A program made the translations under genes and the position numbers. Positions 1 through 64,000 of a stretch of 64,000 nucleotides of DNA are shown one piece after another (position 1 is the stretch's first letter; each line of letters opens with the position of its first letter). This stretch comes from an uncultured Nitrososphaerota archaeon (GTDB lineage: Archaea; Korarchaeota; Korarchaeia; Korarchaeales; Korarchaeaceae): positions 64,001 to 128,000 of the forward strand of contig CAZQNA010000003.1 in assembly GCA_964594835.1 (NCBI GenBank), in the 5' to 3' direction. The notes beneath the pieces are model-generated. The model saw only the letters and a program-made list of their open reading frames with translations, was not told where the DNA came from and ran no database searches.

Positions 1-279
1 ATAATCGAGAAGGTGAGAGAGATGACATCTGGCGATTATACTCCAGATACCGGCGTCGTATACACCGCGCTGAGGCGGATAGAGAGGAGGGGACTCCTGA
101 CCTCCAGGTGGGTAGAGGGGGCAGCAGGAGGCGACAGGCGGGTCTACGAGATAACCGAAGAGGGGGTCAAGGCTCTCAGGGAGGGTTTAGAGTCCCTCTC
201 AGCCAGAAGAAAGCTCTTCGAGGAGCTGTTCGAGTTCTACGGGAGGACTTGGGGTGGTGAGGGTGGAGAAGGCGATTGA
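1..279 (+). CDS. PadR-family transcriptional regulator (5' partial)
   Basis: GVVYTALRRIERRGLL...RRVYEITEEG is the PadR wHTH signature; frame is open to the window start. Confidence 0.85.
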   Translation: MIEKVREMTSGDYTPDTGVVYTALRRIERRGLLTSRWVEGAAGGDRRVYEITEEGVKALREGLESLSARRKLFEELFEFYGRTWGGEGGEGD

Positions 280-1189
280 GGCGGAAGAGCTGACCAAGTA
301 CTACGGCCCCGTGCTGGCTGTGAATCGCGTGTCCTTCGCCGTGGAGAGGGGGGAGATCTTTGGCTTCCTCGGACCCAACGGGGCCGGGAAGACCACGACC
401 GTTAGGATGCTGACTGGCCTCACCTCACCAACCTCGGGGACCGCGAGGGTGGTCGGGCACGACGTGGTCAAAGAGCCGAGGGCCGCGAAGATGGGCATCG
501 GGCTGGTGCCTGAGGCTTCCAACGTCTACGCGGAGCTGTCCGTGTGGGACAACGTGACGTTCTCCGGGGAGATCCACGGCGTTCCCGGTGAGGAGAGGCG
601 GAGGAGAGCTAAGGAACTCTTAGAGATGTTTGAGCTCTACAACAGGAGGAGGCAGAAGGCCGGAAAGCTATCGAAGGGACTGAAAAGAAGGCTGTCAATA
701 GCGATGGCACTGGTTCACGAGCCGGAGGTGCTCTTCCTAGACGAGCCCACCTCGGGGCTCGACGTCCAGTCGGCCAGGCTGGTGAAGCGGATTGTGAGGG
801 AGCTGAACGGCGACGGCACCACGATCTTCCTAACCACGCACAACATGGACGAGGCCAACACGCTCTGCCACAGGGTGGCCGTGATAAACCGGGGGAGGCT
901 GGCGGCCATAGACACGCCGGAGAGGCTCAAGATGGTGGTCGAGAGGACCCACTCGGTCGTGGTGTCCTTCTCTTCCCGCCCGCCCTGGCTGAGGCAGAGG
1001 CTTGAGGGGCTGCCGGCCGTTGAGGGGGTGCTCGAGGAGGGAGACAAGTTCAGGCTCTACACTGGAGACCCTCCCACGGTCTTGGAGGAAGTGTTCGAGC
1101 TTGCCAGGGCAGAGGGGCTGAGGATCCTGAGCCTGAACACCTCGGGCCCGACCCTGGAGGACGTGTTCGTCAGGCTCACGGGGGGATGA
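254..1189 (+). CDS. ABC exporter ATP-binding subunit (DrrA-like)
   Basis: Walker A GPNGAGKTT, signature LSKG, Walker B LFLDEPTSGLD, C-terminal PTLEDVF. Confidence 0.93.
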   Translation: MVRVEKAIEAEELTKYYGPVLAVNRVSFAVERGEIFGFLGPNGAGKTTTVRMLTGLTSPTSGTARVVGHDVVKEPRAAKMGIGLVPEASNVYAELSVWDNVTFSGEIHGVPGEERRRRAKELLEMFELYNRRRQKAGKLSKGLKRRLSIAMALVHEPEVLFLDEPTSGLDVQSARLVKRIVRELNGDGTTIFLTTHNMDEANTLCHRVAVINRGRLAAIDTPERLKMVVERTHSVVVSFSSRPPWLRQRLEGLPAVEGVLEEGDKFRLYTGDPPTVLEEVFELARAEGLRILSLNTSGPTLEDVFVRLTGG

Positions 1190-2076
1190 CCATGCCTGCA
1201 GGTGCGAGCCACGTTCGCCTGGACCTCATGGCCGCCTGGGCCATAGCCAAGAAGGACCTCAAGAGCTACTACGCCAGGCCGGGGGCGGTAATGTTCGGGA
1301 TTATGTTCCCGCTCTTCATGTTCCTCTCCTTCATCGTGGGGAGGAACATCCCCACGGAGCAGGCCCTGCCCGGCCTGACGTCCATGGTGGTGATGTTCAG
1401 CGCCTCCTCGATAGGGCCATTCTCCATACCGCTTGAGAGGAGGCTCAAGACGTTCGACAGGCTCCTCGCGGCCCCCATATCCTTCTACGCCATACTGGCT
1501 GGGAAGGTCTTCGCAGGCGCGCTCTACGGGCTGGCGGTCGGGGCCGTCCCGGTGGCGGTCGGGGCCTTGGCGCTAGGCGCCGGGGTCGCGAATCCGGGTC
1601 TCCTCGCCCTCGACCTGGCGGTGTCCTCGGTGTGCTTTGCCGCTATGGGGGTCATGTTCGCATCAATCCCGACGGAGACCCCGGGGAACGTCACCATCGC
1701 CATGAACTTCGTCAGGCTCCCCATGCTCTTCGTGAGCGGGGTCTTCGTCCCGCTGAGCGGGACGTCCCTGGCCGTGCGGCTGGCCTCGCTGGTCTCCCCC
1801 CTGACCTACGCAAACGACCTGGCCAGGATCTCGTACGGCGTTGGAGGGGTGATGGGCGTCGCGATCGACGTCGCGGGTCTCCTAGCGTTCGCGACGATCT
1901 TCGTGGCCCTGGGGGCCGTCCTGCACCGCAGGCTGAGTGAGTGGGCCGAGTCCCCCGGACGAGTCCAAGGGCGTCGCACTCCCGGGGCAGCGCGGCCAGG
2001 AGGTCCTCCCTCGACTCCCTCACGTTCCCCGGGCCTAGAGCCAGACACGAACCCGCCACGTCTACCTCTCCTGTAA
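1186..2076 (+). CDS. ABC-2 type permease; C-terminal ~45 aa look like a read-through tail
   Basis: Six hydrophobic segments, FVSGVFVP and SPLTYAND ABC-2 motifs, ATGA overlap with the ATPase. Confidence 0.88.
   Translation: MTMPAGASHVRLDLMAAWAIAKKDLKSYYARPGAVMFGIMFPLFMFLSFIVGRNIPTEQALPGLTSMVVMFSASSIGPFSIPLERRLKTFDRLLAAPISFYAILAGKVFAGALYGLAVGAVPVAVGALALGAGVANPGLLALDLAVSSVCFAAMGVMFASIPTETPGNVTIAMNFVRLPMLFVSGVFVPLSGTSLAVRLASLVSPLTYANDLARISYGVGGVMGVAIDVAGLLAFATIFVALGAVLHRRLSEWAESPGRVQGRRTPGAARPGGPPSTPSRSPGLEPDTNPPRLPLL
1686..1881 (+). repeat. Copy 1 of a ~195-nt diverged direct repeat (ABC-2 permease segment)
   Basis: gaacgtcaccatcgccatgaacttcgtcaggctccccatgctcttcgtgagcggggt is identical to 6118-6174; the rest is similar but diverged. 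Confidence 0.9.
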
Positions 2077-2283
2077 GGTGCCGGAGAGCATGGCTTGCGC
2101 GGCGCTTCAGGGTGCCGATTCCGCTGAGCCCCATCCATCCCCGCCCCCGAGGAGATCGGAGCGGGCCTCAGGAGAGCCGTTGAGGGGGTGATTCACCAAC
2201 CTCATGAAGACCGCACCCCGCCCGAGACCTGCGCGATTTGACACCTCTACCCATTCAGAGACGCGCGTAAGGTAGTGGTGTTA

Positions 2284-3057
2284 TCAACCCTCAGCCCAGA
2301 GTGCGGCTCCGCCGACCCTCACAGACACGGGTCTGCCAGAGAGACGCTTCATCGTCTCCTTGGCGATGGACATAACCTTCTCAGGCGGGTTGCAGCGCGT
2401 TGAGCACCACTCTTCATCCCTAGGCGCGGCCAGAGGCGGGCCCATCAGGGGTTGCAGGACTATCATGTAGTCAGAGTCGCCCAGCGCGGAAAGAGCCTCT
2501 CCTGCGAACCTAGCCAAGACATCGCCGCTGAGGTCTCTCCTCACAGGCACCCTCAGCTCAAGGGGAACCCCTTGGTCGGCCACCAGCGTCAGCCCCCTGA
2601 CGAAGTTTCGCCAGAGCCTCTCGGCCGCTGCCTCGCCCACTCCGTACATCTCGCCTGGCGGGACCTTGAGGTCGGTTGCTATGTGGTCGACGGGGGCCGT
2701 CTTCAGGAGACAGGAGAGCGCGTCTGGGAGGGTCAGGTTCGTGTTCACGCTTACCCTCACACCCTCTCCCCTTGCTCGCTCGAGGAGTGCCGCAAGTGGC
2801 CCCCACTGAACCAGGGGCTCGCCGCCCGTCACGTGGAAGTAGTCCAAGAAGGTCTTCGACGTCGAGAGGTCCTCGAGGAGTCTCTCCACGTCCAGAAACC
2901 CGCAGACCTCCGGGTCGGAGTCGGCTATCCGGTGGTTGTGGCAGAAGGGGCACCTGACGTTGCACCCGCACAGCCAGACGGTGAAGGTGACTGCCCCCAC
3001 AACATCCACCATGCTGACCGTCCTCCAGCCGGCGCCCAGGAGCCGTCCTCGAGGCAT
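2284..3057 (-). CDS. nrdG: Anaerobic ribonucleotide reductase activating enzyme (radical SAM)
   Basis: CxxxCxxC motif CNVRCPFCHN, TGGEP, directly downstream of nrdD. Confidence 0.9.
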   Translation of the reverse strand: MPRGRLLGAGWRTVSMVDVVGAVTFTVWLCGCNVRCPFCHNHRIADSDPEVCGFLDVERLLEDLSTSKTFLDYFHVTGGEPLVQWGPLAALLERARGEGVRVSVNTNLTLPDALSCLLKTAPVDHIATDLKVPPGEMYGVGEAAAERLWRNFVRGLTLVADQGVPLELRVPVRRDLSGDVLARFAGEALSALGDSDYMIVLQPLMGPPLAAPRDEEWCSTRCNPPEKVMSIAKETMKRLSGRPVSVRVGGAALWAEG

Positions 3058-3074
3058 CTCCCCTCAACCCAGGG

Positions 3075-4922
3075 TCATATAGCGTAGTGAACCCTAAGGG
3101 AGAACTCCCTCCTTCTGGGCCTGCTCCAGTTGCTCAGGGGCCTGTAGTAACCCACTATCCTGCTCCAGAGTTCGACGCGCCTGCTTGAACAGTGCGGACA
3201 CTCTCTGTAAGCCCCCGTGAACGACTTGCCGCATGTCTCGCAGACTGTCACCACGGGAGTGAAGCTCCAGTACACCAGATCCGTTTCTGAGAGCCTCCTT
3301 GTGAACTTGGCCAGCGCCTCGGGGTCTGGCTCCTCGCCCAAGAATATGTGCATCATCACGCCTCCCGTGAAGCTCTTCTGGACCCTCGCCTCCACCTCTA
3401 TCCTCTCGGGGAGCGTCAGCTGTCCGTAGTAGGGCGCCACGCTGGTGCTGTAGACCGGGCCATCCGGGTCGGGGAGGTAGTTCAAGATGTCGGGATGCAG
3501 CAGCGCGTCCCTCTGGGCCAGTCTGGCCGCAGCGGACTCGCCTGGGACCTCCTCAACGTTCCAAGGTATCCCGGTGGAGGCCGCCCACCCCCTAACCACC
3601 TCAACCACGTGATCGACGACCCGCCTCATCCAGTCGGCAGCGCGGAGGAAGTCGGACCTCGAACCCTCCAGCCAGAGCTTCGGCTCTCCCTCCACGATCG
3701 CGGCGGCCTCGGGAAGGCCGAGAACGCCCACCGTGTTGAAGTGCGTCGCCGGGAACTCGCTCAGGTAATCGAGAATCATGCTGTAGATGTGTGGGTGCCT
3801 GCCGATCAGGCTCGAGAGTCTGGACCTGAACCAGTCCCCGCCGAGTCGGACGACCTCTAAGGTGGAGTCCAAGAGCTCAAGGAACCTTGAGTCGTCGCCG
3901 CCGGACTCGATCGCCAGCCTCGGGAGGTTTAGTGTTATGACCTCCACGGATCCGGTGATGTCTGGGACGGCCCAAAGGCCGCCGAACCTCATCCTCTCCA
4001 GCTGCGTCGGCGGCCCCTCCGGTGAGAGGGGCACTCCCGCCAGGCTCAGTTCCCTCAAGTCTATCGAGATCCTACAGCACATGGCGTACGAGGCGTCAGG
4101 ATTCACAACCCTCGTGTTCAGCCAGTAGAAGCTCCCCTTCCTGCTGGCCGTGCCGAACACCGCCTCAAAGAGTTCGGGGTCGTCGTACAGCATCCTGCTG
4201 GTGGTCATAAGGGTGGGTATGGGGAAGGTGAAGGGCTGACCCCTCGCGTCGCCCTCCCTGAGGACGTTGGAGAGGGCCACGACAAACTTCCTTCCCTCTT
4301 CCAGGTAAGCGCCCAGCTGGGATTCATCCTCCCCGCCGTATACTGCCCGCTCCTCATCCAGAGCCCTGCGAGACGCATCTAGCTGAATCGTCAGGTTGGT
4401 GAAGGGAGTCTGCATCCCAGCCCTGCTGGGAAAGTTGAGGTTGTAGACGAGCCTCTGCACCTGCTGCTCGAGGTATCTCTGGTCCCTGCCCTCCCTCCTT
4501 ATGAAGGGACCTGCGTAGAGTTCTGCGGCAGAGAAGGCCTGGGCCCCGCTGAAGTAGTGCTGCATCGTCACAAGATAGTTGGCCACGTGGTCGAAGAAGC
4601 TGTCCAGATGCCTCGCGGGTCTGGCGGATATAGTCGGAGTCCTCAGCCCCTTCTTCAAGAGCCTCTGAAGGCTGTGCCCAGTACAGTAGGGTATGTAGAG
4701 GCTGTAGGGGAGCTTGTGTACGTATATCAGGCCAATTTTGCGGGCTCTCTTAAGTTCAGAGGGCAGGGATGAGGACTCAATTCCGCTCATGGCCCTCTCA
4801 AGGTAGTAAGAGAAGAATCCCGTCGGTCCAGGGTACCTGTTGGCGTTCTCGTGGGATGCGACTGAGTACTCCTCTATGAGATCCACAAGCTCACCTGTAT
4901 CCACGATGGATGGATAATCCAT
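3075..4922 (-). CDS. nrdD: Class III anaerobic ribonucleoside-triphosphate reductase without ATP-cone
   Basis: HENAN, PYC, QTPFTNLT, PFTFPIPT, MCCR, PGES, C-terminal CxxC..CxxC and glycyl-radical motif RIVGYY. Confidence 0.93.
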   Translation of the reverse strand: MDYPSIVDTGELVDLIEEYSVASHENANRYPGPTGFFSYYLERAMSGIESSSLPSELKRARKIGLIYVHKLPYSLYIPYCTGHSLQRLLKKGLRTPTISARPARHLDSFFDHVANYLVTMQHYFSGAQAFSAAELYAGPFIRREGRDQRYLEQQVQRLVYNLNFPSRAGMQTPFTNLTIQLDASRRALDEERAVYGGEDESQLGAYLEEGRKFVVALSNVLREGDARGQPFTFPIPTLMTTSRMLYDDPELFEAVFGTASRKGSFYWLNTRVVNPDASYAMCCRISIDLRELSLAGVPLSPEGPPTQLERMRFGGLWAVPDITGSVEVITLNLPRLAIESGGDDSRFLELLDSTLEVVRLGGDWFRSRLSSLIGRHPHIYSMILDYLSEFPATHFNTVGVLGLPEAAAIVEGEPKLWLEGSRSDFLRAADWMRRVVDHVVEVVRGWAASTGIPWNVEEVPGESAAARLAQRDALLHPDILNYLPDPDGPVYSTSVAPYYGQLTLPERIEVEARVQKSFTGGVMMHIFLGEEPDPEALAKFTRRLSETDLVYWSFTPVVTVCETCGKSFTGAYRECPHCSSRRVELWSRIVGYYRPLSNWSRPRRREFSLRVHYAI

Positions 4923-5200
4923 CCAACTTAATAAGCGCCTCGGGGAGGGTTTCTCCTCCGGCCAAATCAGGGGCCGACGGCAGGTCTTGTGATTTTCCCG
5001 TCGAATCCGCCGCCGTGAGGTTCACCCAAGAGGCCCAACTCGGTTGGGCTCAGAGGCTGCTAGGGCCTGAGAGACGTCATGGACAACATCATAGGGCTGA
5101 ACCCGAGGTAGTACTCGGTCTCGGAGTGCCAGCGCGGCCCGGCCACGTCTCTGAAGATCGAGCAGGGACGTTCCACCGCGTTCCAACGGATCCCCGATGA

Positions 5201-6070
5201 GTGAGGCTCCCCAGGCGCACCGGTGCCTCTGGGGTGAGTCGGGAGGAGATCGTCGCGTTGTGTCTGATCGCAGTAGTGTCCGCCTTGGCGATCCTCTGGA
5301 TCGCCGGCCTAATCACCTCTTCCCCTTCCGCAACCCGCCCTCAGGACAGTCGCCCGCGCACCCTAACCCCTCAGAGATGCTGTCCATGACCGAGGAGCTC
5401 AAAGTCCCAGGGAAGATCCTCTGGATCGGAGCCCACCCTGACGACGAGATGTATGCGGCCGGCCTGCTGTACCACTCTCACACGCGCGGGTGGGAATGTG
5501 TCATAGCAGCCTACAATGCGGATGAGTCAAGGAGGGAGGTGAACCGCAGGTCAGCGGAACTTCTCGGGTGCAGGTACGTCTACGCCTCAGACTACCCAGG
5601 CTCTAGCCCGGAGGAGAGGGTTAGGTCTCTGATCCTCTCCGAGTCGCCAGACGTGGTCGTGACCTTCCACCCGGAGACGGGGTTCAGGGGAAACGAGGCC
5701 CATGAGGCGGTCGGGAGGATCTCGACCGAGCTTGTTGAGAGCGGAGAGCTGAGGGCCAGGCTCTTCTACGTGCTCAACAGAGACCCGGCGCTCGAGGAAC
5801 TCCTTGGCGGGTCAGACGTGGACGAGCCAACCCGTTGACCTCGACCTGACCATTGAGGTCAACGGGAGGACCCTGTTCGATGTCAAGCTGGCGGGCATCT
5901 GTCTGTACTCCAGGTTGTCCAGGCCCGCAGACGCGCTGTGTCGCAACGTAGACGGGCTGCAGGAGAGGATTTTGAAGGTGGAGTTCTACGAGGAGTACTC
6001 TCCCTGGGGCCGATCCTCACTGGAGACGCCTCCTCCCATGCAGCAAGGTCCTCGACGCTGGGCCAGATGA
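5201..6070 (+). pseudogene. PIG-L/LmbE-family deacetylase split over three reading segments
   Basis: Core ORF 5197-5838 has IGAHPDDE, PDVVVTFHP and H; the N-terminal TM segment (5201-5389) and the C-terminal segment (5804-6070) are in another frame. Confidence 0.65.
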
Positions 6071-6117
6071 CGACCTAAGCCCTGTCCGCAGGGCCTCGCG
6101 GCCCCTTGGTTCACGCA

Positions 6118-6313
6118 GAACGTCACCATCGCCATGAACTTCGTCAGGCTCCCCATGCTCTTCGTGAGCGGGGTTTTCGTGCCGCTCGGCTCCGCATCGA
6201 CGGCTATGAGGCTGGCCTCGATGCTCTCCCCTTTGACCTACGCGAACGACCTGGCCAGGATCTCGTACGGCGTGGGCGGCGTGATGTGCGTCGCGATCGA
6301 TGTCGTGGGGCTC
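6118..6313 (+). pseudogene. Fragment of an ABC-2 permease paralog (copy 2 of the repeat)
   Basis: NVTIAMNFVRLPMLFVSGVFVPL...SPLTYANDLARISYGVGGVM matches the 1186-2076 product; no 5' portion present. Confidence 0.85.
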
Positions 6314-6486
6314 GTGGGGTCGTGGCGGAGGGGCGGGCCCGGCTCAGGGATCCACGACACCGGGACATGAGCCTGGACCCCGTGGAGCCGGGGGACCGGC
6401 GGGCAGGGCCGTGAGTCGGGAGGCAACGCACTAAGATCTTCCCGGATCGATGGTAGAGCCACCGGACTGTGTGCAGTCTGAGGGCC

Positions 6487-7329
6487 TCAGCCCCCCTTCG
6501 CCTCCTCTGAGGCCTCCCGCCCCCACGCTCCCTCGGCCGGGAAGGTGAACGGCTTCTTCGAGATGACAAACTCACAGTAGGGGTCCCCCTTCGCCATGCA
6601 GGCGACCTCTCGACCGAAGCAGGCCTCGCCAAACATCTCAGAGAAGAATCCAACGAGGACCCCCCTGAGGAAGTGGCATATCGGCTCGTCCGACGGCTCC
6701 CCCGACTCGAAGGAGTTCCACACCCTGGCTCTCGCGGACGCCCTTTCGGGGTCCAGCTCCACTATCTCGCCCCGCTCGACCCAGCCAAGCACCACCATCA
6801 CGCTGAGGGCCGCCTCCGCCAGCTCCCTACCCTCCAGCCCGAACCTCCGCCTCCACTCGGAGTAGCTCCTCCTGCCGCCGTAGGTCCCCAGGAACTCGAC
6901 CATCCTCCTCCCGTCGTCGCCCCACCTCTTGTAGGCCTCCCTGAAGATCGTCCTGAGCCACCCGGCCCTCATCTCCACGACGGCGTCTGGCCCGAGCAGC
7001 TGAATCCCGTGGTGGACGTCAACGACCATGTCGCCGAGGTTCGCCCTGGAGACGACGATGTCGCGCACCCCCTCGACGCCGGATATCAGCCGTCGCAGGT
7101 CCGCTTCCTCAACACTCTCGCCGTCAACGAAGAAGCACCACCAAGCCGCGGAGGGGTCCTTCGAGGCGTGGTGAACGCCCCAGAGTATGTTCACCCCCCT
7201 CTCGGCGAGTAGCTTGGAGATCTCGGCTATCCTGCCGGGGACGTTCTCGGCCAGCACCGAGATCTCCAGTATCTTCCTCCCCTGGGACTCGAAAAGCCTG
7301 GGGAAGAAGAGATTGTGTTTGTGAGGCAT
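6487..7329 (-). CDS. ACT + V4R domain protein
   Basis: Likely ATG at 7329; ACT motif ENVPGRIAEISKLLAERGVNI; V4R motifs PICHFLRG and EVACMAKGDPYCEF. Confidence 0.85.
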   Translation of the reverse strand: MPHKHNLFFPRLFESQGRKILEISVLAENVPGRIAEISKLLAERGVNILWGVHHASKDPSAAWWCFFVDGESVEEADLRRLISGVEGVRDIVVSRANLGDMVVDVHHGIQLLGPDAVVEMRAGWLRTIFREAYKRWGDDGRRMVEFLGTYGGRRSYSEWRRRFGLEGRELAEAALSVMVVLGWVERGEIVELDPERASARARVWNSFESGEPSDEPICHFLRGVLVGFFSEMFGEACFGREVACMAKGDPYCEFVISKKPFTFPAEGAWGREASEEAKGG

Positions 7330-7406
7330 GACCCGGGACCAAAACTCTAAGCGAGGGACCGATATAATGGTTGCCCGTCCCGGGGCCACCCGCCGGACCC
7401 GAGCGC

Positions 7407-8168
7407 TCAGCCCACCCTCCTGCCCACGAGTATCATCCGAGGACTGTTCACCGCATAAGGAGAGCCGTCGTAGTCGCCGAACGCGGCCTGGACCTCCAGG
7501 CCGGAGGCTTCCATCATGTCGGTCAGCTCCCTGAGGGAGTAGAGCCTCAGGGTTAAGCTCCTCTCGCCCCTGAACCTCAGCGACTTGAAGAAGATCCGCC
7601 TGTCGGTTATCCTCCCGGCCCTGAGGTCGACTATCTCCTCTCCCAGCACCAGCAAGTCGTCCCAGCCCTCCCACCACCTCCACCGCTCCGATCCGTGGGC
7701 CGCCGCGAGCGCCACGATCTTCTCTCTGTTCCTCACGTCTACCAGAAGCCTGCCGCCCGGCTTTAGCGTCGAGACAGCCTCGCTCAGGACCCTCACGTTG
7801 TCCTCGTCGTCGTAGAATCCGAAGCTCGTGTAGAACATGTAGGCCGCGTCGAACTCGGACCTCCAGGGCATGTGCCTCATGTCGCCAGGGACGAAGTCGA
7901 CCTCGACGCCCAGCTCCCTGGCCCTCGCCCTCGCCACCTCGAGGTAGGAGGGGTTTATGTCGAGCCCCACGACCTCCATCCCCATCTCGGCCAGTATCAC
8001 GGCGTGCCTGCCGTAGCCGCATCCTATGTCCAGGACCCTGTCACCGGGGTTCAGCCCCAGCGCCCCGACTATGAACTCAGCCTCCCTCCTGGTCTCCTCC
8101 TCCGGGTGCTTCTTCTGCTGGTATTCCATGTACAGCTCGTCGAAGTATGACAGAACGCCCTCGGCCAT
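7407..8168 (-). CDS. Class I SAM-dependent methyltransferase
   Basis: VLDIGCGYGRH, GDMR, TSFGFY, LKPGG. Confidence 0.9.
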   Translation of the reverse strand: MAEGVLSYFDELYMEYQQKKHPEEETRREAEFIVGALGLNPGDRVLDIGCGYGRHAVILAEMGMEVVGLDINPSYLEVARARARELGVEVDFVPGDMRHMPWRSEFDAAYMFYTSFGFYDDEDNVRVLSEAVSTLKPGGRLLVDVRNREKIVALAAAHGSERWRWWEGWDDLLVLGEEIVDLRAGRITDRRIFFKSLRFRGERSLTLRLYSLRELTDMMEASGLEVQAAFGDYDGSPYAVNSPRMILVGRRVG

Positions 8169-8223
8169 CGCGGCGCTGTCGAGGGGGGATCATATAAGGA
8201 GGAGCGCGGGCCGGGAGTCAAAG

Positions 8224-8827
8224 ATGTTGACCGTTCCTCCGAAGGCCATGGCCCTGGCCAACACGGCCTCGACCGGTCTGACCCCCCCGTCATCCTGAAG
8301 GGGCCCACCTCGAGGCGCGACTCAGCGGCGCTGAACCTGGTGAGGTTTGCGACGGCCGCCTCAGTCCTCGTCCCGCTAGCCTGGAGCGACCTCTGCAGAG
8401 CAGACGCGAGGCTCTTCGTGTTGGGAACCGCGGCGATTCTCGCAGGCCAAGCGTGGTGTGGTACATCTACCTAAAGGCGCTGAGCCTCACCGATGTCACG
8501 GTGGTGTCTCCGCTCACCAACGCCTACCCGCTCTTCTCAGCCCCGATGTACCTGTCGGTCTCCGGCGCGGCGCCGTCCGCCTAGACCGTCGCCGAGATGA
8601 TCGCCGCGGCCTCCAGCGTGGGCCTTCTGGGGGACTCTCTGGCCATCGGCCTGATGCTCTTGGCCCTTGACCTCGGGGATTCCTAAATCATAGTCCCCCT
8701 CACAGCCACCACGCCGATCTTCGCGTCCATATTCGCAGGTGGCCTTCTGAGAGAGAAGTTCGGGGGAAGGAGAGTTGCAAGGATACTCTTCACTACCCTG
8801 GGGGACGCGCTACTGGGCCCGGCCTGA
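8224..8827 (+). pseudogene. EamA/DMT transporter pseudogene
   Basis: Manual translation gives VTVVSPLTNAYPLFS and IVPLTATTPIFASIFAGGLLREK (EamA repeat ends), interrupted by frameshifts and an in-frame TAA. Confidence 0.7.
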
Positions 8828-8876
8828 ACTCGGCCGACCGAAAGATGGTTAATTTATCGACCCCATCGACTGCCGC

Positions 8877-10184
8877 GTGAAAGACCCTGGCCGAATCGCG
8901 ACCGCGATATGCGTCACCTGGCTCGCAGCCATGGTCGGTATGTTCGTGTATTACGGCTTTTGGGGCTGGTTCCCCCTCGAGAGGATCGACCCGGTTGACG
9001 TGATGCTCGAGTCCGGATCCGTGGCGATCCTCCTCATGGCCCTCATCTCTTCAGTCGTCCTAGAGAGGCTGGGCGCCGGGAAGGTCTTTCCGGGTTGGGG
9101 CGCCCTCACACTCATCTCTGGAGTGGTTCTCTTGGGCCTACTCTGCGACCTTCTCGACGAGTTCTACAGCCTCCCTCAGATGCTGATGGGACCAGCCCAG
9201 ATTATCCCGCCAATCCTAGGGACGTTCTTGGTCGTTCACCTGATGAAAGGTTGGTACGAGATGTATCCGGAGCGTCCGGGGACTAGGTGGGACGTCAGGA
9301 TAGTCCTCGCCTTCTACTCCCTCTACGGCTCTGCCCTCATCGTATCCCTGGTCACGTCGAGGCCGCGGGTGGCGGCCCCTCCACCGACGCCGGGCGAGTT
9401 GGTCGACAGCTTTGCGCCAACCCTTGCGGCCTTCCTCCTGGCAGGTGCGCTCTACCTGTACTCCGGCGAGGCCACCCGCTACGTGCCCATCCAGCTGGTG
9501 CTGGGCGGGTTCTTCCTACTGGCTCTGCTCCCCCTCACCGAGACGATGAAAGGCCTCTTGGGTTGGATGGATCCCCTGGTCGACACGATAGGTCGGGACC
9601 TCGCCCCGGCGGCGTTCTACGCATCGTTCTACATGGCCTTCGTCGAAGCCTTCAGGCGGGCCGCCTGCCCTCAGGCCCTGAGGATGCCCAAGGTCTATGA
9701 GGCGGTCAGCCTCATGAAGATCAGGCCCAGCGCGGACTCCTGGCCGTCGGCGGTCAACGCAATCAGGAAGCTGGCCAGGTCCAAGGGCATACCGATCGTG
9801 CTGCTCACGAGGCCCGGATCGCCCCTGTTCACGATCGCCCACAGGGAGGATCTGCCTAAGGTGTCCGTCCTGCTCAAGCCAGGCGCCTCCTTCCGTAAGA
9901 TCGACGAATCGACCTACGAGGTACCCCTGGAGCCGGCGTTCATAGAGGGAGTGCTCAGGGACATTCTGAAGGGTCAGGGGGAGAGGGCCCTGGTGGTCTT
10001 CGACTCCATCACGGACGCCATCGCCCTGCTGGACAGGAAGCGTGCCTACGAGCTGATACGCCGGCTGTCCGACCTGATAAAGGAGAAGGAGTCCTCTGGA
10101 GTCTTCATAGTGGTGCCGGAGGCGCACGACAGGCAGACGCAGGCCCTGATAGAGAAGATGTTTGAGAGATCCTCCGAGGTTTAG
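8877..10184 (+). CDS. Multi-pass membrane protein with C-terminal DUF835/KaiC-like domain
   Basis: About 8 TM segments followed by a soluble domain with LVVFDSITD and GVFIVVPEAHD. Confidence 0.65.
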   Translation: MKDPGRIATAICVTWLAAMVGMFVYYGFWGWFPLERIDPVDVMLESGSVAILLMALISSVVLERLGAGKVFPGWGALTLISGVVLLGLLCDLLDEFYSLPQMLMGPAQIIPPILGTFLVVHLMKGWYEMYPERPGTRWDVRIVLAFYSLYGSALIVSLVTSRPRVAAPPPTPGELVDSFAPTLAAFLLAGALYLYSGEATRYVPIQLVLGGFFLLALLPLTETMKGLLGWMDPLVDTIGRDLAPAAFYASFYMAFVEAFRRAACPQALRMPKVYEAVSLMKIRPSADSWPSAVNAIRKLARSKGIPIVLLTRPGSPLFTIAHREDLPKVSVLLKPGASFRKIDESTYEVPLEPAFIEGVLRDILKGQGERALVVFDSITDAIALLDRKRAYELIRRLSDLIKEKESSGVFIVVPEAHDRQTQALIEKMFERSSEV

Positions 10185-10285
10185 CTCCCCAGATTTAACG
10201 ATCTGAGGGTGAGATTCGCCCAAATTGGGCAACTACTCTCCTATCAGGATATATCCTGCCCCCCAGGCGGGCGCGTGGAGAGTGG

Positions 10286-11320
10286 ATGGGTCGCGAGTCT
10301 GAGCGCATACCTCGGGAGGCGTCGCTCGAGATCGTGAGGTCCAGCAGACTTGACTCTCCGCTGGTGAGGGCCGACAGGCTCTCCAGAGTGATGGGGGTCG
10401 AGGTGCACCTCAAGCTCGAATCCAGGAACCCAAGCGGGTCTCAGAAGGACAGGGCCGCCTTGGCGAACGTCCTCTATGCGAAGAGAGTGGGGAAGGAGGT
10501 CGTGACCGCCGGGACCTGCGGGAACTACGGCGCTGCTCTGGCCTACTACGCCACCAAGTACGGGCTCGAGGCCCACATATTCATTCCCGCGGGCTTCACG
10601 GGCAGACGGATTACGTACATGGAGTCCCTTGGAGCCTACGTGGTCAGGGTTGAGGGGCACTACGAGGACGCCGTGGAGGCGAGTTCCAAGATGGCCAGGG
10701 AGCGGGGCTGGCACGACGCCAACCCCGGGGGACTGGGAGGGACGCTGGGCATCCTCGGATACATGTCCATCGCCCGCGAGCTCGTAGATCAGCTGGGTGG
10801 CATCCCGGAGGAGATCTACGTCCCGGTGGGGAACGGGACCACCCTTGCCGGAATATGGCAGGGGTTCCTGGAGCTGAGGAGGGAGGGCGAGATATCGAGG
10901 CTCCCGAGGATGATCGGGGTCACGACGAGGGCGGGGAACCCCGTGCTCACGTCCTTCCAGAAGGGCCTCAGCGCGGCGGAGGAGCTCGATCCCTCAGGAA
11001 TAGTCGAGACGGAGATAAACGAGCCGCTGATCAACTACAGGTCCTACGACGGGGACGAGGCCCTTCGGGCCATCCTGGAGAGCGGCGGCGCGGCATACGG
11101 CTACACGGACAGGGAGCTCGCGGTGGCGGCGCGGCTCTTCGCCGAGCTGTCCGAGGTCAGGCCCATTCCCGCGTCCGCATCGGTGCTCCTCCCGGGGATC
11201 TCGAGGGAGCCGCGGGGGGAGGGCCCGTGGGTTCTGGTGATCACCCAGGAAGAGGACCTCGCCGGTGGATCCGGGGCCGGTGCCGAGTTTAAGGGCACGA
11301 CCCGCCCGACGCCCCGATAG
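10286..11320 (+). CDS. Threonine synthase-like PLP-dependent enzyme (fold type II)
   Basis: LKLESRNPSGSQKDR (PLP lysine), TCGNYG, VPVGNGTT. Confidence 0.85.
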   Translation: MGRESERIPREASLEIVRSSRLDSPLVRADRLSRVMGVEVHLKLESRNPSGSQKDRAALANVLYAKRVGKEVVTAGTCGNYGAALAYYATKYGLEAHIFIPAGFTGRRITYMESLGAYVVRVEGHYEDAVEASSKMARERGWHDANPGGLGGTLGILGYMSIARELVDQLGGIPEEIYVPVGNGTTLAGIWQGFLELRREGEISRLPRMIGVTTRAGNPVLTSFQKGLSAAEELDPSGIVETEINEPLINYRSYDGDEALRAILESGGAAYGYTDRELAVAARLFAELSEVRPIPASASVLLPGISREPRGEGPWVLVITQEEDLAGGSGAGAEFKGTTRPTPR

Positions 11321-11322
11321 AG

Positions 11323-12090
11323 TTGGGCAGGATCAGGTTCATCTTGGCCACAAGGGGTGAGTTCTTCGGGCTGGACGAGCTGCTGGACGATTCAGACGTG
11401 CAGGAGAGCCTGATGGCGATCAGGCGGAAGATAATCGGCCCGGATCGCCTCCCCATGGGGGGAAGGAGGCTCTTGGAGCTGGGACTGATCACCGACGAGG
11501 GACTCGCGTTCCCGATAGTCTTGGAGGAGGAATACCGGCTGCTGGGGAGAGACGTTGAGGCGCTCGGCGAGGAGGTCTCAGGCGAAGTCGAGGACGCCCT
11601 CGCGGACTCCGTCGACTCCATGGAGGAGAGGTGTGCGGCGGTGCTGGGCGAGCTGGACGCGGCCCTCGACGCCGCGCTCGTGGAGGAGCAGAGGCTCAGG
11701 CCGCTCAGGCTCGCGCGGGGGGAGGCGTTCATATGCGGGTTCGAGGGGGCCCGAGGGCCCGCGCTGACGTCGGAGTGCCACGAGATCGAGGGAGGCCTGA
11801 GGTGCATGGTCGAGTACGGGGAGGGTAGGGAGGTCGTGAGGGCGACCCTCGGGAGGGGCTCCGCGGCCTCGGCTGAGTCACCCCTGATGATGGAGCTGGC
11901 CGACAGGATCTCCCGCCTGTCCGTCGAGAGGGCGAGGCTCTGGGCCGGCGAGCTGGGGTTCACAGGCTCGAAGGGCGATCTCTTCGCCTACGGGTTCTCA
12001 AAGCTCGTCTACGAGTCGATCCTGACGGCCCTATCCCGGAGGGGGTTCATCCCGGGGGCCGTCAGGATCGAGTACGTGGTCCTGCTGTGA
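11323..12090 (+). CDS. Hypothetical protein, co-transcribed with the PLP enzyme
   Basis: Starts 2 nt after the upstream stop; host-like codon usage; no motif recognised. Confidence 0.65.
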   Translation: MGRIRFILATRGEFFGLDELLDDSDVQESLMAIRRKIIGPDRLPMGGRRLLELGLITDEGLAFPIVLEEEYRLLGRDVEALGEEVSGEVEDALADSVDSMEERCAAVLGELDAALDAALVEEQRLRPLRLARGEAFICGFEGARGPALTSECHEIEGGLRCMVEYGEGREVVRATLGRGSAASAESPLMMELADRISRLSVERARLWAGELGFTGSKGDLFAYGFSKLVYESILTALSRRGFIPGAVRIEYVVLL

Positions 12091-12228
12091 ACCCCAGACG
12101 TGCCTCGACCGGCGATGGGCCGAGAGCCCCCGCGGCCGGGAGCTGATCTGAGGGATTATCGGGCGAGAAATAAACTCGTTCCGACCCATAGGGGAAGCGT
12201 TTTATTGGGTCGGCCTCAGAGGCGCGAC

Positions 12229-13425
12229 GTGGATAGAGACCTCGCGGCCATCCTCGCACTAATCCTACTCCTCACCGTCGTCCTCGCCCTCGCCGTCGCC
12301 GTGATCCCTCACCCAAATCGGTCGGGTCTCCCGCGGGGTCGCCAGGTAAATCGGTCAAGGAAACCCACCACGACCGCGCCGCCCCCATCATCCCCGCCGC
12401 CCCCGCCGCACGTGACGTCCGAGGAGATGATCTGCAGGCTCGTTGGCGAGGCCTCAAGGGGCGTTGGGGTCTTCGGCGCCGACCTGGGCGTGCCGGTGAT
12501 TGTGTCCACCGGTGGAGGGGAGAGGTTGGCCCTGCTGTTCGGCGACGTCTTCTCCCCGGGGGGAGGGGGCGCCAACGCCGCGGCAACGTTCGAACCTCCC
12601 CTCAGGGACTGCCCGGACCTCGAGTGGGTCACCGGCCCCGACGGGAGGTTCGCCGAGATGTGGCCATCCCTCAGGGAAGACTGGGTCGACTCCTCGACGG
12701 TTCCCGCCGGCGCCGTGGAGGTGGGGGGAGTCCTCTACGTCTACGCGATGAGGGTCACCCACTGGGCAAAGAGGCTGAACGCCTCTGACTCCGTCCACGC
12801 CTACGGGGTGCTCTTCTCCGGGAGGCTGGGGGAGGGGTTCGTTGAGACCGAGGTGAGGTGGCCGCTGGACGAGAAGTTCGTCAACGTGGCCCCCGTAATG
12901 GGCCGCCTGCCGTCAGGAGAAGAGGTCGTGTACCTCCTGGCCTCTGGGAGGTTCCGGGACTCGCCTATCTACCTTGGCTACGTGCCCCCGGACGACATCG
13001 CCGACCCGGCGGCGTACAGGTACTTCTCCGGCCTGGACTCGGATGGAGCCCCGACTTGGAGCTCCAGCCTCGAGGACGCCGTACCCGTGGTGGAGGACGT
13101 GAGGGTTGGGGAGCTCTCGGTGATATATCACCCGACGGCCGGGGCCTACCTCCTGATGTACAAGAACTACGGCGGGAGGCCGGGCTTCCACCTCAGGGTG
13201 GCCAGGGACCTCTGGGGACCCTACTCGCAGCCGGAAGTCCTGACCCCGTGCGTCCCCAGGCCCGCTTGGTTCGAGGGGCCGGCGTGGGGCGGATGCTACG
13301 GGGGGTACTTGATACCCGGCGAGTTTGGAGAGGACGGGCTCTCCCTCTACTACACCCTCTCCCTCTGGGTACCATACTCGACCTTCCTCATGAGGCTCTC
13401 GCTCTCCAGCCTGCCCGGCGGCTAG
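12229..13425 (+). CDS. Membrane-anchored DUF4185-family beta-propeller protein (putative glycoside hydrolase)
   Basis: N-terminal TM plus Pro/Thr linker; GADLG, LLFGD, VGELSV, GPYS, YGGY; GTG 12229 lies about 25 nt after TTTTATT. Confidence 0.7.
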   Translation: MDRDLAAILALILLLTVVLALAVAVIPHPNRSGLPRGRQVNRSRKPTTTAPPPSSPPPPPHVTSEEMICRLVGEASRGVGVFGADLGVPVIVSTGGGERLALLFGDVFSPGGGGANAAATFEPPLRDCPDLEWVTGPDGRFAEMWPSLREDWVDSSTVPAGAVEVGGVLYVYAMRVTHWAKRLNASDSVHAYGVLFSGRLGEGFVETEVRWPLDEKFVNVAPVMGRLPSGEEVVYLLASGRFRDSPIYLGYVPPDDIADPAAYRYFSGLDSDGAPTWSSSLEDAVPVVEDVRVGELSVIYHPTAGAYLLMYKNYGGRPGFHLRVARDLWGPYSQPEVLTPCVPRPAWFEGPAWGGCYGGYLIPGEFGEDGLSLYYTLSLWVPYSTFLMRLSLSSLPGG

Positions 13426-13532
13426 GCTCGGACGAGGGTTAACGGAGCTGGGCCTTTATCCGGGATGCGCTCCGGCATCGAGGGGTCCCTGCTCCCGTCA
13501 ATCATCGGCCGCGGTGTGTGAGTGGCCGGGGA

Positions 13533-14327
13533 TCACCCCAGCCGCCTGAACTCCCGCTCCAGAGCCCTCACCCTCTGTGGGTCGACCGGATTCTCGATGC
13601 GCCCTCCCTCCTTGAGCCACGTCCCTACGATGGCGCCGTCGGCCCAGGCGAGGAGTTCCGCCGCGTTGTCTGGGGTGACCCCGCTCCCGACCAGCACCGG
13701 CCTCTCCCCCGCCGCCTCCCTGGCCCTCCGAACGGTCTCGGGATCTGGGGGCCTTCCCGTCTCGCTCCCGGTCACCACCACGGCGTCCGCCCTCCCCCTG
13801 ATCAGGGCGGCCTTCACCACCTCCTCCAGGCTCATTTCGTGCAGGGGCGTGGCGTGCTTGCACATCACGTCGGCGAGCACGAGGACGTCGGATCCCAGGA
13901 TCCTCTTGAACTCCTGGACCTCGGCCGCGGCGGGCCTTAGGATTCCCTGATCCGAGGCGAGGACCTCCACGTAGGCGTTGCACCTGATGAACCTGGCCCC
14001 CGACGCCTCTGCCACGGCGACGGCGGCCGGGCAGTCGTTCCGAAGGACGTTGACGCCGACCGGGATGTCGACCTCCCGGACCACCCTCGAGGCGACCGCG
14101 GCCATGGCCGCGACGGTGGCGGGGCCAACTCTCTCCCTGAATGGAGAGTCGCCGTAGTTCTCGACGATCAGGGCGTCGGCCCCTCCGGTCTCCAGAGCCC
14201 TGGCGTCTCTGATGGCCCTGGAGACGATTTCGGCCATGTCCCCCGAGTAGCGGGGGGATCCAGGGAGAGGGGGCAGGTGAACGACGCCTATCAGCGCCTT
14301 CCCGGAGCCGAAAAGCATCTCGCCCAC
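13533..14327 (-). CDS. BtpA/SgcQ-family TIM-barrel protein
   Basis: IGVVHLPPLPGSP, ENYGDSPF, GVNVLRND, KHA, VTGSETG, VGSGV. Confidence 0.92.
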   Translation of the reverse strand: MGEMLFGSGKALIGVVHLPPLPGSPRYSGDMAEIVSRAIRDARALETGGADALIVENYGDSPFRERVGPATVAAMAAVASRVVREVDIPVGVNVLRNDCPAAVAVAEASGARFIRCNAYVEVLASDQGILRPAAAEVQEFKRILGSDVLVLADVMCKHATPLHEMSLEEVVKAALIRGRADAVVVTGSETGRPPDPETVRRAREAAGERPVLVGSGVTPDNAAELLAWADGAIVGTWLKEGGRIENPVDPQRVRALEREFRRLG

Positions 14328-14354
14328 TCCTCCGGACAGGTAAAAACCCCGACC

Positions 14355-15290
14355 TCAGCAGCGGAGTTCGCCGAGCCAGGACCTCACGTCGTCCCAGGTG
14401 GGCATCGCCACGCTGGACCCCCTCCTCTGGACCTTGAGCCCGGCGACGACGTTGGCCAGCCTGCACGAATCCCTGAGAGCCATCCCCCGAGCGAGGCCCG
14501 CGGCCAGCCCGGCGGCGAACGCGTCCCCGGCGCCGGTCGAGTCGACGACCCTCACCCGGAGAGCCGGGATGACCTCCCCGGTCGGGAGCCGGCACCCCCC
14601 CTCTCCCAGCTTTATCACAGACTTCGAGGACGCCTTCTCCCACAGCCCAACCTGCCTGAGGGCTTCAACCTCCGAGAGGTTCGGCAGGACGAGGTCGCTG
14701 GCGTCCAGCGCCTCCGAGAGCGCGTCCCTGGGGATCGTCCGCACGAGCGGGGAGGGGTCGAACATCACCAACCCGCCCGCCGAGCCGACCTCTGAGGCCA
14801 TCTCCAGGACGGCGCCCCTCTGCTCCTCCGGCAGGAGGGAGTATCCGGCGAAGTGAAAGACCCTCGCACGCCTCACCAGGCCCCAAGGCACATCCGAAAT
14901 TGAGACCTCGCACCCGCGGGGGAGGTGGGAGACCATGGTCCTCTCACCACGGCCGTCCACCAGAGACGCGACCACCCCGGTGGTCCCACACGAGCTGGAG
15001 GTCATCAGCCCGCTGGTGTCCACCCCCTCCCGCCCGAGGAAGTCGAGGATCGTCAGCCCCGCCGGGTCCCGCGCCACCTTGCCCACGACCGCGGAGGGCT
15101 GGCCCAGCCGGGAGGCGGCGACGGTGAAGTTGACCGACGCCCCTCCCGGAGAGATCAGGGCTTCCCCCGCCCTGACGTCCCCTCCGGGCGGGGGGAGCGA
15201 CTCCAGGTAGAAGATAACGTCCAGCATCACGTCGCAGGCTGACAGCAGCGGCCCCTTATCGAGCAACCCGCGGACCCCCCGCCGGCACAC
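14355..15290 (-). CDS. PfkB/ribokinase-family carbohydrate kinase
   Basis: PGGASVN, PNLSE, VVDSTGAGDAF. Confidence 0.9.
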   Translation of the reverse strand: MCRRGVRGLLDKGPLLSACDVMLDVIFYLESLPPPGGDVRAGEALISPGGASVNFTVAASRLGQPSAVVGKVARDPAGLTILDFLGREGVDTSGLMTSSSCGTTGVVASLVDGRGERTMVSHLPRGCEVSISDVPWGLVRRARVFHFAGYSLLPEEQRGAVLEMASEVGSAGGLVMFDPSPLVRTIPRDALSEALDASDLVLPNLSEVEALRQVGLWEKASSKSVIKLGEGGCRLPTGEVIPALRVRVVDSTGAGDAFAAGLAAGLARGMALRDSCRLANVVAGLKVQRRGSSVAMPTWDDVRSWLGELRC

Positions 15291-15470
15291 GTTAAGACGG
15301 CAGCCCCGGCGTCGACTAAATACATAAAATGTTGTTGCCAGCGAGGATCAATGCAATTTACACATGATACGCGGGCGCGACCGCGCGAATGTGAATGGTT
15401 AACGGCGAATACCCTCAAACGACCTGAAACGCTTATATTCCCCGCTGCCCCGCGCGCTCCTAGGGTGAAA

Positions 15471-15728
15471 ATGATGGGCCTCCCGGCCTACCTGGCGGGA
15501 ATAATCGCGCAGATAGTCGGTTGGATGCCGAGCATCATTAAGGCCGCAGCGATCCTGATAATCGGCTGGGCGGCGGGCAGGGTGTTCGGCAAGGCCGTCT
15601 CCCTCGCCCTAGACAAGATAGGAGTGGACGACGCGCTGAGGCAGACTAGCGTGGGAAAGGCCATAGAGGCCCGGGCGAAGATAAGCCTGGTCTCTGTCTT
15701 CGACGTGATAGCCAGGTGGTTCGTCTGA
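15471..15728 (+). pseudogene. Truncated MscS/CmpX-type TM-helix protein
   Basis: WMPSIIKAAAILIIGW...LDKIGVD...IARWFV matches the TM-helix repeat of small mechanosensitive channel proteins; ends abruptly at an AT-rich stretch. Confidence 0.6.
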
Positions 15729-16141
15729 CCAATGTTGTCCGTTAGTGAAACTAATCGGGCTGATTATGGCCACTCTCGGTGTTTTTTATAACATCATCTC
15801 CTGATATCAACATCAGTGTAAAAATGCCTGAAGAAAGATTTATATTCGCCACGCATCACCTTCTAAACGGGGCGAAAGCCCCGGGGGGTGGGAGGGATGA
15901 GGGTGGGAGGCCCTGTAGAGGGCTGAGCACTCTTCTCCCTTCCGCCTCCTTATCTCGCTGACCCTCTTTTGGTCATGTGGGGAGGCGGCCTCTGCGTTGA
16001 CGGTTGACTCCAGGGCCCGCCGGCGCCTGTCCTCGATAAGTGTGCGAAATATTTCCAGTAACTCCCCCGTATCCCAGTTAACTGACGACATGCGCCCTCC
16101 GCCGGCGCGATGATTATATTTTTCACCTGTAAAATATACCC

Positions 16142-18730
16142 GTGGGCAGGTGCTCACGGTGCGGTCGGGAGTTCCCCGACTACCTGCTCAGGGTTGAGAG
16201 CGGCGAGATCCTGTGCATCTGGTGCGCCCTCGAGGAACTGGAGAGCAGAGTTGAGAGGCTTGAGGCCCTGGTCGAGGTCTCGAAGAAGCTAGCCGAGCTG
16301 CCAGAGGAGGCCCCCGTCGAGGAGACGCCCCCACCCGTCGCAGTCGAGGCCGAGCGCGAGGAGGCCTCCGAGGTATCCTCTGAGGTCGTGCCGGTGAGCC
16401 TGGAGGTCAAGATAGGGAGGGAGTGGTTCCTCAGGGCCGGAGTGATCCTGGTGGTGGCGGCGCTGGCCTACCTCTACGAGCACGTGGTCCTCTCGAGGCT
16501 GGGCCCGTGGGGCTACGTGGGGACCGGCGTGGCCGCTGGGGTGGCCGTCGCGGCGGTCGGAGAGTTCTGGGCCCCCAAGACCTCTGGCGCCCTCTCTAGG
16601 TTCATGAGGGTCATGATAGCCCTGGGGGGACTTTCCACGGTCGTCAGCCTGTGGGCCATGGCCTCGTACTTCCGGCTGACCGGCCCCGAGCCCTTCGTCC
16701 TCCTGTCGCTGGCGACCTCGACGTACCTGGCCTGGGCGTTCAGGAGACACGGAACCTGGGAGATCCTCGCGTCGTCCCTGACCTCCGGCTACGCGGTGTA
16801 TCTCTACGCCGCCTCGCTCCTCCTGCCGCGTTGGATCCCGACGCTCGCGCACGCGATCACATCGGCCGCCGGTCTTTCCTGCTCGTTTGACAGGGAGGAA
16901 GATCTCCCCGCGGCGGCGACGGCCGTGGGAGCCCTCTCGGCCTCAGCCCTCGCCGCCGTTGTGGGCTGGGGGTCGCCCTGGGAGATGGTCGTCGCGGCGG
17001 CGGTGCCGCCGATCCTCTTCTACACCTCCAGGTCCCCGGTGGTCCCGTGGCTCGCGACGCTGACCCCGCCCGCGGCCTCCGCCGCGGCCCACATGTTTGG
17101 GTCGCCGTGGCACTCCCTCCTGTTCGTGCCCGCCTTCATCGCCACCCTTCCGGCGGCCAGGGGGGGACAGAGGGGCCTCCTGGCTGCCATCGCTGCATCC
17201 GGCTCGCTGTCCCAGGTGGCCTACCTCCTGGCCTGGGCTGGCCGGGTCGACCTGAGGGCGCCCCTGAGCGGCGTCCCCCTGATGGCATTCTTGGCCGCCT
17301 TGACCGTCGAAGGCGAAGGAGGCGGCAGGGAATCTCTCGTCCCCCCGGCGCTGGGCCTCATGGTAGCGTCTGTCGAGTGCCTGCTGATCGACTGGGGCCC
17401 GGGCGCCGTGCTCGGAACCTCCGCCTTGCTCGCATTCGGCGTCGCCTCCCACCTCAGGCGAGGGGTCGTCGCGCCCGCGTCCGTCCTGGGTCCGCTCGTC
17501 CTCGCGTCTCTCTCCCTGGCTGGCGCGCCGGCATTACCCCTCTGGCTCACCTACTGGATCTACGCCGGCGCGGCGCTCACGGCGGCCTGGAGGTGGGCGG
17601 GAGGGGGTGAGGCGGCCGGTGGAGCCCCAGACTTCTTCCCCGCGATCCCCCTGGTGCCCGGGCAGCTGGCCCTGCTCGCCCTGCCTGCCGGGTCCCCGGT
17701 CGAGGTAGTCGCCCGACTGGCGTTCCTCTCCGCCCTGCTGGCCTACTCCGCGCTCTCCAAGTTCAGGCTGGCCGCGAAGGGTACTGGGTACACGGCCAGC
17801 ATCCTCGTCACATACGTCACCCTGAGCCTCATGTCGCGGGAAGGGTGGGGAGGCCTCTGGGCGACCTTGGTGCCGGCCTGGGGCACGTTCCTGTTCTCGC
17901 TCCTGATGTGGTGGAGGTTCGGCGACGTGGACGCCGCCTGGTCCCAGGTGGGCATCCCGGTGGCGGTCCTCCCGGCCTACAGGAGCCCGATGTTCTTCGG
18001 CCCCCGGGTCCCAGCCTCGCCGGGTGAGGCCGCGACCGCGGCGCTGCTCCTGGTCTCGGCGTCCCTGGCCGCGGCCGCTGAGGCCCGAGATGAGCCCTCG
18101 CTGCGGCCCATATCCGCCGTCACGATCCTCCCCATTGCGTTCAGCGCCTCCTACGGCTGGTCCGAGACGGTCCACTCAGCCTTCGCCGGCGCGGCCCTGG
18201 CATGCTCCCTGGCCTACGCCGCCTCGGCGCTCGCGAGTCGGGAGAGGGGAGAGCTGGCCATCTACCTCCTCTCCACATACCTGGCGTTCGACCTCCTCGC
18301 CTTCTCGACCGGTCTGCCGGACTGGACCGTGCCAACCGTCCCGCTGCTGGGGGCGGCCGCGTCCTACGCGGACTTCAGGGCCCGAGGGTCCGGCACGTGC
18401 GACGTCCTCCTAGCTGTGGGATCTCTCACGTCCGCAGGCTCAGCCCTGGCGGTATTTGGAGGCGGCCCGGCCGCCTCGGCGTTCCTCGCGGCATCTGGCG
18501 CTGGAGCGGTGGCGCTCGGTATCCCCGAGCGCTCAAGGATAGCCAGAGTGTCCGGGCTCGCCCTGCTCATCGCGGGCATCCTCAAGGCCCTGGTCCACGA
18601 TCTGGTTGAGCTCGGCCTCCTCTCGAGGGGGCTGAGCCTCCTGGCGGTGGGCGCCGCCCTCATAGGAATCTCGTACCTGTACGCCAGGTATCAGGACGTC
18701 ATCCTAGGCGAGGGATCGCGGAGCCGCTGA
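16142..18730 (+). CDS. Large polytopic membrane protein (DUF2339-like) with N-terminal Cys cluster
   Basis: CxxC...CxxC, coiled coil, LEVKIGREWF, more than 20 TM segments, C-terminal ILKALVHDL...ISYLY. Confidence 0.75.
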   Translation: MGRCSRCGREFPDYLLRVESGEILCIWCALEELESRVERLEALVEVSKKLAELPEEAPVEETPPPVAVEAEREEASEVSSEVVPVSLEVKIGREWFLRAGVILVVAALAYLYEHVVLSRLGPWGYVGTGVAAGVAVAAVGEFWAPKTSGALSRFMRVMIALGGLSTVVSLWAMASYFRLTGPEPFVLLSLATSTYLAWAFRRHGTWEILASSLTSGYAVYLYAASLLLPRWIPTLAHAITSAAGLSCSFDREEDLPAAATAVGALSASALAAVVGWGSPWEMVVAAAVPPILFYTSRSPVVPWLATLTPPAASAAAHMFGSPWHSLLFVPAFIATLPAARGGQRGLLAAIAASGSLSQVAYLLAWAGRVDLRAPLSGVPLMAFLAALTVEGEGGGRESLVPPALGLMVASVECLLIDWGPGAVLGTSALLAFGVASHLRRGVVAPASVLGPLVLASLSLAGAPALPLWLTYWIYAGAALTAAWRWAGGGEAAGGAPDFFPAIPLVPGQLALLALPAGSPVEVVARLAFLSALLAYSALSKFRLAAKGTGYTASILVTYVTLSLMSREGWGGLWATLVPAWGTFLFSLLMWWRFGDVDAAWSQVGIPVAVLPAYRSPMFFGPRVPASPGEAATAALLLVSASLAAAAEARDEPSLRPISAVTILPIAFSASYGWSETVHSAFAGAALACSLAYAASALASRERGELAIYLLSTYLAFDLLAFSTGLPDWTVPTVPLLGAAASYADFRARGSGTCDVLLAVGSLTSAGSALAVFGGGPAASAFLAASGAGAVALGIPERSRIARVSGLALLIAGILKALVHDLVELGLLSRGLSLLAVGAALIGISYLYARYQDVILGEGSRSR

Positions 18731-18850
18731 CTCGGCGGGGGGTAGGGACGGCGAGTTCGTCGGCGCGCTCGACCGGGCGCAGCCTGAGGCCTCGAAGGGA
18801 CCCACCCCTCTGAAGAGTTCTTAAGGCTGGGGGCGACTGGCCAGATTGCG

Positions 18851-19291
18851 TTGAGGTCGCCCCTGGTGAGCCCGGAAGGCAGGCTGTCCCTCCTCCAAGA
18901 GCTCAGGAGGAGGGGGTTCTACGTCAGGATGCACGCCTACGAGTACCTCGTCGCGGATCGGACGGGCTTCCTAGCGATCCTCTTGCTGGAGCCCTCTGCC
19001 GGGTCGGCCACCGTGGTGGATCTGAGGGGATCCAAGGGGGAGATCAGCGCGATCGTCGACTCAGTCCTCGCGGTGGATCCCCAGATCTCGATTAGGATGA
19101 GGAGGCCGGGGGGGCACCTGACCGCTATTGACCGTCGGCGGGTCGATGCGACGGCCCTCCGGGCCGGGAGGCAACCCTCGACCGTACCGAACTGCGGCAA
19201 GCGCGGGGGGCTGTGGGGCGGTCCAAAGATCGGCAAAAACCCCGGTTATCCCTCCCGTGGTGTGACTCTTTCACGCCGCCCGCCGACCTAA
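18851..19291 (+). CDS. Hypothetical protein
   Basis: First ~90 aa are protein-like (LRRRGFYVRMHAYEYLV); true 3' end uncertain. Confidence 0.5.
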   Translation: MRSPLVSPEGRLSLLQELRRRGFYVRMHAYEYLVADRTGFLAILLLEPSAGSATVVDLRGSKGEISAIVDSVLAVDPQISIRMRRPGGHLTAIDRRRVDATALRAGRQPSTVPNCGKRGGLWGGPKIGKNPGYPSRGVTLSRRPPT

Positions 19292-19350
19292 CGGCAGGCC
19301 TCACAGCCGCTGGCGGTCGAAAGATAACCCGTCGGCCGCGCGCGCTGGCC

Positions 19351-19376
19351 GGGAATAGATTACCCATAGTGGGTAA
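19351..19376 (+). promoter_or_regulatory. Distal putative operator GGGAA-N4-TTACC-N7-GGTAA
   Basis: gggaatagattacccatagtgggtaa; the same TTACC-N7-GGTAA arrangement occurs at 31372-31388. Confidence 0.6.
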
Positions 19377-19429
19377 AAAGGGATGATTTTGGATTAAATT
19401 TTTCTAACTAGTTGCGTGACGGGAGCAGG

Positions 19430-19461
19430 TTTATATTGTATTTGTTCGGCAAAAGGTTACC
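19430..19461 (+). promoter_or_regulatory. TATA box (TTTATAT) and proximal operator GGCAA-AAGG-TTACC of the ABC operon
   Basis: TATA at 19430-19436; 14-bp pseudo-palindrome at 19448-19461 over the expected start site. Confidence 0.65.
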
Positions 19462-19484
19462 ACACCATAGGCAAAGGTGGTCGT

Positions 19485-21101
19485 ATGTCCGAGACCCCCC
19501 GACGGAACTTCTTGAAGGTGGCCGGAGCGGCCGTCGTGGCCGCCGCCCTGGGCGTCATAGGGTATAAGGTGGCCAAGAAGCCGTCCCCCACACCCACCCC
19601 CACCACCCAGCCGCCCTCAACCACCGCGGCCCCTACCACCGCCCCGCCAGCCAAGGAGAAGGTCCTCATCTTCGGGCTGAAGGAGGACGTGGTGACCCTC
19701 GACCCGGCCATGCACAGGAAGAGGGTCACCGAGAGCGTGATCCAGCAGTATGCCGAGCCGCTGTTCTGGAGGACCAACGACATGCGGGTCATCCCGCACC
19801 TGCTTGAGTCCTACGAGTTCGTCGACGACCTGACCTGGAGGCTGAGGCTGAGGAAGGGGATCAAGTTCCACGACGGGACCGAGCTGAAGGCGGAGGACGT
19901 GAAGTTCACCCTGGAGAGGATACTCGACCCCAACCAGAACTCCCCCAGGGCCAGCATGATCGACGAGATTGACACCATCACGATAATCGACGACTACACC
20001 CTGGAGATCAAGACCAAGTACCCGAGCGGCCCGCTGATGGTGGACCTCACGTACCAGGAGATCCTGCCCAAGCACGCCGTCGAGGCGCAGGGGGAGGACT
20101 TCTTCAAGAACCCGTTCAGCACGGGCCCGTTCAAGTTCGTGGAGTGGGTGCCCGGAGAGAGGATAGTGTTCGAGAAGAACCCCGACTACTGGGGCGGTCC
20201 GGCTGAGGTGCCGCCGGTCGGCCCGCCGAAGGTCGACAAGCTGATCTTCAAGATCATACCAGACTCCGCCACCCGAATGCAGGCCCTCAAGGCCGGAGAG
20301 ATCCACATCTCCTACGGGTTCACCGCCGACCAGGCCGAGGAGATGGCGAGGGACCCGAACCTGGTCGTCGAGAAGGTCAGGGCGGCCAGGTCCGTCTTCG
20401 TGTTCCTGAACACCCACAAGGCGCCCTTCAGCGACAAGAGGGTCCGGCACGCCCTCAACATGGCCGTTGACGTCGACTCCATCATCCAGAACGTGCTGAA
20501 GGGATACGGGCGCAGGATAGCGTGCATGTCCTTCCCGGGCGTCCTGGGGCACGACCCGAACCTGGAGCCCTTCCCGTACGACCCCGACAGGGCGAAGCAG
20601 CTGCTGGCCGAGGCCGGCTACCCGGACGGCTTCGACGCCGTCATGATGTACGACGAGGAGTGGAGGAAGGACCAGGCCGAGGCCATCGCCTACTACCTGG
20701 GGCAGGTCGGCGTCAACGTCACAATCCAGCTGATGGACTGGGGCACCATCAAGAACGAGTACCTCCTCAAGGCCAAGGGAGACATGTACTTCGGCTCCTG
20801 GGGATGCGGCGAGCTGGAGCTCTACGGGAACGTGAACTCCACCTTCGCCAGGGAGGAGAACACCTACGCCTTCCTCTACCACAACGATGATGTCACCAGG
20901 CTGATGAAGGAGGCCCTCGCCACCCTCGACCCGGAGCAGAGGGCCCAGAAGTTCATGGAGCTCGAGAGGATCCTCCAAGAGGACGCTCCCGCCATCTGGC
21001 TGTGGGAGCAGTTCGACCCGTGGGTCTACAGGAAGGAGGTCACCTTCACCCCCAGGACCGACGAGAGGTACAACCTGGTGGACGCCGACATAAGCGTCTA
21101 A
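19485..21101 (+). CDS. ABC transporter substrate-binding protein, family 5 (DppA/OppA-like), Tat signal
   Basis: MSETPRRNFLK twin-arginine signal, Pro/Thr linker, TLDPA, LRKGIKFHDGT, TGPF, VRHALNMAVD. Confidence 0.93.
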   Translation: MSETPRRNFLKVAGAAVVAAALGVIGYKVAKKPSPTPTPTTQPPSTTAAPTTAPPAKEKVLIFGLKEDVVTLDPAMHRKRVTESVIQQYAEPLFWRTNDMRVIPHLLESYEFVDDLTWRLRLRKGIKFHDGTELKAEDVKFTLERILDPNQNSPRASMIDEIDTITIIDDYTLEIKTKYPSGPLMVDLTYQEILPKHAVEAQGEDFFKNPFSTGPFKFVEWVPGERIVFEKNPDYWGGPAEVPPVGPPKVDKLIFKIIPDSATRMQALKAGEIHISYGFTADQAEEMARDPNLVVEKVRAARSVFVFLNTHKAPFSDKRVRHALNMAVDVDSIIQNVLKGYGRRIACMSFPGVLGHDPNLEPFPYDPDRAKQLLAEAGYPDGFDAVMMYDEEWRKDQAEAIAYYLGQVGVNVTIQLMDWGTIKNEYLLKAKGDMYFGSWGCGELELYGNVNSTFAREENTYAFLYHNDDVTRLMKEALATLDPEQRAQKFMELERILQEDAPAIWLWEQFDPWVYRKEVTFTPRTDERYNLVDADISV

Positions 21102-21142
21102 ACCTTCCCCCCTCTCTTTTTTATCCGGGAGCGTGTGTCGCA

Positions 21143-22168
21143 ATGTTAGACCGGGATCTGCTCCGGCTGATCGGACGGCGCATCGTCGGACTAATCCCCG
21201 TGATGTTCGGGATCGCCATAATCGTCTTTCTGGTGTTCAGCTTCGTCCCGGGAGACCCGATCACGATGCTGATAGGCAAGCAGAGCGACGTCAGCGAGGA
21301 GTTCATACAGCAGCTCAGGCACAAGTATGGGCTGGACAGGCCCCTCTACATCCGATTCTTCTACTTCCTCCGCCAGCTGGCCCACGGAGACGTCGGCACA
21401 TCCTACCAGTTCAACAGGCCCGCCCTGGAGGTCGTACTTGAGAGGCTCCCGGCCACGATTGAGCTGGCCATCTTTGCGCTGGCCGTGGCCATCCTGATAG
21501 CCATCCCCGCCGGCATATTCGCCGCCCTGAAGGGAGGGGCGGTGGACAGGGGCATCGTGGGCCTCTCCGTGGTCGGCTTCTCGATGCCCAACTTCTGGAT
21601 AGCCATGCTGCTCATCCTCGTGTTCGGAACCACCCTGAAGGTCCTCCCAATCTCGGGGAGGCTGGACGTCACCCTCGACGTCGAGAGGGTGACGGGCTTC
21701 TACATCCTAGATGGGATATTGGCGGGGGACTGGGAGGTCGTCAGGTCGGCCCTGAGCCACATAATCCTCCCGGCCCTGTCCCTGGGCATCCCGGCGGCCG
21801 CCCTGATAGTCAGGCTCCTGAGGAACAACCTCATCAGCGTCCTGGGGGCCGAGTTCATCAGGGCCGCCAGGGCCAGGGGGCTAAGAGAGAGCGCCGTGAT
21901 ATACAAGCACGCCCTCCGGAACGCCCTGATCCCTACGATCAACATCGTGGCCCTCCAGCTGGGCTTCTTCCTGACCGGCTCCTTCTTCGTCGAGACCGTC
22001 TTCGCCTGGCCCGGGATGGGCCGGCTGGCAGTGGACGCGATCTACGCCAGGGACTACCCGGTGGTGATCGCGGCGGTGATGATATCGGCGCTGTTCTTCG
22101 TCCTCTCAAACCTGCTGGCCGACGTCCTGATCCTGGTGACGGACCCGAGGACGAGGGGGGTGAGGTGA
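21143..22168 (+). CDS. Dpp/Opp ABC permease (DppB-like)
   Basis: PGDP, GLDRP, RLPATIEL, AARARGL, HALRNA, ETVFAWPGMG. Confidence 0.93.
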   Translation: MLDRDLLRLIGRRIVGLIPVMFGIAIIVFLVFSFVPGDPITMLIGKQSDVSEEFIQQLRHKYGLDRPLYIRFFYFLRQLAHGDVGTSYQFNRPALEVVLERLPATIELAIFALAVAILIAIPAGIFAALKGGAVDRGIVGLSVVGFSMPNFWIAMLLILVFGTTLKVLPISGRLDVTLDVERVTGFYILDGILAGDWEVVRSALSHIILPALSLGIPAAALIVRLLRNNLISVLGAEFIRAARARGLRESAVIYKHALRNALIPTINIVALQLGFFLTGSFFVETVFAWPGMGRLAVDAIYARDYPVVIAAVMISALFFVLSNLLADVLILVTDPRTRGVR

Positions 22169-23092
22169 TTGAGCGCGGGCAGGAGGATCGTGACGGTGCG
22201 CGACGACCTCCTGAGGCTCATCAGGGGGCCGACGGTCAGCTACATGAGGAGGGATCCCGGCGCAATAGTGGGGGGCTCAATATTCCTCCTGTTCGTGGTG
22301 TCGGCCCTCTTCGCCGGGTACGTGGCACCGTACGATCCCTACGAGGCAGACCTCGGCAATTCTCTGAGGCCCCCGGTGGGGTTCGGGGGCAGATGGGAGC
22401 ACCCGCTGGGGACGGACGCGATTGGGAGGGACCTGCTCAGCAGGCTGATCTACGGGGCCAGGATCTCTCTGTCCGTGGCGGCGGTCTCCGTGACCCTGGC
22501 CGTCATAGTGGGCGTCTCGCTCGGGGCCCTCTCCGGGTACTTCGGCGGGGTGATAGACGAGGTCCTGATGAGGATCGTCGACTTCTGGCTCAGCTTCCCC
22601 GCAGTGCTGATGGCCATCTCCCTGATGGTGGTCCTGGGCCCAGGCTACTGGAACGTGGTGGCCGCCATGACGCTCACCTCCTGGGTTCCCTTCGCGAGGG
22701 TCGTGAGGGGGGAGTTCCTGACCCTAAGGGAGAGGCCCTTCATCCTGGCCGCGAAGGCGATAGGCGTGGGGAGCGGCCACATAATCTTCAGGGAGGCGCT
22801 TCCCAACACCTTCCCGTCCCTGATAGTCCTCTCGACCTTTCAGCTGGCCAGGAACATAATCTACGAGGCCTCGCTCAGCTTCATCGGGATCGGCGTGAAG
22901 CCGCCCAACCCCTCCTGGGGCCTCATGCTCGGGACCGGGAGGCAGCACATACTGGACGCCTGGTGGATAGCCATGTTCCCCGGGCTCGCGATCACCCTGG
23001 TCGTGCTTGGGATCAACCTACTGGGCGACTCGCTCAGGGACGCGCTGGATCCGACCGTCAAGAAGAAGCTGGGGGTTGTGGAGGTGCAATGA
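22169..23092 (+). CDS. Dpp/Opp ABC permease (DppC-like)
   Basis: HPLGTDAIGRDLLSRLIYGARISL, EASLSFIG, PSWG, NLLGDSLRDALDP. Confidence 0.93.
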   Translation: MSAGRRIVTVRDDLLRLIRGPTVSYMRRDPGAIVGGSIFLLFVVSALFAGYVAPYDPYEADLGNSLRPPVGFGGRWEHPLGTDAIGRDLLSRLIYGARISLSVAAVSVTLAVIVGVSLGALSGYFGGVIDEVLMRIVDFWLSFPAVLMAISLMVVLGPGYWNVVAAMTLTSWVPFARVVRGEFLTLRERPFILAAKAIGVGSGHIIFREALPNTFPSLIVLSTFQLARNIIYEASLSFIGIGVKPPNPSWGLMLGTGRQHILDAWWIAMFPGLAITLVVLGINLLGDSLRDALDPTVKKKLGVVEVQ

Positions 23093-24060
23093 CGGCGCTA
23101 CTCTCGCTCCGGGACGTGACCAAGTACTTCGAGATCAAGAGGGGGATGTTCGAGAGGAGAGTCGTCAAGGCCGTCGACGGGGTCAGCTTCGACGTGGAGG
23201 AGGGTCAGACAGTCGGCCTGGTCGGGGAGAGCGGGTCAGGCAAGTCGACCCTCGCCCTGACGGTCCTGAGGCTGTACGAGCCGACGGGAGGGCAGGCATT
23301 CTTCGAGGGGGAGGACCTCTTCAGCCTCAGGGGTCGGGAACTCACCAGGCTGAGGAGGAAAATGGGGATCGTGTTCCAAGACCCCTACCTCTCCCTGAAC
23401 CCCGTGAAGAGGGTAAGGGACATCGTGGGCCTCCCGCTGAAGGTCCACGCCCCGGACCTGAGCTTCGAGGAGAGGGAGGCCAGGATAAGGGAGATGCTGG
23501 AGCAGGTGGGCCTGAAGGCGTCTGACATCGAGAGGTTCCCGCACGAGTTCAGCGGCGGGCAGAGACAGAGGATAGCCATAGCCAGAGCCCTGATAGTCAG
23601 GCCCAAGTTCCTCATCCTGGACGAGCCCACGTCGGCCCTGGACCTCTCCGTGCAGGCGAAGATACTCAACCTGCTGCTGGACCTGCAGAGGGAGTTCAGG
23701 CTGACCTACCTTTTCATAACCCACGACATGAACGTGATCAAGCACATCTCCGACAGGATCAACGTGATGTACCTCGGCAAGCTCGTGGAGTCCGCCGAGA
23801 CCGAGGAACTCTTCGAGAGACCGCTCCACCCGTACACCCAGGCCCTCCTGTCGTCTGTCCCGACCCTGGACCCCAGGCGGAGGGGCAGGAAGAGGATACT
23901 GCTCAGGGGGGACCCGCCGGACCCGGCCAACCCGCCCTCGGGGTGCAGGTTCTCCAGCAGGTGCCCGCTGGCCGAAGAGATCTGCAGGCGGGAGGAGACC
24001 CCGCTGGTCGAGGTGGAGCCCGGCCACTGGGTGGCCTGCCACAGGGTGGGGGGTGGCTGA
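23089..24060 (+). CDS. Dpp/Opp ABC ATPase (DppF-like)
   Basis: GESGSGKST, FSGGQRQR, LDEPTSALD, HPYT, CRF..RC; ATG 23089 overlaps the dppC stop. Confidence 0.93.
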   Translation: MTALLSLRDVTKYFEIKRGMFERRVVKAVDGVSFDVEEGQTVGLVGESGSGKSTLALTVLRLYEPTGGQAFFEGEDLFSLRGRELTRLRRKMGIVFQDPYLSLNPVKRVRDIVGLPLKVHAPDLSFEEREARIREMLEQVGLKASDIERFPHEFSGGQRQRIAIARALIVRPKFLILDEPTSALDLSVQAKILNLLLDLQREFRLTYLFITHDMNVIKHISDRINVMYLGKLVESAETEELFERPLHPYTQALLSSVPTLDPRRRGRKRILLRGDPPDPANPPSGCRFSSRCPLAEEICRREETPLVEVEPGHWVACHRVGGG

Positions 24061-25142
24061 TGGTGCTCAGGATGGTCGCTCTCTCCGGTGGGCCCCGGGA
24101 GATGGGGCTCCAGCTCGGGAAGGAGGTCAGGTCCCTGACCCCCCACATCAGGGAGCTCTTCGACGCTGTCCGGAGGGAGATAGGGGAGAACCTCTCCCTC
24201 GAGAGGCTCGTGGGGGACATGAGGGCCGTGGTCGAGAGGCACTCCCCCGAGTTCATGGAGATGCTCGAGGGCGTGGCCGAGGGTGCCTGGTTCGCCAGGG
24301 ACATCCTGTTCGAGACGACCTGCTCCACGTTCCTCAGACACATGCTGCACTACGGCCTGGAGTGCTCGGTCTGGGCTGTCAGGGCTGAGCACACGGTCGT
24401 AGGGGAGCCCATCCTGGCCAAGAACAGGGACAAGAGGGTCAGGTACAAGCCCCTCCACCTGTTCGTCTACGCCAGGCCGAGGGACGGCCTCGCCTACTTC
24501 GCCTCCACGAACGCCGGCGACCCGGGGGTGGCTGGGGGAGGGATGAACGAGAGGGGCCTGACCGTGTTCTCGACGTACGTGGCCTCGTCCGACATCGGGG
24601 TGGGCCTGCCCGACAACGTCCTGGCGAAGATGATACTCGAGAGCTGCTCCACGGTGGAGGAGGCCATAGATCTCCTGAAGTCGGTCCCCCGGCTCGGCCA
24701 GTTCACCTTCACGCTGGGCGACTCCAAGGGGGACATAGCCGTGGTGGAGGTCGGATACAGCGAGCTCGACGTGGAGTTCCCCGAGTCCGGGTACGCCTTC
24801 CGGACGAACCACTTCAAATCCGCCAGGATGAGCGAGAGGTACTACGACCCCTACCACTACACCGAGTACGAGAGGGAGGACACCCTGGCCAGGTGGAGGC
24901 ACCTCGACGAGAGGGTGCGGGGTGCGCTGGGCACCATAGACCTGAACTTCGTGAAGAGGCTCATGAGGTACCACGACCCGGCGGGGCACTCGATCTGCAG
25001 GCACGTGGGGGAGGGGGACGTCCCGATAGAGACCGTGGCGTCCATGATAGCCCTGCCCAGAAGGACCAGGATCCTCTTCGCCGAGGGGCCGCCCTGCGAG
25101 CACCCCTACATGTCCCTGGACCTGGGAGGTGGCATGCCGTGA
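24060..25142 (+). CDS. C45-family Ntn-hydrolase (AAT/acyltransferase-like peptidase)
   Basis: Autoprocessing LE|CS, AKNRD, GMNERGL, RTNHF, SICRH, GPPC. Confidence 0.85.
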   Translation: MVLRMVALSGGPREMGLQLGKEVRSLTPHIRELFDAVRREIGENLSLERLVGDMRAVVERHSPEFMEMLEGVAEGAWFARDILFETTCSTFLRHMLHYGLECSVWAVRAEHTVVGEPILAKNRDKRVRYKPLHLFVYARPRDGLAYFASTNAGDPGVAGGGMNERGLTVFSTYVASSDIGVGLPDNVLAKMILESCSTVEEAIDLLKSVPRLGQFTFTLGDSKGDIAVVEVGYSELDVEFPESGYAFRTNHFKSARMSERYYDPYHYTEYEREDTLARWRHLDERVRGALGTIDLNFVKRLMRYHDPAGHSICRHVGEGDVPIETVASMIALPRRTRILFAEGPPCEHPYMSLDLGGGMP

Positions 25143-26116
25143 CGCTTCTGGAGGTAAGGGACCTGAAGGTCTACTACTACGCCTTCGACGGCGTCGTGAG
25201 GGCCGTCGACGGCGTCTCCCTGAGCATAGGGACCGGCGAGTTCTTCGGACTCATAGGGGAGTCCGGCTGCGGGAAGTCCACCCTGGGCAACGCTATCCTG
25301 AGGCTGGTCCCGCCCCCCGGAATGATCTCCGGGGGGAGCATCTACTTCCAGGGGGAGAACCTCCTCTCCCTCTCGGAGGAGAGGATGAGGGATATCCGGG
25401 GAGACAGGATCTCCATGATATTCCAGGACCCGACGGCCGCGCTTGACCCGGTCTACACGATAGGGGACCAGATCGTCGAGACGATCCTGGCCCACAACCC
25501 CGACTACGGGAAGAGGGAGGCGGAGCAGAGGGCCGTGGAGCTCCTCAAGCTAGTGGGGATCCCGGGGGCCGAGGCTAGGATCCACGAGTACCCCCACCAG
25601 TTCAGCGGGGGCATGAGGCAGAGGGCCGTCATAGCCATAGCCCTGGCGAACAGCCCTGAACTCTTGATAGCGGACGAGCCGACCACCAACCTAGACGTGA
25701 CCATAGAGGCCCAGATCCTCACCCTCCTGGACCAGCTGAGGAGGAAGCTCAACATGTCCATCCTCCTGATAACCCACAACATAGGGATCGTCGCCGAGTA
25801 CACCGACCGAGTGGGCGTGATGTACGCCGGGAAGTTAGTCGAGTTGGGCAACACGGTGGACGTGCTCACCGACCCCAAACACCCTTATACCCAGGGCCTG
25901 CTCGGCGCGATACCTGGAAGGGGCGGCAGGAAGGGTCGGGTCACGGAGATCCCCGGGACCGTCCCGAACCTGTCCAGCCCGCCTCCCGGGTGCAGGTTCC
26001 ACCCCAGGTGCCCCAGGAGGTTTGAGCCCTGCGACCGGGAGGAGCCTCCGCTGGTGGAGCTCCCCGGCGGGGGGAGGATGGTCGCATGTCACCTGTACAG
26101 GGGTACCGGAAGCTGA
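25139..26116 (+). CDS. Dpp/Opp ABC ATPase (DppD-like)
   Basis: GESGCGKST, YPHQFSGGMRQR, ADEPTT, HPYT, CRFHPRC; GTGA overlap. Confidence 0.93.
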   Translation: MTLLEVRDLKVYYYAFDGVVRAVDGVSLSIGTGEFFGLIGESGCGKSTLGNAILRLVPPPGMISGGSIYFQGENLLSLSEERMRDIRGDRISMIFQDPTAALDPVYTIGDQIVETILAHNPDYGKREAEQRAVELLKLVGIPGAEARIHEYPHQFSGGMRQRAVIAIALANSPELLIADEPTTNLDVTIEAQILTLLDQLRRKLNMSILLITHNIGIVAEYTDRVGVMYAGKLVELGNTVDVLTDPKHPYTQGLLGAIPGRGGRKGRVTEIPGTVPNLSSPPPGCRFHPRCPRRFEPCDREEPPLVELPGGGRMVACHLYRGTGS

Positions 26117-27069
26117 ATGAGAACATGCTCGAGATCCTGGCCATCCTCGACGGGATCGAGGGGCCGGCCACGTCGGGCGAGATCCAGAGGGAGCTGAACA
26201 GGCGTGGCATCTACCTCAGCCAGAGGACCATCAGGTACTACCTGAAGCTCATGGACGAGCTGGGGCTCACCAGGAAGGTGAGGAAGGCCAGGCAGATAAC
26301 TAGCGAGGGCCGCAGGAGGATGCGGGCCCTGACGGTCTCCACTAGGATGGAGTGGATGCTGGACAGGATGTACCAGAGGATAGCTGAGATGGACTTCGAC
26401 CTCGGGGAGGGGAGGGGGACCGTGATCGCCAACAAGCTGTTCATCAGGAGGGAGGACTTTACCTGGGTGATGAGGCACGTCCTGAGCCTGGGGAAGGAGG
26501 TCCCCAGGATTCTCTTCTACCCGAGGTTCCAGGTGAGGGAGTTGGGCCTCAGGAGGGGGGACCTCTTCGAGATCAAGTACGTGTCCTCGAACACGCTCTA
26601 CGGCATACTCCTCAGGAACGGGGTCCCCGTGAGCATAAAGGGCGTCGGCCTGCTCGAGCTCAGAGACTACAGGCCCACTACATTCTCGGAGGTGATGCAC
26701 TACTCAGGCACGACGATAAGCCCCTCCCAGCTCCTGATATTCGCGGGCATGACCAAGGTCTCGGAGGCGGCCAAGAGGGGGACGGGAACGGTCCTGGCCA
26801 CCTTCGGGGAGATCCCCTACAACAGCATCTCGAAGGCCCAGAAGATACTCGAGAGGATGAGGGGGCTCGGCTTCGAGGGTATCATGGAGATAAGGGAGCC
26901 GGGGTTCGCCTACGGCCTGAGGACCGGGAAGCTGAGGGGCGTGGTGATCAGCGTCACGGGCGCGAACTTACCGGCCATGATAAGGGAGGGCGGCTTCGAT
27001 ATCAGGATGGCCTTCGACACCGGGATGGAGGAGCTGGAGTCCTTCGACAGGAGCGTCATCCCGGTCTGA
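26113..27069 (+). CDS. NrpR-like (DUF128) transcriptional repressor: wHTH plus a single NrpR domain
   Basis: LEILAIL...RTIRYYLKLMDELGLT...RQITSEG; MDFD...GTVIAN, YSGTTISP, GTVLA, GANL; start 26113 (CTG) or 26125 (ATG). Confidence 0.8.
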   Translation: MNENMLEILAILDGIEGPATSGEIQRELNRRGIYLSQRTIRYYLKLMDELGLTRKVRKARQITSEGRRRMRALTVSTRMEWMLDRMYQRIAEMDFDLGEGRGTVIANKLFIRREDFTWVMRHVLSLGKEVPRILFYPRFQVRELGLRRGDLFEIKYVSSNTLYGILLRNGVPVSIKGVGLLELRDYRPTTFSEVMHYSGTTISPSQLLIFAGMTKVSEAAKRGTGTVLATFGEIPYNSISKAQKILERMRGLGFEGIMEIREPGFAYGLRTGKLRGVVISVTGANLPAMIREGGFDIRMAFDTGMEELESFDRSVIPV

Positions 27070-28465
27070 CCGGAGAGACGGAGTCAAGGAGGATCTTCAG
27101 GGCCTTGTCCGGCTCCCTCCCGGCTAGGAGGCCCATGGCCCAGAAGACGTAGGCCCTGTCAACGTACATGTCGGGCTCCCTAGGCTTGAGGACGAAGGGC
27201 CTGGACTCATCGTAGACCGCCTCGCCGAGGATCCTCCAAGGCCTCCTGCTGTTAACGATCGGGCCCCCCGTGCCGACGACCGTCCTCACACCGGTCAGGT
27301 CCTTCCCCGTCAGGACGTAGAACTTCCCCATGGGGGTCGGTATCTCCTCCAGTCTCCCCACGTGCCTCTCCACCCCGAGCTCGACCGCCGACCTGGCCAG
27401 CGCCTCGTCCACCAGCCAGTCGAACTCGGTCTTGGGCAGGTAGCTGGTGTGTCGGCGCAGCATGCGGATGTGCTCCTCCACGGCCTCGGGCCTGACGTCC
27501 CCTAGGTCCTCTCTGATCTTGGACACTATCCTCTCGAGGCCGGCCGCCTCCAGCAGCGACTCGGCGCTCACCCTGACCCCCAGGTCCCCCTCCACGGTCC
27601 TCTTCAAGTACGGTTCCTCTAGACCCTTCTCCACCACCCCCGGGAGTTCTGACCTCCCTTCCGCCACGCTGTAGACGTTGGTCGTGGCCCCCCCTATCTC
27701 GACGGCCAGGAGCTCTCCCATGCCGCCCTGGGAGCGGGTCCCCTCCGCGAGGAGCTCTGCCGCCCTCAGAGAGGCAGAGGGGGTGGGCATGAGGATATCG
27801 AGCAGCCCCGTGACCCTGTCTAGTCCCTTTGCCTGGATTATCCTCCTCAGGAAGATCTCCCTGATCTTCTCGTTGGCGGGCCTCACGTTGAGCTTCCCCA
27901 GCTCGGGCATGATGTTCTCGGTCCAGTAGACCTCCTTTCCGGCCGAGGAGAGTATCTCCACCACGTCGTCCCTGGCCTCCTTGTTCCCCGCCACCAGGAT
28001 GGGACAGCTGAGCCCCGAGGAGGCCAGCATCCTGGCGTTGTGCGTTATCGTCTTCTTGTCCCCGCCGTCCGTCCCGCCGGTCAGGAGGACGATGTCGGGG
28101 TCCTGCGACTCTATCGAGGCCACCTCGCTCCTGGTGAGCTCAAACGAGTACACCCCGATGACCTTGGCCCCGGCCGTCAGCGCGGCCCTCCTGCCAGCCT
28201 CGGCGCTGTACTTCGGCACCAGCCCGACGACGACCATTTTCAGCCCGCCTGCGGCGCTGCTGCAGGCCAGCCTGTACTCGAAGGGGCCGTCCGACAGGTC
28301 GTCGAGGGAGAGTCCGATCTCCCCCAGGGCCCTCGCCAGCCCGTGCCTGACGTCCGTGTCCACCGTGCTTGGCGCCCTGGAGGAGGAGACCACCCGCTCC
28401 TCCCCCAGGTCGACCACGACGGCCTTGGTGAAGGTGCTTCCGAAGTCTATCAGGAGGGCCCGCAA
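27056..28465 (-). CDS. glmL: GlmL/MutL-type B12-mutase accessory (reactivating) ATPase
   Basis: LIDFGSTFTK, ACSSAAGGL, TGGTDGG, AGNK, MPTP, EIGGATTNVYS, KRTVEGDLG, VGTGG. Confidence 0.9.
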   Translation of the reverse strand: MRALLIDFGSTFTKAVVVDLGEERVVSSSRAPSTVDTDVRHGLARALGEIGLSLDDLSDGPFEYRLACSSAAGGLKMVVVGLVPKYSAEAGRRAALTAGAKVIGVYSFELTRSEVASIESQDPDIVLLTGGTDGGDKKTITHNARMLASSGLSCPILVAGNKEARDDVVEILSSAGKEVYWTENIMPELGKLNVRPANEKIREIFLRRIIQAKGLDRVTGLLDILMPTPSASLRAAELLAEGTRSQGGMGELLAVEIGGATTNVYSVAEGRSELPGVVEKGLEEPYLKRTVEGDLGVRVSAESLLEAAGLERIVSKIREDLGDVRPEAVEEHIRMLRRHTSYLPKTEFDWLVDEALARSAVELGVERHVGRLEEIPTPMGKFYVLTGKDLTGVRTVVGTGGPIVNSRRPWRILGEAVYDESRPFVLKPREPDMYVDRAYVFWAMGLLAGREPDKALKILLDSVSPVRPG

Positions 28466-28468
28466 GGG

Positions 28469-29554
28469 CTATTCTCCCCTCACGAACGCCACTATATCCT
28501 CCGCGGACATCCCCTCCAGACCGAGGTTCCTCGCGCTCCTCCCCTCTCTGTAGAAGTCCCTGTCGAAGACCGCCGAGGCTATGGATATGAGGGACCTCGA
28601 GACGGGGGTGCTCACCCCGACCTGCTCCCCCACGTCGGCGTAGGGCACCAGACCGGTGGGGACGTCCTCCAGGAGGTACCTGACGGCCAGCGTGGAGGGC
28701 GCCTTTATCCCCCTGTAGGCCTCGTTGTTCTGCAGGGCCTCGTAGACATCCTTCCCCCTCGCACCGTACTTCTCCTCCAGCCACTCCAGCAGGCTAAGTA
28801 CGTGGGTGTCTAGCGCCCGCGCCAGGGCCACCCTTTCGGCGTCTACCCTCTCAAGCACCTTGGACACGGATGGGCTGGCGCCCTCCACGTAGAACTCGAA
28901 GTCCCCCCCGCGCTCTATCCAGCCCGCGTTCATGAGCGTGATCGTGGGGTGGAACACCGCCCCTATGTTGGTGAGGCTGGTCTCGAGCACGTCCCTGGCC
29001 CCGTCGAACTGCGGGTATAGCTGGCGGATCGTGTCCAGCAGCTCTCCGGTGTCGGGGGCTGGAAGGGCGGCCAGCCTGACTTCCTTCTTGACCCCGAGCA
29101 CCCTCGCCCTCGTGGGGGACAGCCCCCTGGCCGCGTAGACCAAGGTCTCGGCCTCTCCGACTATCACTCCCTCGGCCCTCTCTCCCAGTATCCTCTTGAA
29201 CTCGATCGCCCCGAAGGTCCTGCCCGGGTTCAGCAGGATCTTCTGACCCCGCCGGAGGTGGGGGGCGATCGACCGGGCGATGTGCCTGTGGGCGTGGGCG
29301 GGGACGACCACCATGATCAGGTCGGCGTCCCTCACGGCCTCGCCGGCGTCGGTGGTGGCGAGGGCGATGGGGCCGAAGCCCTCGACCGCCCCCTCCAGCT
29401 CTATCCCTCCCCTCCTCCTGACCTCCCCGAGGTCAACGTTGAACTCCGGCTCCCTCTCCTTGTAGTTGTAGAGCCGGACCTCGTGCCCCATCAGGCCCAG
29501 GTGGGCGGCCATGGCCTTGCCGCCGTGGCCGGCGCCCATCACGGCTATCCTCAT
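28469..29554 (-). CDS. NAD(P)-dependent opine (octopine/nopaline-type) dehydrogenase
   Basis: GAGHGG Rossmann motif, LNPGRTFG, NIGAVFHP, FYVEG, RYLLEDVPTGLVP. Confidence 0.9.
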   Translation of the reverse strand: MRIAVMGAGHGGKAMAAHLGLMGHEVRLYNYKEREPEFNVDLGEVRRRGGIELEGAVEGFGPIALATTDAGEAVRDADLIMVVVPAHAHRHIARSIAPHLRRGQKILLNPGRTFGAIEFKRILGERAEGVIVGEAETLVYAARGLSPTRARVLGVKKEVRLAALPAPDTGELLDTIRQLYPQFDGARDVLETSLTNIGAVFHPTITLMNAGWIERGGDFEFYVEGASPSVSKVLERVDAERVALARALDTHVLSLLEWLEEKYGARGKDVYEALQNNEAYRGIKAPSTLAVRYLLEDVPTGLVPYADVGEQVGVSTPVSRSLISIASAVFDRDFYREGRSARNLGLEGMSAEDIVAFVRGE

Positions 29555-29580
29555 CCAACCGCCTCCCTTCGCCCGCCTGC

Positions 29581-31266
29581 TCAGATAAGTCTCCCCTTGA
29601 AGTAGTCGTCCAGGATCCTGCGGACGCGCTCCTCCTCCGGCAGGGGCCTCTTGGTCTCAGGGTCTACTGCGTGGGCCGCCCCGTTGATGATCCTGGTCTC
29701 TATCTCTCCCCTGGCGTATGGGTTGTTCTTCAGGTGGGGGGCGTCCAGTATCCCCACCTTCAGGGCCCTCGCGAGAGTCTGGGGGTCGGTCCACGGGTCC
29801 TTGACCCCAGGGTCTGCGATCTTCCTTATGGCGTCCAGCGTCACCTTTGCCTCCCTCACCAGCTCCTCCCTCCTCGCATGGATCTTCGGGTCCCTCGTCA
29901 CGTCGGGCAGGCCGTGCAGCGTGTCGCTGATCACCTGGTGCACGATCTTGCCGCTCTCTATGATCTCCTCGGCCGTGGCCGCATGGTCGGGCTCGGTGTA
30001 CGCGACCATGTGGATTATGTGGGGCTTCAGGTGCATCTGCATCGTCACGGAGTAGGCCATGTGGCCCTTGGCCGCGTCCAGGTCGGGCGGGTAGCTGGAC
30101 AGGCCCGTCCTGGTCTGGATGAAGATCTTGAAGTTCTCGTCCTCCAGGGGCTTGATTATGTCTATCTTGGCCAGCTGCTTGGCCAGGTCCATCTCGGCAG
30201 AAATGCCGGGCGGGAGGTCGAACATGAGGGTGGCGATGTAGTGCCTCACTCCCGCCTTCTTGGCGTTGTAGGCGGAGAGGAACGCGTCTGCGACGGCGAT
30301 GACGTCAGGGGCGTCCCTGAGCTCGAAGTGGTGGGGCTCGTTCAGCTCGACCGGTATGCCCCTCTCGCCGTGCCAGGCCATCAGCCTCTGGTGCTCGTCT
30401 ATGGCCTCGACCAGGTCAAGGGGGCCCCTCCCGTCGAGCCTGCTGAACCAGAACAGCGGGATGGCCGCCCAGGCGTTCTTGATGGTCCTGACCAGGAGGT
30501 CGGCCATCTTGAACAGGTCGCTGGTCCCCTGGTAGCACCTGAGGAGCGGGTAGTTGCCCGTCCTGGTCGCCTCGTATATCTTGACGAGGTCGTCCTCTGA
30601 CCTTATGGGAACGCCTCCGGCTCCGGCCCTCCCTGGATCCCACTTCTCTGGGTGGAAGAAGTTCTCCTGGAACTCCTGGTCGGGGGCTATCGAGATGACG
30701 TCTATCAGCCTGGACTCCGCCACCTTCCTGGCGGCCTCGACGGTCTCCTCGACGGAGCTGAGCCCCAGGTGCTGCCGGATTATGGGGTACGGGTACTTCC
30801 AGGCGATCCTCTCCACGGTCGTCTGCGGATAGTGCTCCTCACCCTTGCCGGCCTCACCCCCTCCCTTGAGGTAGGAGACGACCTCGTCCATGGTCTCCCT
30901 GCCGCTGAACACCCTGTCGAAGAAGCCGAAGCTCTCCGCCACCTCTGCCACCGGAGGAGTCCCTCCGAAGACGTACCTCTTGCCCTCGAGCCCGGCCTCC
31001 CTCACGGCGCTGATGAATCGCTCTATCCAGTACCTCCCGGACTCCGGCATCAGCCTGTAGCTGATCCCGACTATGTCAGGGTCCGTCTCCTTTATCGCCG
31101 CCACGATCTCCTCGGGGGTGTTTGCCGGCCCCAGGAATATGGTGTCGTAGCCAACCTGCTCGGCCAGCCTCAGGAACTTGATTATCCCGGCCACGTGCAC
31201 GTCCTCACCAAGAGCGGCGGCGAGGATCTTGGGCCGCCTCTCCTCGCTCTTCTCGCCGGACGACAT
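29581..31266 (-). CDS. Single-chain cobalamin-dependent mutase-like protein (B12-binding domain plus TIM barrel)
   Basis: DxHxxG motif EDVHVAG, ISYRL and FGG of a base-off B12 domain; ~420-aa C-terminal domain with weak GlmE-like features; in an operon with glmL. Confidence 0.8.
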   Translation of the reverse strand: MSSGEKSEERRPKILAAALGEDVHVAGIIKFLRLAEQVGYDTIFLGPANTPEEIVAAIKETDPDIVGISYRLMPESGRYWIERFISAVREAGLEGKRYVFGGTPPVAEVAESFGFFDRVFSGRETMDEVVSYLKGGGEAGKGEEHYPQTTVERIAWKYPYPIIRQHLGLSSVEETVEAARKVAESRLIDVISIAPDQEFQENFFHPEKWDPGRAGAGGVPIRSEDDLVKIYEATRTGNYPLLRCYQGTSDLFKMADLLVRTIKNAWAAIPLFWFSRLDGRGPLDLVEAIDEHQRLMAWHGERGIPVELNEPHHFELRDAPDVIAVADAFLSAYNAKKAGVRHYIATLMFDLPPGISAEMDLAKQLAKIDIIKPLEDENFKIFIQTRTGLSSYPPDLDAAKGHMAYSVTMQMHLKPHIIHMVAYTEPDHAATAEEIIESGKIVHQVISDTLHGLPDVTRDPKIHARREELVREAKVTLDAIRKIADPGVKDPWTDPQTLARALKVGILDAPHLKNNPYARGEIETRIINGAAHAVDPETKRPLPEEERVRRILDDYFKGRLI

Positions 31267-31279
31267 GCAACCACCCAGC

Positions 31280-31321
31280 GGTAAGGTGTTGCCGGGTTGG
31301 CGCGCGTCGGTTCTTTAAAAA
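31280..31321 (-). promoter_or_regulatory. TATA box (TTTTAAAG) and proximal operator GGCAA-CACC-TTACC of the B12 operon
   Basis: Minus-strand TATA at 31320-31313; operator at 31293-31280 matches 19448-19461. Confidence 0.65.
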
Positions 31322-31371
31322 CCCTAGCAAATATCCCAGATAAATGTTTATTACTTCCATATAATCTCAGT

Positions 31372-31398
31372 TTACCGGAAAAGGGTAACATGATTGCC
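31372..31398 (-). promoter_or_regulatory. Distal putative operator GGCAA-N5-TTACC-N7-GGTAA
   Basis: Plus strand ttaccggaaaagggtaacatgattgcc; same layout as 19351-19376. Confidence 0.6.
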
Positions 31399-31636
31399 AG
31401 GTGGCCGATCTGGGCGGCCGGGCGGCAGACAACGGTTGGGGGGATCCGGTGGCGGAGATGATCGATTTTAGCCGCAGCGCCCGACCTCGTTCACAGAGTC
31501 CTGGGATCGGCCGTCTGTTGAAAAACGGCATCTTGTTGGGATTACGTGCCTTTCCCCAACTCCGGCAAGGTGGTCGAGATCCCCGCCCCCCTCCAAGCTG
31601 GTTAAGACAATGGTTATGACCTAGTCCCGGCGCGGG

Positions 31637-32185
31637 GTGGGCGTGCCCGACCCTGAGAGGGATGCGGTGATCACGGTGGCCGAGCTGATGCTCGTGGCCG
31701 CCAGGACTGCGCCGAAGGCCAAGGGCGTCGACTCCATCGAGACCGCAATATTGCTGGGCGACGACCTGGCCGAACTGGCCGACGAGATGCGGCGCCTGGC
31801 CGGAGTGCGCGGCCGCGCGTTCTACGCGAGGGACGCCGGAAACGTCGAGTCGTCGGACTGCGTCGTGCTAATTGGCTCCAGGGCCCACGAGCCACTGGGA
31901 ATGGACTGCGGCATGTGCGGGTACCGGTCCTGCGCGGAGAGGCTGAGGGCCTGGCGGGAGTCTGGAGCCCCCATGAGGGGACCCTTCTGCGAGTTCAAGG
32001 TCATCGACCTGGGGGTGGCGGTGGGCTCCGCGGCGAAGCTGGCCTCCTCGCTGAACGTGGACAACAGGGTCATGTTCAGCGTCGGGGATGCCGCCATCTC
32101 GCTGGGATCTCTTCCGGGGGCCACCTTGGCGCTTGGGATACCCCTCGCGGCCCGGGGAAAGAGTCCGTTCTTCGACAGGAGGTAG
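31637..32185 (+). CDS. DUF2148 ferredoxin-domain protein
   Basis: AARTAPKAKGVD, DCGMCGYRSC, DLGVAVGSA, VDNRVMFSVG, KSPFFDR. Confidence 0.88.
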   Translation: MGVPDPERDAVITVAELMLVAARTAPKAKGVDSIETAILLGDDLAELADEMRRLAGVRGRAFYARDAGNVESSDCVVLIGSRAHEPLGMDCGMCGYRSCAERLRAWRESGAPMRGPFCEFKVIDLGVAVGSAAKLASSLNVDNRVMFSVGDAAISLGSLPGATLALGIPLAARGKSPFFDRR

Positions 32186-32253
32186 GGATATTCTGTCATA
32201 GTGAAATATTAAGTTATCTGTTCCAGCGGGCGGGATCTCCGCGGAGACCGCTG

Positions 32254-32658
32254 ATGGCAAAGCGGGTGGCAGTCGTCGACTCCGGCCTGTGCGTCGGGTG
32301 TGGAAGCTGCATGCTCGCGTGCAACCGGCGGTTCGCAGAGGTTGGCTACGGTAAGACGGCAATACACATCAAGAGCGCGGGCGGGATAGAGAGGGGCTTC
32401 GTCGTCATAGTCTGCAGAGCGTGCGAGAATCCCCCCTGCGCAAAGGTCTGCCCGGAGGACGCCCTCCTGCCAAGGGAGGGGGGAGGGGTCAGGCTGCTCC
32501 CGAACAGGTGCATAGGGTGCGGCTACTGCGTCGAGGCCTGTCCCTTCGGCGCAGTCCTGTGGGACCACGAGCTGGACAAGCCTGTCATCTGCACCTACTG
32601 CGGCTACTGCGTCGATTACTGCCCCTACGGGGTTATCGAGATGAGGGAGGTGGGGTGA
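32254..32658 (+). CDS. 4Fe-4S dicluster protein (AOR small subunit)
   Basis: Four CxxCxxC-type motifs; directly upstream of AOR. Confidence 0.9.
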   Translation: MAKRVAVVDSGLCVGCGSCMLACNRRFAEVGYGKTAIHIKSAGGIERGFVVIVCRACENPPCAKVCPEDALLPREGGGVRLLPNRCIGCGYCVEACPFGAVLWDHELDKPVICTYCGYCVDYCPYGVIEMREVG

Positions 32659-34425
32659 GTGGCATCTAAGCTGCCCGTGAACCTGTCCAAGGTCCTCTAC
32701 GTCGACCTCACGAGGAAGAGGTCGTGGGTCGAGGACAGGAGGGACCTAGTTGACGAGTACCTCGGCGGGGTGGGCCTGGCGGTGGCCCTCGCCAGGGAGG
32801 AGGGGATGGACAGGGCGGGCCCGCTGGAGCCCGAGAGCACGGTGGTGTTCGCGGTGGGCCCCTTCAACGGCGCCTACCCCATGGGCTCCAAGACAGTAGC
32901 GGTGTTCAGGAGCCCGCTCACCGGGAACCTCGGCGAAAGCTACGCCGGCGGCAGGAGCAGCCTGGCCATAAAGTTCGCCGGCTACGCGGCCATCGTGATC
33001 AGGGGGGCCAGCGACTCCCCGGTCTACCTGGCCATTCACGAGGACGAGGTCAAGTTCAGGGACGCCAGCGCCCTTTGGGGCATGACGAGCAGCGAGACCG
33101 TGGGGAGGGTGATCCGCGAGAGGGAGCCCAACCCGGGCTTCAGGACGATCATGAGGATCGGCCTCGCCGGGGAGAGGCTCGTCAGGTACGCCTGCGTCAT
33201 CACGGAGACCTACAGGCACTTCGGGAGGCTCGGGCTGGGGGCGGTGTTCGGGGCCAAGAGGCTGAAGGCGCTCGTGGTCTCGGGCCGGAGGTCCCTGGAG
33301 GTGCCGGACAGGAGGGGCTACAGGGAGGTGTTCGACGAGCTGTACGAACTCTCCACCAAGTCCAACCTCATGAAGAAGTACCACGACCTGGGCACGCCGA
33401 TGAACGTGCTCCCCCTGAACGAGATCGGGGCCCTGCCCACGAGGAACCTGAAGTCGGGCAGGTTCGAGATGGCGGAGGAGATCTCGGGGGAGCGCATGGC
33501 CGAGAACTACCTCATACGCAGGGTGGCCTGCTCCGGCTGTCCCGTCGCCTGCATCCACCTGGCGGGGATAAGGGAGCCATACCCCCACGAGAAGTACTTC
33601 TACAAGACCACGGTAGTCTCCTACGACTACGAGCCCACCTACTCTCTCGGGAGCATGCTGGGCGTCGGAGACGCCGAGTGGCTCCTCAGGCTCATCCACG
33701 AGGTGGAGAGGGTGGGCCTCGACGCCATGAGCACCGGGGTGGCGCTGGCCTGGGCCACCGAGGCGCTGGAGCGCGGGCTGATCCTGGAGGAGGACGCCGT
33801 CGTGAGGCTTGAGTGGGGGGCCGCCGAGACGTACCTCAGGGCAATCTCCCTGCTGGTTGAGCAGCCGAACGAGTTCTACTCGACCCTCGCCCTGGGTGTC
33901 GAGGCGGCGGCGAGGAGGTATGGGGGGCTCGAGTTCGCCATGGCCTTCGGCGGGAACGAGATGCCCGGCTACCACACGGGCCCGTCCGCCCACATCGGCT
34001 TCCTGATAGGCGGGAGGCACAGCCACCTGGACAACGCCGGCTACTCCTACGACCAGAAGAGGACGGAGCTGCCGGACCCCGAGAGGGTCGTCGACGACCT
34101 GATGGAGGAGGAGGCCTGGAGGATGGTCCTCAACAGCCTGGTGGTCTGTCTGTTCGCCAGGGGAATCTACAGGCCGGAGACGGTGTCGAGGGCCCTTGCC
34201 CCGCTGGGGATAAGGCTCTCGCCCGAGGAGCTCAGGGGGCTCGGGTGGAGGATCTACGCCGAGAGGATGAGGCTGAAGGTGGACATGGGCTTTGACCCGG
34301 CCGGCCTTAGGGTCCCCGAGAGGATATACGAGACCGAAAGCCCGCACGGCGCCATAACCCCGGAGTTCATGTCCAGGGCTCTGAGAAGGTTCAGAGAGAG
34401 GCTCGAGGAGCTCGCGCAGCGGTGA
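32659..34425 (+). CDS. Tungsten-containing aldehyde:ferredoxin oxidoreductase family protein
   Basis: YLGGVG, SPLTG, ESYAGG, GRLGLGAVFGAKRLKA, CSGCPVAC, YEP, GLDAMSTG, NSLVVC. Confidence 0.92.
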   Translation: MASKLPVNLSKVLYVDLTRKRSWVEDRRDLVDEYLGGVGLAVALAREEGMDRAGPLEPESTVVFAVGPFNGAYPMGSKTVAVFRSPLTGNLGESYAGGRSSLAIKFAGYAAIVIRGASDSPVYLAIHEDEVKFRDASALWGMTSSETVGRVIREREPNPGFRTIMRIGLAGERLVRYACVITETYRHFGRLGLGAVFGAKRLKALVVSGRRSLEVPDRRGYREVFDELYELSTKSNLMKKYHDLGTPMNVLPLNEIGALPTRNLKSGRFEMAEEISGERMAENYLIRRVACSGCPVACIHLAGIREPYPHEKYFYKTTVVSYDYEPTYSLGSMLGVGDAEWLLRLIHEVERVGLDAMSTGVALAWATEALERGLILEEDAVVRLEWGAAETYLRAISLLVEQPNEFYSTLALGVEAAARRYGGLEFAMAFGGNEMPGYHTGPSAHIGFLIGGRHSHLDNAGYSYDQKRTELPDPERVVDDLMEEEAWRMVLNSLVVCLFARGIYRPETVSRALAPLGIRLSPEELRGLGWRIYAERMRLKVDMGFDPAGLRVPERIYETESPHGAITPEFMSRALRRFRERLEELAQR

Positions 34426-34549
34426 GGGGATCGCCGTATCGCAATAGTTGAAGAGTCATAAATCTATAGGTGTTTCTCAATGTTTATACATTAGGCCAGC
34501 CCTGGCGGTTCGCTCCCGCGCAGGAGGCGGGAGGAGGTGGTGCGAGGGC

Positions 34550-35743
34550 ATGGGAGAGACAAGAGTGTTGATCTTGGGAGGAGGGGCAGTCGGGACCATG
34601 GTGGCCAACAAGCTGGCCAGGGATCTCAGGGCGGAGATCGCCAGGGGCGAGGTGAGCGTGACCGCCCTGGACAAGAGCCCGACGGCGGTGAACCAGGCGG
34701 GCTTCACCTTCGTCCCCTTCGGCTACTACACCGAGGAGGACCTGGTCAGGCCCAGGGCCCTGATCCTGAGCCCGAGGGTGAGGGCGTACCTGGGAGAGCA
34801 CGGGGAGATCGCGAGGGTGGACCTGGCCAACCGGGAGGTGGAGGTTAAGACCGGGAGGAAGTTCTCGTACGACTACCTCCTGATTGCCACGGGGTGCACC
34901 GTCGACCCCGGGGCTGTCCCAGGGCTGGAGAGAGACTTCAACTCGTTCTACACCTCTATTGAGGACGCCAAGAAGCTCGGAGAGAAGATCAGGGAGATGA
35001 AGGGCGGGAAGATCGTGGTCATGACCCCGAAGATGCCCATCGCCTGTCCCGGAGCCCCCGGCAAGTTCACCGTACTCCTAGACGACTACCTGAGGGGCGT
35101 GAAGGAGAGCAGGGACGACTTCGACATCACCTTCCTCTGGCCCGTCCCCAGCGTCGGCCCGCCGGCCTACAACGAGAACATCACCGCGAACTTCAAGGAG
35201 AGGGGGATAGAGGACGTCAGGGAGTTCAAGCTCGAGAGGGTGGACGAGGGCAAGAAGGAGGTCGTGGCCGAGGGCGGGGAGAGGTACAAGTACGATCTCC
35301 TGGTCACGGTCCCGCCCCACAAGGGTGTGAAGGCCCTGAAGGACTCCGGCATAACCGACGAAGACGGCTGGGTCCCCTCGGACAAGTACACGCTCCAGTA
35401 CAGGGGGCCGGCCGGGAGCTACGACGAGGTCTTCGTGGCCGGCGACGCGGGCCCGAAGGAGATCCCCAAGATGGGCGTGACGTCCCACTTCCAGGCCTTC
35501 GTCGTCGGGGAGAACATACTGCGGGCGATAAGGGGGATCGGCGACATGGTGATCTACAGGGGGCACATGGGCTGCCCGTACGTCGGGGGCGCCCCGACTC
35601 CCGCCAGCAGGGGACTGGCCACGCTGGCAGTGTGGAAGTACGGAGTGCCGCTGGGACCGTTCAAGCCGGCCAGGCTCGGCTGGAGGGTGTACAGGATGTA
35701 CTACTACATCTTCTGGGACTCGACCCTGAAGGCCCTGATGTGA
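34550..35743 (+). CDS. Sulfide:quinone oxidoreductase-like flavoprotein
   Basis: GGGAVG, YDYLLIATG, ACPGAP, VPPHKG, AGDA, GCPY; followed by DUF1641 as is typical. Confidence 0.8.
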   Translation: MGETRVLILGGGAVGTMVANKLARDLRAEIARGEVSVTALDKSPTAVNQAGFTFVPFGYYTEEDLVRPRALILSPRVRAYLGEHGEIARVDLANREVEVKTGRKFSYDYLLIATGCTVDPGAVPGLERDFNSFYTSIEDAKKLGEKIREMKGGKIVVMTPKMPIACPGAPGKFTVLLDDYLRGVKESRDDFDITFLWPVPSVGPPAYNENITANFKERGIEDVREFKLERVDEGKKEVVAEGGERYKYDLLVTVPPHKGVKALKDSGITDEDGWVPSDKYTLQYRGPAGSYDEVFVAGDAGPKEIPKMGVTSHFQAFVVGENILRAIRGIGDMVIYRGHMGCPYVGGAPTPASRGLATLAVWKYGVPLGPFKPARLGWRVYRMYYYIFWDSTLKALM

Positions 35744-35752
35744 TTTTGGGAG

Positions 35753-36136
35753 GTGGTTGTGGTGGGAGAGCACGTGGAGGAGGTACTGGCCCTGAGCAAG
35801 GAGGATTTGGAGGCCCTCTCTGACCTGCTGGGAGTCTACAGAATGATGATGGACATGATGACCGATCAGCTGATCAGCGAGTTCAGCAAGATCGCCTCTA
35901 CCCTGTTCAAGCTGCTGAACGGCCTGGTGAGCACCGACCTGGTGGACGTGCTTGAGAGGGCCCTTCAGGATCCCGGGCTGGACAGGGCCCTCATGAACCC
36001 GCCGAAGGTCGGCCTGGGCGGGCTGATGGGCGCGATGCGGGACGAGGACTTCCAGAGAGGGCTCGGGGTCATGGTGGAGCTCCTCAAGGCCCTGGGCCGG
36101 GCGGCTAGGGAGGTCTCCTCCATAAAGAGCGGGTAG
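35753..36136 (+). CDS. DUF1641 protein
   Basis: PPKVGLGGLMGAMRDEDFQRGLG...LKALG. Confidence 0.85.
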   Translation: MVVVGEHVEEVLALSKEDLEALSDLLGVYRMMMDMMTDQLISEFSKIASTLFKLLNGLVSTDLVDVLERALQDPGLDRALMNPPKVGLGGLMGAMRDEDFQRGLGVMVELLKALGRAAREVSSIKSG

Positions 36137-36299
36137 GCGCCGTCAGCCGGCGCCCCCTGGCCTCCACTTTTTCTGATCGAAGCGCGCGGGTGGGCGGAAG
36201 GCGCCGCCGTCTCACGGGATCGACGACCCCACCGGGCGCGGTCCCTCACCCTGTCACCCGCGAGGACTGCAAGAAAGTGTGGTGAGGGCGGATGGGCCC

Positions 36300-38303
36300 T
36301 CACAGGAACAGAGGGGCGAAGGTCAGAGCCACTATGGTGATCAGCTTCACGAAGATGTGGAGCGAAGGTCCAGCGGTGTCCTTGAGTGGGTCTCCAACAG
36401 TGTCCCCGACCACTGCGGCCTTGTGGGGATCCGACCCCTTCCCGCCGTGGAGTCCAGACTCTATGAGCTTCTTGGCGTTGTCCAGGGCACCGCCCGCGTT
36501 GATCATGTAGACGGCGAGCAGGCCGCCCACCACGGTGCCGCCCACTATGAAGGCCCCCAGGGGCTTGACCCCGAAGGCCGCCCCCACGACTATCGGGGCG
36601 GCGAGGGTGATGAGTGTCGGCGGGATCATCTCCTTCAGGGCGTGCCTCGTCGAGATGTCGACCGCCCTGGCGTAGTCAGGCTTGGCCTTCCCCTCGAGGA
36701 GGCCAGGTATCTCCCTGAACTGCCTCCTGACCTCAGCCACCATCTCGCTCGCCGTCCTGCCGACGGCCCTGATCGCCATGGCGGAGAACAGGAACGCCAG
36801 GGTCCCGCCGAGGATCAGCCCCACCAGGATGTAGGGCTCCCCTATGTCTATGGCCACGCCCCCTCCGACGGAAATCGACTGGAGGTAGGCGGCGAAGAGG
36901 ACGAAGGCGGAGAGTACGGCGCAGGCCATGGCGTATCCCTTGGTGATGGCCTTGGTGGTGTTGCCCACGGCGTCCAGCACGTCGAGGCTGGACCTGATCT
37001 CATCGCTGAGCCCGCTCATCTCCGCTATCCCGGCGGCGTTGTCGCTTATGGGGCCGAACGTGTCGGAGGCCATGATTATGCCGGTGGTGGAGAGGATGCC
37101 CACCGTGGCGGCGGCGATGCCGTAGAGCCCGGCCAGGAAGTAGGCCGCCGCAACGACGACGGAGATCACTATCAGGGGCAGGAAGGCGCTCTCGAGGCCA
37201 ACCGCAAGGCCTGTGATGACGTTGAGCGCCGGCCCGAACCTGCTGGCGTCGGCTATGTCCCTCACGGGCCTGTACCCAGTCCCGGTGTAGTACTGAACTA
37301 TGAGCCCGACGAAGAGGCTGGCCGCGAGCCCGAGGAGGGCGGACTCGAAGAGCCTCGGATCCCCGAGCATCCTGTCCGCCAGAAAGTAGAAGGCGACGGC
37401 GTTCAGCACTCCCGCGGAGAGGAGGGCCAGGTTGATGGTCTTGACCGGGTTGTCCGTCTCCTCCCTGATCAGGAGGATGGCCACGATCGTGGAGAGGACG
37501 CCGAGGGACTCGGCCAGGAGCGGGAACAGGACGCCGGCCTCCCCGTACCTGGCCATGAACGCCAGGCCGAGGATCATCATGCCGATTATGTTGTCGGAGA
37601 AGGACTCGAACAGGTCCGCGCCACGCCCGGCGCAGTCCCCGACGTTGTCACCCACCTGGTCCGCGATGACCGCCGGGTTCCTGGGATCGTCCTCGGGTAT
37701 GCCCACCTCCACCTTCCCCACGAGGTCCGCGCCTATGTCGGCGGCCTTGGTGTAGATCCCCCCTCCGAGCTGGGCGAACAGGGCGGCCAGGCTCGCGCCG
37801 AGCCCGAAGGGGACTATCGCCTCCAGGGCCGCCTCCTCCGCCCCGCCGAGGAGGGCCTTGAAGGCCGCGTAGAGCCCCCCTATCCCCAGCACGCTCAGGC
37901 CGACTATGGCGACGCCCATGACGGCCCCGCCCCAGAAGGCTATCTTGAGCGCCTTGCCGGGAGACTTCACGGCCGCGGCGGCGGTCCTGACGTTGGCCCT
38001 CGTGGCGGCGGTCATGCCTATGTAGGCCGCGAGCAGGGAGAGGCCCGACCCTATGAGGAAGGACAGCGCGGCCAGGCTCCCCCTGGCGACTCCGATGACG
38101 ACCGCGAGCGCGAGGATGAAGTAGGCTATCGTGGTGTACTGCCTCCTCATGTAGGCGCTGGCCCCCTCCTGGATGTAGGCGGCGATCTCCCTCATCCGCT
38201 CGGTGCCCGCGTCCTCCCTGTTGACGCTGTAGTACAGGAACTGGACGAAGGCTAGAGCTACAACTCCAATTACCACCGGGAGCAACTCTATCATTTCGGG
38301 CAC
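36300..38303 (-). CDS. hppA: Membrane-bound pyrophosphatase, K+-independent H+-PPase type
   Basis: [38 protein letters not shown] (Lys variant), [10 protein letters not shown]. Confidence 0.95.
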
Positions 38304-38435
38304 CGCTCCGCCCTCTCAGAGCCCAATTTAACGTTATATGAGTCAGCGCGACGCGGACGGTTGCGCGGCCGAACCTAACCGGCAGACTTGCCTTCCGAGA
38401 GAGGTCCGGAGCTGCACGACGTGATCGGCGTTCCA

Positions 38436-39101
38436 CTAGGCCGGTGCGGCCCCGCTGACCTCCTGACCGAGCCCCCTCCCCAGGATGAGCTGGATAAGCC
38501 TCCTGAGCGGAGCCTCCACATTCTCCCCTCTGAGGGCGGATGTGCCGAAAACCTCCAGCTCCTCCAGACCCGTGAGATCCCTCACCTCATGAGGAGAGAG
38601 CGCCCCCTCCAGGTCCTGCTTGTTGGCCACTAACACCACCGGGATCTCAGGCAGGACGACGCGGATCTCGTGGTAGACGACCCCCGCCTCCCCCACCTGG
38701 TCAGGCCTGGAGGAGTCCACCATGAGTACGACGCCGTGAGCGCCCCTGACAAGGGCCTCTCTGACCAACCTGAACCTCTCCTGACCCGGTGTACTGACGA
38801 GTTGAATCTCTATGACCATCGGAGATGGCCTATCTCGGCCAAACAGTCGACCAAAGAACCCTACTCCTCTTCTCTTGGCCTCATCGCGCCTCATGATCTC
38901 TCCACTCTGCGGATCCACGGCCACGAACCCGACGTCCATTCCGATGGTCCTACCGGACTTGTCGACCATCAGGACGGCCCTGTCATCCAGGGACCGGAGG
39001 TACGTGGTCTTGCCCACCCCCGACGGCCCCATTATGACTATCTTCATCCTCCCGCGCCCGGGAACCGAGGATTCTCCTCCCGAGGAGTTCCCATCCTCCA
39101 T
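38436..39101 (-). CDS. Small GTPase, MglA/Rup-like
   Basis: G1 GPSGVGKTT, G2 TIGMD, G3 STPGQ, G4 NKQD, G5 SAL. Confidence 0.88.
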   Translation of the reverse strand: MEDGNSSGGESSVPGRGRMKIVIMGPSGVGKTTYLRSLDDRAVLMVDKSGRTIGMDVGFVAVDPQSGEIMRRDEAKRRGVGFFGRLFGRDRPSPMVIEIQLVSTPGQERFRLVREALVRGAHGVVLMVDSSRPDQVGEAGVVYHEIRVVLPEIPVVLVANKQDLEGALSPHEVRDLTGLEELEVFGTSALRGENVEAPLRRLIQLILGRGLGQEVSGAAPA

Positions 39102-39134
39102 CCTACACCCCCTGGCCCCACCTCTGACCCGAGA

Positions 39135-39689
39135 TCAGACTCCGCTGAACACAACCTCGCAGTAGGGGTCCCCCATCGCCACGCACTTCACCTCATCAGC
39201 GTCTAGGTCGCCGGTGAAGCCTACCTCGGAGAGCACGACCTTCAGAACACCCGCAAGCAGCCACTTCATGGGGTAGCAGATGGGGCTCTCGGAGGAGGTT
39301 ATGCCCGTGGCCTCCACGTAGGGTCTGGAGATCCTCACGACGATCCTCGGGGGGTCCTCACTCATCTCCACGAGTTGAAACTCCCCCCAACCCATCTCAG
39401 GCATTATCTGCTCCACTATCACCTTGACCATCTTCCAAGGATCCTCGATTCCCCTCTCAACGAGCAATTCGTGGACGTTCGCCCCGCAGGCTATCCCCGC
39501 CCGGTAGGCAGCCTCCCTGAAGGCGGCGTCGGCGCCGTGATGGCCGAACAGCCTCTCGATCACGGCGCCCAGCATCCCCAGGAGGAGGGCCGGAGCTATC
39601 ACGACCCTGCTCCCTCCAAGGAGCAGGCCAGCCTCCTCCCGCCTGATCATGAAGATCAGATCATCTCCCCTCGATCCGTCCGCTGACAA
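39135..39689 (-). CDS. V4R-domain protein
   Basis: MGWG, PICY, EVKCVAMGDPYCE. Confidence 0.85.
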   Translation of the reverse strand: MSADGSRGDDLIFMIRREEAGLLLGGSRVVIAPALLLGMLGAVIERLFGHHGADAAFREAAYRAGIACGANVHELLVERGIEDPWKMVKVIVEQIMPEMGWGEFQLVEMSEDPPRIVVRISRPYVEATGITSSESPICYPMKWLLAGVLKVVLSEVGFTGDLDADEVKCVAMGDPYCEVVFSGV

Positions 39690-39713
39690 GGCCTACACCC
39701 ACCTCCAAAGGGC

Positions 39714-40100
39714 TCACTTGGCACTGAGGGCCTCGCCAATCTCGCCGGAAAGCCTGTCAAGCTCTATCAGCACGAGTCCCAGGTTGGCGTCCCTGCCGAT
39801 CAGCACTCCAATTATGTAGTCGCCCGCCCGCCTCACCACGAGGCTTCCCTCGTCAGCCTCAACGGTCGATGTCCGCAGGCCGCCAAGGCCAAGCTGGGAG
39901 ACTATTCTATTCTGAGCCGACACGATGGCCGCCAGTTGAGCGGAGAGCATCCTGGCGTCGACCTCTGAGCCCACAGCCACGGCTATGGGGAGCCCCCTTG
40001 GAGTGGCCACGGCGGCGCCTGTGACGTCAGGGGAATTGACCCTCACGAACTCTCGCAGGATGGACTCCACCCTCCTGCCCCTGCTTGACAGAAACTCCAC
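39714..40100 (-). CDS. Roadblock/LC7 (MglB-like) protein
   Basis: GAAVATPRGLPIA, LSAQLAAI, ANLGLVLIEL; likely GTG start at 40100. Confidence 0.88.
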   Translation of the reverse strand: MEFLSSRGRRVESILREFVRVNSPDVTGAAVATPRGLPIAVAVGSEVDARMLSAQLAAIVSAQNRIVSQLGLGGLRTSTVEADEGSLVVRRAGDYIIGVLIGRDANLGLVLIELDRLSGEIGEALSAK

Positions 40101-40241
40101 CCCTGAGGGTCTCTTAAAGGGAATACTTAGTAAAAAAGTTACTTGCGTCGATCCATGTTGCGTCAAGCATCCGGACCGCTGCCCGACTCACCGCCTGCCC
40201 TCGCGCCTCCAAGGCCCTGGGCCTCGGGGGCGGGGCCCCGC

Positions 40242-40934
40242 TCAGGGAGCCTCGCCGGGTAGGCTGAGCCTCACCACCAGCACCGATAAGACGTCCGTGG
40301 CGTCCTCGCAGAGGTCGGCGGCGTACTCCACCTCGTTGATCACGTCGTTCAGCAGTATGGCGGACCTCACCGACCCCGACTCGGGCAGCCTGGCCTTGGC
40401 CTCGTAGTAGAGGAGGTCTATCTCGTGCTCTATCGACTCCACCCTGTCTATCTGGCTCTTCGCATCCTCGAGGGAGGTCGTTGCCGACCTTATGGCCGAG
40501 GCCACCGCCTCAGTCTCCCTCGCGAGCCTCGACGTCATCTCCCTGAGGACCTCCTCCAGCCCGGAGGGGACCTCCTCCCCACCCTCCACAGCCACCCTGA
40601 TGGCCAGGGCGGTGTTCTTGATCTGATCGATTATCAGGTCGGTCCTCCTGGCCAGCCTGGCCAGCATCTCCGCATCTCTCGCTGGCACCTCGGACCGAGA
40701 GAGCCTGGCGAGGATCTGCCTCCTGAGCGAGTCCCCCTCCTCCTCTATCGAGGCTATCCTGGATATGCCGTCCTCCACGGCCGAGGACCCCGACGACCCC
40801 AGCCTCTCCACAACTCTGGACAGCTCCATGGCGGCGTCCCTGGCCTTGAGGGCCAGGTCGGCGATCGACTCCAGGATCGACGAGGAGGCGCTCCTCCTGA
40901 AGTACTCCAGGTACCTGTCGGCCATCCCCACCAC
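40242..40934 (-). CDS. DUF47 (PhoU-like) phosphate transport regulator
   Basis: IEEEGDSLRR, VESIEHEID, AADLCEDATD. Confidence 0.85.
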   Translation of the reverse strand: MVGMADRYLEYFRRSASSSILESIADLALKARDAAMELSRVVERLGSSGSSAVEDGISRIASIEEEGDSLRRQILARLSRSEVPARDAEMLARLARRTDLIIDQIKNTALAIRVAVEGGEEVPSGLEEVLREMTSRLARETEAVASAIRSATTSLEDAKSQIDRVESIEHEIDLLYYEAKARLPESGSVRSAILLNDVINEVEYAADLCEDATDVLSVLVVRLSLPGEAP

Positions 40935-40979
40935 CCATCCAGACCCATGGATTAAAGCCTGCGCAGGGGGCGCAGGGCC

Positions 40980-42041
40980 TCACTCCAGGGCGATGGCCCT
41001 AGTCAGGCCCTCCCTTGGGTACGGGAACACCCTGTACCTCCCCACGGAGAGCCTGACGCGGTCGCCCTCCGACAGGCCCGGGTCGCCTGGCAAAACCGCC
41101 CTGACGACGTCTCCCCCCGAGAGGACGACCTCGAGCCTGTACATCCCGCCCAGGTAGCTCCTCAGCTTCACCCTTCCCTCCAGGGGGCCCCCGTCCAGCT
41201 GGACCTCCTCAGGCCTGAAGCCGACCACCACCAGGTCCCCCTCCCTCAGCGTGGACCCCGGCGGGAGGTCCACCTCCCCGCCCGCGTGGAGCTCCACTCT
41301 CCCCAGCCTGACGTAGCCCACGAGGAAGTTCGCCTCCCCAACGAAGTTCATGACGAAGGGGGTCCTCGGATTCTCGTAGAGCTCCCTGGGGGTCCCCACC
41401 TGCTCGATCCTCCCGGCCCTCATGACGGCCACCCTGTCGGCCACTACCATGGCCTCCTCCTGATCGTGGGTGACGTGGAGCGCCGTGAGACCCCTGGACT
41501 TCACCAGGTCCCTGAGCCTGGCCCTCAGCTCCACAGCCGCCTTGGCGTCCAGGGCCGAGAGGGGCTCGTCCAGCAGGAGCACCCTAGCGTCCGAGGCGAG
41601 GGCCCTGGCGAGCGCCACCTCCTGCATCTCCCCCATGCTCATCTCGTCCGGCCTGTCCCCCGGCCTGGCCCTCGCCCTGACCGACCTCAGCGCCTCCAGC
41701 CCCTCCCTCCTGGCCTCAGACGGCGGCAGCCCCCTAACCCGCGGGGAGTAGGACGCATTCCCCAGGGCCGTCATGTGGGGGAAGAGGGCGATGTTTTGGA
41801 AGACCAGGGCCACTCCCCTCTCCTCCGGTGGGAGGTGGAGGACAGACTCCCCGTCGAAGAGCACGTCCCCCTCGTCTGGGAGCTCTATCCCCGAGACCAG
41901 GCGGAACATCGTGGACTTCCCGCACCCGCTCGGACCTATGATCCCCACGTACTCGCCGTCTCCCACCCCCAGGTCGACGCCGTCCACGGCTGTGACCCTG
42001 CCGTACCGCTTGACCAGGCCGACGAGCCTGACCTCAGGCAC
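40980..42041 (-). CDS. ABC importer ATPase with degenerate signature motif
   Basis: GPSGCGKST, MSMGEMQ in place of LSGGQ, LDEPLSALD, TOBE tail. Confidence 0.88.
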   Translation of the reverse strand: MPEVRLVGLVKRYGRVTAVDGVDLGVGDGEYVGIIGPSGCGKSTMFRLVSGIELPDEGDVLFDGESVLHLPPEERGVALVFQNIALFPHMTALGNASYSPRVRGLPPSEARREGLEALRSVRARARPGDRPDEMSMGEMQEVALARALASDARVLLLDEPLSALDAKAAVELRARLRDLVKSRGLTALHVTHDQEEAMVVADRVAVMRAGRIEQVGTPRELYENPRTPFVMNFVGEANFLVGYVRLGRVELHAGGEVDLPPGSTLREGDLVVVGFRPEEVQLDGGPLEGRVKLRSYLGGMYRLEVVLSGGDVVRAVLPGDPGLSEGDRVRLSVGRYRVFPYPREGLTRAIALE

Positions 42042-43134
42042 CCTCCAGCACCTCCCTCACCTCTGGAAACCTCTCCAGCTCGGTCAAGTCGAACAGGAGG
42101 ACGTGCTCCGGCGAGACGTCGACGACGACCCGGTCTCCCTCCGAGACGACCCCCAGCAGGGTTGTGGGGGACTCCGCCAGAAGCTCGACGCCCCCAGCCG
42201 ACAGCCTCAGCCTCGTGACCCTGCCGAGGAACCTGACCTCCTCGACCCTCGCCTCGAACCCCCTGGACGCCGACCTGGGCCTGGAGACCCTGACCAGCCT
42301 CGACCTGATCACGACGACGACCTCTCCCGAAGCCTGGGCGGACGAGGTGAGCTCCAGGTCTCCCAGCCTGACGACGGTCCTCTCGCCCGAGGGCTCGGCC
42401 CTCCCGATCGCCATGGTGCTCTCCCCGACGAAGTACGCGGTGAAGAGGGTCCTGGGCCTCTCGTACAGGTCCTCGGGCGTGCCCACCTCCACGACCTCGC
42501 CCCCTCTCAGGAGGACGATCCTGTCGGCCACGCTCAGGGCCTCCTCGTAGTCGTGGGTGACGTGGACCGTGGTCATCCCGAGGGCCCTGGCCATCTCCCT
42601 GACCTCGTACCTCAGCCTCAGCCTGAGGAGGGCGTCCAGGGCCCTGAGCGGCTCGTCCAGCAGAAGCACCCTCGGGGAGCTCGCCAGGGCCCTGGCGAGA
42701 GACACCCTCTGCTGCATCCCCCCGCTGAGCTCCCCCGGCAGGGCGTCGGCCCTCTCCAGGAGGCCGACCGACTCAAGCATCTGCCTCCCGACCCTGACCA
42801 CGTCCTCCCTGGGCCAACCCCTCACCCGGGGCCCGAAGGTCACATTCTCCCAGGCCGTCATGTGGGGGAAGAGGGCGTAGCCCTGGGGCATGTAGCCAAC
42901 TCCCCTCTCCTCCGGGGGGAGCGCGGTCACGTCCTCGCCCCCTATCAGGACCCTGCCGGAGTCTGGCCTCACCACGCCAGCCACGACGTTGAGGAGGGTC
43001 GTCTTTCCTGCTCCCGTCGGGCCCAGCAGGCACAGGTACTCGCCCTCCTCGACCCTGAGCGTGACGTCCCTCAGAGCCTGGACCGGCCCAAAGCGCTTGC
43101 TGACGCCGACCAGCTCGAGCCCCGCCATCGTCAC
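42034..43134 (-). CDS. ABC importer ATPase (PotA/CysA/WtpC-like)
   Basis: GPTGAGKTT, LSGGMQQR, LDEP, VTHD. Confidence 0.9.
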   Translation of the reverse strand: MTMAGLELVGVSKRFGPVQALRDVTLRVEEGEYLCLLGPTGAGKTTLLNVVAGVVRPDSGRVLIGGEDVTALPPEERGVGYMPQGYALFPHMTAWENVTFGPRVRGWPREDVVRVGRQMLESVGLLERADALPGELSGGMQQRVSLARALASSPRVLLLDEPLRALDALLRLRLRYEVREMARALGMTTVHVTHDYEEALSVADRIVLLRGGEVVEVGTPEDLYERPRTLFTAYFVGESTMAIGRAEPSGERTVVRLGDLELTSSAQASGEVVVVIRSRLVRVSRPRSASRGFEARVEEVRFLGRVTRLRLSAGGVELLAESPTTLLGVVSEGDRVVVDVSPEHVLLFDLTELERFPEVREVLEGA

Positions 43135-44720
43135 CTCACCCTAGCGGCCTTCCTCAGCGCGTAGATCACCCCGAACGAGACCCCGCCGAGGAGGAGCGTC
43201 GCCAGCCCGGCCAGGTCCATCCTCCCCGCCTTGACCAGCCCGACTATGTACACCGGGGCGGTTATCGCCTCCGGATAGACCGCGAGCGTTGCCCCGGTCT
43301 CGTTGAGGCTCCTGGCGAAGGCCAGCACAGCCCCGGCCGCGACGGACGGCTTGATGACCGGGAGGACCACGCGCCTGAAGGTCACCGCCCCGTCGGCCCC
43401 CAGCGTCCTCGCCGCCGCCTCCAGCCCGGGGTCCATGGAGTGGAGGGCGGCTATCAGGTTCCTCGCCACCAGGGAGAAGGTGAAGCTCACGTGGGCCAGG
43501 CCGACCAGCAGCAGGCCGGGGGCGCCAGGCATCAGGGCGGTCCAGAAGAGGCCGAGGCTGAAACCCAGCGCGGCCGTGGGCACCAGGAGCGGGACGTCGA
43601 CGAGGCTGTCCAGGAGCCTGGATGCGGGTCCCGGGAGCTTCCTGGTCACGAGGATGGCGAGGGGGAAGGCGAAGGCCAGGTCAAGGGCGGTGACCCCGGC
43701 GGCCACCAGGAATGACCTGGCCACCGAGAGCCAGAAGTCCAGGGGCACCCCGACCAGCGTGGCCGAGGCCGCCACGAAGAAGGAGGGGAGGATGAAGGCG
43801 GTGAGGGCGAAGGATCCAGAGACCAGGTCCCTCAGGTCGGGGAAGGGTGGGCAGCTGAGCCTCGCCTCCAGGGAACGCATGACTCGGCCCTCCGGCAGGT
43901 TTAGCCTCATTCCAACCTCCTTGAAGGCGTAGAGGATCAGGAGGGACGAGGCCATCATGAGGAAGCTCAGGAAGGCTGCGGCCGGGAGGAGGGTGGGGGC
44001 CAGGGAGGGGTCCTGCTTCATGAGGGACTTCCAGTAACCTATGAGGACGGAGGCGTTCTTCTGCTCGAGGCCGAGCGTCAGCAGGAGGACGGTGGCCCCT
44101 CCAGTCTCGCTCAGGGCCTGGGCGAAGGAGAGGACCGATCCCGCGACTATCCCGGCCCTGGCCAGGGGGATCGTCACGGTCCTGGTGGCGGTGAGGGGGA
44201 CCGCCCCGAGGGTCCTCGCGGCCACCTCGTACGTGTAGTCAACCTCCTCCAGGGCCGAGGAGATGCTCCTGACCATGTAGGGGAAGGTTATCGCCACCTG
44301 GAGCGCCGTCAGCCCGAGGAGCGGGTCGGCGAGGTGGGCCAGCGTCATCCAGTACAGGGCGACCGAGAGGCCCCTGGCGGAGGTCGGGACCGACATGGGT
44401 ATGTCCAGCAGCGTGTTGACCACCCTCTTGCCCGGGAATGGCCTCTTCACCAGGGCCCAGGCCAGGGGGAGCCCGAACGCGAGGTCCACTAGAGTGGTGA
44501 GGGTCGCGACCTTGTAGGAGAGAGCCACGGCGTACCTCACCTGAGAGGCTATCTCCGGCCTGGACATGACGTCCCTGATCGCCGACCACCCCGAGACCAC
44601 GTACCCAAAGACGTAGGTGGGAGGAAGCAGGACGACGAGGGCGAAGAAGGCCAGGGCGGCGGCGTACCATGCCCAGCGGAGGGGCGCCGACCGCGACAGC
44701 CTCGAGAGGGCCGAGCTCAT
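43131..44720 (-). CDS. Fused two-domain ABC permease (ModB/CysT/FbpB-like)
   Basis: Two EAA motifs (EVAARTLGA, EAAARTLGA) and two ETGxT motifs; likely ATG at 44720. Confidence 0.88.
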   Translation of the reverse strand: MSSALSRLSRSAPLRWAWYAAALAFFALVVLLPPTYVFGYVVSGWSAIRDVMSRPEIASQVRYAVALSYKVATLTTLVDLAFGLPLAWALVKRPFPGKRVVNTLLDIPMSVPTSARGLSVALYWMTLAHLADPLLGLTALQVAITFPYMVRSISSALEEVDYTYEVAARTLGAVPLTATRTVTIPLARAGIVAGSVLSFAQALSETGGATVLLLTLGLEQKNASVLIGYWKSLMKQDPSLAPTLLPAAAFLSFLMMASSLLILYAFKEVGMRLNLPEGRVMRSLEARLSCPPFPDLRDLVSGSFALTAFILPSFFVAASATLVGVPLDFWLSVARSFLVAAGVTALDLAFAFPLAILVTRKLPGPASRLLDSLVDVPLLVPTAALGFSLGLFWTALMPGAPGLLLVGLAHVSFTFSLVARNLIAALHSMDPGLEAAARTLGADGAVTFRRVVLPVIKPSVAAGAVLAFARSLNETGATLAVYPEAITAPVYIVGLVKAGRMDLAGLATLLLGGVSFGVIYALRKAARVR

Positions 44721-44847
44721 CTCTACCGTCGCCGTCCCATCCGCCCAGGTAAAAACGATTAACCTGCACACCCCACGGCGCTGGTATTGTATGGAGAACA
44801 TGTAGCCGGCGCCTCGCGCCTTTTTCAGCTCCCCCCCGCGCCGCCCG

Positions 44848-45150
44848 GTGGGTGATAGGTTGCTGGGAGAGAACCCCATCAAGCTGCCCCCGGGCAGGAA
44901 GCTGACCAGGGGAGAGCTGGCGCAGGCCCTCAGACTGGCGGTGATAGCCGAGCTGGACGCGATAAACCTCTACCTGCAGCTGGCGTCGGCCTGCGAGGAC
45001 GAGGGTATCAAGAGACTCTTCGTAGACGTCGCCAAGGAGGAGAAGACCCACGTCGGGGAGTTCCTGGAGGCCCTGCTGAGGCTCGACCCCGAGCAGGTCA
45101 AGGAGCTCGAGGAGGGCAGGAAGGAGCTCGAGGAGATCCTGGGAGGGTGA
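44848..45150 (+). CDS. Ferritin-like protein (Flp/encapsulin-cargo type)
   Basis: ELAQALRLAVIAELDAINLY...AKEEKTHVGEF...LDPEQ. Confidence 0.85.
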   Translation: MGDRLLGENPIKLPPGRKLTRGELAQALRLAVIAELDAINLYLQLASACEDEGIKRLFVDVAKEEKTHVGEFLEALLRLDPEQVKELEEGRKELEEILGG

Positions 45151-45171
45151 GCGGCCGGCCCCCATCCTATC

Positions 45172-46176
45172 CTACCCCAGGAGGTCGACGGTCACCTCGG
45201 CCACGTCGGAGCCGTACTCCGCGACCCTTCGCAGGCTCTCCAGCGTGAGGCCCAGCCTTACCCTCCTCCCCCTGAAGGCGTCCGAGACGATTATCTCCTC
45301 GAGCACGCGGTCGGCGAGTGAGGAGGCCTCCCCCGCCCGGTTCAGGGCCTCGCTCGCCTTCGCCATGTCGAGCGACGTCAGGGAGTCCGTGGCCAGCCTG
45401 ACTATCTCCGTGCCCATCTCGGCCAGCCTCCTCATTCCATCCAGCCCCTGGATGGGGGCCCCGAACTTCAGCGCCGACCTGGCAACGTTGGAGGCGTGAT
45501 CTCCGATCCTCTCAACGGCCTTGGCGGCGAGCCTGTAGCCCAGTGCGTCGACCGCCCACCTGAGCCCGACGTCCTCCGGGTCCAGGCGCCCCGACACAAC
45601 CGCCGAGGCCTGCCTCCCGATGAGGAAGTAGAACTTGTCGACCTCCTCGTCCCTGGCCACGATCTCCTCGGCGAGCTCGACGTCACCCTCGAGGAGGGCC
45701 TCCGTGGCGTCCATCACCATGTCGGCGGCGAGGGAGCTCATCCTCGCGAAGGCCCTGGGGGCGGGAAAGTCGGAGTACGTCCTCATGCACTGGAAGGTCA
45801 GGGTCCCGCCCTTCTCGGCCACGACCTCCACCCCGACGAGCTTGGCCCTTATCGCCGACTTCAGGTCCCTGGCCCAGGCGGACTTCCCGCCCAGGTCGAC
45901 CGTTATCAGGTCCCTGCCGGCAAGGTAGGCGGATATCACCCTCATGGTCAGGGACCTCAGGTCGTCCCTCGGCTCGGCCCTGACGACGACCTCCTGGAAC
46001 TCCTCCCTGGACCGGCCGAGTGGGATTAGCTTCAGGCTCTGGTCCGGTAGGATCCTTATCTCGACGAGGTCGTCCTTTGTGAGGCCTATTCCCCTGGCCC
46101 ACGACTTGGGGAGGGTCACCGACAGCGAGGACCTGCCGAGCATCTGGACCTTCCTTATCTCCTTCCCGGGGGGCAT
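45172..46176 (-). CDS. phoU: Archaeal phosphate regulator: AbrB domain plus two PhoU repeats
   Basis: RKVQMLGRSSLSVTLPKSWA, DEEVDKFY, ERIGDHA, RRVAEY. Confidence 0.9.
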   Translation of the reverse strand: MPPGKEIRKVQMLGRSSLSVTLPKSWARGIGLTKDDLVEIRILPDQSLKLIPLGRSREEFQEVVVRAEPRDDLRSLTMRVISAYLAGRDLITVDLGGKSAWARDLKSAIRAKLVGVEVVAEKGGTLTFQCMRTYSDFPAPRAFARMSSLAADMVMDATEALLEGDVELAEEIVARDEEVDKFYFLIGRQASAVVSGRLDPEDVGLRWAVDALGYRLAAKAVERIGDHASNVARSALKFGAPIQGLDGMRRLAEMGTEIVRLATDSLTSLDMAKASEALNRAGEASSLADRVLEEIIVSDAFRGRRVRLGLTLESLRRVAEYGSDVAEVTVDLLG

Positions 46177-46349
46177 CCGTGATCAGGCGTAAGTAAAGCA
46201 AATACATATACTTACACGGCCCCGCCGGTCCGAGCGTGTAATTAGGGCGCGGGGCGGATCCCCGAGGTGCCCCGCCAAGCTCTCGGGGGAGGGAGGGGAC
46301 GTCAGACCCGGCCGGGCTGATCTGGGGTTCGCCGACCGGCCGGCCCCCA

Positions 46350-47051
46350 TCACTCCGAAGGGAAGAGGCGATCGACCGCCATCCCCGCCAGGTTGAAGCA
46401 GGCGTGGGCAACGACCGCGGGGGCGAGCGACCCGCTGACGGCCCTGAAGTATCCCGCCAGCACCCCGAGGACCAGCGCGGCGGCAAGCACGGACCCCAGG
46501 TATCCCCTGGGCGCCCCCGAGAAGGGGGCCACGTGGACCAGAGAGAAGAGGACGGCCGGGATGGCGATAGCCACCCACAGGACGCCGGGGGAGGAGCCCA
46601 GGGTCGAGAGCAGGCGGCCCTCGAGGAGCCCCCTGAAGAGCAGCTCCTCGCCGATCGGGGCCAGCGCCAGGGCCAGGATCGCGCCTCTGATTGGGTCCTC
46701 AGGCTCGAAGGGGGGCCTGTATCCCCGGGAGAACCTCGCCGCCGGGATCGACAGGGTCGCCGCAAGAGGTAGGGATACCGCCAGCGACCTGAGCGACGAG
46801 TCCAGGTCGATGGTGAGGCCCATCGCCGACCGGCCGCCCGCGAGGCTCGCCAGGGCAAGCGACACGAGCGCGAAGGTCAGCTGGGACGCGGAGGCGAGCT
46901 TCCAGTCCTCCTCCGATCCGAGGAGCCTGGCGAGGGCCGAGGTCACGACCACGCCGGACGCGAGGGCCAGGGCCCAGAGCCCCAGGGCCTCGAGTATCGC
47001 CCCCAGCACGCCGGTCCCGGGGAGTCCCCCAGCAAAAAGATTTCCGCCCAA
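46350..47051 (-). CDS. CPBP/Abi-family intramembrane glutamic protease
   Basis: APIGEELLFRG, FSLVH, AHACFN. Confidence 0.88.
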   Translation of the reverse strand: MGGNLFAGGLPGTGVLGAILEALGLWALALASGVVVTSALARLLGSEEDWKLASASQLTFALVSLALASLAGGRSAMGLTIDLDSSLRSLAVSLPLAATLSIPAARFSRGYRPPFEPEDPIRGAILALALAPIGEELLFRGLLEGRLLSTLGSSPGVLWVAIAIPAVLFSLVHVAPFSGAPRGYLGSVLAAALVLGVLAGYFRAVSGSLAPAVVAHACFNLAGMAVDRLFPSE

Positions 47052-47265
47052 GGCCCCGGAGCCGGGGCCTGGACCGGAACTCGAGCGCCTCCACCGCGAA
47101 CAAGTGATTAGGCCTCCTAGCCGACGCGGGCTCGTGGAGGACCTGTTGGACGGGCTCGGAGGTCTTCAGGGCCACAGGGAAGGGGCGCTTTCTCATTTCG
47201 GATCGAGGGTCCAGGAGAGCCGAGTCCTCTGGGCGAATGCGACTTCTCGGTTAGCTGACCAAAGC

Positions 47266-47946
47266 TCAGATCGACGCGGACTTCTCGGGATCCCGACCGA
47301 GCACCACGATCAGGTCCGACCACCTCATTCCGCCCGCCGCCTCCGCGTATGCCGGAAACTCCAGCATCTCGGCTACGATCCCCTCGGGAACGCTCAGCCT
47401 CCTCCACAGGCTCACCGCCTCCCTGGCGATCCTCTTCGCCTCCTCCCTGGGGATAGGAGAAGGCTGGGCCACCTTCCCCGCCACCTCCACGGCAAATCCG
47501 CAGGACTCCAAGAGGCCCCTCCAGTACCCCAGCGGCCTGTACTCCTCGAACCTCCCGACGCTCTCCATGGCCCCCCTCCAGAGCTCTGAGAACCTTCGAA
47601 AAGCCGGGCAGCCCTCGGGAGACGGCTCCACCACTAGGACCCTGAGTGCCACCTCGCGGGCGATCGCGAGGACGTCGCGGTGCCTCTCGGGGTCGACCTC
47701 GTGGAGGGAGAAGTGGAAGACCGCTAGGTCGGCGAACCTGCGCCTGAAGGGGAGGTTCAGGAAGTCGCAGGCCACCACGGGGACGCCAGCGTCGGCTAAC
47801 TCCCTGAGCCTCTCTACGTCGCGGTCGACGGCCACGACATCCGCGCCCATCTGGAGGAGTCGCCAGGTGGACTCTCCGGCGCCGAAGTCGACTACCCTCA
47901 AGCCGCTGAAGTCCAGGACGGACCAGGGGTCCTCCACATCCACCAC
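47266..47946 (-). CDS. Class I SAM-dependent methyltransferase
   Basis: VVDFGAG, CDFLNLPF, FSLHE. Confidence 0.8.
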   Translation of the reverse strand: MVDVEDPWSVLDFSGLRVVDFGAGESTWRLLQMGADVVAVDRDVERLRELADAGVPVVACDFLNLPFRRRFADLAVFHFSLHEVDPERHRDVLAIAREVALRVLVVEPSPEGCPAFRRFSELWRGAMESVGRFEEYRPLGYWRGLLESCGFAVEVAGKVAQPSPIPREEAKRIAREAVSLWRRLSVPEGIVAEMLEFPAYAEAAGGMRWSDLIVVLGRDPEKSASI

Positions 47947-48053
47947 CTGAACCGTGCCAGCGGAGGGATTACGGGGGTCACTCCTCTAGGAGTCCGAATA
48001 TCTCTACCCCTGGGGCCTCTAGTGTTGAGGTGTGGGCCGGGCCACGTCGCCTG

Positions 48054-48668
48054 TCAGACCGCCTCCACCCTGACCCCCCTCGACTCTGCGTAGCCTACCA
48101 CCTCTCGCGGGATCCAGGTTCCGGAGAGGACTGGTATGACCCTCATTCCCGCGTACTCCCTCCTCAGCGCCTCGACCTTGTCCAGCAGGTCGTCCACGCC
48201 CCTCCTGCCTGGCCTTATCTTCACCTCAACGGCGTAGACCTCTCCCTCCCCCACAACCAGCAGGTCCACCCCCCTGTCGCCGACCATCACGCCCCTCCTG
48301 ACCTCCCTGACGGACCCACCCCTCTCCTCCAGAGACCTCCTGATGGTCTCCTCCACCCTCCAGGAGAAGAAAGCCTCCGTCAGGGCCCCCAGGTCCATCC
48401 TGTTGAGCTCGATGAGCCGCCTCATGTCCCTAATCTCGCTCACGATCTCGTTGAACTTGCGGTCGTGCGCCTCCAGCCTTCGCGTGTGCTCCTCCAGTAT
48501 CTCCCTGTGGGTCCTGAGCTCCTCAAGTATCTCGTTGAACTTCCTATCGTGCGCCTCCAGCCTGTCGAGGATGTCTCTGTATCCGAGGAGGACGGCCACT
48601 GTGTACCTGAACTCCTTATCTTCCCTCAGCAGGTTGAACAGCCTCTCCTTGAGTTCTGCCTCACTCAT
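48054..48668 (-). CDS. Coiled-coil plus PD-(D/E)XK protein (DUF3782/restriction-endonuclease-like)
   Basis: LLREDKEFRYTV, repeated RLEAHDRKFNEI, VDLLV...AVEVK; likely ATG at 48668. Confidence 0.75.
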   Translation of the reverse strand: MSEAELKERLFNLLREDKEFRYTVAVLLGYRDILDRLEAHDRKFNEILEELRTHREILEEHTRRLEAHDRKFNEIVSEIRDMRRLIELNRMDLGALTEAFFSWRVEETIRRSLEERGGSVREVRRGVMVGDRGVDLLVVGEGEVYAVEVKIRPGRRGVDDLLDKVEALRREYAGMRVIPVLSGTWIPREVVGYAESRGVRVEAV

Positions 48669-48894
48669 CCTCCGAGTCCTCCTTTCTCGAATCAATTTAT
48701 CGGGCCCCGATTGAAAAAGTTGCCTGGCGTGGCTTGATCTCCCGCTAAGGCTCTGGACTTCCAGCCGAAGGTATTTCACCCGGGCACACGGTTAGCCCTG
48801 CAGCTTCTGAGAGCACGGAGCGGCTCAATTTGTCACCTAGGCAGCCCTCCAAGAGGGTGCTAAGCTTAATTTATCACATTGAGACAAAATCACA

Positions 48895-49131
48895 ATGTAC
48901 AAAACCGTGAGGGTGAGGGAGGACACCTACAGGAGGCTCAACGAGCTGGCGGCCAGACTGAGGGAGAGGCTGGGAAGGCCCGTGAGCATGGACGAGGTCA
49001 TCAGGAGGCTCCTGCTGTCCAAGAGGCCCAGCGAGTTGGCTGGCGCCTGGAAGATGTCAGAGGAAGAGGAGGAAGCAGTCAGGGAGGCTATCGGGAGGCT
49101 GAGGTCAAGGTGGAGGCCTCGTACTGCCTAG
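48895..49131 (+). CDS. VapB-type antitoxin
   Basis: KTVRVREDTYRRL...SMDEVIRRLL, LAGAW; overlaps vapC. Confidence 0.8.
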   Translation: MYKTVRVREDTYRRLNELAARLRERLGRPVSMDEVIRRLLLSKRPSELAGAWKMSEEEEEAVREAIGRLRSRWRPRTA

Positions 49132-49529
49132 ACACGGACGTGCTGGTCGACCTCCTCAGGGGCAGGCGACCCTCCGTTGAGGCGGTCAAGATCCTCGAGG
49201 ACTCGCTGGTCGAGCTCGCGACCACCGCCGTAACTGCCTTCGAGCTCTACTACGGGGCCCTCAAGTCCGCCAGGGTTCGGGAGAACTTGAACGTGGTTCG
49301 GGAGCTGCTCGACGGGCTGGAGGTGATCGAGCTGGACGAGGCCGTCGCCGAGCTGGCGGCCCGGCAACTGGCGAGGCTGGAGTCTCTAGGGCAGCCAATA
49401 GAGCTGGCGGACCTCTTCATCGGTTGCGCGGCCCTCAGCAGGGGGATGACGCTGGTCGCTTGGAACGTCGGGCACTTCAGGAGGATCGAGGGGCTAAGGG
49501 TCGTGACGCCGAGAGAGATCCTTGAATAG
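49110..49529 (+). CDS. vapC: VapC PIN-domain toxin
   Basis: LDTDVLVD, FELYYG, DLFIG, NVGHFRRI. Confidence 0.9.
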   Translation: MEASYCLDTDVLVDLLRGRRPSVEAVKILEDSLVELATTAVTAFELYYGALKSARVRENLNVVRELLDGLEVIELDEAVAELAARQLARLESLGQPIELADLFIGCAALSRGMTLVAWNVGHFRRIEGLRVVTPREILE

Positions 49530-49609
49530 GCCCCGCAATTCTCGATGGTCCAGCGGATCTACGATTTTAATCACCCGCCGGCCTACCAGCGCTGCCCGAG
49601 CCGGCCGGA

Positions 49610-50572
49610 GTGGGATGTTTTCAGACCTACTGGGTGGGTGAATTGAGCAGCGACGAAGCGACGGGGGCGTTCAAGCGCGTGGAGAGAGTGATCCGGCCCG
49701 CAGCCCCCTACTCCATAACTCCTCACCTCTCCCTGTTCACGTTGGAGGGAAGGCCCGTCCCGGCCATCTACGAGAGGGGGCGCCTCAGGGTGCTCGCCTA
49801 TAATAGGGGACGGTACACCCCGCTGAACGTGATCATCGTCGGGGAACCTTGGGAACCCGAGATAAGGTTCTACGGACCGGAAGATCTCGTCAGGAAGATG
49901 CTCAGAACGGATTTTGACTACGGTAAGTTTCTGGAGAGCCTTCTGGAGTATCCGGAGTTGAGGGGGCTGGCCGAGAGGCACGTCGGCCTGAGGCCAACTA
50001 GGAGCCTCAGCCTGTACTCGGCCTTACTAGAGAGCGTGGTGAAGCAGAGGATCTCCCTGAAAGCCGCCCTGAGGATCCAGTCCCGGATAATCTTGGCTCT
50101 GGGTGAGGTCGCCCACGTGGAGGGGGAGGCGTACTACGGGCACCCTCCCCCCGGGAGCCTGTTGGACCCAGAGAGGTTGAGAGGCTTTGGGCTGACCAAA
50201 ATGAAGGCGGTAGCCATATCTGAAGTTGCTAGAGCCGAGCTGGAGGGGAGGCTACCGAGTTTGAGAGAGGTTGAGGAGTCTCCCAAGTCCGTCATCGAGG
50301 AGCTACAGGAGATCAGCGGAATAGGACCTTGGACGGCGGAGCTGGCTGTGGCCATGATATCCAGAGGCTTTGAGGTGGGGCCAGCATCCGACCTGGCCGT
50401 CAGGAGAGGCCTTTCCAGGGCGCTGGGAGTGGAGCCTGAGGGGAGGGAGGTCGAGAGAGCGCTGAGAGACCTGAGGGAGTACGCTGGGCTGATAATGTAC
50501 CTAGCGAGCTTGGACTACGAGGTGAGCAGTGCTAGATCTAAGAAGGGGCGTAGGTCGCGCGGGCAGGCTTGA
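49610..50572 (+). CDS. alkA: DNA-3-methyladenine glycosylase (HhH-GPD)
   Basis: KQRISL, GLTKMKA, ISGIGPWTAE, PASDLAVRR. Confidence 0.88.
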   Translation: MGCFQTYWVGELSSDEATGAFKRVERVIRPAAPYSITPHLSLFTLEGRPVPAIYERGRLRVLAYNRGRYTPLNVIIVGEPWEPEIRFYGPEDLVRKMLRTDFDYGKFLESLLEYPELRGLAERHVGLRPTRSLSLYSALLESVVKQRISLKAALRIQSRIILALGEVAHVEGEAYYGHPPPGSLLDPERLRGFGLTKMKAVAISEVARAELEGRLPSLREVEESPKSVIEELQEISGIGPWTAELAVAMISRGFEVGPASDLAVRRGLSRALGVEPEGREVERALRDLREYAGLIMYLASLDYEVSSARSKKGRRSRGQA

Positions 50573-50720
50573 ATTCCTCGGAGAGCTATCTGAGTGGAGA
50601 GAGAAAAGCGGACAGGCGGGTTAACATAGCTGATAGCCCTGGGCCGACACGCGACCAAAAATCCTGAGGTAGAGCCGCCTGCACCCCGCGGGCCTCTACC
50701 TGCCGACGGTGGCTAGGCGA

Positions 50721-50915
50721 TCACCCTACCATAGACTCCAGCCTATCAAGCCTCCTCTTGATCTCTTCTATCTCTCTCCGGAGATCCTCCGAGAGTGTCT
50801 CCTTGATCAGCTGGCCCTCCTCCCTGACGGCGGCCTCGACCCTGTCTATCCCGTCTCTCACGTCCAAGAGTATCGGGATGGCCCTCCCCCAGTGCTCCAT
50901 CTGAAACGCGGACAT
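50721..50915 (-). pseudogene. Coiled-coil gene fragment
   Basis: Protein-like coiled-coil composition; head-to-head with the 50914 ORF with no promoter space. Confidence 0.35.
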
Positions 50916-51492
50916 GGTCCTCTCTATCGGCGGAGTGAGAAGCTTGGAAAAGTTGGGCTACGTGGTAAGGCGCGAGGGGGGAACCTATAGCCTGCATCAC
51001 AGGGAGTACGCCAGGCTGCTCCTCTTGGCGGCGGACGGAGACGAGACGTTCTTGTACAGGGAGAGGGGAGATGTCCGGGAGTTCGTGAAGAGCGTGTGGA
51101 GGAGGGCGCTGGAGGATAGACCGGAGTTGGGTGGGTTGCTGGCTCACCAGGCTCGCTTCGATCACGGGGACCTGTCTCTATGCCTCTGCCTCTGCGGATT
51201 TGACTTGGAGGGGGGAGAGGCTTACCTGAGGTTTTGGGAGGAGGGATCGCCGTGCTGTCTACCGGCAGAACTGGCTGCGGCCTTGCTGGGTCGGCTCACT
51301 AGAGAGGACAGGGAGGCCTTCCTGGGGGAGCTTGCCAAGCACGTGGGCGCGTGGAATGCGGCGTTCCTGCTGGACCGGCTCGAGGGCGAGGACAGGGAGG
51401 CCTTTCTGAGGAGCCTTTTAGAGAACTCCTGCTCCCGAATTCTGTCGCGAAATTCCTCTTTCATTTCACGACCAAAACCTATCACGCAGTAG
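50914..51492 (+). pseudogene. Internal fragment of a larger helical protein
   Basis: Begins in a wHTH-like segment (LEKLGYVVRREGGTYSLHH); repeated EDREAFL; no promoter space. Confidence 0.4.
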
Positions 51493-51504
51493 TGTTCGGT
51501 AAAC

Positions 51505-51753
51505 TTGGCAGGAGGAGGTCACGTCGATCAGGCTGGACGAGAACATCCCGAGGGACTGGAGGAGACCGTCGAGGCAGGGAGGATCGTCGGGGCGACCGTT
51601 CGAAGGCCGACGGAAATGGCCGGGCTCACCTACAGGGAGATGCTTAGAGAACTCAGGGGGAGGAACGTTCCGTTCCCACAGTCTAGGGAGGAGCTGGGGA
51701 TGAATGACATCACCGGGATGCTCGGTGACGCGATGCTGCCTCTGACCTCATGA
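51505..51753 (+). pseudogene. UPF0175-type antitoxin remnant
   Basis: EMAGLTYREMLRELRGRNVP resembles the UPF0175 C-terminus; the 5' part is degenerate. Confidence 0.45.
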
Positions 51754-52122
51754 AGTCTAAGGGGGGTTCTCCGCTCCCGCGGACAACTCAGGACCGCCTC
51801 TGTCCCCTCAAGGAGCCTGGCCTCGCTTCGGGGAATGATGATTCCCATAACCACCATTCCCATAATGTAGGTTCCTTTAATTCGCCGGTCAGGGTGCGGG
51901 GAGGGAGGCACGTTCCTTTATCGCGAGTGAGGCGAGGGGCCTTTAAACTCATAGATTTGCGTTTCGCTATATCTCATATGTGAGGGACCGAGGCTGATCT
52001 GAGCGACGGATGGGCGCAGCCTCGCTGGCCATGATTCGCTTGAGAGGCTGATGGGTCGTCCGCTTCTACCTCTAAAGCGTCGCCGAACTCCCTACCGGCG
52101 ACTGCCTCCCCCGGCTGGGGGA

Positions 52123-52147
52123 AGGGGTCGGGGGACCCCCGACCCCT
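52123..52147. terminator. Perfect GC palindrome directly after the stop of 52147-53781
   Basis: aggggtcggggg-a-cccccgacccct. Confidence 0.45.
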
Positions 52148-53781
52148 CAGTACGTCAACCTGGCCTTCTCGTCACCTTGTGGGGGAGGGGATCCCCTCGA
52201 TCTGCTCCTTGACGCCGCCCAGACGGCCAGGGCCACCACCGCCGCCCCGGCCACCGCGCCCAAGGCTGCGGCCAAGGGGGTCGAGAGCCAGCCTCCCCCT
52301 TGAGGGCCAGTCGGCGTCGTGGCGGGGGACTGCGGGGGCTCGGTCGTCGGGGCCTGTGTGGGCGGCTGTGTGGTGGTTGGGGCAGGCGTTGAAGTTGGAG
52401 TTGGAGTTGGAGTCTCGCCCCCAGCCGAGACTATGACCGTGGCGCTCACCTCCTTCCTCTTTGAGCCAGCAACGCAGGTCAGGGTGACGGTGTACTCGCC
52501 TGGCTCAATCCCCTGGCTGGTCTGGAGCTGAACCGACTCGCTCAGGGACCCGTCCGCAGGCAGGTGCACGGGTTCAGAGGGGGCCCCCAGGGACAGGTGT
52601 GCGGTGGAGGGTGAGACGGTCCACCCGATCAACACGTCGGACTCGAACCCGCCGACGGACGTCAGCGTCAGCGTCAGCTCCGCCGACTCTCCCGCGCTCA
52701 GCTCGACCCTATCGGGGGTCAGCTCCGCCGAGAGATCCTCCGCCACCGCCGGCGCGCCGCCGGCCTCGGCGGCGTGATCGAAGAGGTTCAGGAGTATCCT
52801 CTCGCGGTCTGCGGAGCCTAGATAGAAGGACCACCAGAGTGACGCCCCTATCGCCAGCACCCCGCCGTCCCCCGCCTCGGAGAAGGCGATCATCCCCTCG
52901 GTGGGAGAGGATCCCGGGTAGCTGGCGATCACGGTGGCCTCGGTCGACACGACCTCCACCGGAACCGGGCGGAACAGCTCAATGGTGGACACCCCATCGG
53001 TCAGCCAGTGGTCGGCAAGCTCGTCGGCGGCCACGTGGAAGCCGAGCTCCTCGTCTCTGAACCTCAGCCCGAGGTCCTCGACGACCTGATTTGCCAGATC
53101 GACCTGGCCCATCCACGACGAACTCGCGAAGACAACTAGGTAGCCGCCCGACCTGACGTAGTTCACCAGCCTCTCGGGGCTTATGGCCGAGAAGCCTCTG
53201 TCCACCAAGATCACGACGTCAAACTGGTCGAGGGAGCCCGAGACCCGGTGCCAGTCCAAGGTATCTAGGTAACTGACGTTGGCACCCGCGGACGCCATGA
53301 ACTCCGTCACCGGCTCGAGATGAGTCGCGTTCGAGGTGGATCCCCCGTGGAACGGGGTCTCGTAGACGAGGACGCTCACCCTGGGCTCGGGGGACTCCTT
53401 GACGGTCGCCGACACGGGTATGGATACGTCCCCGGAGTCGGTCTCGACCACTATAACCCCGCTCAGGCTCGCCGGAGCGGAGGTGTCTATCCCCAGAACG
53501 ACTGTCCCCTTTCCCCCGGCGTGAGGATCGTCGGCGTCGAGGTGGATAATCCTCACCCACGTCGGGGCGGACTTTATGCTCGACATCTCGGTGCCCACGA
53601 TCCAGAAGCTTCCCTCCACGAGGGAGCCAACGTACACGTCCCCAAAGTTGAGCGCTGGCGGATAGGCCCCGGGTGGGGGCGTGGAGGACGCTGCCGCGGG
53701 AACTCCCCCCAGCGGGAGGGGGAGGGACAAGGTCAAGAGTAGGGAGAGAGGGAGGAAAACGACCGAGGGACGAGACTTCAT
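52147..53781 (-). CDS. Cell-surface protein: signal peptide, Ig-like domains, GATase-like (DUF4350) domain, Pro/Thr linker, C-terminal TM
   Basis: Hydrophobic N-terminus, LDQFDVVIL...YVRSGGYL, PGEYTVTL, TPTPTPTS linker, TM followed by basic residues. Confidence 0.75.
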   Translation of the reverse strand: MKSRPSVVFLPLSLLLTLSLPLPLGGVPAAASSTPPPGAYPPALNFGDVYVGSLVEGSFWIVGTEMSSIKSAPTWVRIIHLDADDPHAGGKGTVVLGIDTSAPASLSGVIVVETDSGDVSIPVSATVKESPEPRVSVLVYETPFHGGSTSNATHLEPVTEFMASAGANVSYLDTLDWHRVSGSLDQFDVVILVDRGFSAISPERLVNYVRSGGYLVVFASSSWMGQVDLANQVVEDLGLRFRDEELGFHVAADELADHWLTDGVSTIELFRPVPVEVVSTEATVIASYPGSSPTEGMIAFSEAGDGGVLAIGASLWWSFYLGSADRERILLNLFDHAAEAGGAPAVAEDLSAELTPDRVELSAGESAELTLTLTSVGGFESDVLIGWTVSPSTAHLSLGAPSEPVHLPADGSLSESVQLQTSQGIEPGEYTVTLTCVAGSKRKEVSATVIVSAGGETPTPTPTSTPAPTTTQPPTQAPTTEPPQSPATTPTGPQGGGWLSTPLAAALGAVAGAAVVALAVWAASRSRSRGSPPPQGDEKARLTY

Positions 53782-54044
53782 CTGAGAACTTCATCTCCCT
53801 TCAGTGGGCCCACCGACCTCGTGAAGAAGGTTCACACCCAAGGGCATGAGGCCGGCTTCAGAGGCCAGAGGACCTACTCATCCATGGATCTTCAGCATTT
53901 AAAGCCGCGCCATCCCCGCCTCTCGTTAAACTTTCGAACATTCCAAATTGTTAACTTTATCCTCAATTCTCGCATCGACAAAAGATAGAAAGAGTGGCCA
54001 AGATTTGGGACAGGTAGAATTAATAAAGATTCGGTTAAAGCCGT

Positions 54045-54290
54045 TCAGCCCGACCTGAGGGCCAGCACCTTGGACTTCAGCGAGGCCCAAGCCTCGTTTA
54101 TCTCCTCCCAATTCATCCCTCGGTGCTTCTTCGGGTCGTACTTCGACCTCCCGACCTTCTCCACGACCTTGACATAAAACGCCTCGACCTCCTTGGGGGT
54201 CAGCTCGAGGACCGAGCCTGAAGGCTTGCTGACAACCTGCTGATAACTTGCGGATAACCCGACGTCTTGCTTACAACTCGTTATCAGCAT
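54045..54290 (-). CDS. Small hypothetical protein or remnant
   Basis: C-terminal two thirds are protein-like; start uncertain. Confidence 0.4.
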   Translation of the reverse strand: MLITSCKQDVGLSASYQQVVSKPSGSVLELTPKEVEAFYVKVVEKVGRSKYDPKKHRGMNWEEINEAWASLKSKVLALRSG

Positions 54291-54405
54291 GGGGGGAGGG
54301 GAGACCCCCGTCCCCGACGCGCGGACCTCAACTCAATCCGTGGGCATGCCGACCCGATCGGGGCGGGGGAGTGACCGGAGTCGCGCGCTCCAAACTCAAA
54401 TCCGG

Positions 54406-55230
54406 CTACTGCGAACTCGCTGGCATCAACTTAGATTCAAGGGTCAACGCCGGTAAGTGCTCTGAAATCCTGACCAGTAGCGTCAACCCCTCCTCCGTCT
54501 CCGGGTCTGCGGAGGCGGCCCTCCTCAACAAATCGGCCGCGGGCTTTGGCACCGTCAAGAATGCCCTTTCGTGCCTCCTCAACCCCTTGGCGATCGCGAT
54601 TTTGAACAGGGTCCATAGCGGCGCGTCAGCCGGACCTTCGAGGAGTCGCCAACCCCTCCACCTTTCCACGAAGGGAATGCGGAGCACGTAGGAATCCCCT
54701 CTCCTGAGGAATTCGACGAAGGGCCACGGACCGTCGGCCGCCGGTCTCCTCCACGGCTTGCACCCTCTGGGGATCGCCGCGAACTCTCGCCCAATCGGGA
54801 GTTCGGGTGTGGATCCTCCTCTGAGCCTCTTTGTCAGTTGCAGGAGTACCCTGTCAATCTCCGCCCCCCTTCCCAGCCTGGCCGTCCTGAGAAACGCGCC
54901 CCGCGGGGTCAACTCATTCAATTCCTTGATCGCGGAGTTCAGAGTCGGGAAGTCCCCGCGCCTGACGGCTTTGATTGCCTTCCTGAGAACGTCCGCCGCC
55001 TCTCCGGTAAAGGTGATCCTCGCGGCCGGCAAATTCGGATCCAGCCCCAGCCTGAAGGCGATGTCGAGTATCGAGGCGGCCAGGAGGCGCTCCGGGGAGC
55101 CGGGGATCTGGGCGGTGTGCCATTCGTCCGAGTCGGGGGACTTGACCCACCACGTCTCTCCAACTCTTACCAAGTTCAGGGTGACCGTGCGGGTCTCGGC
55201 GCGCACCTTCAACCGAATGTAGAGCCGCAC
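54406..55230 (-). CDS. Hypothetical basic protein
   Basis: 274-aa ORF; no motif recognised. Confidence 0.55.
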   Translation of the reverse strand: MRLYIRLKVRAETRTVTLNLVRVGETWWVKSPDSDEWHTAQIPGSPERLLAASILDIAFRLGLDPNLPAARITFTGEAADVLRKAIKAVRRGDFPTLNSAIKELNELTPRGAFLRTARLGRGAEIDRVLLQLTKRLRGGSTPELPIGREFAAIPRGCKPWRRPAADGPWPFVEFLRRGDSYVLRIPFVERWRGWRLLEGPADAPLWTLFKIAIAKGLRRHERAFLTVPKPAADLLRRAASADPETEEGLTLLVRISEHLPALTLESKLMPASSQ

Positions 55231-55322
55231 CCCTATTAACTCGTCCCCCGCCCGGGCCCCCTCCGCTGGAAGCCCAGGCGGGGCGCTCGAGAATGCTCCG
55301 GATACGAAGGAGATGCGATCGT

Positions 55323-55751
55323 CTATTCGGTCCCCTCCTTCTGCGAGGCGCGCGCTATCGCATCCAGCTCTTGAATGAATGCTTCCACTCGAGAGATGAA
55401 TTCCTTGACATCCTCTTCCGAAATTGTTCTCTTAGATGGGAGTTCCTCCCCTGCGTCGTGAATCTTTACGAAGCGGTCATAGAGGTAGTTTTCTCGGTAG
55501 TTGAGAGCCTCTCGGAATTCTCCGAAGAGGTTGCGTGAAATTGACTCGTTGCGGCTAAGGCCGTCTCCTGAAAGCACCGCGACCTTCGAAACGGAGCCAC
55601 CCTGCGACTCTATGAATTCCTCTACCTTCGCTCGGGCGGCGGACAGAGCAAAGTAGACGGCGTTAAAGTAGTCCCCTGACTCCAAGAATCTCTTGGCGTT
55701 GTCGAGCCAGTATTCGATTCCCACACTGTCATCATTCTCCCGATCTGGCAT
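55323..55751 (-). CDS. HEPN-like protein
   Basis: WLDNAKRFLESGDYFNAVYFA and ISEEDVKEFISRVEAFI match the HEPN helical pattern. Confidence 0.6.
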   Translation of the reverse strand: MPDRENDDSVGIEYWLDNAKRFLESGDYFNAVYFALSAARAKVEEFIESQGGSVSKVAVLSGDGLSRNESISRNLFGEFREALNYRENYLYDRFVKIHDAGEELPSKRTISEEDVKEFISRVEAFIQELDAIARASQKEGTE

Positions 55752-55999
55752 ACTCCATTTACCGACCGAGACATAAAAATAGTGAGTGCCTGGGAAATTT
55801 CCTGAGTATTTTTATTCCTCTATTTATAAGGCGCGGATTCCTCTCGTTTTTAACAGACTGATGAGTTCGAGGACTCCGCATTGTCCCGGCTGAACCCTGT
55901 AATGCTTTCCGGATCTCCTCGCGCTCTCAACAACTTCCGCGTGGAACGTGCGCGAACGCAGACTTATGAAAAACGGCGGAATATTGGCGTTGAGCGGGG

Positions 56000-56629
56000 T
56001 TGACCGCCAGAACTTGGAGTGAGGAACTCGTGGCCGAGTGGCTTCGTTTGAGAGGGTATTTCGTCGAGACGAACGTTCCCGTGGGCACGGGAGAGAAGGG
56101 CGGACGCAAAGAGGCCGACATCGTCGGGTTCAGGTTTGTGGAAGGTAAGCCTGAGATCCTGCACATCGAGATCACGGGGAGTTCAGAGGGGAGAGAGGAT
56201 ATGCTGAAGATAGCGCGTTCGAGGTTCGAAAGGAAGCGGGTTGAGACCCTGATCTCGAGGATCGAGTCCGCCGCCGGCGTCAGGGTCGATCCGAGGAATT
56301 ACTGGAAGGTGTTCGTTACCCTTTACCTGAGCATCGGCCCGCGCGCCAGGGTCTTCTGGGAAATCAAGGACGAACTCGCCAAAGAGGGGATCAAGGTCGT
56401 CCACATGGCGGAGTTGCTCCCGTGCATAATCTCAGAAGTTAAGGATAGGGTCGTGACCGAGGAGGGCCACAGAACCCTCCCCCAGAGTTGGTCCACGCTC
56501 AAAGTGATCGAGTACCTGGTGGCGGAGCAGATCGTTTCGTTGAACAGGTCCTGCTCGCTTGACGTTGACGATCTCCTCGGCGCCTCAAATCGGGGGCGGG
56601 GCGATTCACCTAATCCTCAACTCGCTTAA
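56000..56629 (+). CDS. PD-(D/E)XK nuclease-fold protein
   Basis: SEELVAEWLRLRGYFVETN...EADIVG...HIEIT. Confidence 0.7.
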   Translation: MTARTWSEELVAEWLRLRGYFVETNVPVGTGEKGGRKEADIVGFRFVEGKPEILHIEITGSSEGREDMLKIARSRFERKRVETLISRIESAAGVRVDPRNYWKVFVTLYLSIGPRARVFWEIKDELAKEGIKVVHMAELLPCIISEVKDRVVTEEGHRTLPQSWSTLKVIEYLVAEQIVSLNRSCSLDVDDLLGASNRGRGDSPNPQLA

Positions 56630-56653
56630 CTTGCCGTGGGGCGTAATGCAGAT

Positions 56654-57511
56654 TCAAGGGTCGAACTTCGATCTCAACCGCGACAAAAGACCGGAACTCC
56701 GCGCTTTGAGGTAAGAACACTTGCCGGGGAAGGACGGCACGCCTTCGAGCGCTTTGAGCATCCTGACAAGCCTCTCGTATGTCTCGTCGAGTTTGGAGTA
56801 CTCGGACATCAACTCTGAGAATTTCGATCGAAGATATTTATCCGACATCAAGCCTTCCAATGCGCTCTTGAGTTCCCTGACCGCCTCCTCCGTCCCTTCT
56901 TTCGTCGCCAAGTTGTCGCCGCCCCACCACACCCCGCCCTCTCGAAGTTCGGGGTTGCCGAGCAACTCGCGCGCGGCCTCTTCCCCAACCGCGGCGGTCT
57001 CCTCCAAGAAGCGAATCAACCTCTGGCAAATCGATGCGATTGAAGGTTCACGATAAGCCCCGACCAGGGGGCCAAGCGTTTCGTCAACCCTCCGCCTCAC
57101 GAGTTCCCTCGCCTCGCCCGACTTCCGCACGTAATCCCTTAACTCCTCCAGGTACTCGCTCCAAATCCTCTCTAAATCACTCTTGGGGTTGAACTTCTCC
57201 CCTCCGCCCATTTCGAGGGGCAAATTGGGCAGGTGTTTGTCGAGGAGGTCCGCCAGCATGGGCTCTTCTCGCTTTAACTCTTCCAGGGATTTAGGGTATT
57301 CTCTGGCTCTGTACGGCTCAACTGGCTTTGGTAGGATCTCTTTTTCCTTCTTAGCAATCCCTCTCAAACTCTCGTAGTGAGCCTTCTTTGCCTCCGCCTC
57401 CACGGCGGCCTCTCTCGCGCGTCTCTTTCCGAGGTAGTATCCGACTCCCAAGCTGATCAGAACAGGAAGTACTTCATTGAGCAAATCCAAGATTTGAGGC
57501 GGTAGATCCAA
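56654..57511 (-). CDS. Hypothetical protein with N-terminal TM and helical body
   Basis: VLPVLISLGVGYYLGKRR anchor followed by charged helices. Confidence 0.65.
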   Translation of the reverse strand: MDLPPQILDLLNEVLPVLISLGVGYYLGKRRAREAAVEAEAKKAHYESLRGIAKKEKEILPKPVEPYRAREYPKSLEELKREEPMLADLLDKHLPNLPLEMGGGEKFNPKSDLERIWSEYLEELRDYVRKSGEARELVRRRVDETLGPLVGAYREPSIASICQRLIRFLEETAAVGEEAARELLGNPELREGGVWWGGDNLATKEGTEEAVRELKSALEGLMSDKYLRSKFSELMSEYSKLDETYERLVRMLKALEGVPSFPGKCSYLKARSSGLLSRLRSKFDP

Positions 57512-57528
57512 TTGACAGACACCTCATC

Positions 57529-57883
57529 TTGTTGCGCGAGGGAACCTTGAAAGATTTGTCGCATGGGAGGGAGGGGGTACGACTTCGCTGTGACTGCCAG
57601 CGGAGGGGAATTCTATGTCAACTTCAAGGCCGAGGTCGCAACCGGCAGGATGCTGGAGACTCTGTGGCTGATGTCCTACTCGGTCTACAAGAAGCTCTCG
57701 AACATGCTGGATAGGCTGTACGTTCTGCACCTAGAGTACCTCTTGGAGGAGTCGAGGGTGAGGGCCAGGAGGGTCTCGTGGGCTGGCCCGGTGTCCTCGC
57801 TGGAGGTGGTGGTGTACGACGAGAACTCTGCCTCCGGGTTCATCCTGAGGCCGGACGGAGGGAGCCCCTGCGGCCGGGAGTGA
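57529..57883 (+). pseudogene. Nuclease-like remnant (frameshifted)
   Basis: GYDFAV...FYVNFK in the 57563 frame; upstream residues appear to be in another frame. Confidence 0.35.
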
Positions 57884-58057
57884 GGGCCAGGACTGACTTC
57901 AACGGGAGGCACGCGCACATGTTTGGCGGGAACTGCGTACAAGCTGGGACTCTCGCCATCAATAGGCTACAATTCGTGGTTATCGACACGCGCGATGCCC
58001 CTAATCATCGGGCGGGGGCGATTTTGAATCAAAAAAAGCTAGAGAGGAGACCGAGCA

Positions 58058-61033
58058 TTAACTAAGCCTCTTTAGCGCTTCAAACTCGTTACACATAGCG
58101 TCATAGAGGTCCTCGAGGAGATCTTGGGCCTCTCTAGCTGAAAATCCCAAGACCTCTAGGATAGTCCTATCAATTTCAACTCTGTACTGGAACCTCTCCT
58201 CTATCTGCTCCCAGACGCTCGGGAACTCGACACGGGCCGTCCTGTCGAATAGGTTCAGGAGAGCATCCCTCTCCTCCTCGCTCAATGTGCGGGGATCCAA
58301 AGTTAGGAAGTCCAGCAGGGCGTATTTGTTGACGTCTATCCAGATGTCCTGGATTTTCGTTACGAGAATCTGCGAAAGGTTGAGCGTGCTGTTCATCCAA
58401 AGTACGGTGATCTTGTGCAGCTTTGGTCCCCCGCCAGGAACGCTCCAGACTGTCCCGTAAGGGACTAGCGGGGTTGCGGAATAGAAGCTAACGTGGCGGA
58501 GTCCTGGGGCTATTGGAGAGTATCGGAAGCCTATGAGCAGACTCGCGAGCCTTCTCCTGATGTATCGCTTCCATCTGTCTAAGGCCGACCCGATCATCTC
58601 CAACCTCCTGTTGGGAAGGAACCTCTCTATCCCTGGGAATGTCTCCACCACCACGTAGTCGTGCTCGTGCTCCCTTATCTCCATGGTCGGGAAATCGCTG
58701 TACGTTATCAGCGCGGGTAAGAGGCTCTGCTTCGGTATGCTCACACACTCTCCTGTGGACCTGTCCTTGGCGACGATCTCCTCAGGGAGGTCCTCCTCGA
58801 CGACCCAGCGATAACCCGCCCGGGGCAGCCTCGACTCAGATCTCCCTATAGCCATCTCGCTTGCTACGATTGGGGGGGCTCGGGAGCGAGTCCCCTCGAC
58901 AACATCCATTTCCTGCGACTGCAGGAGGTCCCCGAAGCGGACGAGCTTTCGCGACCCCCTCCTTATCACTTCACCCCATATATGCCTGATTCTTGGGTCG
59001 TACACTGCGATATATTTGAACCAATTGTCCAATGAATTTTCAAGATCTGCATGACTCACGGATAGTATGTAAAATGGTTCTGTTGAAATTTCGGCTCCGC
59101 TTTCGGCTAGCCTACTCTCCCTAATCTCCTCCGCCATTCTAATTGCGTCGGATGGATTCTCAGGGAGCCTCCTTAACGTAACTATGTTGCAGGGCCTTGA
59201 CCCTCTTCGTCCTTCAGGACTCGCTTTCTGAGCGACTAGGAGGATCTCCCTGATCCAAGCAGATTCAGAAAAGGCCAACCTTTCCCACGCGGTGATTATG
59301 TACTCTATAACGTAGCGTTCTGCCAGGAGCCTGCGTATCCCCTCTGCGCTAGGCACTCTGAGCATCGAGGCTGGGAGCACCAGCGCAAGTCTCCCTCCAT
59401 CCTTCAGGAATCTGTCCGCCAGAAAGATGAAGTAGCCGAAATAACCCATCCTCCCGTCGAAATAGTCGGAGTACTCTAGGAACCTCTGGTCTAGGACGGC
59501 CTTGTATTCCTGAGGGAGCCTCTCCTGCCTAGTGAAGGGCGGATTCATCATGATGATGTCATAGGTCTCAAGCCTGATAGGCCTCCCGCCAGGCCCCTCC
59601 GGCGATAGAACTCCCTTCTCCGGCCTAGTTTCATCTTCCTCCACCCCTAAGTACTGGGAGAGTCTCGGAATCCCGAGGACATCCTCCATCCTTGCCAGCG
59701 ACGGGATTTCCCTTCCAGGGCTCAGCTCTGTGCTATCCCACACTGCCACATTGACGTGGTTCGTTGGCCACTTGGGGGCTTGGGAGGCCAGGTTGATCAC
59801 GGCCAGGTGGGCCGCCAAGGGCATGACGTCGACGCCGAGGAGGTCCTCCTCGACGAACCTCCTGTGATCCTCGGCTGTGAAGAGTTGCTCCTCTGGATAT
59901 CCTCTCTTCCTACGCTCCTCCTCTAGGAGATACTTCTTCCTTCTGTAGGCCGCTACCAAGAGACCTCCGCTTCCACAGGCCAAGTCTGCAACCTTTGCCT
60001 CTGGGTCCTCTATCGCCAGGTGCGCTAAGAATTCCGCCCTCAAGGGGTTCGTGTAGAAGGCCGCAACGTGCTTCCTGACCTCTATTGGTATCAGATCGTG
60101 AAATATCGTACCTATCAGGTCGGGACCGGCTTTCTCTGGGCCTATGGCTTTGACGGCCGCGACGGCGGCCTTTACTCCGTTTAAGTACCGACGTGGCACT
60201 AAGCTCGCGATGTCATAAGCGAAGAGGATCCTGTAGTTTATGTCAAGAACCCTTGAGAAATATTCATTTAGATCAGAGGGCCTCGTTAGAGAGTCTTCGT
60301 CTATCTCAGGAAGTTTCTCCGGGTGAAACCTGGAGAGAATGTGGTAAAACAAGATTTGATCCATGAGAATGAAGGCGGCGGCTTCCCTCATGGCCCCGAC
60401 GGGATACCGTCCCTCCTCATACTGGAGGACGTATTCGAATACCTGCCTTCCTCCGAAGATCCCCTCTATATCCCTGCCTCCCAACCCCCTGAGGCCAGCT
60501 GAGATCTCCTTGGCGGCGGCCCTCAGGACCCCTATGACGTAGTTCAGCGGGATCTCGGGCTTCTCCGGGGGCATCAGGACATGCTCCGCTATGAAGTCCG
60601 CGACCGCGTCTGGCCGGCCCTTGGCGACCTGGAGGGGCCTGGCGTCCTCCGGCGGGAAGATCGCCAGGCAGGTGAACTCGCTGGCCATAACCTCGTCCCT
60701 GAGCCTGTCCAGGGAAATCGGCCTCGCCAGCCTCTCGGGGTAGAGCACCGCAAAGCCCCCGCCGAGCGCGGGCGGGCCTATCAACTTGTGGTGCTTCACG
60801 TAATCGTTGTAGATCTTCTGAATGGCCTTGGGGAAGTCTCTCTCCCTGAACTTGGCCTCAACCACGTATAGCAGGGAGTCCTGGCAGACGATGTCTGGCT
60901 TCCTAGTCCCTACGGGCGTCTTTAGACTCATGTACGGCTGAGCGTGGACGCCCCTGGCCCTGAGTTCCTCCGTGAGGATTGTGGTGAGGGTATCTTCAGT
61001 GGGCTTAGGGAGGGACACATTTGGGACTTGCAC
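58058..61033 (-). CDS. Type IIG-like restriction endonuclease-N6-adenine methyltransferase fusion
   Basis: N-terminal KPDI...VEAK nuclease, FYT, DLACGSGGLL (motif I), MNPPF (motif IV), C-terminal TRD region. Confidence 0.88.
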   Translation of the reverse strand: MQVPNVSLPKPTEDTLTTILTEELRARGVHAQPYMSLKTPVGTRKPDIVCQDSLLYVVEAKFRERDFPKAIQKIYNDYVKHHKLIGPPALGGGFAVLYPERLARPISLDRLRDEVMASEFTCLAIFPPEDARPLQVAKGRPDAVADFIAEHVLMPPEKPEIPLNYVIGVLRAAAKEISAGLRGLGGRDIEGIFGGRQVFEYVLQYEEGRYPVGAMREAAAFILMDQILFYHILSRFHPEKLPEIDEDSLTRPSDLNEYFSRVLDINYRILFAYDIASLVPRRYLNGVKAAVAAVKAIGPEKAGPDLIGTIFHDLIPIEVRKHVAAFYTNPLRAEFLAHLAIEDPEAKVADLACGSGGLLVAAYRRKKYLLEEERRKRGYPEEQLFTAEDHRRFVEEDLLGVDVMPLAAHLAVINLASQAPKWPTNHVNVAVWDSTELSPGREIPSLARMEDVLGIPRLSQYLGVEEDETRPEKGVLSPEGPGGRPIRLETYDIIMMNPPFTRQERLPQEYKAVLDQRFLEYSDYFDGRMGYFGYFIFLADRFLKDGGRLALVLPASMLRVPSAEGIRRLLAERYVIEYIITAWERLAFSESAWIREILLVAQKASPEGRRGSRPCNIVTLRRLPENPSDAIRMAEEIRESRLAESGAEISTEPFYILSVSHADLENSLDNWFKYIAVYDPRIRHIWGEVIRRGSRKLVRFGDLLQSQEMDVVEGTRSRAPPIVASEMAIGRSESRLPRAGYRWVVEEDLPEEIVAKDRSTGECVSIPKQSLLPALITYSDFPTMEIREHEHDYVVVETFPGIERFLPNRRLEMIGSALDRWKRYIRRRLASLLIGFRYSPIAPGLRHVSFYSATPLVPYGTVWSVPGGGPKLHKITVLWMNSTLNLSQILVTKIQDIWIDVNKYALLDFLTLDPRTLSEEERDALLNLFDRTARVEFPSVWEQIEERFQYRVEIDRTILEVLGFSAREAQDLLEDLYDAMCNEFEALKRLS

Positions 61034-61134
61034 GTGAAACTTAAATGCGCCGCGAGTGAGGGCGTTTTCACACCTGCCAGTTTGTCCTGGCCTTGCAGGC
61101 CAGCCTGACTAGCCCGTCGATGAAATACGCGCGG

Positions 61135-61566
61135 TCAGATGAGCCCCGCGCGCCTGAGCCAGCGCTTCAGCGTCCCGGAGCCCAATCGACCCAACCTCCC
61201 CTCCCGCCCGGGCCAGACCCAGATCCAGGCCCCGCGGCCTTCAATCAAAGCCTCCGGCCTCTTGGGATACCCCAAAACCCCGATCACGCAAAACGGCTCC
61301 GGGTGCTCCCTCTTGAACGCCTCCCTGACCCTCCACGCCAGCGAATCGTGGTCCCGCGAGCCCCTAACCTCGACGAAGGCCCTGCGGCCGCCGCGAACGA
61401 GTTCAAGGTCGTAATGGGCGTGGTCCGACTGGACTGCGATCCTCACGTCCGGCAGGTTCAGCCAGGCGAGTAGGATCTCCAAAGCCCCGGCCACGACCCT
61501 TTCGAGCCTCCGGCCCATCCTCTTGTTGTACCCGCTCAGGGCGGACCTGCGGGACGCGCGTGTCAC
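61135..61566 (-). CDS. Small PD-(D/E)XK nuclease-fold protein
   Basis: LERVV...YDLELVRGGRRAFVEVRG. Confidence 0.6.
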   Translation of the reverse strand: MTRASRRSALSGYNKRMGRRLERVVAGALEILLAWLNLPDVRIAVQSDHAHYDLELVRGGRRAFVEVRGSRDHDSLAWRVREAFKREHPEPFCVIGVLGYPKRPEALIEGRGAWIWVWPGREGRLGRLGSGTLKRWLRRAGLI

Positions 61567-61757
61567 GTGCCGACCCCTCCGAGTCGATCCCCAAATTGTT
61601 CAAAATTTGGCGGATATGGTCTCCGAGATCGATTTACGTTTGGGGAAGCGTGCCCGGTGATGACGAAAAATCACGTCAGGTGGCGGAGGGGGCGGCACGC
61701 GACGGGTTTGTGCGTGGGTGTTTGTCGGCCCGGGGAAGTTGCGAGCGGGGGTGTGGG

Positions 61758-63389
61758 TCATTTCCTGCCTCCGGGTGCCGACATCTTCCTCAGGACCCTG
61801 TCGTATTTTGACTCGTTGGCCTCCATGTGGGCGACGAACCTGGGGACGTCGAGGGTCACGCCCAGGTTGCCCTCGGTGTCCCTGTAGAACCTGAAGCCGG
61901 CTATGCGGAGTTGGGCCCTCTTCTTCCTCGAGCGCACCATCAACTCGATCTTGCTCGGGGCCACCTGGAGGTATGCCTCCCGGCCCCACAGCTGCCTCGC
62001 CCAGTTGCAGATCTGGGGGACGGACAGGTCCAAGACCTCGCGGCCGTCGAGTGGGGCCTTCAGCCAGACCGACTTCATGAAGATCGCGAGTTTTTGGGGT
62101 ATCTTGTTGAGTATCACCGTCTCCGGAGGCGGGAGTTCGACCTCCAACTCGTCGACCTCGTCCTCCTTGCCCCTCCCCACGTACCTGGCCCTGGCCAGCC
62201 AGAACCTGTAACGCCTCCTGGCCTCCTCGAACTCCCCTTTGACTTCGCGCCTGGGGACGAGTTCGACGTACATCTTGCTGAGCCTGGCGGCGTCCTCGGG
62301 GCCCTTGGGCTCCGGCATCCTCAGGCTCATGGGCGGGGGGGACGTCACGAGTTCGGCGTGGCCGCCCTTCGAGATGAAGATCCACTTCCCGGGGACCATC
62401 CTGCGCATGGGCGCGACCGCGCGCATCACGGGCTCCGGGATCGGGAAGTACTTGGCCAACTCCTTCCTCTGCCTGTCCTCCTTCAGGTTCGTGGGGTGCA
62501 CGAAGACGGCCTGGGTGTTGTCGAGGAGAGTCTTCGGAATGCTCTGGACGTTCTGTACCTCGTAGAAAACCCGGGTCAGCGCGGTCCTCGTCTGCCTCAG
62601 CAGGGTCACGAAGTTCTCGATCCTCTCGCGCAGGTGCCAGGTGGAGCCCATGGCCCCAACCCGAGGGGCCACCTCCCTCAGTTCCCTGAAGTGCACGATG
62701 ATCCTGGCGTCCTCTATGGCCTGGACCAGGTGGCCCATGAGGTTGTCGAGGACGACGTTGAGGGCGAACCTGCCGAGGTCCCGCACGGACGGCTTGAAGT
62801 AGGCGTTGCTGAGCACGGTGAAGTCCCTCCTCTGGATTATCCCGACGAGTTTGCCGGGCTCCAGCGGGCTCTCGTCCTCGATGAACCCCGACGTCAGCAA
62901 CGCCAGCAACCTGGGGCTGACCTTGTCCCCCCGCTTCCTGATCAGGGCCTCCAGCACGTCCTCGATTTTGGCCTCGGGCCCCCCGGCGGAGTAGTAGGCG
63001 TCAAACAGGTCCCTTGCCTCTGAGGGGCTCAGGAACCCGCCCAGGGTCCGGAAGTGCCCGAACGAGAGCATCCTCACGCTGAGCGGCGCGAGCCTGAACC
63101 TCGTGGGTATGGCCTCCATGGCCAGCGGGAAGTTGAACGTGAGGTATTCCACGTCCCAGCCCCGGGGCTCGAGGCCCGCGGCCTTCAACCTCCTGGCCTG
63201 CAACCCGCGGGCTGGCAGGTGGAGGGTCTCGTCCTCTCCCTTCACGTCGATGATGAGGGAGTGCCAGCCCCTGCCCCTCAGCAATTCGAGCAGGAGTTGG
63301 CCCAGCCAGGACTTCCCCACGCCCCTGATGCCCACGATCGCTATGCAAGCCGTCCTCTCGGCCAATATCTGCTCCAGGTAGTCGGTCAT
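61758..63389 (-). CDS. HerA/FtsK/VirB4-superfamily ATPase with atypical Walker B
   Basis: Walker A GIRGVGKS, IIDVKGE, IVHFRE at the Walker B position, LRQ, VQN...LDNT. Confidence 0.72.
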   Translation of the reverse strand: MTDYLEQILAERTACIAIVGIRGVGKSWLGQLLLELLRGRGWHSLIIDVKGEDETLHLPARGLQARRLKAAGLEPRGWDVEYLTFNFPLAMEAIPTRFRLAPLSVRMLSFGHFRTLGGFLSPSEARDLFDAYYSAGGPEAKIEDVLEALIRKRGDKVSPRLLALLTSGFIEDESPLEPGKLVGIIQRRDFTVLSNAYFKPSVRDLGRFALNVVLDNLMGHLVQAIEDARIIVHFRELREVAPRVGAMGSTWHLRERIENFVTLLRQTRTALTRVFYEVQNVQSIPKTLLDNTQAVFVHPTNLKEDRQRKELAKYFPIPEPVMRAVAPMRRMVPGKWIFISKGGHAELVTSPPPMSLRMPEPKGPEDAARLSKMYVELVPRREVKGEFEEARRRYRFWLARARYVGRGKEDEVDELEVELPPPETVILNKIPQKLAIFMKSVWLKAPLDGREVLDLSVPQICNWARQLWGREAYLQVAPSKIELMVRSRKKRAQLRIAGFRFYRDTEGNLGVTLDVPRFVAHMEANESKYDRVLRKMSAPGGRK

Positions 63390-64000
63390 CCCTCTTCACT
63401 CCCTTCCTCCTCACTCCCCTCCTCTTCTCCCGCTTCCTCCGGCAGACCCGCCGCCAACTTCGAGAGGGAGGACTTCGGGAGTTTGCCGATCGACCTAGCG
63501 GCCAGGTTCACGGCGTTCCGTAAGACATCCGGGTACGTCCCGGCTATCTTCTGGACCGCGTAGTTCATGAATCCCAACAGAGTCTCCTCGATGGCCGCCA
63601 AACCGAGGTAGACCCCGTTGACGTAACCCCCCGAGGAGCCCGAGTTTTGGGCCCCGAGCCAACCCCGGAAAGCCTCCTCCGGCGTGTATATCGCCAGCCT
63701 TTCCTTCCCGTCCTCGGTCTCTATCGTGAACACCCTGAACGGCTTCACCTTCCTCGGATCTCCGACCTCGATCCCCGCCAGCCTGACCAGGGGAAGCAGG
63801 TTCAGCATGAACACGACCAACTTGTGCCTGAACTCGTAGAAGTCGAAATATTGTGCCAGCATCTTCGCCAGCGCGTCCCTCAGAGGGCCGGGCAACTTCT
63901 CCCTCGGCACGTCGAACGGCGCGGCGACGACCACGTGGGACGCGTGCCTCTCGAACGTCTCCTTGGGCATCACCCTCCAAAAGCCTTTGAACGACGCCAC
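63386..64000 (-). CDS. Hypothetical protein with acidic tail (probably 5' partial), coupled to the ATPase
   Basis: ATGA overlap with the ATPase gene; ends EEAGEEEGSEEEGSEEG. Confidence 0.65.
   Translation of the reverse strand: MASFKGFWRVMPKETFERHASHVVVAAPFDVPREKLPGPLRDALAKMLAQYFDFYEFRHKLVVFMLNLLPLVRLAGIEVGDPRKVKPFRVFTIETEDGKERLAIYTPEEAFRGWLGAQNSGSSGGYVNGVYLGLAAIEETLLGFMNYAVQKIAGTYPDVLRNAVNLAARSIGKLPKSSLSKLAAGLPEEAGEEEGSEEEGSEEG

Follow-up and report, generated by a model that had tools for sequence, protein, structure and literature searches.

In an uncultured vent archaeon two operons face each other and encode the predicted uptake and breakdown of a small nitrogen compound, and the promoters of both carry copies of the same short operator-like arrangement. 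This raises the question of whether the two operons are under common control and, if so, which protein reads the sites. NrpR is known as the master repressor of nitrogen metabolism in methanogens, with one operator consensus. Our analysis suggests that the sites described here are likely a new operator variant of an NrpR-family repressor, which serves a cassette other than one for nitrogen assimilation and lies outside the Euryarchaeota. The window is the whole 64,000-nucleotide stretch that was analyzed; it is part of contig C3 of the genome (G000; 1,818,972 bases in 24 contigs, 65% G+C, 97% completeness), which was searched in full.

The two convergent operons are located between 19485 and 31266, within a cassette of approximately 19350-31400. 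The genes of the plus-strand operon, of the minus-strand operon and beyond are as follows:

19485-21101, + strand: first gene of the plus-strand operon, Tat-signal family-5 solute-binding protein of peptide, nickel or opine type (SBP_bac_5, 2.5e-97; TAT_signal)
21002-22168, + strand: DppB-like permease (listed ORF, true start probably later)
22169-23092, + strand: OppC-like permease (listed ORF, true start probably later)
domain from about 23090 to 24060, + strand: ABC ATPase (listed ORF, true start probably later)
within 23943-25142, + strand: C45-family Ntn acyltransferase/hydrolase (listed ORF, true start probably later)
within 24893-26116, + strand: second ABC ATPase (listed ORF, true start probably later)
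26086-27069, + strand: last gene of the plus-strand operon, NrpR-family regulator (327 aa; winged helix at the N-terminus, single NRD domain)
27056-28465, - strand: GlmL-type mutase accessory protein (574 bits versus an equivalog cut-off of 475)
28469-29554, - strand: opine/octopine-dehydrogenase-like protein (domain search)
29581-31266, - strand: 561-aa protein with an N-terminal B12-binding domain (domain search)
31637-32185: DUF2148 gene, located beyond the minus-strand promoter and divergent from the minus-strand operon

The 561-aa B12-binding protein is a member of a very large, mostly bacterial family (6451 matches among the 8000 candidates scored), and its relatives are typically 55-69% identical, many of them being labelled Chloroflexi/Anaerolineae. 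Its C-terminal 420 aa gave no match in Pfam or in PDB sequences. As some of the relatives have a precomputed match to PF06368 (methylaspartate mutase E), the protein looks like a fused S+E glutamate-mutase-like enzyme.

Upstream of the plus-strand operon (promoter P1) and of the minus-strand operon (promoter P2) we identified corresponding sets of elements, the inverted site A and the everted site B being the ones that recur with the same half-site:

19448-19461, + strand: site A of P1, GGCAA-AAGG-TTACC, approximately -12 to +2 relative to the predicted start site
31293-31280, - strand: site A of P2, GGCAA-CACC-TTACC, approximately -2 to +12 relative to the predicted start site
19360-19376: site B of P1, TTACC-N7-GGTAA, an everted palindrome free of mismatches, centred approximately 93 nt before the predicted start site
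31388-31372: site B of P2, TTACC-N7-GGTAA, everted, centred approximately 89 nt before the predicted start site
19351-19355, + strand: outer half-site-like GGGAA of P1 (within GGGAAT, 19351-19356), flanking site B
31398-31394, - strand: outer GGCAA of P2 (within GGCAAT, 31398-31393), flanking site B
19430-19437, + strand: TATA-like box of P1, TTTATATT, centre 51.5 nt before the ATG at 19485
31321-31314, - strand: TATA-like box of P2, TTTTTAAA, centre 51.5 nt before the ATG at 31266
19393-19403: distal AT-rich block in P1, downstream of site B and upstream of the TATA-like box
31340-31353: distal AT-rich block in P2, downstream of site B and upstream of the TATA-like box

Re-reading the sequence returned the two A sites exactly as the initial annotation had given them, in letters, in coordinates and in the C that directly precedes each, and both lie downstream of a TATA-like box over the predicted start. 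The start sites themselves are predicted: archaeal TATA boxes stand about 26-27 nt before start sites, and by this rule transcription would begin at approximately 19460 and 31291. Across the genome AT-rich 8-mers peak at 30-40 nt upstream of roughly called gene starts and form a shoulder that reaches to -50, in agreement with this spacing. A ribosome-binding GGTGG precedes the ATG by 4 nt at both promoters. Site A is centred 21 nt from the centre of the TATA-like box in P1 and 31 nt in P2, i.e. 10 bp further away in P2, and as 10 bp amount to one helical turn, site A keeps the same face of the helix in both promoters. From the centre of B to that of A the distance is 86.5 nt (P1) and 93.5 nt (P2), in good agreement with the 'about 90 nt' proposed before; it differs by 7 bp between the promoters, so that the helical phasing expected for a loop is not kept.

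One 5-mer half-site, GGYAA/TTRCC, is common to A and B. The spacers of the two promoters are unlike each other (AAGG versus CACC in A, CATAGTG versus CTTTTCC in B), and identical half-sites around differing spacers are, judged by sequence, the usual pattern of protein-binding sites. The initial annotation had described a two-part operator architecture at both promoters. The upstream element is everted, TTACC-N7-GGYAA, and spans 17 bp, with its arm centres 12 bp apart, as compared to 9 bp in the inverted site A. One rigid dimer could thus not read A and B alike, and 'the same operator twice' is too simple a description.

How unusual is this arrangement? Within the window, GGYAA-N4-TTRCC occurs twice (0.04 expected) and TTACC-N7-GGTAA also twice (0.02 expected), a number reached in none of 100 shuffles for either motif, and all of these matches belong to the two promoters. 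The half-site GG[CT]AA alone has 1368 copies genome-wide and its complement 1300 (one strand), so that about one pair (0.98) is expected for each arrangement and spacing; the 32 half-site arrangements that we counted have between zero and four matches each. The genome-wide scan for the inverted N4 form, which had been proposed as a check of the motif, returned three places, P1, P2 and C19:5853, the last being a chance-level, intragenic match well within an ORF of 626 aa. The everted N7 form was found in P1 and P2 only. Stretches of 140 nt with five half-sites exist three times in the genome, namely at P1, at P2 and at C17:5993-6115.

Two further loci were considered as third members of a regulon and rejected. 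C17:5993-6115 is an AT-rich region that has neither the A nor the B arrangement, and C7:11779-11819 is a run of direct repeats. The latter is the densest half-site cluster of the genome: four direct copies of a GGTAA-containing TTGGTAA unit within 41 nt, located at the junction of two minus-strand ORFs in an arrangement unrelated to A and B. The region around the former, C17:5850-6300, is markedly AT-rich in this genome of 65% G+C, adjoins ORFs of 694 and 322 aa and may be foreign DNA.

As the A/B motif had been defined from these very sites, we also carried out a motif-free census of all 5+5 dyads with spacers of 0-12 and at most one mismatch to the palindrome (72,380 classes) in 793 crude upstream regions, giving 314,028 region pairs. 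The census was limited to genome-exclusive dyads, the unrestricted form being dominated by overlapping divergent regions and GC-rich dyads. Exactly two occurrences in the genome were found for 10,734 classes, and in 237 of these both copies lie in different upstream regions. One such class is shared by 227 region pairs, two classes by three pairs and four classes by a single pair. P1-P2 is among the four of 314,028 pairs that have at least two genome-exclusive dyads in common, and it is the only one of the four whose two dyads use the same half-site; in two of the other three the dyads are nested in a single shared AT-rich stretch.

The one remaining pair with two separate genome-exclusive dyads consists of the upstream regions at C1:110938 and C8:101027, which share TAAAA-N1-GTTTA and GGATT-N5-AAACC. 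It may represent another small regulon or chance in AT-rich promoter DNA.

Conservation was followed in promoter alignments of this genome with its congeners G001 and G004, which are close to each other, so that the three genomes amount to two effective lineages. The cassette is whole in both congeners at about 85% DNA identity, from just before P1 site B through P2 to 36121. The DNA outside B is barely alignable; then sharp blocks follow, comprising B, the distal AT-rich block, the TATA-like box, and A together with the ribosome-binding site. Half-site positions are invariant in 39 of 40 cases versus 142 of 198 other intergenic positions (TATA box and ribosome-binding site left out), giving a one-sided Fisher p of 9e-5, which is a descriptive figure only as there are just two effective lineages. 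The half-sites are conserved in the two congeners that carry the cassette. The four-fold degenerate sites of the cassette genes are identical in fractions of 0.51-0.78, with 0.55-0.59 in the B12 gene and 0.78 in the binding-protein gene; this neutral identity near P1 is high, so conservation at P1 counts as weak evidence.

Site by site, the lone half-site change in the congeners turns GGTAA into GGCAA in P1 site B, a T to C exchange at the degenerate position, and one base of the spacer of that site is changed as well. In P1 site A the half-sites are invariant at 10 of 10 positions and the spacer reads AACG instead of AAGG in G004. P2 site A is invariant at 14 of 14 positions in the three genomes and P2 site B at 17 of 17, lying inside an invariant block of 20 nt. 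The TATA-like boxes are invariant at 8/8 (P1) and 7/8 (P2) positions. The initial annotation had written the upstream element as GG(G/C)AAT..TTACC-N7-GGTAA; the whole string is present at both promoters and its B part is conserved, but in the outer GGGAA/GGCAA arm only one of five positions is invariant at each promoter. The outer GG(G/C)AAT arm is specific to this genome and probably not part of the element. A third half-site located 3' of P1 site A (19470-19474) is interrupted in the congeners by the insertion of a G. DNA contigs from four sequencing runs contained the G000-like and the G001/G004-like promoter forms only. In G031, a genome that is 71% complete and in which we found no NrpR-like gene, the region upstream of a 54%-identical B12 gene is unrelated and without dyads, which is one case.

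The regulator, both operons and both promoters co-occur in G000, G001 and G004, and all of them are absent from the syntenic slot of G003, a 95% complete genome of the same genus. The G003 equivalent of 19002-31678 (L033, contig C65) contains a different set of 3.8 kb, in which ATP-grasp, GCS2-like and FGase-like (N-formylglutamate-amidohydrolase-like) genes are located between the MscS-like and the DUF2148 gene, and no A or B arrangement is present. The two-operon module is thus an accessory cassette whose parts come and go together among members of the genus.

With these data it can be asked whether the two promoters resemble each other for reasons that have no regulatory meaning, i.e. as the remnant of a duplication, as the ends of a mobile element or by chance. 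The A sites do have identical arms in the same orientation, P1 and P2 stand in inverted orientation at either end of a 12-kb cassette, which varies in the genus, and the alignable DNA of the relatives begins right at P1 site B. The likeness of P1 and P2 is, however, confined to the dyads and to the TATA and ribosome-binding elements, the spacers vary while the arms are kept, and the half-sites are more conserved than their surroundings. Moreover, the homology with G001 and G004 continues past P2, which is thus not the end of an element, and the points at which the homology with G003 breaks off are some 350 and 280 nt away from the B sites, on their outer sides. A terminal inverted repeat or a promoter duplication was rejected, since no extended P1-P2 inverted repeat is present among the 25 longest of 467 pairs. 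Taken together with a chance level of about 1e-5 from the dyad census, this makes a likeness without function highly improbable. The shared promoter architecture, which is unique in the genome and preserved in the congeners, links the two operons independently of their annotation, just as had been suggested initially.

The distal AT-rich blocks need separate consideration. They are conserved like the TATA boxes in the three genomes (11/11 positions in P1, 13/14 in P2), lie 30.5 nt (P1) and 33.5 nt (P2) from the centres of B, and may each be a second or divergent TATA box or promoter. Site B might then be part of this second promoter, either as an operator over a divergent start, since on the opposite strand B would cover approximately +1 to +16, or as the upstream activating site of a tandem promoter. 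The regulator would in that case have a dual role, as a repressor at A and as an activator or repressor at B. A divergent gene does exist at P2, the DUF2148 gene, although its start is about 250 nt from B, and P1 has no conserved divergent gene: an 80-aa ORF that starts inside P1 site B loses its ATG in the congeners, where the DNA further upstream is unalignable. An RNA product is also not apparent, as Rfam gave no matches at E up to 1 over 18600-31800 and hence no sign of a riboswitch or leader RNA. We consider a role of B in a second promoter unlikely. Site A, if read as RNA, would pair its arms with a C-A mismatch.

Which protein could bind to these sites? The initial annotation had pointed to an NrpR-like protein at 26113-27069. 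Its assignment proved right and its start too late, as the gene begins with the ATG at 26086 behind a GGAGG, overlapping the preceding ATPase gene by 31 nt. The protein is a genuine member of the NrpR family: residues 16-77 match HTH_12 (PF08461; E = 1.6e-13, 50.8 bits versus a cut-off of 21.4), residues 91-320 match NRD1_2 (PF01995; E = 5.5e-45, 153.9 bits versus a cut-off of 25), and the solved MJ0159 domain 3NEK is matched at 7.3e-12. It is the only PF01995 match of the genome, so that search returned no second, NRD-only gene equivalent to NrpR2. Among the cassette genes and the neighbours scanned we found no other DNA-binding or transcription-factor domain.

Within the phylum the regulator is present in three of the five genomes of the genus (G000, G001 and G004) and in none of the 38 other genomes searched, i.e. 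in 3 of 43 overall, and homologues were found in five of 41 relatives, the two beyond these three genomes being 27-29% identical. Next to the distant homologues in G038 and G033, 14-bp GG...CC palindromes occur as intragenic matches only. A word-based protein search gave four proteins with 100, 98, 91 and 32% identity, and an exhaustive search of 1.84 billion representatives gave 322 matches at E up to 0.001, among them no full-length relative between 91% and 36% and a few short fragments reaching 41%. By its sequence the regulator is isolated, with at most 36% identity to full-length relatives outside its own cluster of 90% and above. Scanning genome contigs for the regulator returned three loci and scanning metagenome contigs one, all approximately 90% identical; the nearest contig records are labelled as 'Thermoproteota archaeon' metagenome-assembled genomes.

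The sites might also be real operators that are read by another transcription factor encoded elsewhere, the NrpR-like protein having other targets or none. The link between the protein and the DNA is indeed circumstantial, and the everted site B does not fit the canonical form of an NrpR operator. As the motifs occur nowhere else in the non-coding DNA of the genome, however, a factor encoded elsewhere would have to serve this cassette alone. The gain or loss of the cassette as one unit, with regulator and promoters included, and the lack of another DNA-binding domain among the cassette genes and scanned neighbours argue in the same direction, and we regard an unrelated factor as quite unlikely.

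The literature on NrpR allows a comparison with Methanococcus maripaludis, where NrpR controls nif and glnA and belongs to the same protein family of winged helix plus NRD domain. The operator consensus given in PMC2723118 is GGAAN6TTCC, so that site A resembles it as a 14-bp inverted repeat with outer GG and CC, having the same span and polarity, as the initial annotation had stated. If the predicted start sites are right, site A would also correspond in placement to the methanococcal operators described in PMC5512572, which lie downstream of the TATA box at the start site, and as in the M. maripaludis system there is more than one putative operator per promoter. The half-site is different, being 5 bp (GGYAA) with a 4-bp spacer instead of GGAA-N6-TTCC; site A agrees with that consensus at GG-A...T-CC and differs at the inner bases, and site B is everted. 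The second site is a 17-bp everted element about 90 bp upstream here and a nearby copy of the first in M. maripaludis. Differences extend to the targets, a transporter and a B12-mutase/opine-dehydrogenase cassette as compared to nif, glnA and amtB; a regulon for nitrogen assimilation (nif, glnA, amtB-glnK) was not found, the non-coding places of the motif being the two cassette promoters only. Unlike M. maripaludis NrpR, the regulator is encoded within its own putative regulon.

In Methanosarcina NrpR is split over two genes, NrpR1 holding the DNA-binding region, as stated in bioRxiv 10.1101/2020.06.15.153874. Our regulator is similar to NrpR1 (NrpRI) in combining a single winged helix with a single NRD domain over a length of about 330 aa, and differs from it in the putative regulon and in that no NrpR2 equivalent was found in the genome. 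PMC3584215, from 2012, describes NrpR as seemingly restricted to Euryarchaeota, whereas the host here is labelled Thermoproteota. None of the literature that we searched uses the terms 'NrpR-like', 'NrpR family' or 'NrpR homolog(s)/homologue'.

Another archaeal family offers a parallel in layout. TrmB-family regulators have their genes close to an ABC transporter operon for sugars or peptides, and their effect depends on the position of the site, which would repress when located downstream of the TATA box and could help or activate when located upstream. Local coding and a palindrome downstream of the TATA box are thus similar to the cassette; the protein family differs.

The explanation that we favor, and to which we give somewhat better than even credence, is that A and B are the cis-regulatory sites of the cassette and are bound by its NrpR-family protein, with repression, release by a metabolite and autoregulation. 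A dimer of the protein would occupy the 14-bp site A, which lies downstream of the TATA box and spans the predicted start site, and would from there prevent RNA polymerase from being recruited or from escaping, in the manner of NrpR at nif and glnA. Site B, some 90 bp further upstream, would be bound by a second dimer that stabilizes the complex, either by cooperative binding or by looping through a higher oligomer. A metabolite would then free the protein; by analogy this may be 2-oxoglutarate, or else the imported compound or one of its products. Release would switch on both operons together. As the regulator is the last gene of the plus-strand operon, it would regulate itself. The sequence data show the motifs, their uniqueness and conservation, their placement relative to TATA-like box, ribosome-binding site and ATG, and the family of the regulator, which has no second member in the genome. 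What we infer are the start sites, the identity of the binding protein, its action as a repressor and not an activator, its oligomeric state and its effector.

Several observations do not sit easily with this explanation. The arm centres are spaced 12 bp in the everted B and 9 bp in the inverted A, and the distance from A to B (86.5 versus 93.5 nt) does not preserve the phasing of a loop. The asymmetric GGCAA...TTACC arms are the same and oriented the same at both A sites, so that their identity could reflect common descent instead of selection. The agreement of A with GGAA-N6-TTCC, confined to GG-A...T-CC, is a resemblance and not proof, and conservation comes from two effective lineages, the metagenome contigs being of the same types. 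The finding is well delimited; its evidence is circumstantial and derives from three genomes that are close relatives.

A bacterial origin is probable for the cassette, while its regulator is of archaeal type. A broader reading can be offered tentatively, as possible though rather doubtful: a member of the NrpR family outside the Euryarchaeota would have been turned from global nitrogen control into a switch dedicated to a largely bacterial-type cassette, acquired laterally, for uptake and B12-dependent breakdown of an opine- or peptide-like compound, using one half-site in two geometries. If so, flexibly tethered winged helices on an oligomer would bridge the inverted 14-bp and the everted 17-bp sites. 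If 2-oxoglutarate, a possible product of opine cleavage, were still the effector, the cassette would be induced by its product via the ancestral nitrogen signal.

Returning to the favored explanation, in which the regulator of the cassette binds to A and B, the NrpR family would have a clearly bounded putative regulon of two promoters here, marked by another half-site, found in another archaeal lineage and placed on a cassette for catabolism and transport. The system is small enough to be tested, consisting of one protein, two promoters of 150 bp and four sites, and it bears on how NrpR-family winged helices choose their DNA, on a possible change of the sensor ligand and on the control of a laterally acquired pair of operons by an archaeon. 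The shared promoters are also evidence, of an independent kind, for a single pathway in which the transporter operon and the B12-mutase/opine-dehydrogenase/GlmL operon take part.

Two minor observations concern the DNA around the cassette and its distribution. Upstream of P1, G000 has a gene for an 862-aa DUF2339 membrane protein (16142-18730), in place of which G001 and G004 have unrelated DNA of about 1.2 kb. A contig of 4.2 kb, QMSR01000093.1 (Ga0164318_10044055; L013/L016), which contains a regulator homologue with 90% identity and neither of the promoters, is labelled 'Thermoplasmata archaeon' and has approximately 86% DNA identity to positions 24591-28828 of the window; as it matches the cassette of genomes labelled Thermoproteota, its bin or label is probably wrong.
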